Under the pieces are notes generated by a model. It saw only the letters and a list, made by a program, of their open reading frames with translations. It did not search any database and was not told where the DNA came from. A stretch of 40,440 nucleotides of DNA from Candidatus Methanoperedenaceae archaeon (GTDB lineage Archaea > Halobacteriota > Methanosarcinia > Methanosarcinales > Methanoperedenaceae). Where the stretch lies: the NCBI GenBank assembly GCA_963753595.1, contig CAVWCX010000010.1:1-40440 (forward strand), in the 5' to 3' direction. A program made the position numbers and the translations under genes. Of the stretch, positions 1-40,440 are shown piece by piece; within the stretch, counting starts at the first letter, position 1; each line of letters opens with the position of its first letter.

Positions 1-107
1 ATTAATGACCGTTTCAATTCATGTTGTTGAATAAAATTATTTACAATTAGCAGCTTAACTATATTTCATATAACAGAATAATAACAAATCCAAAGTATCA
101 AGCTCAG

Positions 108-306
108 CTTTGCGATCTTTGCGCCCTGGTATGAAAAAACAACGAACTAATACGAACTGAAACGAACTCAAGCTACCAGAGTTCGTTCGTGTTCGTTTAT
201 GTTCGTTGTTTTTTTTCATTTTTATTTATGAATCGGGAGGATTCATGGCCGACTTTGCGGTGAACAATTCACACTTTTAACCGCAAAGAACTCAAAGGAC
301 GCAAAG
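108..306. repeat. Fragments of the 9-nt periodic CGCAAAG/CTTTGCG inverted-repeat family
   Basis: ctttgcgat-ctttgcgcc at 108-125, ctttgcggtg at 253-262, accgcaaag-aactcaaag-gacgcaaag at 280-306; same units as at 4039-4100 and 20080-20150. Confidence 0.7.
133..218. repeat. Palindromic element with 3x ~10-nt units per arm (ACGAACTNNN ... NNGTTCGTTN)
   Basis: acgaactaat-acgaactgaa-acgaactc, spacer aagctacca, then gagttcgttc-gtgttcgttt-atgttcgttg; degenerate relatives at ~25981 and ~34664. Confidence 0.8.
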
Positions 307-518
307 AAGTAAAAATTGTCCCAACATGTAATGTAACGGTCTCTTAATTTATAGACAGGTTCAATTGGGAGAGAGTTTTTCGACCATTGGTTATCACTAT
401 TGCATAGGTTTGCATGGATAAAATAACTTGTGCTATATATTCCAACTTACATTTTTTTGCGCCGCTTCGCGCTTGGGCTGTGCGGTTGACGCGCGTTGTT
501 ACCGCTATGAACTTCTTT

Positions 519-642
519 TTATATTATTCCAGATTTTTGTAGTTCTTTTTCAATATCTGATATTAGTTTTTGAACTTTATTGATTATTTCCCCGATGCGC
601 TCTTTGTTAAATTCCACATTTTTGCTTTAATTCATCTTTCAA
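519..642 (-). pseudogene. Probable remnant of a HEPN-type partner gene of the upstream nucleotidyltransferase
   Basis: GGTGA RBS plus TTG overlapping the upstream stop gives MKDELKQK; a shifted frame gives an amphipathic helical C-terminus VEFNKERIGEIINKVQKLISDIEKELQKSGII*. HEPN identity inferred from context only. Confidence 0.4.
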
Positions 643-1552
643 TATGTTCACCTTTGCGTATTTTCTTGTTAAAGATTTTAATATAAATATCTTCCAAAAC
701 TTCAATCATATTTTCTGTGTTGAGTTTTTCCATTTCACTTAATACTTTGTATTCATTTAATTTGTTTATTTTAGAAAGAGCATCTTTTCTTGATAAAGCG
801 TCCATTCCTTCCAGTTTGCATACAATAAATGCCATATCTTCAACTACTGCAAAAACTATTTCTTTGGTCAATTCGTAATCTTTGTTGGCGTAATTTCTCA
901 TTGCGGCATTTATTCTTTCTTTTATAGATCTGAAATCTTCCAGATCAACAGGTGATTTCATGATCTCTCGCACATGATCTCCACCATAAACTAAAATACC
1001 GTTTATCAGCGCAGTTCTTATTAGTTCATTTTTATTAAATTCATTCCTGGATTCATTTGAGTTAAGAAAGTGAACGTTTATATATTCTCCAATAAGTTCA
1101 TGAATTTCATTAATAACTTCTTTGATCTCTTCGATCTCGTTCTCATTGTCAATAATCACGAGAAGGTCTATATCGCTATTTTCATCATATGTTCCCGCAG
1201 CCAGAGAGCCAAAAAGAATTATTGCTTTCGATCTGCTGTAAACCATTTCCTTAAAAAGAGAAATAGCGCAGATCCTGATTTCCGGTAATGTCAGGAATTT
1301 ATGCTGATCGAAAAGCTCCCTTATGGCAAATGTTACTGGATTCAGGGAATTGAGCCTGATAATTTTTGTTTTTCCAGCCCTCTTTATTGTCACGATATTC
1401 AACGAATCAAGTCTATTAATAGCATCCGCCCCGACGCCTTTCCCCACACTGCTTTCTTTTATCAAATCTATTTCCTTGAATTCTTTAAGTGGATTTTTCA
1501 ATAAACAGGATATTATTTTTATAGCAGTTTTGGTGCCGAGTATGTTTTCCAT
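632..1552 (-). CDS. HTH + minimal nucleotidyltransferase (MNT) domain protein with helical C-terminal domain (MNT-HEPN antitoxin-like)
   Basis: Pol-beta NTase motif LFGSLAAGTYDENSDIDLLVI; N-terminal winged-helix-like segment. Confidence 0.8.
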   Translation of the reverse strand: MENILGTKTAIKIISCLLKNPLKEFKEIDLIKESSVGKGVGADAINRLDSLNIVTIKRAGKTKIIRLNSLNPVTFAIRELFDQHKFLTLPEIRICAISLFKEMVYSRSKAIILFGSLAAGTYDENSDIDLLVIIDNENEIEEIKEVINEIHELIGEYINVHFLNSNESRNEFNKNELIRTALINGILVYGGDHVREIMKSPVDLEDFRSIKERINAAMRNYANKDYELTKEIVFAVVEDMAFIVCKLEGMDALSRKDALSKINKLNEYKVLSEMEKLNTENMIEVLEDIYIKIFNKKIRKGEHIER

Positions 1553-2096
1553 CCAATAATAATCGTTTTGTGTATTTATATAAGTTCCTATTTTCAGGGA
1601 ATTAAACCAGATTTAAGGGAATATTACCTGTTTTTAGGGAAAAAGGACAGCGTGAGAAATCACATAAACTGCGACTGTCCGAGCACCGGGAAGGTGCAGG
1701 ACTGCCGCTCAGCCTCCCGCAGTAAGTACGCCGTCCGCCCCAGGATTCGGGCAGTGCCCGAACGGAGGCGTGCTTAGTGCGGCGTTCATCAACCATCATA
1801 TTAAATAATTACGTTCAAATGCCGTTAGTTATTAGGGGTTTCTGAGGATCTTCCTAAACGCGTCCCCGCTTGCGCGGCGCGCCTTGGCTAATATAGAATA
1901 AAGCTGAACGCGAAGCGGTAGGCTTGCTTTAAATCTAACTTTAGTCGAGTTTGTTTATTATTATTAATACTAGAACAACTCAACAACGTCCCAATATAAC
2001 CTTTTTATCGGGTCGTTCTTCGTCGTGACACCTTACAGAACCTACATAATAATATATGGAATCGAGATAATTAGAGTACGTAGGAGTAACGAAAAA

Positions 2097-2864
2097 ATGA
2101 AAGCAAGAACGTTAATTGAGACGGTTTTAAAAGGCGAAAAAAAACCATTATCAGTCTTGGATATATGGAATATAGCTAAGAAAGAAAAATATGCTAAATC
2201 GTATGGAAGTGGAACTGATGGACAAAAGAAGGCACAAATTAATTCTGAGCTTAACAGGTGGTATAAGGAAAAGGATAGTACAATAGGAAGATATGAAAAA
2301 GGTAAAAATGGGAATAAATATATCACATATTTTCTTAGGAAACCGGCAACATCTGTAATACCCAGCGGTGGTGGCATTGAAGGAACAGAAGATTCAAGCG
2401 GCACAAATAGAGTAAAAACTCCTAAACATACATTGTTTGAGATTCCTGAAAAATCTATTGGAAAAGATTGCGTTTCTGTTATGATGCCATTCGCAATGGA
2501 ATTTAATCATGTTCATGAGACTATAAAAGGGGCTTGTTCGAATATTAATATGCAGTGCTATAGGGTGGATGACCTTTGGAATAATAGTACTGTTATTCAA
2601 GAGATTTTTGAGCTAATCTATCGCTCTTCAATTGTTATTGTAGATTTTACAGGCAAAAATTCAAATGTATTCTATGAAGTTGGAATTGCTCATACTTTAG
2701 ATAAAAATGTAATTCCGATAACTCAAAATATGGATGATATTCCTTTTGACCTTAGACATCATAAAGTTTTAAAATATTTAAACAATAATGAAGGGTTGCA
2801 AGAATTAAAAAAAGGAATTGAGCATAGATTAAAAAATATTAAAAAAAAAGTGAAACAACAGTGA
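2097..2864 (+). CDS. N-terminal HTH-like domain + nucleoside 2-deoxyribosyltransferase-like domain protein
   Basis: C-terminal pattern VMMPF...RVDD...IVDFTGKNSNVFYEVGIAH...IPFDLRH; ATG 2097 (after AGGAG) preferred over GTG 2025; AT-rich. Confidence 0.7.
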   Translation: MKARTLIETVLKGEKKPLSVLDIWNIAKKEKYAKSYGSGTDGQKKAQINSELNRWYKEKDSTIGRYEKGKNGNKYITYFLRKPATSVIPSGGGIEGTEDSSGTNRVKTPKHTLFEIPEKSIGKDCVSVMMPFAMEFNHVHETIKGACSNINMQCYRVDDLWNNSTVIQEIFELIYRSSIVIVDFTGKNSNVFYEVGIAHTLDKNVIPITQNMDDIPFDLRHHKVLKYLNNNEGLQELKKGIEHRLKNIKKKVKQQ

Positions 2865-3065
2865 TAAACACATAAAAAATTATATGAATGGTGGATAACT
2901 GCATATGAAAGTATATGCAAAATATAGCTTATTTTTAGGTCATGGGTTGCACTTTGAAGAAACTACCAACCCAAATTGAAACGCTTTCCTAATTTCAATT
3001 TATCTTGATATCCGGATTTATACTATATATTCTCAGTAAATAGTTTCAACCATAAGGTGCAAACC

Positions 3066-3614
3066 ATGAATTATGAAACAATAAAGATCGAAAAAGTTGA
3101 AAAATCCTGCCCGGCATGTGAGGATTATGCCCAAAAACACTCGACAGACCCGCCAAAGATAGCTGTCATGGCATGTGAAGGAGCATGTGCAAAAGGCGAG
3201 ATAGCAAGAATAGCCGCAAACATTGTAGCACATAAGCTCGCGCGGGAAAACACTGTCAGGATATGTCTTGGCGGCGCCTTCACGAAGGATACGGGACAGA
3301 GAAACCTTGTAAAACGTGCTGATAAAGTGATTGCCATTGAGGGTTGTTTCATATCCTGCTCTTCAAGGATGATGAAAGGAGTGCTGCCCGGTCTTATTCC
3401 TGTAATAGTCCAGGCCGATATGCTTTATGACACTGACAACGAAGCTTTCGGTATAGATGAATTCCCTGAGGAAGAAATCAAAGAACATGCGCGGGAAGTA
3501 GCAGAAACAGTGGCCAGGGAACACTTAAATAATGAGAGCCCGGAAAAAAGTGGAAACAAAGGATCTGGATGCAGCCAGTCGGGAAATAATAATTCTTGTT
3601 GCGGCTGCAAATAA
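3066..3614 (+). CDS. Putative zinc-binding protein, DGC family
   Basis: ACEGAC, ICLGG and IAIEGCFISCS motifs; extra CPAC and C-terminal SCCGCK; ATG 3066 follows AGGTG. Confidence 0.75.
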   Translation: MNYETIKIEKVEKSCPACEDYAQKHSTDPPKIAVMACEGACAKGEIARIAANIVAHKLARENTVRICLGGAFTKDTGQRNLVKRADKVIAIEGCFISCSSRMMKGVLPGLIPVIVQADMLYDTDNEAFGIDEFPEEEIKEHAREVAETVAREHLNNESPEKSGNKGSGCSQSGNNNSCCGCK

Positions 3615-3730
3615 TTTTTTTTCATACAACCCATATTTCGCACTTGATAAGATAAATTTATGATTTATCTATGAAATACGAGCCTGACAAAATTACTATC
3701 TGGATTTTTTAAGAAAATTGCATTTATTCA

Positions 3731-3963
3731 GACAGGATTAACAGGATCGACAGGATTTAGTCATCCTGGTTTTCCAATGTTTACTTATTGAATTAAGGAA
3801 GGCAGGTTTGAAATCAGAATACCAAAAACAGATTATCGTAAACTATGAGGTGAAGTCGTAGGGATTTTTATCGCAGACATATTTGTTGAAGAGTTGATTA
3901 TTCTTGAGCTAAAATCTGTTGGATTTACTAAAATCGTATCCTGTCGATCCTGTTAATCCTGTC
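3731..3963 (+). pseudogene. Decayed GxxExxY (PD-(D/E)XK nuclease-like) gene between perfect 26-bp inverted repeats
   Basis: 3775-3920 translates, with one frameshift near 3850, as QCLLIELRKAGLKSEYQKQIIVNYE/GEVVGIFIADIFVEELIILELKSV; arm gacaggattaacaggatcgacaggat (3731-3756) and exact reverse complement (3938-3963). Confidence 0.8.
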
Positions 3964-4038
3964 AAATGAGGTGGTCTTGACCGCTATGTATTGGAAGATA
4001 AATCTAATTATGATGAAATAATGTGCGAAATATGGGCA

Positions 4039-4100
4039 GAACGCAAAGTCCGCAAAGATTATTGCAGCTATGCTTTGCGTTCTTTGCGAACTTTGCGGTG
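4039..4100. repeat. MITE-like palindrome with 9-nt periodic arms
   Basis: aacgcaaag-tccgcaaag, spacer attattgcagctatg, ctttgcgtt-ctttgcgaa-ctttgcggtg; near-copy at 20080-20150. Confidence 0.8.
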
Positions 4101-4253
4101 TTTAAATTAAATCAGCTCAGGGAAAATCAGTAAAGAGTTGCAGGATATTAGAATAATATAAAGACAGAAGCTTTATTGACGCAACGTTTTTTCATCATTT
4201 ACTTTTTCGTTATATTTATAAACTCCAATGCCTATAGCTAGCCGGGTGCTTTC

Positions 4254-5429
4254 ATGAAAACATGTATAATGTGCGGAGGCGAAGGAACAAGACTTCGTCC
4301 GCTTACTTTTGACCGGCCAAAGCCGATGATCCCACTGTTGAACAAACCATCACTGGTTCATCTTGTGGAACACCTGGCAATAGAGGGTTTTAATGATATC
4401 GTGCTTACACTGGGCTATCTTGGAGGGGAAATTGAAGCCGCGCTTGGCGATGGAAGTATGTACGGCGTACATGTCGAATACGTCCATGAAAAAGAAAAAC
4501 TGGGAACAGCAGGCGGAGTAAAGAACGCAGAGGAGTTATTTGAAGGCGAGCCTTTCATGGTAGTGGGAGGCGATCATGTAATGGATCTTGAGCTTCGCGA
4601 ATTTGTCCGTTTTCATGAAAAAAACGATTCGCTTGTGACGATAGGTCTTCTACCGATCGATGACCCGCGCGATTATGGCATAGCCGATCTTGATGTAAAT
4701 AACAGGATCAACAGGTTCTTTGAAAAGCCGGGGCCAGGAGAGATATTCAGTAATCTTGCAAGTACCGGTATTTATGTTTGCGATCCTGAGATAATGAAAT
4801 GGATACCTGAAAAGAAATATGATTTTGCAAAAGACCTTTTCCCGGATATCATGAAAAAAGGCGAGAACATCAATGGTTTCCTTGTGCACGGCAGGTGGAC
4901 GGATATCGGGAATCCGCAGGCTTACAGGGAAGCATGCAGATGGATGCTGGAACAGATGCCCGGCACAAAAATTTCAGGGCGCCTGAATATCAAGGATGCA
5001 AGAGTAACAGGGCCGATTGAAATAGGGCATGATGTGTCACTGGGTTCAAATTCGGCTATTGTAGGCCCTATAGTGATCGGGGAAAACACGACTATTGGTG
5101 ACAATGTCCTGATAGGCCCTTACACATCGATAGGCTCAAATTGCAGGATCGGGAACAATTCAAGGGTATTGTCTTCGTATATCTTCAATAATGTCGAGAT
5201 CGGCGCAAATACTGCGGTTTCCAGCGCTATTATCGATAATTCCACAAAGGTAAAGGATTCCTGCATACTCGAAACTGGTACAGTTATCGGTCCAAGAGTT
5301 ATTATCGGGGATGAAGTGACAGTAAATTCAATGGTAAGGATATGGCCCGAAGTCAGGGTAAAAAATGGAACTAAAGTAAGTGAGAACCTTGGGAATGAGG
5401 ATTTTGGGAATAATATAAAAGGTTCCTAA
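4254..5429 (+). CDS. NDP-sugar synthase (mannose-1-phosphate guanylyltransferase-like) with C-terminal left-handed beta-helix
   Basis: [27 protein letters not shown] and WTDIG motifs; hexapeptide repeats. Confidence 0.9.
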
Positions 5430-6106
5430 GCCTCTATTATTTCCACAGTCCCGTCTTTTTTACCGATATATATTACATCAACATTGGTGAATATACCATG
5501 TTCCACGATGCCTGTGCAGTATGAAAGCTCTTTATTTAATGATACAGGGTCATCGATTTTTCCGAAATCAGCGTCAAGTATGAAATTCCCGTTATCAGAG
5601 ATGACGGGTCCGTCCTTACTAACGCCCATTCGCACTTCTGTTTTTCCGCCGAGTTTTGCCACATTTTTTTCGACAAGCTTACGCGCACTTGGTATGACTT
5701 CAAGGGGAACCGGGTGACTTAACACCTCAGCCATTTTTGATTCATCTACGACCACAACGAACTTTTGTGCGGATTCAGCAACGATCTTTTCCCGCGTATG
5801 CGCCGCACCTCCGCCTTTTATCGCTATGAAATTCGCTACCTGGTCCGCACCATCAATATCAATATCCAGCACAGGATGCTCATCAAGCGTAGTCAGCGGG
5901 ATGCCATTCTCGGCGGCCAGGAATGCTGACTGGTAGGAGGTGGGAACACCAAGAATATTTAAGCCGTCAGCGACCCGCCTTCCCAGTTCTTTTATCGCAT
6001 AAGCAGTTGTGGAGCCTGTGCCAAGGCCCACTACCATATTGTTTTCCACAAGCTGTGCCGCCTGTTCTCCGGTTGCCTGCTTGGGATTTTGAGTAGGATT
6101 TTTCAT
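5426..6106 (-). CDS. rpiA: Ribose-5-phosphate isomerase A
   Basis: [23 protein letters not shown] and SDNGNFILD motifs. Confidence 0.96.
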
Positions 6107-6523
6107 GATGGGGGCTACAATGTCTTTTATTTAAATAAATGATTTGGAATTTTGAATATGGGATAACTTATTCCAGGTTTTCCCCATCGCTTGCAGTTTT
6201 GCACTTATTTATATATGTGCAATTGGCAACCCGGCATACTTTGATCTTTGAACCGCACTGGTTGCAGTAAAATCCCGCAGAAAAAATTAAAGGCTGGCGC
6301 TCGGGGATATTCAGGAATGAATTATAGCGGGGCATTATTTTATCTCCGTGTTGCTTTTAATTTTAATAATGTCAATCTCGATTTTGTTACGCAAATTAAA
6401 TTTTCTAATGTGTTTGCCATATAGTCCAACTATATCCCGCCTAGTATATATAGGAAAATAAGCGATTATCTTCGTTTTGACCGTCGATTAATTTAAATAT
6501 CATAAAGTTATCTTTACGATATA

Positions 6524-7855
6524 ATGGAAAATCATAAAGATAAGTTAAGATCAGTCGTTGAAGAGTACTGGAGAAAAGAACTTCCAGACACGAAAGAGAG
6601 AGCTATCAGTCTGAAAATAGAAAGCGATCTTATAAATGATATTGTAGGGCCAAGAAGGGCTGGAAAGACTTATTTAATGTACTTTACCATTAGAAAACTT
6701 CTCGATACCGGGATAGAAAAAGAAGCCACTATATACATAAACTTTGAAAACAGGAAACTTTTGCCTTTAACCCCGGAATATTTCAATGACCTGATAGATG
6801 TTATCCATTCCAAAAGACTTTTTGAAAAACATACGACTGTATTTATTTTCCTTGACGAAGTCCAGAGGATCGGGGACTGGGAAAAATATATACGAAGCAT
6901 ATACGACGAATTTAAAGGTAAAATAAAGATTTTCATTTCCGGTTCAACTTCAAAATTGACAGAATCCGAATTGAGTTATTTGCTTACAGGCAGGCATTTA
7001 ACAACACATGTCTACCCATTGAGCTTCAGGGAATTCTTATCATTCAAAAACTGTTATATAAAAGAATATTTTATTGAAGAGGATATCGCTTTGATAAAAG
7101 AATATTTAAGGGAATACTCAGAGTTCGGGGGTTTCCCGGAAGTCACTCTACTCCCGTATGGTAAAGACGAACTGATACAGACATTATTTTCCGATATAAT
7201 AAACAGAGACATACTCCCGAAAGCAAAACGAAGGGGTGAAATTATTGATGACCTTGCGTATTTTTTATGTTCAAACTCAGGAAAACTGGCAAGTTTCACA
7301 AAGTTAACAGGCACGCTGAACTCGATGGGAGTTAAAGTATCAGTACCTACTTTTGAAAAATACTTCTCGATTATGAAAGAGGCGTTCCTTTTCTTTGATC
7401 TTACTATATATTCATACAAAGTTAAGGATCAAATTCAGTATCCCAGAAAGATTTATTGTATGGATCCAGGTTTTATTAATTTTTCCGGGTTTAAATTTTC
7501 ACAGGACCGGGGAAGATTAATGGAAAATCTGGTTGCGATAGAACTTCAAAGGACAAAGTCCAAAAGTCCATTAATTGAAATATTTTACTGGAAGGATCAT
7601 CAGGAGAGGGAAGTAGATTTTGTTATCAGGGAAGGTCTTACGGTAAAGCAGCTTATCCAGGTGACAAATGCTTCAAGCAGGGAAGATATACCAAAAAGAG
7701 AGATCACAGGTCTGTTAAGGGCAGAAGAAGAATTTAAATGCAGCAATTTGCTTGTAATAACCTGGGAGTATGAAGGAGAAGAGATAGTAGATGGTAAGAA
7801 AGTAGTTTATACGCCATTATGGAAGTGGCTGTTAGACGTTGGGGTCAAGGGGTAG
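6524..7855 (+). CDS. AAA+ ATPase (AAA_14 + DUF4143-type C-terminal domain)
   Basis: Walker A GPRRAGKT, Walker B FLDEVQ, GGFP, LMENLV, EVDF, PLWKWLL; last codons come from the inserted TnpB element. Confidence 0.9.
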   Translation: MENHKDKLRSVVEEYWRKELPDTKERAISLKIESDLINDIVGPRRAGKTYLMYFTIRKLLDTGIEKEATIYINFENRKLLPLTPEYFNDLIDVIHSKRLFEKHTTVFIFLDEVQRIGDWEKYIRSIYDEFKGKIKIFISGSTSKLTESELSYLLTGRHLTTHVYPLSFREFLSFKNCYIKEYFIEEDIALIKEYLREYSEFGGFPEVTLLPYGKDELIQTLFSDIINRDILPKAKRRGEIIDDLAYFLCSNSGKLASFTKLTGTLNSMGVKVSVPTFEKYFSIMKEAFLFFDLTIYSYKVKDQIQYPRKIYCMDPGFINFSGFKFSQDRGRLMENLVAIELQRTKSKSPLIEIFYWKDHQEREVDFVIREGLTVKQLIQVTNASSREDIPKREITGLLRAEEEFKCSNLLVITWEYEGEEIVDGKKVVYTPLWKWLLDVGVKG

Positions 7856-7965
7856 AGAACCCTGCGCCCTTCGAGGGCGCAGATGAATCGTACCCCTGCT
7901 TATAGATTAGTTTCACACCACTCTATCATAAGGGCTATATGTATTCAGAACTATGTCTATGCTGC

Positions 7966-9129
7966 ATGAAAATAACGTATCAGTTCAGGATATACCCTAC
8001 CAAAAATCCAGAGGTTATCATGAATAGAACTCTATCTACATGCAGAAAACTCTATAATGAAAAACTTGCAGAACGAAAGAAGCAAGCAGAGCTTAATCGG
8101 TTGAGAAAATCATTTGATGTTTTTCCGTGGGGAAAACCGGAATGGATAGACTATTATGAGCAGAAACTTGGTTTAACAGCTACCAAAACACTATTTCAAA
8201 AAGAAGTCCATTCTCAGGTACTCCAAGATGTGATAAAAAGGGTTGATCGAAGTTTCAAGAATTTCTATATGGGTTTCGGCTATCCACGGTTTCAAGGAAG
8301 AAATAGATACAATAGTTTCACGTATCCCCAATCGGGTTTTGAACTGAAAGATGGAAAACTCATTCTCTCTAAGATCGGGGCTATCAAGATCGTCCAGCAC
8401 CGGGAAATCGAAGGTAAAATCAAGACCTGTACCATCAAGAAGGATATTGACCAATGGTATGTTTCCTTTTCATGTGAAATCGAAGAGCATATCCCGGTTG
8501 AAGTCAAAACCAAAACAGGAATAGACGTTGGATTAATCGACCTGATAACCCTGAGTAACGGGGAACAGGTCAAACCGCCGAAGTTCCTGCGGGAATCAGA
8601 GGATAAGCTGACACAGGAACAGAAGCGGTTAAGCCGGAAAAGGAAAGGGTCAGGGAAAAGGAATAAGCAGCGGGTGATAGTATCAAAAGTACATAGAAAA
8701 ATCAGGAATCAAAGAAAAGATTTTGCTCATAAGACCAGCAAAGTTCTTGTGGATTCCTATGACCGTATCGTTTTTGAAGATTTGCAAATAAAGAACATGG
8801 TGCAGAACCATCATCTTGCCAAATCCATATCCGATGCAGGCTGGCATCAATTAATGCAATTCACGAAATCCAAGGCAGAATGTGCCGGGAAAACAGTTGA
8901 ATTCGTTAATCCGGCTGGAACATCCCAAACCTGTATCTGCGGATATCCTGTACCGAAAGACCTTTCAGTGAGGATACATCGGTGTCCTTCCTGTGGTCTT
9001 GTCATGGGAAGAGATCAGGTATCTGCAATATTAATCGAAAATAGATGTACGGTAGGAACTACCGGAATTAACGCCCGTCAAGGATATCTCAGCGGAGTAT
9101 CAATGCAGCGGGACGCTCCGAGGCTTTAG
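7966..9129 (+). CDS. tnpB: RNA-guided endonuclease TnpB
   Basis: TYQFRIYP N-terminus, RuvC residues GIDVG / VFEDL / RDQVSA, zinc finger SQTCICG..CPSCG; ATG 7966 preferred over 7939. Confidence 0.93.
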   Translation: MKITYQFRIYPTKNPEVIMNRTLSTCRKLYNEKLAERKKQAELNRLRKSFDVFPWGKPEWIDYYEQKLGLTATKTLFQKEVHSQVLQDVIKRVDRSFKNFYMGFGYPRFQGRNRYNSFTYPQSGFELKDGKLILSKIGAIKIVQHREIEGKIKTCTIKKDIDQWYVSFSCEIEEHIPVEVKTKTGIDVGLIDLITLSNGEQVKPPKFLRESEDKLTQEQKRLSRKRKGSGKRNKQRVIVSKVHRKIRNQRKDFAHKTSKVLVDSYDRIVFEDLQIKNMVQNHHLAKSISDAGWHQLMQFTKSKAECAGKTVEFVNPAGTSQTCICGYPVPKDLSVRIHRCPSCGLVMGRDQVSAILIENRCTVGTTGINARQGYLSGVSMQRDAPRL

Positions 9130-10858
9130 AGGCTGTCCGATAATTAACTGAAAAACTCTCCGATTTTTCCATAATTCCAAATTATAATCAAGCCCATTGC
9201 TTGCGAAATAATTTCAAAACATTTATATCATACAAATACAGTTTTTAAATAAATATGACTTTCTATAAAGACCTCAAAGACCAGGAACTGCTCTTACCTC
9301 CAAACATTCGTGATATGATACCAAAAAATCACATCTGCCATCTGGTTGATAAAATAATCCAGAATATGGATATATCTGATATCGAAAAGGAATACGAAGG
9401 AGCAGGACACCCCGCATATCATCCAAAACTCATCCTCAAGCTTCTGATATTGGGTCAAATAGATGGAGTACGTTCATCAAGGATAATAGCAAAAAATGCT
9501 AGAGAGAACGTGGTATACATTTACCTTGCAGGTCTTCTCCAACCTGATTTCAGGACGATAAGCGACTTTCGGAAAAACAATCTTGAAATGGTCAAATCAT
9601 CATTTCATGAAGTTGTAAAATTCGCAAAAGATCTTGGCATGGTATCTCTTGGTCACATATGCATTGATGGAACAAAAATAAAAGCCAATGCATCAAATCA
9701 CAGTGCAGTAACAAAAGATGATTTTTTAAAATTGAAGGAACTCGTTGAAAGAGAACTGGAAGAAGGCATCAGAATAGACGGGGAAGAGGACAGTATCCAT
9801 GGTGATAAGAATATCGATGAGCTGCCAGATAACATCTTTGACAAAACGATAGCGGAAAAATTGAAAGAGAAATATCAGTCAGGGAGCAAAGAACAAAAAG
9901 AAAAAATCAAGAAACAGGTTGATAAGATCGAAAAAGAAATCGAAAAATCAGAGAGTGCCATCAGTGCTACTGATCCTGAAAGCAGGTTCATGCCAAATAA
10001 CAAGAAGGTCACTGAATATTCCTATAATCCTCAGATAACAGCGGATTCTTCTTTTGGGATAATCATTTCCAACGATGTCACGTCAGAGGTAAGGGATGCA
10101 AATCAGCTTCAGCCTCAGATAATACAGGCAGAAGAGAATGTTGGAACCCTTCCGGAAGGTACGAAGGTGAGTGCTGATAATGGATATTCAAGCAGCAAGA
10201 ATCTCAAATTCATGAAGAAAAAAAAGCTGGATGGCTATATCCCGGATGAAAAAACGGCATCAAACCTGAACAAAAATGAAGGAAAACCAGAAAAACCATT
10301 CGGTAAAGAGAATTTCGATTATGACCCGATAGAAGATTGTTTCATTTGCCCCAATAATCAGAAACTGACGTTCCGTTTTGAGTATGTGGATATTGCCAAA
10401 AACAGAAATGTGCGGATTTATAAAGGCACTCAGTGTAAGCAATGTCCTGATCGTAAAAAATGTTCAAAGAACTCTCGGGATGGAAAAGTGATCAAGAATT
10501 ATGAGGGGATGGAAGAGGAAAGAAGGAAGATGGCTTCTAAATTGATGTCAAAAGAGGGAGCATTGACATATCAGACGAGGAAAAAGGTCGCAGAGTGCAT
10601 CTTTGGTCATATCAAGAGGAATCTTGGGTTCAGGGAATTTCTGTTGAGAGGGATTAATGGGGCGAAAATTGAGTTCAATCTTACCTGCATTGCTTCAAAC
10701 CTGAGAAGAATGTGGAACTTTTTGAATGGATTTATTGAAGTAAGATGTTAAATTGGAGAAGAAGTATCGTTTTTTTTTGTTTGTCTGAAAAATTAGGCAA
10801 TTATTGCTGAAACATTGCTTGAATAAACTGTATTTGATATCAAATGTCGGTCAACCTC
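9129..10858 (+). mobile_element. IS1182-family insertion sequence
   Basis: Imperfect terminal IRs gaggctgtccgataatt / gaggttgaccgacattt; 5-bp target duplication CTTTA at 9124-9128 and 10859-10863. Confidence 0.92.
9255..10751 (+). CDS. IS1182-family DDE transposase
   Basis: G.PAYHP, PDFRTISDFR, IDGTKIKANAS, TDPESR, ADNGY, Cys cluster, RK..AECIFGHIK. Confidence 0.93.
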   Translation: MTFYKDLKDQELLLPPNIRDMIPKNHICHLVDKIIQNMDISDIEKEYEGAGHPAYHPKLILKLLILGQIDGVRSSRIIAKNARENVVYIYLAGLLQPDFRTISDFRKNNLEMVKSSFHEVVKFAKDLGMVSLGHICIDGTKIKANASNHSAVTKDDFLKLKELVERELEEGIRIDGEEDSIHGDKNIDELPDNIFDKTIAEKLKEKYQSGSKEQKEKIKKQVDKIEKEIEKSESAISATDPESRFMPNNKKVTEYSYNPQITADSSFGIIISNDVTSEVRDANQLQPQIIQAEENVGTLPEGTKVSADNGYSSSKNLKFMKKKKLDGYIPDEKTASNLNKNEGKPEKPFGKENFDYDPIEDCFICPNNQKLTFRFEYVDIAKNRNVRIYKGTQCKQCPDRKKCSKNSRDGKVIKNYEGMEEERRKMASKLMSKEGALTYQTRKKVAECIFGHIKRNLGFREFLLRGINGAKIEFNLTCIASNLRRMWNFLNGFIEVRC

Positions 10859-10928
10859 CTTTAGCCCGGAGCAGTTCACTATGTTCTTAATTAATGAAAG
10901 AATAATTGTGCTAATGATTTTTTTGTTC

Positions 10929-11333
10929 TTAAATTTCATCGATCGATCTAACATCGATTTCTTTCACTCTCTTGAGATCTTCATCTTGTGTAATTAATTT
11001 GCATTTGTGGATATTGCAGGACGAGGCGATCATAGCATCAGGAAGCTTTATTTTATATTTCGCTCGTATTTTTGCTGCATCTTTCGCTATGGTAATGTCC
11101 ACATCTGTTATAGTAAGATTGTTTATAGCCTTCATATCTGTAAGGAACATCTCACCTTTCTTAGATTCGTTTTCTGCATAAAATCCGCTTAATATCTCCG
11201 AAACACAAATTACCGAAGTATAGCCTGCATGTTTTCCATTATGAACATCTAAAAGAAGTTTTTCTGCAAGTTGCCAGTTCTCCTCTTTGTTTAAGATAAC
11301 TAAAAAGATATTTGTATCAAGGAATATTCTCAT
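10929..11333 (-). CDS. vapC: PIN-domain toxin (VapC-like)
   Basis: MRIFLDTN, SEIL, LPDAMIA, LITQD; ATGA overlap with the antitoxin stop. Confidence 0.9.
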   Translation of the reverse strand: MRIFLDTNIFLVILNKEENWQLAEKLLLDVHNGKHAGYTSVICVSEILSGFYAENESKKGEMFLTDMKAINNLTITDVDITIAKDAAKIRAKYKIKLPDAMIASSCNIHKCKLITQDEDLKRVKEIDVRSIDEI

Positions 11334-11563
11334 TTTTCTTCCCATTCACTTCGAATTTTATGCTGGTATCTTAAACCCGGACCAAAAATGCCTTTTCCGA
11401 GACCAACAAGATTAGCCACAGGGTTCATGGGGGCTTTTTTAAGTACAACCTTTTCATCTTCTAAATCAAAAACTATCTTCTCTCCAGCTGTAATGCCAAG
11501 TATTTCTCTGAATTTCTGGGGTATAGTTATCTGCCCTTTCTTTGTTATCCTTCTATATTCCAT
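11330..11563 (-). CDS. AbrB/MazE-fold antitoxin (VapB-like)
   Basis: ITKKGQITIPQKFREILGI..G swapped-hairpin signature; directly upstream of the PIN gene. Confidence 0.9.
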   Translation of the reverse strand: MEYRRITKKGQITIPQKFREILGITAGEKIVFDLEDEKVVLKKAPMNPVANLVGLGKGIFGPGLRYQHKIRSEWEEK

Positions 11564-11671
11564 AATTAAGTATTACCATTTGGTAATACTTAAGAGTTTT
11601 GGCACTTTCACATGGCTTGGTTCTTCCCATTCAAACTTTCCTTGATTTACAATAAGAAACATTATTCGACA

Positions 11672-12589
11672 TTAATGCGCAAGCTGCAGGAAAACATCCT
11701 CAAGATCAGGCTGTGAAATCTCAATATTATTGATATGAACATCACAGAACTTCTTTAAAATATTATTAAGTATGGATTCAATATTTTCTGCAACGATAAC
11801 TACTCTTCCGGACTCATATTTGATATCAAGGATTTTCGGGATGTCATTCAATGTGGAAATTTCAAACTTGCCTTCATAATCAATTATTATTTTTTCACCA
11901 AGTTTCATTTGCCTCTTCAGTTCACCGGGCGCAGCATTTGCGATTATTTCGCCATTCTTGATAAAAGCAATTCTTTCACACAACTGTTCAGCCTCCCTCA
12001 TATAATGGGTTGTCAGGACAATAGTGATCCCTTTCTCTTCATGTATTTTTTTTATTAATTTGCGTATCTTGATAGCCATATCAGGGTCAAGACCCACCGT
12101 AGGTTCATCAAGGAACAGGAGGCGTGGTTCATTAAGGAGAGCTTTTGCAAGGGAAAGACGCTGCTTGGTGCCTGTTGAAAGCGAATCAAACCGGGTATTC
12201 CTGAACTTCTCAAGTTCGAGCATGCCAATTGCATTATTTATGGATCGTTCCCTGTTTTCCAATCCATAGAGCAATGCAAAATATTTGAGATTTTCATAAA
12301 CCGTGAGGCTCCACGGAAAATTCGGGTTTCCGCTGCTGATATTTACAATGCATTTTACGCTGTTGGGATCTTTTAATGCATCGATCCCGAAAATTTCCAC
12401 TTTCCCGGCATCCGGTATCGATAACGTTGAAAGTATGGATATGAGCGTGGTTTTACCAGCCCCGTTCGGCCCAAGGATGCCAAAGATCTCCCCCTCTTCG
12501 ATATCGATGGAAACGTTCTTCAGGACTTCCTTTTTTCCATCCTGACTTTTATAATATTTGTATATCTCTTTGGCCTTAACTGCAAGCAT
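11672..12589 (-). CDS. ABC-2-type transporter ATP-binding subunit
   Basis: GPNGAGKT, LSTGTKQR, LFLDEPT, TTHY, C-terminal DLEDVFL. Confidence 0.92.
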   Translation of the reverse strand: MLAVKAKEIYKYYKSQDGKKEVLKNVSIDIEEGEIFGILGPNGAGKTTLISILSTLSIPDAGKVEIFGIDALKDPNSVKCIVNISSGNPNFPWSLTVYENLKYFALLYGLENRERSINNAIGMLELEKFRNTRFDSLSTGTKQRLSLAKALLNEPRLLFLDEPTVGLDPDMAIKIRKLIKKIHEEKGITIVLTTHYMREAEQLCERIAFIKNGEIIANAAPGELKRQMKLGEKIIIDYEGKFEISTLNDIPKILDIKYESGRVVIVAENIESILNNILKKFCDVHINNIEISQPDLEDVFLQLAH

Positions 12590-12635
12590 GACTCTGATAA
12601 TGAGTTCTTATGAAATAAGTCTTTATAAAATATTT

Positions 12636-15600
12636 CTATGATTTTGGTATCTTCACAACAAAAACAGCCCCACCTTCAGGATTATCCTCAACCAGTATCC
12701 TTCCTTTATGAAGTTCAACGATTTTCCCGGCTATTGCAAGACCTAATCCCGAACCCTTTACACCTTTCTTTTCTTCCCTGTGGAATCTCTCAAAGATCAG
12801 TGTCTTTTGCGCATCTTTTATCCCTGCCCCGAAATCTTTTACACTGACAGACCAGGATTTTCCGCTGACTTTACCTTCCACGACTATCTTTTTTCCCTCA
12901 GGGGCATACTTTATTGCATTTGAAATAATGTTTATGAAAACATCTTCGATTATTTTATTAGCCCTTGCCGGCATGCTGCCTTTAAGTTTGTTCTCAATAG
13001 TCATTCCGGCACTGGCGGCAAGAGGAATAAGATTTGCAATTGCCTCCCCGATTACGATTTTCAAATCCAGATCCTCAAATTCAATATAATCCATACTCTC
13101 AAGTTTTGAAAACTTCGTTGCATTATCAATTAGCTCCATTCCCTTGACGAGATTTCGTTTAATGATATCGAGGCGAGATTTTTTACGGGGATTTTTTTCA
13201 TCTTCAAGGAAAAGTTCAACATATCCATGAGCCACATTAAGAGGATTCAAAAGGTCATGGTGCATGATATCAGTGAAGAGTTCCTTCATGCGATTTGATT
13301 CTTCAAGTTTCAGATTGTATTTCCTTATGGCTTCTTCAGCATTTTTGCGTTCTGTGATATCCCTGTCAAAAGCAAGGATATATTTATGTCCTCCAAGTTC
13401 TAACAATCCTGCGTTGATCTCAACCGGGAAAATAGTCCCATCCTTCCTGTGATGGTCTAATTCTGCTTTTATAGTTTCACCATTCAATATCCGGGTCATA
13501 AAATCCCGGGAATCACGCAATGATTCCGCGGTGTCAAGGTCATCTATTTTCATTGCCAGCAGCTCTTCTATCGAATATCCATGCATTTTGGCTGCCGTTC
13601 TATTGGCTGCCACTATCCTGCCCTCTTCTCCTTGGGCTTCCAGGATAAAAATGGCATCGGTGGCGCTTTCAAATAAAGTCCTGTAGCGTGTCTCACTCTC
13701 AAGCAGAGCCTTTTCCACCTTCTTTCGCTCTGTTATATCCCTGATAATACCCACCATGGCTATCGGAACGCCCTTTCCGTCTTTTACAATAGATGTTTTT
13801 AACCATATAGGGAATTCATGCCCATCCTTATTTTTTACCATTAGTTCCCCTGTCCAGCCGCCTGTTTCTAAAATTCCCGGTATTATTACTTTTCCGGCAA
13901 TTTCAGGATCAACATTCATATCCCCCACATTTTTCCCTATCAGCTCATCATTTGTAAAGCCAAACATTTCTTCCACTGCCATGTTGGAATAAATTATCTG
14001 GCCATCCATATCAACTATCTGGACCCCATCGGGTGCGTTCTTGACAGTCTCTGAAAAAAGTTTCAATGAATCTTCAGCGCGCTTTTTGACAGTGATATCC
14101 CTGAGTATGCCCATGCTGGCAACCCTGCCGCCATAAGTTACAATCCCCACATCCATATTGACTACAGGTTTTTCCCCGTTTTTGCGCAGGGCATGGAATT
14201 CGTATTCTTTGGGGACCTTTTCCCCTTTCTGCCTCCTGTAATAACGATCCTTGACCATTTCAAGATCTTCGGGGGCGACAAAGTTATAAAAATCAGTTCC
14301 AATAATCTCCTCAATACTATAACCAAGTATCTCCACACATCCCTTGTTAGCAAACACCATTTTTTCATCCTGTATAACAAACACTCCCTCATGGATATTT
14401 TCAACCAGAAGGCGGTATTTTTCTTCGGATTGTTTTAGCTTTTCCTCCACACGCTTTCGCTCAGTGATATCCCGAACATATTCTATTATCCCCTTCATAC
14501 TGCCAGTTGTTGTATCATTAAGAGGGTAACTGTAAATTTCCAGCCATCCTACTTCTTTTCCTCCAGGGCCGTGTTTGGGAACTACATTATAAGCTGATTT
14601 ACCGGTTTTGAGTGTTTCACTGGCAGGGCAAATCTCACACCGCTCTTTCCTTTTGTGGTATGCTTCATAGCATTTCTTTCCAATAATCGGCACAGCATGC
14701 GGATACCAGCGTTCGGCGGTCTTGTTTACACCGATAATGTTCATATCCTTATCGATTATCCCGATTCCGTCCTGGATGCTTGCGAAAATAGTTTCCAGGA
14801 ATCGTTCCCCCTCACGAAGCTTCTCTTCAGCACGTTTTCGTTCGGTGATATCCCTGACGATACATATATGTCCACTGTAATTCCCGTTCTCATCCCACAG
14901 ACTCGTGGCCATGACTTCCGTAGGGACCCTACTGCCATCTTTCCTGAGCCCGGGAAATTCTCCTTTATATACCCCACTATCCTTATTATACAACGTATCT
15001 TCTAAACCTTTTTCTACTCCAGGTATTAAATCAGAAGGGGTGACTTTCCGCCAGGTCTCCCCTATAAAATCTTCCTGGGAATAGCCGTATATTCCTGCAT
15101 ACGCTGCATTTACGTAGATATACCGGTCTTTTTCATCGCATATGGTAATGCCGTCGGTACTGCTGGCCATAGCTTTAAGAAGACGGTTCTTTTCATTTTC
15201 ATCACGCTTTCGCTCGCTGATGTCTGCTATTGCCGCAACCGCTCCGGAATATTTTCCGTTCTCATCTGTAATAGGGGATGTTTCTAAACTTGTATATATC
15301 CTTGTTCCGTCTTTTCTGATAAATTCAAAATCATGATGTTCTTTGACTCCTTGCTGACGTCGCTCCAGGTAGCGCGTTGCATTTTCCCTCCCCTTTTCAT
15401 CCATAAAAGAAAACAAATGCTTTCCCAGCATCTCATCGACGGTATACCCGAGCATCTGTGCCATACTTGGATTTACAAAAGTAGTGTTCGCATCTTTGTC
15501 AAGTACCCAGATACCTTCCATCAATGTCTCGACAAGCCGGCGATATTTCTCCTCGCTTTCGCGCAGGGTATGTTCCAGACGCTTTTGTGCTGTTATTTCC

Positions 15601-16424
15601 CTGACTACCTTTATTCCTGCTATGATGTTCCCGTTAGAATCCCTCAAAGGCGATGAAGTAAGTTCAAAATAAAGATCTCCCTTATCAGTGTCAACTCGTT
15701 TTTCCGATCTGTGGATCTTTCCATCCCTGAAGGTTCTTTCAACCGGGCAATCGTCGCATATCTGATCCCTTCCCTCGTATGCTTTATAACAAAGCTCACC
15801 CATCTTGTTCCCATATATTTCATTCTGGACCTGGTTCTGGTATATTATTTTATAATCAGTATCCTGGATAATTATACCATCACCCAATGCTGAAATGATA
15901 GCCTCGGATTTATTTTTCTCTTCCTGCGCCTTTGCAAGGGCACCATTTAATGCCACTCCATTTCGTTTACTTTGCGAAATATCCCTTATGATAGCAAGGA
16001 GTAACTTTTGCCCCCCAAGTTCCATAATATCTACATTGAGCAGTGCATAATATTCTGATCCATCTTTTCGTTTTAACCTCCCTTCCCAGTCCCTCACATT
16101 GCCTTTTTCACTAAAGGTTTTTAGTAAAAACTTTCGTTCTTCAGGATCAGCATAGGTGGCTCCAACACCAATTGTCCTGAACTCCTCAAGGGAATAGCCG
16201 CCCATCTCCTGCATGCTTTTATTGGCATCAATTATTTTTCCATTAAGGTCAGCTATTCCTATCCCAACAGGAGCTACATCAAATAATAAACGATATTTCG
16301 CCTCTGATTCACTAAGGGCTTCAATTACTTTCTGCCGTTCAATGTCAGCGTTTTCAAGCCGGATCAGACGTTCTTTTACAGCCTCAATTTCATCGAGCAG
16401 CTGTTTTTTCGTTTTTTCTTTCAT
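12636..16424 (-). CDS. Soluble multi-PAS (about 8 PAS/PAC) sensor histidine kinase
   Basis: Repeated DITERK linkers; H-box HHDLLNPL, N-box NAIKY, DFGAGI, GSGLGL; no transmembrane segment seen. Confidence 0.93.
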   Translation of the reverse strand: MKEKTKKQLLDEIEAVKERLIRLENADIERQKVIEALSESEAKYRLLFDVAPVGIGIADLNGKIIDANKSMQEMGGYSLEEFRTIGVGATYADPEERKFLLKTFSEKGNVRDWEGRLKRKDGSEYYALLNVDIMELGGQKLLLAIIRDISQSKRNGVALNGALAKAQEEKNKSEAIISALGDGIIIQDTDYKIIYQNQVQNEIYGNKMGELCYKAYEGRDQICDDCPVERTFRDGKIHRSEKRVDTDKGDLYFELTSSPLRDSNGNIIAGIKVVREITAQKRLEHTLRESEEKYRRLVETLMEGIWVLDKDANTTFVNPSMAQMLGYTVDEMLGKHLFSFMDEKGRENATRYLERRQQGVKEHHDFEFIRKDGTRIYTSLETSPITDENGKYSGAVAAIADISERKRDENEKNRLLKAMASSTDGITICDEKDRYIYVNAAYAGIYGYSQEDFIGETWRKVTPSDLIPGVEKGLEDTLYNKDSGVYKGEFPGLRKDGSRVPTEVMATSLWDENGNYSGHICIVRDITERKRAEEKLREGERFLETIFASIQDGIGIIDKDMNIIGVNKTAERWYPHAVPIIGKKCYEAYHKRKERCEICPASETLKTGKSAYNVVPKHGPGGKEVGWLEIYSYPLNDTTTGSMKGIIEYVRDITERKRVEEKLKQSEEKYRLLVENIHEGVFVIQDEKMVFANKGCVEILGYSIEEIIGTDFYNFVAPEDLEMVKDRYYRRQKGEKVPKEYEFHALRKNGEKPVVNMDVGIVTYGGRVASMGILRDITVKKRAEDSLKLFSETVKNAPDGVQIVDMDGQIIYSNMAVEEMFGFTNDELIGKNVGDMNVDPEIAGKVIIPGILETGGWTGELMVKNKDGHEFPIWLKTSIVKDGKGVPIAMVGIIRDITERKKVEKALLESETRYRTLFESATDAIFILEAQGEEGRIVAANRTAAKMHGYSIEELLAMKIDDLDTAESLRDSRDFMTRILNGETIKAELDHHRKDGTIFPVEINAGLLELGGHKYILAFDRDITERKNAEEAIRKYNLKLEESNRMKELFTDIMHHDLLNPLNVAHGYVELFLEDEKNPRKKSRLDIIKRNLVKGMELIDNATKFSKLESMDYIEFEDLDLKIVIGEAIANLIPLAASAGMTIENKLKGSMPARANKIIEDVFINIISNAIKYAPEGKKIVVEGKVSGKSWSVSVKDFGAGIKDAQKTLIFERFHREEKKGVKGSGLGLAIAGKIVELHKGRILVEDNPEGGAVFVVKIPKS

Positions 16425-16566
16425 TTTTCCCGCACAAAACTTTCATGGCTTTATCACACAATCTCATCTCGTCATTGTTCAATTGGCGATACGGGGGCAC
16501 CATCTGGTCGATAAACCTGATGATTTTCTTTCTTGCCTTTAATTGTAAAGTGACAATATGTTCCAT
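16390..16566 (-). CDS. Candidate 58-aa small protein upstream of and overlapping the kinase start
   Basis: Open frame MEHIVTLQLKARKKIIRFIDQMVPPYRQLNNDEMRLCDKAMKVLCGKNERKNEKTAAR* after AGGGG; below the ORF-track cutoff. Confidence 0.4.
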   Translation of the reverse strand: MEHIVTLQLKARKKIIRFIDQMVPPYRQLNNDEMRLCDKAMKVLCGKNERKNEKTAAR

Positions 16567-16671
16567 ACCATATTTCCCCTTATATTCGGATGTAAATTTC
16601 CCGTTTATGTAATAATACTATCTATATTTTCCTGCCTGTAGAATCCCAGCCAAAAAAGATTTACTTAAAAC

Positions 16672-17652
16672 TTATACTAACCGGGCAATAGCTTCTCCCA
16701 CATCCCGTGTTGAATATCTGCCCCCAAGATCCGGCGTGGTGATGTGCTGTGTAAGAACACTGTCAACCGCTTTATCTATTGAACTTGCCTCTTCTGTTTT
16801 CCCCGCCCATTCAAGCATCATCCTGGCGCTCAGTATGGCAGCTATCGGGTTAGCGATCCCTTTTCCTGCAATATCAGGGGCGCTTCCATGGATGGGTTCG
16901 AAAAGCGCATATTTATCCCCGATGTTGGCACTGGGGCATAGACCCAATCCGCCTGTAATGGCTGCGGCTTCATCGCTGAGAATATCCCCGAAAAGATTCG
17001 TGGTCACTATCACGTCATATTTTCCAGGATGCAATATCATATCATACGCCATGGCATCCACAAGCATTTCACAATATGATACATTGTTTTTCTTTGCAAC
17101 ACCTGTACAGACATCACGGAAAAATGAGTCGGATTTCAAAACATTCGCTTTATGGACAATCGTAAGATGTCCTTTTCTTTTTTTTACAAGAGAGCAGGCA
17201 CTCTGGGCGATCCTCTCGCTTCCTTTCCTTGTAACGATCCTCGTGGTGTACGCCGCATCTTTGTGCAATTCCTCAACTCCTGAGTACATGCCTTCGGTAT
17301 TTTCCCTCACAATGACGAAATCAAAATTTCCTGTGCAGGGCAGGTTCACATTCCTGAGGGGCTTAAATGGGCGGATATTGGCATACAGGTCAAGTTCTTT
17401 GCGAAGGCGCACAAGAACACTCTTATAATTAGGGTCTGGAGGAGTTGTAATAGCCCCGAACAGCACGCAATCGCATTCCCTGATGAGTGCAATATCATCA
17501 TCCGTGATGGCATTTCCAGTTCGTTCCCACTTGCCATAACCGATCTCAAGAGGCACTTTCTCAATTCCAAGACCAAAGGCATCAAGTACTGACAGGGCCG
17601 CAGGCATGACTTCCTTTCCGATACCATCACCGGGAACTACAGCGATCTTCAT
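16672..17652 (-). CDS. Isocitrate/isopropylmalate dehydrogenase family (LeuB or homoisocitrate dehydrogenase AksF)
   Basis: PGDGIGKEV, RENTEG, HKANV, NLFGDILSDEAA, EPIHGSAPDIAG. Confidence 0.92.
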   Translation of the reverse strand: MKIAVVPGDGIGKEVMPAALSVLDAFGLGIEKVPLEIGYGKWERTGNAITDDDIALIRECDCVLFGAITTPPDPNYKSVLVRLRKELDLYANIRPFKPLRNVNLPCTGNFDFVIVRENTEGMYSGVEELHKDAAYTTRIVTRKGSERIAQSACSLVKKRKGHLTIVHKANVLKSDSFFRDVCTGVAKKNNVSYCEMLVDAMAYDMILHPGKYDVIVTTNLFGDILSDEAAAITGGLGLCPSANIGDKYALFEPIHGSAPDIAGKGIANPIAAILSARMMLEWAGKTEEASSIDKAVDSVLTQHITTPDLGGRYSTRDVGEAIARLV

Positions 17653-18515
17653 TTTAAACCTGTTTTATTATTTTCAAGATTTCCTTTCAAAACTTTCACC
17701 AGCATCCGGATCGCATCCACGATATCGTATTCGGATGCGCCCCAGTGAACTACAGCCCCGTCAATCCCATTGAGGTTCACCATACCTGATTTCTTGCTCT
17801 GGCAGCATCGTGTGATAAAAGGCTTTGTGGGAAGGTAAAGTTCTGTTTTAAGTGGACACATGTTGATGTGCTTGTATGTAAGATCAGGGAAGCGAAGATC
17901 AAATATCTGTTTTGAAATGTCGCATCCCACGAGCGTGGAATTGTCTTCTATATCGGTATCAGTATCAAGATATTTTCCTTTGAGTTCGGAAGCGTGGCAT
18001 GGAAATACGACTTTTTCACCTTCGAACTGGCGAAGGTCAATTAGTTTTGTTGAGAAACGAATATTCAATTCACCGAGTATACCACTTCTCACAAGTCTCT
18101 GGATGGCAAAGTCAAGCCATGGGGGCTCTGGGGGTGCAATATCAATTATCTCTATCTCCATTACCTCATGCAGGCTTGGATCCTGGATAAAAGTAGTATG
18201 CCGGTCCATGCCCTCAAAAACAACAGTATTTACAGCACCTTTACATAAGGGAAGAGCGCATTCGATAAGCTTCGTCCTGTCATGGGAATCAAGTTTTTCC
18301 TTATATTTTGTTATCTCTTTTCCATTAGCTATCAACTCAAGTGAGACAAGTTTTCTTAACAGCCCTTCGCCTTCGCTTTTTACCTTATATATTTGGTAAC
18401 CTGATGGAAGCTGCGCGATCAGGTATTCTGTAGTAAAATATATCGGCCCCCCGATCCTTCCGGTCGGGTCTGTCCTGGTCATACCTACGCTTTTATAATC
18501 AGCCGGAAATATCAA
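17649..18515 (-). CDS. Hypothetical Cys-rich protein
   Basis: 288-aa ORF with 4-nt overlaps to both neighbours; FPC, VGC, MCP, RCC and VHWG motifs. Confidence 0.8.
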
Positions 18516-19003
18516 GGATTCACCTTTTTCCTGTGTTCAACAAGCCCGCCATCCGCAAGTATCTCGCGAAGGAAATCCGGGAGTTTTGTGGCAGGATATG
18601 TTTTATCATTATTTTTCACAATTCCATTCTCAAGATCGATCTCGATATAATCCCCCTCTTTGCAATCGATCCTCGCTTCAATAATAGGCAATCCCACATT
18701 AATTGCGTTCCTGAAAAATATCCGGGCAAATGATTCAGCTACGATGCAGGCGATACCTGCATATTTTAAAGCAAGGGGCGCCTGTTCCCTGGATGAGCCG
18801 CATCCGAAATTCTTTCCCGCTGCGATTATGTCACCTTTTCGGACTTTCTGGGAAAATGACGGGTCGATCCCTTCCATAACATGGGATGCGAACACGCTCA
18901 TATCAGTCGTTCGAAGGTATTTACCGGGAATTATGACATCAGTATCGACATTATCACCGAATTTCCAGGCTTTTCCCGATATAATATTGTTTTTGCTTGT
19001 CAT
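18512..19003 (-). CDS. 3-isopropylmalate dehydratase / homoaconitase small subunit (LeuD/HacB family)
   Basis: [37 protein letters not shown]. Confidence 0.93.
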
Positions 19004-19120
19004 TTACTGCCAGTTCATTGTTTACGGCAAAGATAATAATTTTGGTGATTCCGGATTAAAATCTCTTTCAGCTTAAAAAAGAGTAAAGGATTTTAGTACT
19101 TTCAGGGAAAAGATAGGCCC

Positions 19121-20023
19121 ATGCAAATTCGAACCTGGTTCGGGATTTTCTCTGTAGAAAATGATACGATCATAAATGCTGAAATTTTCCTTAAAGACCT
19201 TTCTTCCATAACCAGACGACTCCTTCAGGAACCACTGCTGTTAAGAGGAACTGTTGCAGGTTCAGACCTTCGCGAGCTGGCAATAAAATATGGTTTTACA
19301 AGTTCGAACGTTGAATATGACAGATTGCTCCATGAACTCGAAATAATGCTTGCAAAAGAACAGGTCGCGCAAACCGTGACACCCGACAGGCGTATCATCG
19401 CTGCTGTGGAAGCTATAGATGACCTCAATGAGACCGGTAATGTTCTTTCAGAAAGGCTCAGGGAATGGTACATCATGAATTTTGAGAATACCATTTTGAA
19501 AGGTGAAGAGCTTGCCCGAAAAATCATTGGGATGGACGAACCGGGCGCTGACCTGAAAATAATGCAAAGCTTTTCTTCAAGTCTTCTGGCATCCTATGAA
19601 ACGCGAGACCGTATCGAAGAATATCTGAAAGAAAACATGCCCATGATAGCGCCAAATGTAACCGGTATTACAGGACACATTCTCGGTGCGCGCCTGCTGA
19701 GTATTGCGGGGGGCCTTGAAAAGTTAGCTTTCATGCCATCAAGCACGATACAGGTCATCGGGGCGAATAATGCGCTTTTCAAGCATTTGAAGGGTAAAGC
19801 CCCATCACCGAAACATGGTGTGATTTTCAGGCATCCTATTATTAATACCGCTCCAAAATGGCAGCGCGGGAAGATCGCAAGAGTCCTTGCCGCGAAAATA
19901 TCGCTTGCTTCGAGGTATGACCTTTATTCAGGGGAAGTAAAAGGGGATTTACGGCAGGAATTAAGATTAAAAGTTGATGCTATCAGGAAAACCAGGCCAA
20001 AGAAAAAATCCAGTGTTCTTTAA
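19121..20023 (+). CDS. nop5: Box C/D sRNP protein Nop5 (Nop56/58 homologue)
   Basis: LSERLREWY, APN, GARLLSIAG, PSSTIQVIGA..ALF, PKHGVIF, RGKIAR. Confidence 0.92.
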   Translation: MQIRTWFGIFSVENDTIINAEIFLKDLSSITRRLLQEPLLLRGTVAGSDLRELAIKYGFTSSNVEYDRLLHELEIMLAKEQVAQTVTPDRRIIAAVEAIDDLNETGNVLSERLREWYIMNFENTILKGEELARKIIGMDEPGADLKIMQSFSSSLLASYETRDRIEEYLKENMPMIAPNVTGITGHILGARLLSIAGGLEKLAFMPSSTIQVIGANNALFKHLKGKAPSPKHGVIFRHPIINTAPKWQRGKIARVLAAKISLASRYDLYSGEVKGDLRQELRLKVDAIRKTRPKKKSSVL

Positions 20024-20079
20024 TCATATATTTTTAAATAAATTTGCCATAACTAATGACGATAGTCCAGAGGCGACCC

Positions 20080-20150
20080 CACCGAAAAGAGCGCAAAGGA
20101 CGCAAAGAACATTGCTGCTATGCTTTGCGCTCTTTGCATCCTTTGCGGTG
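20080..20150. repeat. MITE-like palindrome with 9-nt periodic arms
   Basis: caccgaaaag-agcgcaaag-gacgcaaag, spacer aacattgctgctatg, ctttgcgct-ctttgcatc-ctttgcggtg; arms and spacer match 4039-4100. Confidence 0.85.
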
Positions 20151-20277
20151 ATTTTACTCATGAAAAACCTTGAGATTACACCTTAAATCTCAAATCTAGT
20201 ATATTTCACTATATATTATATAAGTAATACCGACAATCTATATATACATTCAAATATCAGTAAATCAAGGATATAAT

Positions 20278-21291
20278 ATGGAAACACGCAAAGTCTACGT
20301 AAGCGGCGGTTCTACATATGTGATCTCGCTGCCAAAAAAATGGGTCAAGAAGGTCAATTTGAAAGCCGGGGATTCTCTTGTTGTCACTGAACAGGCCGGA
20401 GCTTTGCTTTTCGAGACCAGCGCCATTGAAAAAGAATCACATGTAAAAGAGATCAGGATATCACAGATGGAATCAAGCGATGCGCTTGCCCGTATCATAA
20501 TCGCGAATTATCTTGTGGGATATGATACCTTAAAGATAAAACTTGACAGGAAAGATAATCTTTCGTACAGGGAGAATGTCCGGAAGATCATTGATTATTT
20601 AATAGGCATCGAAATAGTTGAGGATACCGATGATGCCATCATCCTTGAAATAATGGTTGATTATAAACGCATGATGACAACCCAGATACTCCAGAGGATG
20701 TTCTCAATAAACAGGTCAATGCTTCTTGACCTTGGAAAGGCCATCAACAGCAGGAACATCGGGCTTGCAAAAGATGTCATCGTAAGGGAGAGGGAGATAG
20801 ACAGGCTCTATTTCCTTGTAGTGCGCCAGCTAAAAAGCGCTGTTGAACACCAGCAAATTGCGGAAAAACTGGGAATAAAATACCAGAGGGATTGCCTGGG
20901 CTACAGGATCATCGTGAAAGTCCTTGAGAGAATTGCAGACCATATTGAAAACATAGCAAAAAGTTACATACAACTGTGCGAAATACAAAAAGAATTGCAG
21001 TTCGATGATTTTATCAAACTTAACAATAGTACTATTACTATTTTTGAAAAATCCGTTAATTCCCTTTTTTCAAGGAATATCTTGATGGCTGAAAAAATAT
21101 TCCCTGAATTAAAAGAGAGGACAAAAGTGCATTACGATATTTCAAATAAAATATTCCAGCAAAAAAATATCCAATCTGCTATCCTGCAAAAAACCATGCT
21201 GGACAGCCTTGGAAGAATAGCAAGCTACAGCGGTGATATCGCAGAGATCGCAATTAATATGTCGGCCGGGGCAATGGATCTTGAGGATTAG
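20278..21291 (+). CDS. phoU: Archaeal phosphate uptake regulator (AbrB-like N-terminus + PhoU domains)
   Basis: METRKV..SGGSTYVISLPKKW; EIDRLY, LERIADH, GRIASY..DIAE. Confidence 0.9.
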   Translation: METRKVYVSGGSTYVISLPKKWVKKVNLKAGDSLVVTEQAGALLFETSAIEKESHVKEIRISQMESSDALARIIIANYLVGYDTLKIKLDRKDNLSYRENVRKIIDYLIGIEIVEDTDDAIILEIMVDYKRMMTTQILQRMFSINRSMLLDLGKAINSRNIGLAKDVIVREREIDRLYFLVVRQLKSAVEHQQIAEKLGIKYQRDCLGYRIIVKVLERIADHIENIAKSYIQLCEIQKELQFDDFIKLNNSTITIFEKSVNSLFSRNILMAEKIFPELKERTKVHYDISNKIFQQKNIQSAILQKTMLDSLGRIASYSGDIAEIAINMSAGAMDLED

Positions 21292-21387
21292 TGTACCTCT
21301 GACCCGAAATTGTTGGATGACAAAAAGATAAATAAACAATAACACTGTATTAGGCTTGAATCATTATCTGACAAATCGGTTCATAAT

Positions 21388-21493
21388 GCGGTTGTGGTCT
21401 AGTGGCTATGACAGGGGCTTCCCAAGAACTTTTGCATGAATAGCAAAGATCAGGAAACAGCCTCTAACCCGGGTTCAAATCCCGGCAGCCGCA
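21388..21493 (+). tRNA. tRNA-Gly(CCC) with a 34-nt intron at position 37/38 (21425-21458)
   Basis: Acceptor GCGGTTG/CAGCCGC+A; anticodon stem GGGGC/GCCTC; T arm CCGGG-TTCAAAT-CCCGG; BHB central helix TTCC/GGAA with 3-nt bulges; CCA not encoded. Confidence 0.95.
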
Positions 21494-21643
21494 TCTGATA
21501 TTTTTATTACAGTTATAAAACAAATTTAATAATTATTTTTATATATTTTATAAAAAATTTAATATTTGTATAAAAAACCAACAACTTTAATAACCATCTA
21601 AAGCATTTAGCATCCATTTTAAGAATTAAATTAAGGGATTTCA

Positions 21644-22900
21644 ATGAAAGATTACATATTAAAAGACATAAACCTCGCAGACGAGGGTAAACAGAGGATC
21701 GAATGGGCGCGAAGACACATGCCGGTTCTTGAAAAAATAAAAGAACAATTCGAGAAAGAAAAACCCCTGGAAGGAATTAACGTGGTGGCATGTCTCCATG
21801 TGACTGTTGAGACAGCCAATCTTATTTACACCATGAAAGCGGGGGGTGCAAATATAGCTCTTACGGCTTCCAATCCACTAAGCACACAGGATGATGTTGC
21901 AGCAGCGCTTGCCTCGGAAGGGATAAAAACATTTGCTATAAAAGGCATGAACGAGAAGCAGTATTACCAGTGTCTTGAAGAAGCGCTTAAAATTAAGCCT
22001 CATGTTACTCTGGATGATGGCGCAGACACCATTGCGCTTGTCCATTCCAAACACAAGAACCTTATAAAGAACATTAAAGGCGGATGCGAAGAGACCACAA
22101 CCGGTGTTATCAGGCTTCGCGCAATGGCAGCTGACGGGGCTCTTAAATATCCTGTCATAGCTGTTAATGACGCTGAAACAAAGATGATGTTCGATAATCG
22201 TTATGGCACAGGCCAGAGCACATTACACGGGATAATGAATGCCACAAATGTCCTGTTCGCAGGAAAAACCATCGTTGTGGCTGGATATGGCTGGTGCGGG
22301 CGCGGTGTTGCCTCAAGGGCACGTGGTCTTGGCGGCAATGTGGTTGTCGTGGAAGTCGAGCCAAGAAAAGCTCTTGAAGCTGTCATGGATGGCTACAGGG
22401 TCATGCCAATGAAGGAAGCTGCTAAGATCGGTGATTTGTTCATTACGGTCACGGGAGATATCTCAGTCCTTCGCAAAGAGCATTTCCAGGTCATGAAAGA
22501 CCAGGCGATCGTATGCAATTCAGGCCATTTTAATGTTGAAATAAATATCCCTGACCTTGCCAAACTGGCAAAGAAAGTCAGCCAGATAAAGAACGATGTG
22601 CAGGAATATGCAATGAAAGATGGGCGGCGGATCTATATCCTGGCTGAGGGAAGACTTGTGAATCTTGCAAGCGCATTCGGGCATCCCCCTGAAGTCATGG
22701 ACATGAGCTTTGCTAACCAGGCTCTTGCTGTAAAATTGATATCAGAAAAGGGAGATACCTTTGAGAACCAGGTTTATAAAGTCCCTCCTGAAGTTGACAG
22801 CATGGTTGCAAAATTAAAACTTGAGTCAATGGGGATAGAAATAGAGACATTGACAAAAGAACAGCTTAAATATCTGAATTCCTGGACAATGGGAACATGA
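21644..22900 (+). CDS. ahcY: Adenosylhomocysteinase (SAH/SIH hydrolase)
   Basis: [54 protein letters not shown]. Confidence 0.96.
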
Positions 22901-23985
22901 AGCAGTTGCAGATCAAAGCGGTTGAAAATTATCTGAAAGGGCTCTACGGGAACTCAAAAGTCACAAAGATCGGTGAGCTTGGCGGAATTCCTGTTGAGGT
23001 CGAGGAAGGAATAAAAGGTTTCGGGTATGGCAAACCATATCTCATTGAATTTGAAGCAGGCGGGAAAGCGCATTCAGTAGTGCTTTCCTCCATGCGCGTC
23101 CAGGAAGGTTTCGGGCACGACCATTATTCTGACAGGGCCCAGATCCTCATATGGCAGAATTCGGTCTTCAACAACCTGCCGGAGCATGTCAAATCGCTAG
23201 ATGTGGGTTACTTCACGCATGGCGGGGAGCTTTATTCATCCGGCAAAGCTGAAGAATATTTTATTTTAATGGAAAAGATCGAAGGGAAAGAGTATTTCAT
23301 TGACCTTGAAAGAATAAAAAAGGACGGCTTACTTACATCTCTTGACAGGGACAGGACACTTGCACTATCATCGTATCTTGCCCGGATCCATGCTAACAAA
23401 CACGATAATCGAGAATTGTATTTCCGCAAGATCAGGGATCTTGTAGGACATGGCGAATGCATTATGGGATTGATGGACAGCTATCCTGGTAATCTTGATT
23501 TTGTGAGCCAGGATGACCTCTGCGCTATCGAAAAAAAATGCGTGGACTGGCGCTACAAAATTAAAGGAAATACCGCGCGCCTGTGCATGACACATGGCGA
23601 TTTCCATCCATGGAACATAATGTTCCGTGAGGGTGCGGATTTTACGGTGCTTGACAGGAGCAGAGGGGAATGGGGTGAGGCGGCAGATGATGTTTCCTCA
23701 ATAACCATGAACTACCTGTTCTATTCTCTCCAGAAATACGGGGAACTTAAAGGGCCATTTAAGGAAATGTATGAGTTGTTCTTTAATAATTACCTTGAAA
23801 AAACAGGTGATACGGAGCTCTTAAAGGTTATCCAGCCATTTTATGTCTTCAGGTCCGTGGTTGTGGCAAGCCCGATATGGTATCCTAATCTTGATCCAGA
23901 TGTTCGGACAAAGATATTTAATTTTATAAATAATATCCTGGATAGCGAGGAATTTGATTATAAGAATGTGAATTCTTATTTGTAG
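22897..23985 (+). CDS. Aminoglycoside-phosphotransferase/choline-kinase-like protein
   Basis: Brenner motif [10 protein letters not shown] followed by VLDRSRG; ATGA overlap with ahcY. Confidence 0.85.
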
Positions 23986-23987
23986 GG

Positions 23988-24548
23988 ATGAAAATGGCTT
24001 TTGCAGTATGGTTCACAGGGCTTCCTGGAAGCGGTAAAACAGTGATAGCCTCCAGAACCGCTGCTATTCTCATAAACGAAGGGATTGATGTAAAGATCCT
24101 CCAGCTTGATGAGATAAGAAAGGTTCTTACCCCGAATCCGAAATATACGGATGATGAACGGGAAATCGTTTATGCATCCCTTGCTTATATGGCAAAACTC
24201 GTGACTGAATGCGATGTGAATGTTTTTATTGATGCTACGGCTAACAAAAGAAAGTATCGCGATGCAGCACGAAGACTTATCCCGTTATTCGGTGAAGTGT
24301 TCATCCGATGCCCTCTTGAAGTTTGCATGGAACGTGAAGCCCACAGGAGAGCCGTTTTTTCACCAAAAGGGATCTATGAGAAATCAGCGCAGGCGGGCGC
24401 CAATGTTCCTGGTGTAAATGTAGCTTATGAGGAACCAGTTGATCCAATTATCGTGATCGACAGCGACAAAACCAAGCCTGATACGAGTGCAAATATCTCA
24501 GCGGATGCTATTATTAACTTTTTTGGGGACAGAATGAATGGAAATTGA
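23988..24548 (+). CDS. Adenylyl-sulfate kinase (CysC)-like P-loop kinase
   Basis: VWFTGLPGSGKT, CPLEVC..R, PKGIY, PGV..AYEEP; LDGD is replaced by LQLDE. Confidence 0.8.
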   Translation: MKMAFAVWFTGLPGSGKTVIASRTAAILINEGIDVKILQLDEIRKVLTPNPKYTDDEREIVYASLAYMAKLVTECDVNVFIDATANKRKYRDAARRLIPLFGEVFIRCPLEVCMEREAHRRAVFSPKGIYEKSAQAGANVPGVNVAYEEPVDPIIVIDSDKTKPDTSANISADAIINFFGDRMNGN

Positions 24549-25338
24549 GACCTTAGTTGAGATCGGTGTTGAGATCCGTGATGTAATCAGCTCTTTTATC
24601 GAGAAAAATGAGGATTATGGCGAAATGCTCGTGCAGCGCCCTAAAGATATCACACGCAAGATGGACATGGCTGCTGAGAACGCGCTTGATACAGCTCTTT
24701 TGACAAGAGGACTTTCAGCCAGGATAATTTCCGAGGAGCTTGGCGACCGCGTTGTTGGCAATAATCCTGATTTCATGCTTGTGGTCGACCCTATTGACGG
24801 CTCTACGAATGCAACTTGCGGTATACCATTTTTCTGCACGTCTCTTGCTTATACTGATAAAACTGAAATCGCAACCTTTGATGATATCAGCATGGCAGTG
24901 ATATGCGATATCAACGGGAATACATATTGTGCGGAAAAGGGAAAAGGCGCTTTCTTAAATGAAAAACAACTTGCAGGAAAAAAGCGGGGCACACGGCCAA
25001 AACCAGTCGTATCTGTTTATTCTTATGGCGTCCCTAATGTACCTGAAGGTTTGATAGAACTTGAAAGATCAATTATAGTACGGGCGCTTGGAAGTATCGC
25101 GCTTGATATGTGTTTTGTTGCCGATGGGACACTCGACGGACTTATCGACACACGGGGACTTGTGAGCGGTTATGATATAATGGCATCTGCTTTGATATTG
25201 AAAGAATCAGCGGGGCTTCTGACAGATCTTAAAGGTAAGAATTTGGCAGATAATGTCCAGGTGACAGGTTTATCCATTGCAGGGACAAAAAACAGCGAAC
25301 TTCATGAAAAGATCATCAGAATGCTGGGGGTCAAATGA
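24538..25338 (+). CDS. Inositol monophosphatase / FBPase family protein
   Basis: ISEE, VDPIDGSTN, RALGSIALD, YDIMA motifs. Confidence 0.9.
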   Translation: MEIETLVEIGVEIRDVISSFIEKNEDYGEMLVQRPKDITRKMDMAAENALDTALLTRGLSARIISEELGDRVVGNNPDFMLVVDPIDGSTNATCGIPFFCTSLAYTDKTEIATFDDISMAVICDINGNTYCAEKGKGAFLNEKQLAGKKRGTRPKPVVSVYSYGVPNVPEGLIELERSIIVRALGSIALDMCFVADGTLDGLIDTRGLVSGYDIMASALILKESAGLLTDLKGKNLADNVQVTGLSIAGTKNSELHEKIIRMLGVK

Positions 25339-25739
25339 CCACAAAGCTCAAAGCACATATTGTTTCGAGGGGGAAAGCACAGGGGGATGCACTTGTGAGC
25401 AAACAACCCATCTCTTTCCTGGGCAGCATTGATGTAAAAACCGGTATGGTTGTTGAAAAAGGGCATGAGCTTTTTGGTTTAAGCATCAAGGGAAAAGTGC
25501 TTGTATTCCCCGGCGGTAAAGGCTCGACTGTTGGCTCTTATTCAATCTACCAGCTAAAAAAAAATGGCGCTGCTCCAATGGCTATGATAAATATAAGGAC
25601 TGAGCCGATTGTTGCAGTGGGTGCAATAATCTCGGATATCCCGCTTGTTGACAATCTTGAACAAAATCCTGTTAATTTAATAAAAAATGGCGATAAGGTT
25701 TTGGTTGATGCGATATTAGGAAGTGTTGAAATTTTATGA
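25335..25739 (+). CDS. Aconitase X swivel subunit (DUF126; putative phosphomevalonate dehydratase small subunit)
   Basis: PISFLG.ID, GKVLVFPGGKGSTVGSY, EPIVAVGAIISDIP. Confidence 0.9.
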   Translation: MTTKLKAHIVSRGKAQGDALVSKQPISFLGSIDVKTGMVVEKGHELFGLSIKGKVLVFPGGKGSTVGSYSIYQLKKNGAAPMAMINIRTEPIVAVGAIISDIPLVDNLEQNPVNLIKNGDKVLVDAILGSVEIL

Positions 25740-25957
25740 CTGAAGAAGATAAAGGTTATACTGAAATAAAGATGAGTTCAGGCTGGTTCATGACTATCTC
25801 GATGCAGAAAAGCGATAAATTCGAGGAAGAAAAGGAATATGTGGAGATAGCCAAGGAAAGAAGCGGCCAGAAGCGTGGAAGGTTCAATATCAATCCGAAA
25901 TATGTGCGGACACTTGGCGAGGCGCTGGTTAAGTTTGCGGATGAGAATAAGCTTTAG
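25736..25957 (+). CDS. Small hypothetical protein
   Basis: 73-aa ORF with ATGA overlap to the upstream gene. Confidence 0.75.
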   Translation: MTEEDKGYTEIKMSSGWFMTISMQKSDKFEEEKEYVEIAKERSGQKRGRFNINPKYVRTLGEALVKFADENKL

Positions 25958-25980
25958 GGTAGTTCTGGCTTATTTAAAAT

Positions 25981-26043
25981 CAACAACGAACTGGTACTAA
26001 CTGATACGAACTCCGGTGAGTTCACATTGAGTTCATTGTGATT
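25981..26043. repeat. Degenerate copy of the 10-nt periodic palindrome
   Basis: acgaactggt-actaactgat-acgaactc ... gagttcacatt-gagttcattg; related to 133-218. Confidence 0.6.
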
Positions 26044-26054
26044 TTCCAATGCGT

Positions 26055-26100
26055 GAAAAAAAAGAGGGGAACATGACTGCCATGTAAATTGGCATCCATC
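26055..26100 (-). terminator. Putative terminator (hairpin + U-tract) shared by the two large surface-protein genes
   Basis: Minus strand reads atgccaatttacatggcagtcatgttcccctctttttttt; near-identical block at ~34834-34880. Confidence 0.55.
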
Positions 26101-26123
26101 TCTTTTGCAGTTTCCAGGAATTA

Positions 26124-27855
26124 GCTATTGATATTGAAGTTGTTATCACCCGAATCAGTAATCGCAGGATTAATTGTGCTGTTAATCCTGATCTTATAGT
26201 CACTTCCCAGAAGCTGTGTTGCCGGAATGAACCATGGATGTGAACCATCATTAATGGTGCTTGCTACAATCAATCTGTTAAAAATTCCAGCTTTCAGGAG
26301 TTCTATCTTTACATATGTCCCTGGACTCTCAGTAGAAGTCCATTTGATGGTTTGGGTTATCCCCCTTCTCCAATTCTCTCCTCCGTTCGGAATTGCTACA
26401 GTAATTGAGGGAGCAGGGATTGTGAAGTTGTTATCACTTGAGTCCTTGATAGAAATATTCGTAGCACTCGTGATCCTCACCTGATAATCGGTACCAGACA
26501 CCTGTATTCCTGGAATTAGCCAGGGATGTGATCCATCATTCAGGGTGCTTGCTACTATCAGTCTGTTGAACAATCCTCCTTTCAGTAGTTCTATCCTGAC
26601 ATACGATCGAGGATTCTCAGTAGATGTCCAGTTTATCGTTTTGGTCGTTCCTCTAATCCAGCTCTCTCCATCATTTGGAGTTACAACAGTGATGGAGGGA
26701 ATCGGGATAGTGAAGCTGTTATCACTTATGCCGTTGATTGAAACGTTAGCTGTGCTTGTGATCTTCACTTTGTAATCAGTTCCTGGCACCTGTGCAGGAA
26801 GGATCAGCCATGGATGCGAACCGTCATTCAGTGTTGCTGATACTATCAATTGGTTCGGCTTATTCGGTTTCAGTAGTTCTATCTTTACATATCCTTTTGG
26901 ATTCTCTGTTGAATTCCACCTTATTGTTTGGGTCGTTCCTCTTATCCAGGAATCTGTGCTATTTGGAGAGACAACAGTGAATGAAGGTACAGGGATAGTG
27001 AAGTTTTTGTCGCTGGTATCATTAATAGAAACATTAATGGTACTCGTGATCTTCACTTTGTAATCACTTCTCGGCTCCTGTGCAACCGGAATCAGCCATG
27101 GATGCGAACCGTCATTCAGGGTTGCTGATACTATCAATTGGTTAGGCTTGTTCGGTTTCAGTAGTTCTATCTTTACATATCCTTTTGGATTCTCTGTTGA
27201 ATTCCACCTAATTGTTTGAGTCGTTCCTCTTATCCAGGACTCAGTGCCATTTGGAGAGACAACTGTGAATGATGGTGTCGGGATAGTGAAGTTTTTGTCG
27301 CTTGTATCATTAACAGAAGCATTAATAGTACTCGTGATCTTCACTTTGTAATCACTTCTTGGCTCCTGTGCAACCGGAATCAGCCATGGATGCGAACCGT
27401 CATTGGGAGTACTTGATATGATCAATAGGTTCGGCTTATTCGGTATCAGGAGTTCTATTTTCACATACGCTCCGGGACTGCCAGTTGAATTCCACTTTAT
27501 CGTTTTGGTTGTACCTCTTGTCCAGATATCTGTGCCACTTGGAGAAAGAACTGTAATAGTTGGAACAGGAATTGTGAAGTCTTCGCTGGTGCCTGAGTAT
27601 GCGGCATTTGTCGTGCTTGTGATCTTTACTTTATAATCACTTCTCGGCTCCTGTGCAACCGGAATCAGCCATGGATACGAACCGTCATTCAGGGTTGCTG
27701 ATACTATCAATTGGTTCGGTTTGTTCGGTTTCAGGAGTTCTATTTTTACATACGCTCCTGTACTGCCCGTCGATGTCCAGTTTATCGTTTGAGTTGTTCC
27801 TCGTGTCCAGTTTTCTCCACCATTGGGAGAGACGACTGTGATTCTTGGTGGAACC
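26124..27855 (-). repeat. Six intragenic ~288-bp repeats (Ser/Thr-rich Kre9/KNH1-like Ig-fold units)
   Basis: Unit PSxTVVSPNGxExWxRGTTQTIxW...YVKIELLK...NDGSHPWLIP...DYKVKITST...SDxNFTI seen six times. Confidence 0.9.
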
Positions 27856-29518
27856 GCCTGGTATTTGAGTGCCAGGTAGTCAGAATTGTTACTATTTATC
27901 GTATATTTTAAATCGCATAATCCATCATTATTCGTATCCGTGCAGGTCTGGCTGAAACCTTTGCCTGTTGAATTAGCCCAGAAGTTTCCTCCCAGATAAG
28001 AACCTCCAATTATGTTCTTGCCTGGATTTTTAGTGACGTTCCAGGTGTTTTCATAAATTGTACCTTTGAAAATAAAATTGTTGATATTATTGAAATAGTT
28101 GTTGTAGATTGTGTTTTTACTGGATGAAAAGAGTTCAATTCCATAATTATTCGAAATAAAAGTATTATTTTCAAAAGTATTGTTATCGGAAGAAGATAGC
28201 GATACTCCCGTCTCAGAATAATGGTGTATGTTGTAGGTTGAAAATTTGCTATCCTGGATCGTATTATTAGGGGACAGTATCATGTAAATCCCCCATCCGC
28301 TTTCCAAAACTCTTATATTCTGGATTCGGGAGTTGCTGGTTTCCCATAAATATACTCCTCTATCCATATTGGACATTTCCAGGTCTCTGACAGTCACATT
28401 ATTGCATAAGATACAGTAGAATGAGCTTGCTTTTGTTGAACCGTCATAGGTGGTGTTTTTTCCATATTTTACATAATATATGGGTCTTCCATTAGCGAGA
28501 TTTGTTGTATCGATATTATTTCCCTCTAAATGAGATAAGAGATTGCCGCCCACTCCAAAATTAAAGCTGTTGTTTTCCATAATGTTGTTGTAAGCCGTAG
28601 TGTTAAAGACATACGACAAAAATATCCCATATCTGCTATTAGTAACTGTATTTTTGCTGATTGTATTATTTTTTGAAGTCTCATATACTCTGAGTCCAAA
28701 GGTTGCACTATTGGAAATGTTGTTGCCAGTTATGTTATTGAAATTAGAAGAATTAAGTAAGATTCCTTGACTGTTCGAGTTTACACTGTTATTGCTCAGC
28801 GTGTTGTTGTTGGATGAAAACAAAAAGAGGGCATTACCGTTATTCCTTGCATTATTTCCGATAAGAGTATTGTTTATCGAAGAGTCCAGAGAGATGCCGA
28901 ACTTATTGTTCGAGACAATGTTTCCAAGCAGTGTGTTATTGCTGGAAATCCCAAGATAGATTCCGGAGTCGTTGTTCGAGCTTGCATTGTTGCCTATGAA
29001 CATGTTGTTGGTAGAATCGGACAGAGAGATGCCATAGTATCGGTTCGAGTTAGCATTGTTGCCTATTAGCGTGTTGTTGCTGGAAGATCCCAGAATAATG
29101 CCAATTTCATCGTTCGACTTGACATTATTGCTGTTGAGTGTGTTATTGTAGGATGAGGACAGGGAGATACCCACAACGTTGTTATGTGCATCGTTGCCGC
29201 TGAGTGTGTTGTTGTAGGATGAAGATAGAGAGATGCCGAACTGGCGATCGTCGCCACAGTCATCGCAGCTGCCGGTGTTCGAGTTTGCAGTGTTATCATT
29301 GAGCACGTTGTTGTTGGAAGATCCCAGATAGATTCCACCACCGTTGTTTGAGGCATCGTTATCGCTAAGCGTGTTGTTGCTGGAAGATACCAGAACAATG
29401 CCAATTTCACCGTTCGACTTGACATTATTTCTGTTGAGCGTGTTGTTGTTAGAAGAAGACAGAGAGATGCCTGGGCCGCCCCCCATCCAACCGTTGTTTG
29501 AGGCATCGTTGCCGCTAA

Positions 29519-30816
29519 GGCAATACCTAAAAATAAATTAGTAAATTATATAATCTAAGCCATCATATATAGTGGCATGGATACTAACAAGGAGTACACA
29601 TGGTGGCTAAAAGCCCTATCAGGAGCGGATGAAGTTCAAGCAAGACGTTTTGCAGGAGCCATAGCACTTGAAATTGGGTGGGGTGGAGTCTCAAAAGTTG
29701 AAGAATTAACAGGCATGTCCCATTCGACTATCCATAAAGGGATAGAGGAACTCAAAACGTCAGAGAAACTTAAACCTCCAGAAAGACTTCGAGCACTTGG
29801 AGGAGGAAGAAAAAAGGTAGAAATAAAAGATCCCGAAATAATTGGAGATCTTGAAAAAATAATGGATGAAAACACCTCAGGCGACCCAATGAGCCTGCTG
29901 AAATGGACAAACAAATCAACCTACAAGATCGCTGATGAATTGAAAAAGCTAAAACATAAAATCGATCCAGATACAGTAGGACGTTTATTGAAGGAAAACG
30001 ATTACTCGCTTCAGGCCAATAAGAAAAACATCGAAGGTTCTTCAGTTCCCGAAAGAGATGCCCAGTTCAGGTATATAAACGAAAAAGCTAAAGAATTTAT
30101 AAATCAGGAGTATCCCGTAATATCAGTTGATGCAAAAAAGAAAGAAAATGTAGGAGAATTCAAAAATCCTGGAAGAACATGGGAGAAAAAAGGCAAGGCA
30201 AAAGAAGTAAATGTGTATGATTTTCCTTCACTTGGGATTGGAAGGGCGACACCATATGGGATTTATGATCTTAAGAGAAATGAAGGAATGGTAAATGTGG
30301 GAATGAGTTATGATACGTCCGAATTTGCCGTTGAAAGCATAAGGCAATGGTGGCTTATGTTTGGAAGAAATAATTATCCAGATGCAAAAGGTCTGATGAT
30401 ATGTGCAGATGGTGGGGGGAGCAATGGAAGTCGCAATAAAGGCTGGAAATTTCATTTACAAGAATTGGTGAACCAAATAAAAATACCTATTACCGTATGC
30501 CATTACCCTCCTGGGACAAGCAAATGGAACAAGATAGAACATCGCATGTTCTCATTCATTACAATGAATTGGAAGGGGAAACCGCTCGTTAGTTTTGAAA
30601 CAATTATTGAACTGATCAGTGGCACAAAGACAAACAAAGGTCTTACTGTGGCATCGCTATTAGATGAAAAGGAATATAATAAAGGAGTTAAATTCTCTGA
30701 TGAAGATATGGCAAGATTGAAGATAGAATACCATTCTTTACACCCAAAATGGAATTATTCTCTTTCCCCAAAAGAGGAAGGGAATTAATTTAGATAAGTT
30801 ATTTTTCGGCAATCCC
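29519..30816 (+). mobile_element. ISAzo13-family insertion sequence
   Basis: Imperfect IRs ggcaatacctaaaaataaatta / gggattgccgaaaaataactta; TAA duplication at 29516-29518 and 30817-30819 (CTAAG context gives 1-nt boundary ambiguity). Confidence 0.9.
29577..30788 (+). CDS. ISAzo13-family (Rhodopirellula-type DDE) transposase
   Basis: GDPMSLLKWT.KS, YSLQAN.K, ISVDAKKKE, ADGGGSNG.R, PPGTSKWNKIEHRMFS. Confidence 0.93.
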   Translation: MDTNKEYTWWLKALSGADEVQARRFAGAIALEIGWGGVSKVEELTGMSHSTIHKGIEELKTSEKLKPPERLRALGGGRKKVEIKDPEIIGDLEKIMDENTSGDPMSLLKWTNKSTYKIADELKKLKHKIDPDTVGRLLKENDYSLQANKKNIEGSSVPERDAQFRYINEKAKEFINQEYPVISVDAKKKENVGEFKNPGRTWEKKGKAKEVNVYDFPSLGIGRATPYGIYDLKRNEGMVNVGMSYDTSEFAVESIRQWWLMFGRNNYPDAKGLMICADGGGSNGSRNKGWKFHLQELVNQIKIPITVCHYPPGTSKWNKIEHRMFSFITMNWKGKPLVSFETIIELISGTKTNKGLTVASLLDEKEYNKGVKFSDEDMARLKIEYHSLHPKWNYSLSPKEEGN

Positions 30817-32431
30817 TAAGAGTGTTTTTATTCGAAGAGATTAGAGAGATGCCACAACCAAAGAACTCAAAACCATTGTTCCAGTTTGCATTGTTGCCGC
30901 CGAGCGTGTTGTTATTGGAAGAGGATAGGGAGATGCCTGTGCCCAACCCGTAGTCACCGTTATTCGATGCGTTATTGCCACTAAGCGTGTTGTTATTTGA
31001 AGTAACCTTTATCCCTACCTCCGCATTGGTCGCAGAAAACCCTTCAAGCACTATCCCATCCGCAGCGAGCGTGACCGCGTTTCCGCCTCCATTTGCGTAC
31101 ACCACAGGCATCCCGATACCACGCAGGATCAACTGCTTAGTCACGTTCACATTTTCGTAATAGGTGCCGTTATCCACCTGAATCTCATCCCCAGTGCTGG
31201 CATTGTCAATAGCCGCCTGGATAGTTGTGTATTCAGTACCCTTGTTGATGTTATGGACTGAGCCAGTAGTTGTTACTGTTGCTGTGTTATAAGCACGCGG
31301 TAAGTAACCGATATTGGCGCTGGCATTATCAGAGGATACATTGACTGGATTTGTTGATCTTTTTATAACATACATATCCCTGCTAAGGTTATCCAATCGA
31401 GCAACACCAATATCGCCCATCGATATATTGGGTGGGAATCTATGTGTTATCCTACCCCCAGGACTTTCCAATTGACTGATATCCTGTAATCTCATTGAAA
31501 CATGCGAAGTATCTGGAATGATAGGGGAATCTTGTGCCACGGACGGATTTACAATAACTATCGTAAAAATAAAAAATAAAAGAATATTGCTACATTTCAG
31601 AAACGTCATAATATCACTCCTGCGCCGCTCGCTAAACAAAAAGCTTTCATCAACTTCCCCTCTCCCGAATTCCCCTTTATTAAATAAATCATATCATTCT
31701 CCAGCCATCCACCCAGTTTATTCATATCCATCACCATATCTTAACCACCTGCGATATCGCTCGTGCGCTATCATCTGAAACTCCAAAGACCATTAACAAC
31801 AAAAGTCGGCATAAATTTGTAAATTCACAGACTCTGTTCAACACACACCATTTTGGGATCTTATGTTAAAGCAAGCAATGACTAACCTTTATTTAAATGC
31901 TCCTTTTTTATTCAATATAGGATATTATAATTATTCTAATAATCATATCGAATCATGATTAAATCAGCAGGTAAAACACAAAATGCAATTGTGCCACATC
32001 GTTAACATTCCCGACCGGCTCATCTTAGAAAACCGCATTTACTCACTTTACCATCAGGGGATTACCGCACTCAGATCCCCATGTACGATCTCCAGTTCCT
32101 TCATTCGTCCCGGCGCCGAATCCGAATTTTAGGTACTGAACTGCCGCATTCATAAGAGGTTTTTTTATGAAGTGCTATGAATTCTTCTCATATGATAAGC
32201 GCCGAAAATTTATTGCATTTTATTTATATTATAGAAAATTTCACATGCGGAATTTATTTAAAACCAACATGTGGTTTATTTTCATAAATGTTTCAAGGGT
32301 ATTCCAGAGCAAGACGTGAATCGAGAACAGCCCCGATCTCTGCATATCCCACATGGTCAATATCACAGCCTATCCAACTACGGAACACCGCAGGCCTTAG
32401 GCATTTCTACATTAATCATTTTTAGTACATA

Positions 32432-33840
32432 GGTGGTTACCAATTCATAGGTTTGCCTTATAAATTTAACTATTTTTTATACTTGCAGTAAGATTTATAT
32501 TATTCATCCCCCCATTATTATTTTAATCACAAAATTCCAAAGAGGGGATGAACAATGGAGTTTAATGTTGATAAGCAAATAAAAAGCTATTGGAACAAAT
32601 TCATCGGTCAAACCGATGCAAATAATGAAGAGTTTGCAGATGCAACCTCCGAGAACAGCGTTCGGGCATCAAAATTTCTGGAAGGATTAAACCTGGATCC
32701 GATAATGCCTGAAATCAACAAGCATTATACCGTTAAAGAAGGAGTGGAAACCTATCCAAGAAGGGCAATGGTAAAGGCATTTATCTGGAGAAACATAAAG
32801 ACAATAAAATATTATACGAAAGAGGAAAGAAACTTAAGAACACATCCTGATGAGGCACTAGAATTGGGTTTCAATATTGATCCGGATGAAAATATCATAG
32901 TTCCAGATCATGAAACTTTGAGGCATTTCGAAAAAGTGAGACTGGGTAATAAGGGGATGGATTCTATAATGCAACTTTTTTGTATAAAGGTTGTAGAAGC
33001 TGGTAACCGATTGGATTTAAAAATTGGAAAATGCACTGGAACAGATAGTACTCCAATCAAGACACATAACGATCCTGATGGAAAATACAATGGCCATTAT
33101 AAGAAAAAGATGGTCAAAGCACAAATAACCATGGATTATGAGCACAATATTCCTCTGGCCAAAAAGGTATGCGGTGGAACTGAAGATGATGATAAATATC
33201 TTGAAGATATGCTCCGAAAGACAGCAGTATCTGCCGGGATGAACATGGAAGAGACTTGGTTCGATGGCGGTTATAACAGCAACAAAAACATTGCATTTGC
33301 TCATGTTGAAATGGGTTTGATGTCACATTATCATATTGACAAGGATTGGAGAGAAAATGTAAAATACGAGCATAGGTTTAATGGAAAAACCTATATCTAC
33401 TCCCCTGAACAGGAGATTAATTATCTCTATAGAAAAAATTGGCAAGATTCAAAATATAAGAAAGATGCTTCTCTAGAATATAAGATGCAATTTCTGGTCA
33501 AAAAGGGATTTCATGACCCTGTTGCCATGTATTTTAGAAATGACTATATGAATAAATATGATGAGTGTCCCGATAATGTTCTTGATCTCTACCATAGAAG
33601 AAACAGCAACGAAGGAATCAATAGCTATCTGAAAGATCACCTTGAAGTTGAGGTACATTTGAATGGTAAAGGTATGAAGAATATTGATCTTCACGTGACA
33701 GAATGCTGTATTGCCATGCTGGCAGTAGCATTTGCACGATTGCAGCATGGTATAAAAGAAAATCTCTCTTCGGTTGCATATCTCACATAGGAGGTGAAAA
33801 AAAATCTACCAATGGTTTCAAGGGTGTCTTGGTAACCACC
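32432..33840 (+). mobile_element. IS4/IS5-superfamily insertion sequence
   Basis: Perfect 12-bp IRs GGTGGTTACCAA / TTGGTAACCACC; 5-bp target duplication ACATA at 32427-32431 and 33841-33845. Confidence 0.92.
32555..33790 (+). CDS. DDE transposase (IS4/IS5-like)
   Basis: PDHETLRHF, TDST, WFDGGY, Y-x2-R-x3-E-x6-K motif YHRRNSNEGINSYLK. Confidence 0.88.
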   Translation: MEFNVDKQIKSYWNKFIGQTDANNEEFADATSENSVRASKFLEGLNLDPIMPEINKHYTVKEGVETYPRRAMVKAFIWRNIKTIKYYTKEERNLRTHPDEALELGFNIDPDENIIVPDHETLRHFEKVRLGNKGMDSIMQLFCIKVVEAGNRLDLKIGKCTGTDSTPIKTHNDPDGKYNGHYKKKMVKAQITMDYEHNIPLAKKVCGGTEDDDKYLEDMLRKTAVSAGMNMEETWFDGGYNSNKNIAFAHVEMGLMSHYHIDKDWRENVKYEHRFNGKTYIYSPEQEINYLYRKNWQDSKYKKDASLEYKMQFLVKKGFHDPVAMYFRNDYMNKYDECPDNVLDLYHRRNSNEGINSYLKDHLEVEVHLNGKGMKNIDLHVTECCIAMLAVAFARLQHGIKENLSSVAYLT

Positions 33841-33901
33841 ACATATGTAAAATTTAATTAAGGAAACTTTATAAAGGTGAAAACCTATTCTTAATTAATT
33901 T

Positions 33902-34219
33902 ATGAGTGCTGATATTGTTAAAGTTTTAGATTACCAGTTGTCTCATGGTCTTGAATTTGAGAAAAAATACATTGATTCAACCATAAATAAAATTTTCAAG
34001 GTAGAGCTTTCAATGGTGAAACATGAAATCAAAAAGATTGAGGGTAAACTCTCTGAATTTGAAACCTACTATCAAATGAGTTCTGATACTTTTTATAAAA
34101 AGTTTAATGAAGGAAAAATGGGCGATGACAGGGGATATATAAAATGGTTTGCTTATAAAGATTCATATAATAAGCTCATGGAACGTTTAATGGAGATCGA
34201 AAAAATAGTTCATGCTTGA
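33902..34219 (+). CDS. Putative antitoxin (helical; partner of the DUF6516 toxin)
   Basis: L.EFE..Y.MSS..FY.KF..G.MGD...YIKW pattern; overlaps the downstream gene. Confidence 0.7.
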   Translation: MSADIVKVLDYQLSHGLEFEKKYIDSTINKIFKVELSMVKHEIKKIEGKLSEFETYYQMSSDTFYKKFNEGKMGDDRGYIKWFAYKDSYNKLMERLMEIEKIVHA

Positions 34220-34586
34220 AAATTTTCTTGCTGACCTCAAAGCATCGTTGACCGCTTCACATATTGTACGTGATATTGAGATCGATGATGAATTCATTAC
34301 TTCAGTTTCTGGTTTTCTAGATTGTACAGTTGTATTGATCGATGGTTCGACTCTTTATGTTACTGAATATTTTACAATAGCCAGTGATACTATCAGGCGC
34401 GATAAATATTCCTATCATTTGCAAAAAGATGATGATTTCATAATCAGATGGGATAATGCACCTCATCACAAGGAATTATCTACTTTTCCATATCATGTAC
34501 ACAATAAAACTGGGGTTCATGAATCAAAAGAAATGATCATGGATGAAATCCTGGACGAGCTTTCAGGTAAACTTTTGCCAGAATAA
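34212..34586 (+). CDS. DUF6516-family (TumE-like) putative toxin
   Basis: KYSYH...IRWDNAPHH..LSTFPYHVH signature. Confidence 0.8.
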   Translation: MLENFLADLKASLTASHIVRDIEIDDEFITSVSGFLDCTVVLIDGSTLYVTEYFTIASDTIRRDKYSYHLQKDDDFIIRWDNAPHHKELSTFPYHVHNKTGVHESKEMIMDEILDELSGKLLPE

Positions 34587-34663
34587 TCTGGAATAAATAG
34601 CAGAGACTTGCTCGACTACCCTGGTTTTGATGTTGAGTTCCTGTGCGAATATAAATTAATGGC

Positions 34664-34742
34664 TCAACACCGAACCAATAGAACTGAAACAAACCCATGC
34701 TGCCGGAGTTCGTTCAGAGTTCCCATTGAGTTCGTCGTTATT
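34664..34742. repeat. Degenerate copy of the 10-nt periodic palindrome
   Basis: caccgaaccaatagaactgaaacaaacc..gctgccg-gagttcgttca-gagttcccatt-gagttcgtcg; resembles 133-218 including the spacer. Confidence 0.6.
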
Positions 34743-34936
34743 TTTCAATAATTCTATCCTCAAACATATGTTCCATGACTGCATAATTCCAAATTAAGCA
34801 GTTGGATCACTGGATTAGTAGAGTTCAATGCTTGAAAAAAAAGGGGACGGAACATGACTACCATGTAAATTGGCAGCCATGCTTCTCTATTTTGCATTCT
34901 CCGAGACTTAACCAGTGATATCGAAGATTACTTTTA

Positions 34937-37900
34937 TCAGATCTTCTCCAGGATCACATTATCTATGTAGTAGACATCTCCAGGTGCCGCTAAACCTGTA
35001 CCTGCAAAGAAGAATTGTAACCGTGCATTGGTAACACTGCCAGAGTCGATTTCTGTAGTGAAAGTCTGCCAGTTATTATTGAGATTGGCTGTATAAGCTG
35101 ACCCAATTGTGGAATAAGGTGAAACACCGAGGATCAGCCTTGCAACCATATCATGTCCTGTTGTCGAATACGCTACAAAACTTAGGCGATAGCGGGTGTT
35201 TGGTTCAAGAGTTATCTTTTGATATATTTGCATGTTCGTGCCCGTGCTGCTAATGCCAAGCCTTGCAGCATAACTTCCTTCATAACCGGGAGTCACTGCA
35301 GCAAACGTCATGATGCCGTTCGTTGATTTTGACCATAACGCGGCTCCTGATTCAAATCCTGGATTCGTGAGCAAATTGATCGATGTCTTTGCACCCGTGG
35401 TGAACTGCCATTCAAAGGAAGATGGCAGATTATTTCCAGCCATATCCCGGGCACCGGTTCCCATTCTGACATTGTATGCAGTGCTGTAATTCAGGGAAGC
35501 AGGGGTATAGGTCATAGTGTTCCCGCTCCAGCTAAAGCTGCCTGTGGTTGCAGGGATTGTTGAGAACGCTGTCTCAACCGAATCGCTATTCATGGCTTTG
35601 CTAAATGTTATGGTTATCCTGGAACCTGTCGGGACATTAATTCCAATGGGTGTGTTCCCGATAACTGAGGCGGTTTCTATTACATATGTCCCTGTCACTG
35701 CTGTCGTTTGTCCTGTATTGACTGTAACTGTCTGTTGAGACGGTGTTGTATATCCTGAGACCGCACCAAAAGATACTGTATGACTGCCTGTATTCACAGG
35801 TCCGCTCCATGAACCTGTACCTTTAGATACTCCGTCAACCAAAATATTTCCATTAACAGGCGTTGTGGTTACTGAAAGAGTTCCAGGAGTTAGTACATAT
35901 GTCCCTGTCACTGCTGTCGTTTGTCCTGTATTGACATTAACTGTCTGTTGAGACGGTGTTGTATATCCTGAGACCGCACCAAAAGACACTGTATGACTGC
36001 CTGTATTCACAGGTCCGCTCCATGAACCTGTACCTTTAGATACTCCGTCAACCAAAATATTTCCATTAACAGGCGTTGTGGTTACTGAAAGAGTTCCAGG
36101 AGTTAGTGCATATGTCCCTGTCACTGCTGTCGTTTGTCCTGTATTGACATTAACTGTCTGTTGAGACGGCGTTGTATATCCTGAGACCGCACCAAAAGAT
36201 ACTGTATGACTGCCTGTATTCACAGGTCTGCTCCATGAACCTGTACCTTTAGATACTCCGTCAACCAAAATATTTCCATTAACAGGAGTTGTGGTTACTG
36301 AAAGAGTTCCAGGAGTTAGTACATATGTCCCTGTCACTGCTGTCGTTTGTCCTGTATTGACATTAACTGTCTGTTGAGACGGCGTTGTATATCCTGAGAC
36401 CGCACCAAAAGATACTGTATGACTGCCTGTATTCACAGGTCCGCTCCATGAACCTGTACCTTTAGATACTCCGTCAACCAAAATATTTCCATTAACAGGA
36501 ATTGTAGTTGCTGAGAGAGTTCCTGTGAATGTAATATCACTTCCACTTGGGAACATTTGTATTATTTGCGACGATACCTCAATAACGTCCGCCCAATTGT
36601 ATCCTTTCCACACAAATACTTCTGGTGATATGATATGATGTTTCTCTCCACCAGAAATACGATATGTTTCAGGACTTCCCAGTCCCTGTATCAGCAAACC
36701 ATCCGAAATTGCCTCAGTATTAATAAACCTCGGCCCCCACGGAATTGACGCCGGATTGAACACACTTACTGGAAGGACATTCACACTACCCCAGCCTGGA
36801 ACTCCTGACATATTATTGATGACATCCCAGTCTGTGATCCAGTAGAGCTTATTGTTCTGGAACCAGTATACCTCATTTTGGACATCTACCCTGAGAAGAG
36901 ATTTTTCTTTTAACCTATGACCCAAGAATTGATCCATAGCATCAGCAATTCCGTTTGCCATTCGTTGCTGGCCATCTATGCTCCTCAAAAATGCCAAGTC
37001 TCCTGATAACCATCCCATTTCGATGATTGCGCCTGGTGTACTCGTCGCAATACCACCACTTGGATTAAGTGCATAGTAATATATCATGTTATCCGTAAAG
37101 TGACCTACACTTGTATCGCGCGGGAGTCCTGTAGCCGCACCATACGCATTCCACAATGAATCTACTAGCCTATCTGATGCATCGTCATTTCCCGTTTTAC
37201 CAGTACCTTTGGTTCCACCATACCGCGAAACTTTGAATCCCGTATTTGTACCTGCACAATAATCAGCATGTAGTGCGACAAATGCATCTGCCACATAACC
37301 GCTTATCCCACTTCCCGCAGGTTTCACGTCTACTGTATATCCGCGTTGGCGTAATATTTCTGCAGCTTTGTTGGCAACTGCCCAATTAATATCTTTTTCA
37401 TTTGTCTGACCGTCACATGAGTATGCACCAGCATTTGGATAATGACCAGCTTCAATTCCTATTCTCAGTGCCGATGGTGGTGCTGTCAATTTCTCTATAC
37501 TTGTCCCAGATAATCCTAGCCAGTGTTGCACACCATTTGGTCCTATAATGTAGTTTTTGATTTCAGTATATTTTGATGTAGAAAAACCGATATAAATTAC
37601 TGCTTTCCATAACGGAGATGTTGATGGGTTGCTCTGTGGCTCTACTATATTTTGCCAAATATTAGTGTCTTTTCCATCTTGTTTAGCATAAGCCATTGAC
37701 TCTCTCATCGTTCCTTGTCCGGCATTGTAAGCATCAATCACATATTTCCAAAGTTCTGGAAGAGTAGATGGTACTGTCAACGTTATGCCCAAATGATTAC
37801 CACTTAGAAACGTGGGATTCTGCATATTGACCATCTTTTCTTTAAGCATTGTCAACCCTATGTGAATAGCAGTTCTTGGGTCTTGCCAAGTGCCAGCATG

Positions 37901-39445
37901 GACGCCATAATTAGCAGTGCATGGTGTTTGCATCAATCCACAAAAACCGGATACGGATACAGCATCTTTATTAAATCCGCTCTCCGTAGCAATCATGGCC
38001 TTAATAATCAGAGGCGGTAAGGATGGCTGAGTACTACCCCATACTTCAGATATTTCTTCATTAATGATACTATTGTAATCGTTCTCATATGAAAATCCCC
38101 AATTTGTATCTATAGGGCTGGGGACTAGTACATATGTCCCTGTCACTGTTGTCGTTTGTCCTGTATTGACATTAACTGTCTGTTGAGACGGTGTTGTATA
38201 TCCTGAATATGCACCAAAAGATACTGTATAGCTACCTGTATTCACAGATCCACTCCAGGAACCTGTACCTTTGGATACTCCATCCACTAAAATATTACTA
38301 TTGACAGGAGTTGTAGTTACTGAGAGAGTTCCTGTAGTTTGTATTGGCACATATGTCCCTGTCACTATTGTCGTTTGTCCTGTATTGACATTAACTGTCT
38401 GTTGAGACGGTGTTGTATATCCTGAAAAAGCACCAAAAGATACTGTATAGCTACCTGTATTCACAGATCCACTCCAGGAACCTGTACCTTTGTATACACC
38501 ATCCACTAAAATATTACCATTGACAGGAGTTGTAGTTACTGAGAGAGTTCCTGTATTTGTTGTTGGTTCTACAACTTTTAACAGATTCTGGTAAGGGCTT
38601 GGTTTTTTATCGAATAGTATGCTTTTTGTTCCGTCCCATACGCCAAATTGGAGATAATATTCGCCTGGTGTATTTATCGTAGGACTCATACTTGCAATGC
38701 CCTGTTGTCCTGCGCCAAGATATGTTACTCCACTCCAACCATCGTATATCTGAATCCCATTCGAATCCCAGATAGATGCTCCACCATAGAAATTAGCACC
38801 GGTATTTCCCGTATTAGTAAACTGAACATTTATTGTGAAGGGAGTACCCTTAGTTACTGTTATCTTGCTGTTCGGAGAATAACTGTCTATTCTTGCTAAA
38901 ATGGATTCTTTTTTAATCCATTTCACAGCATCAAAACCAACCCTTTTTGTGGCAGAACTTTCACCCGTAGCATCAACTAACTTAATATAATCGTTTCCAC
39001 TGGCAGAGAAATAAAAGTCTCCTAATGTAACCCACACGTTAAAATAACTGGCTTGGTTCACATATCGGGTATCAGTAATACCGTTATGGTAAATAGTGTA
39101 AACTGCATTAGTTGTATCCGCATAATTGCCCGGGATGTAAACATATACTGTATAAGTTCCAGCACCTTCACTAGAGAGGGACGGTTTCCACATGGCATAG
39201 TTGTCTACAGACGACTGACCGTTGTATGTATAAAACATATGATTATTGTATCCTATGGATGCTTCTTTCCAAAAAGAAGGAGTTCCATATTTTGTAAAGC
39301 CAGAACTTTGTTCATCGACGATTACCTCAGCGGATACTACACTCGCGCTACTCCCCAACAACACCAAAAATACCAGCAATGTTCCAATCGCGATACTAAG
39401 GGCACGCCCTCCATAAGCTTTATACTCTACCATATTTTTCACCAT
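34937..39445 (-). CDS. Secreted multidomain protein: golvesin/Xly-like domain, Ig-like domain, 2x PEGA-like, SLT lytic transglycosylase-like, N-acetylmuramoyl-L-alanine amidase (Amidase_3)-like, 4x PEGA-like, Big_5-like Ig, CBM_4_9-like
   Basis: Signal peptide ending VVSA; IIKAMIATESGFN..GLMQ..AYNAG (SLT); IEAGH, NEKDIN, VALHAD, IIEMGW (amidase zinc ligands and catalytic Glu); ITITFSKAMN (Big_5); NLLTNPGFE..YYIDNV (CBM). Start may be the second Met (39433). Confidence 0.88.
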   Translation of the reverse strand: MVKNMVEYKAYGGRALSIAIGTLLVFLVLLGSSASVVSAEVIVDEQSSGFTKYGTPSFWKEASIGYNNHMFYTYNGQSSVDNYAMWKPSLSSEGAGTYTVYVYIPGNYADTTNAVYTIYHNGITDTRYVNQASYFNVWVTLGDFYFSASGNDYIKLVDATGESSATKRVGFDAVKWIKKESILARIDSYSPNSKITVTKGTPFTINVQFTNTGNTGANFYGGASIWDSNGIQIYDGWSGVTYLGAGQQGIASMSPTINTPGEYYLQFGVWDGTKSILFDKKPSPYQNLLKVVEPTTNTGTLSVTTTPVNGNILVDGVYKGTGSWSGSVNTGSYTVSFGAFSGYTTPSQQTVNVNTGQTTIVTGTYVPIQTTGTLSVTTTPVNSNILVDGVSKGTGSWSGSVNTGSYTVSFGAYSGYTTPSQQTVNVNTGQTTTVTGTYVLVPSPIDTNWGFSYENDYNSIINEEISEVWGSTQPSLPPLIIKAMIATESGFNKDAVSVSGFCGLMQTPCTANYGVHAGTWQDPRTAIHIGLTMLKEKMVNMQNPTFLSGNHLGITLTVPSTLPELWKYVIDAYNAGQGTMRESMAYAKQDGKDTNIWQNIVEPQSNPSTSPLWKAVIYIGFSTSKYTEIKNYIIGPNGVQHWLGLSGTSIEKLTAPPSALRIGIEAGHYPNAGAYSCDGQTNEKDINWAVANKAAEILRQRGYTVDVKPAGSGISGYVADAFVALHADYCAGTNTGFKVSRYGGTKGTGKTGNDDASDRLVDSLWNAYGAATGLPRDTSVGHFTDNMIYYYALNPSGGIATSTPGAIIEMGWLSGDLAFLRSIDGQQRMANGIADAMDQFLGHRLKEKSLLRVDVQNEVYWFQNNKLYWITDWDVINNMSGVPGWGSVNVLPVSVFNPASIPWGPRFINTEAISDGLLIQGLGSPETYRISGGEKHHIISPEVFVWKGYNWADVIEVSSQIIQMFPSGSDITFTGTLSATTIPVNGNILVDGVSKGTGSWSGPVNTGSHTVSFGAVSGYTTPSQQTVNVNTGQTTAVTGTYVLTPGTLSVTTTPVNGNILVDGVSKGTGSWSRPVNTGSHTVSFGAVSGYTTPSQQTVNVNTGQTTAVTGTYALTPGTLSVTTTPVNGNILVDGVSKGTGSWSGPVNTGSHTVSFGAVSGYTTPSQQTVNVNTGQTTAVTGTYVLTPGTLSVTTTPVNGNILVDGVSKGTGSWSGPVNTGSHTVSFGAVSGYTTPSQQTVTVNTGQTTAVTGTYVIETASVIGNTPIGINVPTGSRITITFSKAMNSDSVETAFSTIPATTGSFSWSGNTMTYTPASLNYSTAYNVRMGTGARDMAGNNLPSSFEWQFTTGAKTSINLLTNPGFESGAALWSKSTNGIMTFAAVTPGYEGSYAARLGISSTGTNMQIYQKITLEPNTRYRLSFVAYSTTGHDMVARLILGVSPYSTIGSAYTANLNNNWQTFTTEIDSGSVTNARLQFFFAGTGLAAPGDVYYIDNVILEKI
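35683..36524 (-). repeat. Four near-identical 213-bp tandem repeats (71-aa PEGA-like units); two more copies at ~38130-38552
   Basis: TLSVTTTPVNGNILVDGVSKGTGSWSGPVNTGSHTVSFGAVSGYTTPSQQTVNVNTGQTTAVTGTY; ttccaggagttagt recurs at 35881, 36094 and 36307. Confidence 0.95.
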
Positions 39446-39600
39446 AACTTTGCACCTGCATGATTACAGCCACAATCTTCCAAATCAACACCGCCATCAT
39501 CCACCACAGGCGCCGCACCCCCTATCAATAATACCGGAGTAATCGTTCCAATCGCTATCCATAGAGCATCTCCGCTCCACACGTAATTATCAAATACCAT
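39439..39600 (-). CDS. Candidate 53-aa small exported peptide, or relic of a paralogous 5' end
   Basis: MVFDNYVWSGDALWIAIGTITPVLLIGGAAPVVDDGGVDLEDCGCNHAGAKLW*; AGGTG upstream; N-terminus resembles the leader of the 1502-aa protein. Confidence 0.4.
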   Translation of the reverse strand: MVFDNYVWSGDALWIAIGTITPVLLIGGAAPVVDDGGVDLEDCGCNHAGAKLW

Positions 39601-39933
39601 TTTTTCCACACCTATCCTTGATTTACAGCCCGCACCTATGAAGCATGGCCACCAATACTGACGTTTAGTTTATGATGATAGTATATAAAACCTGCGTTTT
39701 AATATTATAATGATTATAATAATTATTATACTTATGTTAGAAATCATTCATCATGATTGAAAGAAGGAGCTGAAAAAGGACGAATTCAAAAGCTTTGCCC
39801 TCTTTTTCCCAACCAGGGCGAGCGCCCCATCCTCAGGTGAAGAGAATCCACGACCGGTAACTATTTATCCCCCATCCTCAATCTAGCAACGTTCGTAACA
39901 TCACGAACAACCAAAATAAGAAAAACAACCAAA

Positions 39934-40440
39934 ATGACCCCTGAAAATTTCAAACCAAAGAAAGACTTCAATACCCGCCTTGAAAACGCAAAGAGCCTGC
40001 CGGATATCTTTGAAGTGGTGAAAGCCGCTGTCTGGGAATGCCAGAGAAAAAGCCGGAGGCCTGATGCTGGGGCTTGCCAATCTCGGGAATGATCCCCAGG
40101 GATTTTTCGGGGCTTTCTATCCAGTCGGTTCAAATGTCATTGTGATGAACAAGATCCCTCTTGATAGGATAAAAGAGACAAGACTTGAGCTTTACAAACC
40201 TTATACTTTCCATGTCCTTCTCCATGAATACCTGCACACGCTGGGGTATATGGATGAAAATGATGTCAGGCAGATGGCCCATAAGATCACAAAAGAAGTA
40301 TTCGGGGAAGAGCATCTTGCGACCAGGATCGCTGCGAATACGGCGCACTTCTTCCATAATCTTGTTTATCCTGGTGCAACATGGCAGCCGGATGATATGA
40401 AAATGGAGCTTGTGGGTGGTTTTGACAGGGAAAGCGCAAG
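39934..40440 (+). pseudogene. HExxH zinc-metallopeptidase-like protein, frameshifted near 40057, running off the window end
   Basis: Frame 1 MTPENF...DIFEVVKAAVWECQRKSR, then +1 frame GLMLGLANLG...GAFYPVGSNVIVMN...FHVLLHEYLHTLGY... open to 40440. Confidence 0.75.

Follow-up and report, generated by a model that had tools for sequence, protein, structure and literature searches.

The window, a 40,440-nucleotide stretch of DNA from a Candidatus Methanoperedenaceae archaeon, harbours a TnpB element of 1.3 kb and, inside the loop of its right-end hairpin, a 1730-bp insertion sequence (IS) of the IS1182 family at 9129-10858. The locus comprises the following features.

7836-7938, plus strand: left end of the TnpB element, from a 15-copy left-end alignment, with a boundary good to a few bases.
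7939-9129, plus strand: tnpB open reading frame, 396 aa as listed, with a likely true start at ATG 7966 and the stop TAG at 9127-9129.
8960-9128, plus strand: 5′ part of a conserved structured right-end region, the putative omegaRNA scaffold, from sibling identity and RNAalifold.
9124-9128, no strand: left copy of the target-site duplication CTTTA, comprising the hairpin loop and the closing C, from the junction and flank comparison.
9129-10858, plus strand: IS1182-family IS, 1730 bp, with imperfect terminal inverted repeats GAGGCTGTCCGAT... and ...GTCGGTCAACCTC, from flank comparison.
9255-10751, plus strand: IS1182-family DDE transposase gene, 498 aa, open in 11 of 11 copies.
10859-10863, no strand: right copy of the target-site duplication CTTTA, from the junction and flank comparison.
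10864-10879, plus strand: displaced 3′ arm GCCCGGAGC (10864-10872) and terminal AGTTCAC (10873-10879), the end of the TnpB element, from siblings and 20 copies in relatives.
10880-10899, plus strand: flank tatgttcttaattaatgaaa, which would be the omegaRNA guide were the right end intact, from its position relative to the right-end boundary.

Each end of the host element carries a subterminal hairpin. Terminal inverted repeats are absent, a fixed motif at the end borders a variable flank, and the element has no tnpA gene, a layout like that of IS1341. Its protein reaches 307 bits with the NF040570 model (cut-off 100), matches OrfB_IS605, the TNB domain (zinc-ribbon/TNB) and an HTH in Pfam, and aligns with the ISDra2 TnpB (8H1J) at an E value of 1.7e-49, with D, E and D, the first being D196 of the ORF, at the three RuvC positions of ISDra2, whose catalytic residues are numbered D191/E278/D361. 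On the left side, agreement among 15 left ends starts just upstream of GTCAAGGGGTAGAG, a perfect hairpin (CTGCGCCCT-tcg-AGGGCGCAG) begins at 7862, and the flanking TTAG at 7832-7835 may be a TAM-like motif; the left-end alignment suggests a TTTAG/TTTAT-like TAM. The element resembles ISDra2 and IS608 in its full RuvC triad, in the subterminal hairpins at both ends, in the fixed terminal motif beyond which the flanks are unrelated and in a conserved, covarying 3′ region that overlaps the end of tnpB, but differs from them in lacking tnpA, in having its stop codon in the hairpin loop and, in the window copy, in its split scaffold.

On the right side, the 5′ part of the putative scaffold closes with GCTCCGAGG (9115-9123), which is the 5′ arm of the terminal hairpin. 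Over its final ~100 bases, this part is ~97-99% identical (96/97 to 99/100) to the siblings C7c, C37b and C15, and identity to them drops farther upstream to 73-96 of 100 per block. The RNAalifold model of 19 homologues shows compensatory changes at 13 of its 34 pairs, and the arms of the right-end hairpin covary in 7 of 10 pairs, which marks the hairpin as a selected structure; no Rfam family matched the right-end region, in siblings or window. Uninterrupted copies of the same family (C37:77272, C15:7082 and C30:6716) and the divergent C26 all run through the hairpin and AGTTCAC into unrelated sequence, and a set of 22 right ends, 2 from the same genome and 20 from related genomes, shows this pattern too. 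The right end of the element therefore lies at 10879. In IS200/IS605 elements, the flank that follows the right end is established as the guide of TnpB, and the segment at 10880-10899 would be the putative guide of the interrupted copy.

Members of the IS1182 family, as defined by ISfinder, carry one transposase ORF and short terminal inverted repeats within a total length of about 1.3-2 kb. The IS of the window, whose ends GAGGCTGTCCGA... and ...TCGGTCAACCTC were set from 11 copies, has a single 498-aa ORF between them, and the encoded transposase matches NCBIfam NF033551 over residues 8-488 of 498 with 402.2 bits (cut-off 270), as well as DDE_Tnp_1_6, DUF772 and DDE_Tnp_1 in Pfam. The genome holds 11 copies that are 99.4-100% identical, a degree of similarity that points to a recent burst and to an IS that is apparently active and recently amplified.

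The left junction reads ...gacGCTCCGAGG-CTTTA (9124-9128), followed at 9129 by the IS start GAGGCTGTCC, while at the right junction the IS ends with ...GGTCAACCTC at 10858 and is followed by the second CTTTA (10859-10863), the 3′ arm and AGTTCAC. The stop codon of tnpB spans the left junction, its third base being IS base 1, and it is intact only because this first IS base is G. A preliminary description, made from the sequence of the window, had placed the IS1182 element within the loop of the TnpB right-end hairpin, and the junctions and the uninterrupted siblings agree with it; the deletion of 9129-10863 that it had proposed removes the IS with one CTTTA copy and does restore the hairpin. 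It had further set the right end at the TCAC ending at 10879 and the guide side from 10880, positions borne out by the uninterrupted siblings, which stop at the same TTCAC, and by the right-end boundary in siblings and relatives, and its statements that TnpB keeps all three RuvC residues and its stop codon hold in the alignment to ISDra2 and at TAG 9127-9129. As the IS burst is recent, the intact tnpB ORF says little about retained function.

Four of the 11 IS copies (C10, C37, C7:136387 and C36) share one loop position in TnpB right ends, an identical 5-bp site, and thus occupy four of the seven same-family TnpB right ends in the genome; the C36 copy is inverted relative to the other three. 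By our own arithmetic, the chance that a given insertion falls on such a site is about 7 sites in 2.9 Mb. The tnpB genes beside the four copies encode proteins of 77-99% identity, and because they have diverged to this degree, the four insertions are taken as independent. Copying of a TnpB element together with its IS, with four identical junctions recording one event, is extremely improbable: the C10 and C36 tnpB genes are 98.7% identical, as copying would predict, yet the IS lies in opposite orientations in these two, the TnpB proteins of the other two hosts show 77-85% identity, against more than 99% for their ISs, the 5′ arms of the hairpin differ among the four copies (GA, GC and GT in the bulge), and the phylogenies of IS and host element are not congruent with equal divergence.

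Six more sites are loops of other G+C-rich hairpins, whose tails are like those of IS200/IS605 elements. Two of them (C34 and the pair C1a-L/C1b-R) are of a hairpin type found after Y1 tnpA genes, three (C7b, C35-L/C1a-R and C1b-L) lie in a 55-nt double-hairpin repeat, designated family c, and at C7a the hairpin is followed by TTCAC. The flanks of C1a, C1b and C35 are mismatched and were paired by inference, assuming recombination between copies, and the right flank of C35, which lies beyond the contig end, is predicted to be a family-c 3′ half that starts with TTGA. The 55-nt repeat matched no Rfam family and could not be assigned to IS200/IS605 ends, Y1 tnpA being upstream in only 3 of 25 loci; at one of these three, a DUF433/DUF5615 gene pair lies between. 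The 11th copy, at C1:160751 (C1c), is inside a multi-haem protein gene, where the hairpin is weak and the left half-site ACCCCGGAT fits. In total, hairpin loops make up 10 of the 11 sites, and 10 of 11 copies lie outside host genes. Both arms are retained and 4-5 bp are duplicated at the 8 self-paired sites; in minimum-energy folds, the duplication falls outside the loop at 3 of the 10 reconstructed sites (C37, C7a and C1a/C1b), whose hairpins are imperfect or G-T-rich.

The inverted-repeat arms beside the IS might be taken for its own long terminal repeats, and at several loci a naive inverted-repeat finder did prolong the terminal repeats into flanking DNA. This reading has virtually no chance of being correct, since the arms differ among copies of the same IS and intact, IS-free hairpins are found at homologous places.

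When 6000 random sites were scored by whether the centre lies in a hairpin loop with dG <= -4.5, 145 (2.4%) did so, as against 6 of the 10 reconstructed IS sites, and the placement of the IS in hairpin loops thus exceeds chance. The suggestion in the preliminary description that IS1182 prefers such hairpins is strongly supported, as the targets of the copies are not random (10 of 11 in loops, 4 of 7 right ends hit at the same base). ISs commonly nest in one another, which, together with the position of 10 of 11 copies outside host genes, could speak for random insertion followed by survival only where no harm is done, for instance in other selfish elements or intergenic repeats. Such an origin is nevertheless highly improbable: selection cannot account for insertion at one phosphodiester position shared by four separate elements of 1.3 kb, nor can it explain the loop-centred positions at the other sites or the identical rule in other genera.

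Among relatives of the IS at 43-88% protein identity in two other genera, the 4-6-bp hairpin loop is duplicated too. The IS of G047 (88% aa) has the target-site duplication TTCCA and that of G031 (68% aa) TTAA, both in the loop, and at 43-50% aa, 13 of 16 loci have a 4-6 bp duplication between inverted-repeat arms. In the related genus, the occupied hairpins need not be IS200/IS605 ends. The IS of L062, which has tnpB upstream, was considered as a further TnpB right-end insertion and rejected, a TnpB-end-like hairpin lying ~100 nt before the occupied one.

Across 20 target sites, C is found at positions -8 to -5 in 17, 18, 15 and 15 of 20, and G at +5 to +8 in 13, 15, 18 and 16 of 20, giving the common form C4-N4-loop-N4-G4. 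As a strict predictor of targets, CCCC-N12/13-GGGG was rejected: 24 such sites, 10 of them with paired inner arms, are unoccupied. The left-end hairpin of the same TnpB elements, a perfect 9-bp stem with a 3-nt loop, is never a target either, and the C4/G4 hairpin rule is therefore insufficient to predict targets.

These observations bear on what the transposase reads. It is possible, if somewhat unlikely, that a transposase dimer reads a duplex palindrome through half-sites, with CCCC 5-8 bp either side of the cut, rather than a hairpin or cruciform that has been extruded, in which case the inner arms would be complementary only incidentally. No letters other than the C4/G4 tracts are conserved over the 20 sites, the single non-hairpin site, C1c, retains the left half-site, and the duplicated 5 bp are identical whichever way the IS points, as expected of a symmetric dimer on duplex DNA. 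Against duplex reading, the 24 strict sites are empty while well-paired sites with degenerate tracts (the TnpB right end, CTCC...GGAG) are used repeatedly, the inner 4 bp vary among sites but are complementary in most, and the published targets of IS1272 are described, in the available portions of PMC4923244 and PMC5678879, as alike in structure, not sequence.

The preferred reading, that of a hairpin-targeting IS which duplicates the loop alone and has split a TnpB right end from its guide, is very probably correct. The active IS1182-family element would select as targets short palindromes or hairpins that are rich in G+C and follow the pattern C4-N4-(4-5 nt centre)-N4-G4, and it may be a cruciform or hairpin that the transposase recognises. 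The DDE transposase would cut in a staggered manner at the loop base, so that only the 4-5 bp loop is duplicated. The best-fitting sequences in the genome would be the IS200/IS605-type subterminal hairpins and related hairpin repeats, a fit that would account for the repeated insertion at the same base of the TnpB right end.

Hairpin targeting is a published trait of the IS1182 family, and the repeated, directed insertion of this IS extends it. According to the available parts of PMC4923244 and PMC5678879, IS1272, a member of the family, has hairpin targets without sequence specificity, and IS1272/TnSha1 of staphylococci inserts into inverted repeats or hairpins, in many cases terminators, and reuses the same hairpin in both orientations; part or all of the stem-loop is deleted and no target duplication is formed, and a loop-only duplication figures as the hypothetical pathway c in the legend of Fig. 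13 of PMC5678879. The archaeal IS is like IS1272/TnSha1 in transposase family, in hairpin targets and in the repeated use of one hairpin in both orientations. Unlike it, the archaeal IS retains both arms, duplicates only the 4-5-bp loop and shows a C4/G4 arm signature; the replacement of the stem-loop, with its deletion and no duplication, is not its mode.

Palindrome targeting is also shared with the ISs directed to REP sequences, which include IS1397 and ISKpn1 (IS3), IS621, ISPpu9 and ISPa11 (IS110) and others of the IS4, IS256 and IS5 families, and of which IS1397 is reported to enter the loop and to duplicate 3-4 bp. The archaeal IS is unlike these elements in that its targets include functional TnpB ends, so that a guide-RNA gene rather than a passive repeat is severed. 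REP-targeting ISs insert in short repeated palindromes that resemble IS200/IS605 subterminal hairpins, as stated in the available text of PMC3333891, and five IS families with a palindrome-repeat insertion habit are named in that of PMC1525189, where IS1182 is not among them. In the accessible portions of the literature on IS1182 with IS605 or Methanosarcina and on interrupted TnpB right ends, no IS1182 insertion in IS200/IS605 ends is described.

In the split copy, tnpB and the 5′ part of the putative guide-RNA scaffold lie on one side of the IS and the 3′ arm, TTCAC and the putative guide flank on the other, 1.73 kb away, an arrangement from which a contiguous scaffold-plus-guide omegaRNA could presumably no longer be transcribed. 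The interrupted copy has thereby probably lost its guide RNA. The folded right end needed by a Y1 transposase would be gone as well. Of the knockout of guide production and mobility put forward in the preliminary description, the former stands as a likely consequence and the latter is largely moot: the three matches to PF01797 (Y1 tnpA) are all partial or contain stops (C24 with 2 TAA, C36 with a 107-aa frame and C1 with a 91-aa frame), no full-length TnpA was found in the 92%-complete assembly, and the mobility of the TnpB element was probably already lost. It is plausible that the TnpB of the window loads omegaRNAs of sibling copies, only because the last ~100 scaffold bases are 97-99% identical to C7c, C37b and C15, and the orphaned nuclease may use them. 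A wider reading is doubtful: that this IS1182 lineage is a specialised parasite of transposons which reads the folded C-tract/G-tract hairpin needed by both IS200/IS605 transposases and TnpB guide RNAs, uses the ends as safe harbours and disarms RNA-guided homing nucleases, leaving orphan TnpB guided only by intact siblings. If true, the lineage would act as an antagonist of OMEGA systems in nature, and it would make a clean model for DDE transposition that depends on structure and duplicates only the loop.

Hairpin-directed transposition in the IS1182 family has been documented mainly for one staphylococcal element, with stem-loop deletion. The natural archaeal insertions give a precise rule, a 4-nt loop between C4/G4-tract arms with the loop alone duplicated, and match a pathway previously only drawn as a possibility. 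They also present a case of one selfish element repeatedly severing the guide-RNA gene of another, which bears on the decay of TnpB/OMEGA systems and on the origin of orphan tnpB genes. For annotation, an intact tnpB ORF may be without its own guide, and omegaRNA searches would miss right ends interrupted by an IS.

In the search of sequencing runs, no run held at least half of the sampled words, the best reaching 0.35. The four runs compared with the locus all consist of contigs, which show neither transcript starts, ends or levels nor processing. RNA-library contigs from relatives span tnpB through the uninterrupted right end, and in one DNA contig among the runs the same 3′ arm comes directly after a related IS.

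The right-end hairpin of the TnpB element is split in its loop by a 1730-bp insertion sequence (IS) of the IS1182 family, as the preliminary description had proposed, and the junctions agree with that proposal at every base. The parts run as follows:

7939–9129, + strand: tnpB ORF, running into ...GCTCCGAGG-CTTTA
from 9129, + strand: IS left end, GAGGCTGTCC...
9255–10751, + strand: IS1182-family transposase ORF of 498 aa, between the two IS junctions
to 10858, + strand: IS right end, ...GGTCAACCTC
right of the IS: CTTTA-GCCCGGAGC-AGTTCAC, last base 10879, with an A+T-rich flank beyond

For the transposase, the NCBIfam model NF033551 gives 402 bits (cut-off 270), with Pfam hits to DDE_Tnp_1_6, DUF772 and DDE_Tnp_1; for the TnpB ORF, NF040570 gives 307 bits (cut-off 100), with Pfam matches to OrfB_IS605, the TNB domain and HTH. 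The three RuvC residues and the stop codon of TnpB, earlier described as kept, are indeed intact: aligned to the ISDra2 TnpB structure 8H1J (E 1.7e-49), the protein has D, E and D at the three catalytic positions and retains both CxxC pairs, and the TAG stop lies at 9127–9129. Its last base is supplied by the IS, and the stop survives solely because the IS starts with G; either IS orientation would preserve it, GAGG being the outermost sequence at both ends. The conserved right-end loop CTTTAG (9124–9129) holds the stop codon together with the word TTTAG, which also adjoins the left end of several copies as a putative TAM or target; the shared word may be coincidence or part of end recognition.

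The TnpB family was found by tblastn at nine places in this genome (G000; 2.89 Mb, 37 contigs, 92% complete), and eight 3′ ends were compared. Four carry the IS at the identical position and three lack it (contigs C37:77272, C15:7082 and C30:6716), the uninterrupted ends reading arm-CTTTAG/CTTTAA/CTTTCG-arm-AGTTCAC and diverging from one another beyond; on C26, where a copy is 65% identical, the hairpin covaries and AGTTCAC follows. Of 52 other genomes in the wider family, 22 carry the right-end region; in all 22 right ends compared, two of them from G000, the IS is absent and likeness stops after (T)AGTT(T)CAC. Because siblings and relatives diverge after AGTTCAC, the element ends at 10879, the TCAC originally put forward as its right end, with 10880 the first base of the would-be guide. 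In an RNAalifold prediction from 19 homologues, compensatory double changes occur in 13 of 34 predicted pairs and in 7 of the 10 pairs of the terminal hairpin, which, judged by this covariation, is a selected structure. Identity among copies is 96/97 to 99/100 over the ~100 bases before the loop, and 73–96 of 100 in blocks farther upstream when compared with three sibling copies (C7c, C37b and C15). This pattern is consistent with an overlap between the 3′ end of tnpB and two other features, a guide-RNA scaffold and the end recognised by a transposase; an Rfam search of the right-end region returned no family. At the other extremity, left-end alignment of 15 copies places the element start near 7836; their left flanks (TTTAG, TTTAT, TTTAC or TTAG) would, at a guess, be the TAM.

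G000 holds 11 copies of the IS, 99.4–100% identical and all with the 498-aa frame open. In a family-level search, close relatives occur in just three of 52 other genomes (G047, one full, 88% aa identity; G031, one, 68%; G004, one, broken), and the expansion is therefore specific to G000; on sequence grounds, the burst is recent. TnpB right ends account for four of the 11 sites: the CTTTA site is common to C10 (the window copy), C37:67559 and C7:136387, and on C36 the same five base pairs are duplicated around a reversed IS (TAAAG). The four tnpB hosts share 77–99% protein identity and carry different bulge bases in the 5′ arm, whereas their ISs are >99% identical, so these are four separate hits, in four of the seven available right ends of the family. 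One of the hit elements, C37:67423–67558, is a gene-less miniature in which 17 nt of left end directly adjoin the final ~135 nt and right end; it is PATE-like, and the locus L078 has a comparable internal deletion. Two further sites, both with TTAA duplications, are of the hairpin type found after Y1 tnpA genes (C34, and a site re-paired from the C1:31157 left flank and the C1:38241 right flank); on C1, 44 nt lie between the end of a partial tnpA and the IS that follows it. Three lie in a 55-nt double-hairpin repeat (C7:16957, the C35 left flank paired with the C1:31157 right flank, and the C1:38241 left flank). The copy at C7:13868 sits in another hairpin type followed by TTCAC, with an intact sibling at C36:186392, and the sole copy within a host gene is C1:160751–162480, at a weak hairpin. 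The gene that it splits is very large (C1:158556–163842), with 13 CxxCH haem-binding motifs, five before the IS and eight after.

The pairings just given reflect mismatched flanks in three copies (C1:31157–32886, C1:38241–39970 and C35:1–1730). Re-pairing them yields perfect duplications and an arm pair that flanks C34 and occurs in G031, intact in both; we infer that these copies swapped flanks by recombination between identical sequences, the C35 right flank lying past the contig end. Such an exchange implies inversion of ~5 kb between the two inverted C1 copies. By eye, C35 carries genes for ribosomal proteins S12 and S7 and C1 that for EF-2, and the IS cluster seems to lie within the conserved S12-S7-EF-2 neighbourhood.

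The suggestion that these hairpins are a preferred IS1182 target gains support from the flanks of the IS copies, a random control and the IS relatives. With 40-nt windows, DNA folding parameters and the requirement that the centre fall in a hairpin loop at dG <= -4.5, 6 of 10 reconstructed IS sites qualify against 145 of 6000 random genome sites; seven of the 10 occupy any loop position, and the three misses (C37, C7:13868 and the re-paired C1:31157/C1:38241 site) have imperfect or G-T-rich hairpins whose homologues do fold. A simple arithmetic estimate gives a negligible chance that four of 11 insertions would fall in seven specified 5-bp sites within 2.9 Mb. An order-level search of 284 genomes provided 16 loci with transposases 43–50% identical, from eight genomes in two other genera, which with G047 and G031 made 18. 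In 14, a 4–6 bp duplication is flanked by inverted-repeat arms, for example ATCCCCGCAG-CAAG-CTGCGGGGAT, ACCCCACCT-TGAA-AGGTGGGGT and ACCCTACCT-TTTA-AGGTAGGGT, although three have identical flanks and may represent one event. Two loci (L049 and L055) show no duplication and in two (L050 and L028) the end pattern was unmatched, the ends and a TTAA duplication of L028 being visible in its sequence.

Twenty sites were aligned on the duplication, leaving out three redundant TnpB right-end sites and unusable or duplicate loci. C occupies positions -8 to -5 in 17, 18, 15 and 15 sites and G positions +5 to +8 in 13, 15, 18 and 16, and the four inner arm positions are variable and mostly complementary; this defines the target as C4-N4-(4–5 nt)-N4-G4. 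This C4/G4 rule alone is insufficient to predict targets: 24 strict CCCC-N12/13-GGGG sites in G000 are empty, and no IS hit was seen in the perfect left-end hairpin (3-nt loop) of the same TnpB elements. Perfect G+C-rich hairpins are scarce in G000 (44 of 1834 listed).

Two other repeats are hit by the IS or its relatives. The double-hairpin repeat, which is REP-element-like, ends in GTGACTGC; of 52 other genomes in the genus, 22 carry it at 1–5 copies each. Its form is ...GAGCATCC-nnn-GGATGC-CyCCGAAT-TCT-ATTCGGGGG-T-nGTGACTGC:

C1:36630–36700, - strand: conserved ~55-nt repeat
C36:106393–106441, - strand: conserved ~55-nt repeat
loci L098–L126: conserved ~55-nt repeat

Rfam gave no match for it, and at three of the 25 loci compared a Y1 tnpA lies upstream, in one case separated from the repeat by a DUF433/DUF5615 gene pair. 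The second, aatcaaagttgcgctggcgc-ACCCCGCTG-caag-CAGCGGGGT-attcgactgaaatg, occurs at L052, L055, L057, L060 and L062 in three genomes of a related genus (g30); relatives of the window IS, at 43–47% aa identity, have inserted in it five times. No tie of this repeat to IS200/IS605 was found among the loci compared; at L062 it lies ~100 nt beyond a TnpB end-like hairpin. As these related-genus targets showed no such tie, the general property is loop targeting of C/G-tract hairpins, and the focus on IS200/IS605-type ends in G000 probably reflects the hairpins on offer.

Palindromic targets in the IS1182 family were reportedly described by Siguier et al. in 2015, as cited by two later papers (PMC5678879 and PMC4923244). 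In the most economical reading, a dimer of the DDE transposase would engage the palindrome, possibly extruded as a cruciform, and the IS ends would be joined at the loop base on each strand, so that repair would duplicate the loop alone. Loop-only duplication is drawn as pathway c in Fig. 13 of a published account, in which the stem-loop is, for IS1272, observed to be deleted without duplication (PMC5678879). IS1272 and TnSha1 have the same hairpin preference, with insertions both ways round (PMC4923244), and REP-targeting ISs of five other families offer a functional parallel (PMC1525189). The phenomenon falls among known hairpin-targeting IS1182 elements, but differs in its duplicated loop, its defined arm signature and its victims, guide-RNA-bearing transposon ends.

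For the TnpB element, the scaffold is now separated by 1.73 kb from the 3′ arm, the element end and the guide, and under the established model of omegaRNA biogenesis the window copy is predicted to yield no functional guide RNA. Siblings C15 and C37:76100 have open tnpB frames, intact right ends and scaffolds 98–99% identical over the last 100 bases, so loading of their omegaRNAs in trans by the window TnpB is conceivable and, if true, would point the nuclease at the siblings' sites. Little about retained function can be read from the intact tnpB ORF, given how recent the IS burst is. No full-length intact Y1 tnpA was found in the 92%-complete G000, only truncated or stop-containing genes, so mobility of the TnpB element was probably already lost.

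Interrupted and uninterrupted right ends both appear elsewhere, in assembled contigs that are silent on RNA ends. In RNA-library contigs from two bioreactor studies, a relative's tnpB continues past the position of 9129, with no interruption, into the 3′ arm and TTCAC; in one soil DNA contig (1762 nt, 64 differences), a related IS precedes the same 3′ arm, which continues to 10879. Further features of the window are:

6524–7855, + strand: AAA_14/DUF4143 ATPase ORF, running into the TnpB element left end
10929–11345, - strand: PIN-domain protein, directly right of the TnpB element
11330–11563, - strand: MazE/AbrB-type antitoxin, overlapping the former as a toxin-antitoxin pair
21388–21493, + strand: tRNA match, 106 nt against a 71-position model

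The final few codons and TAG stop of the ATPase ORF lie inside the TnpB element, which therefore landed in the 3′ end of that gene. The tRNA match is probably an archaeal tRNA with an intron.
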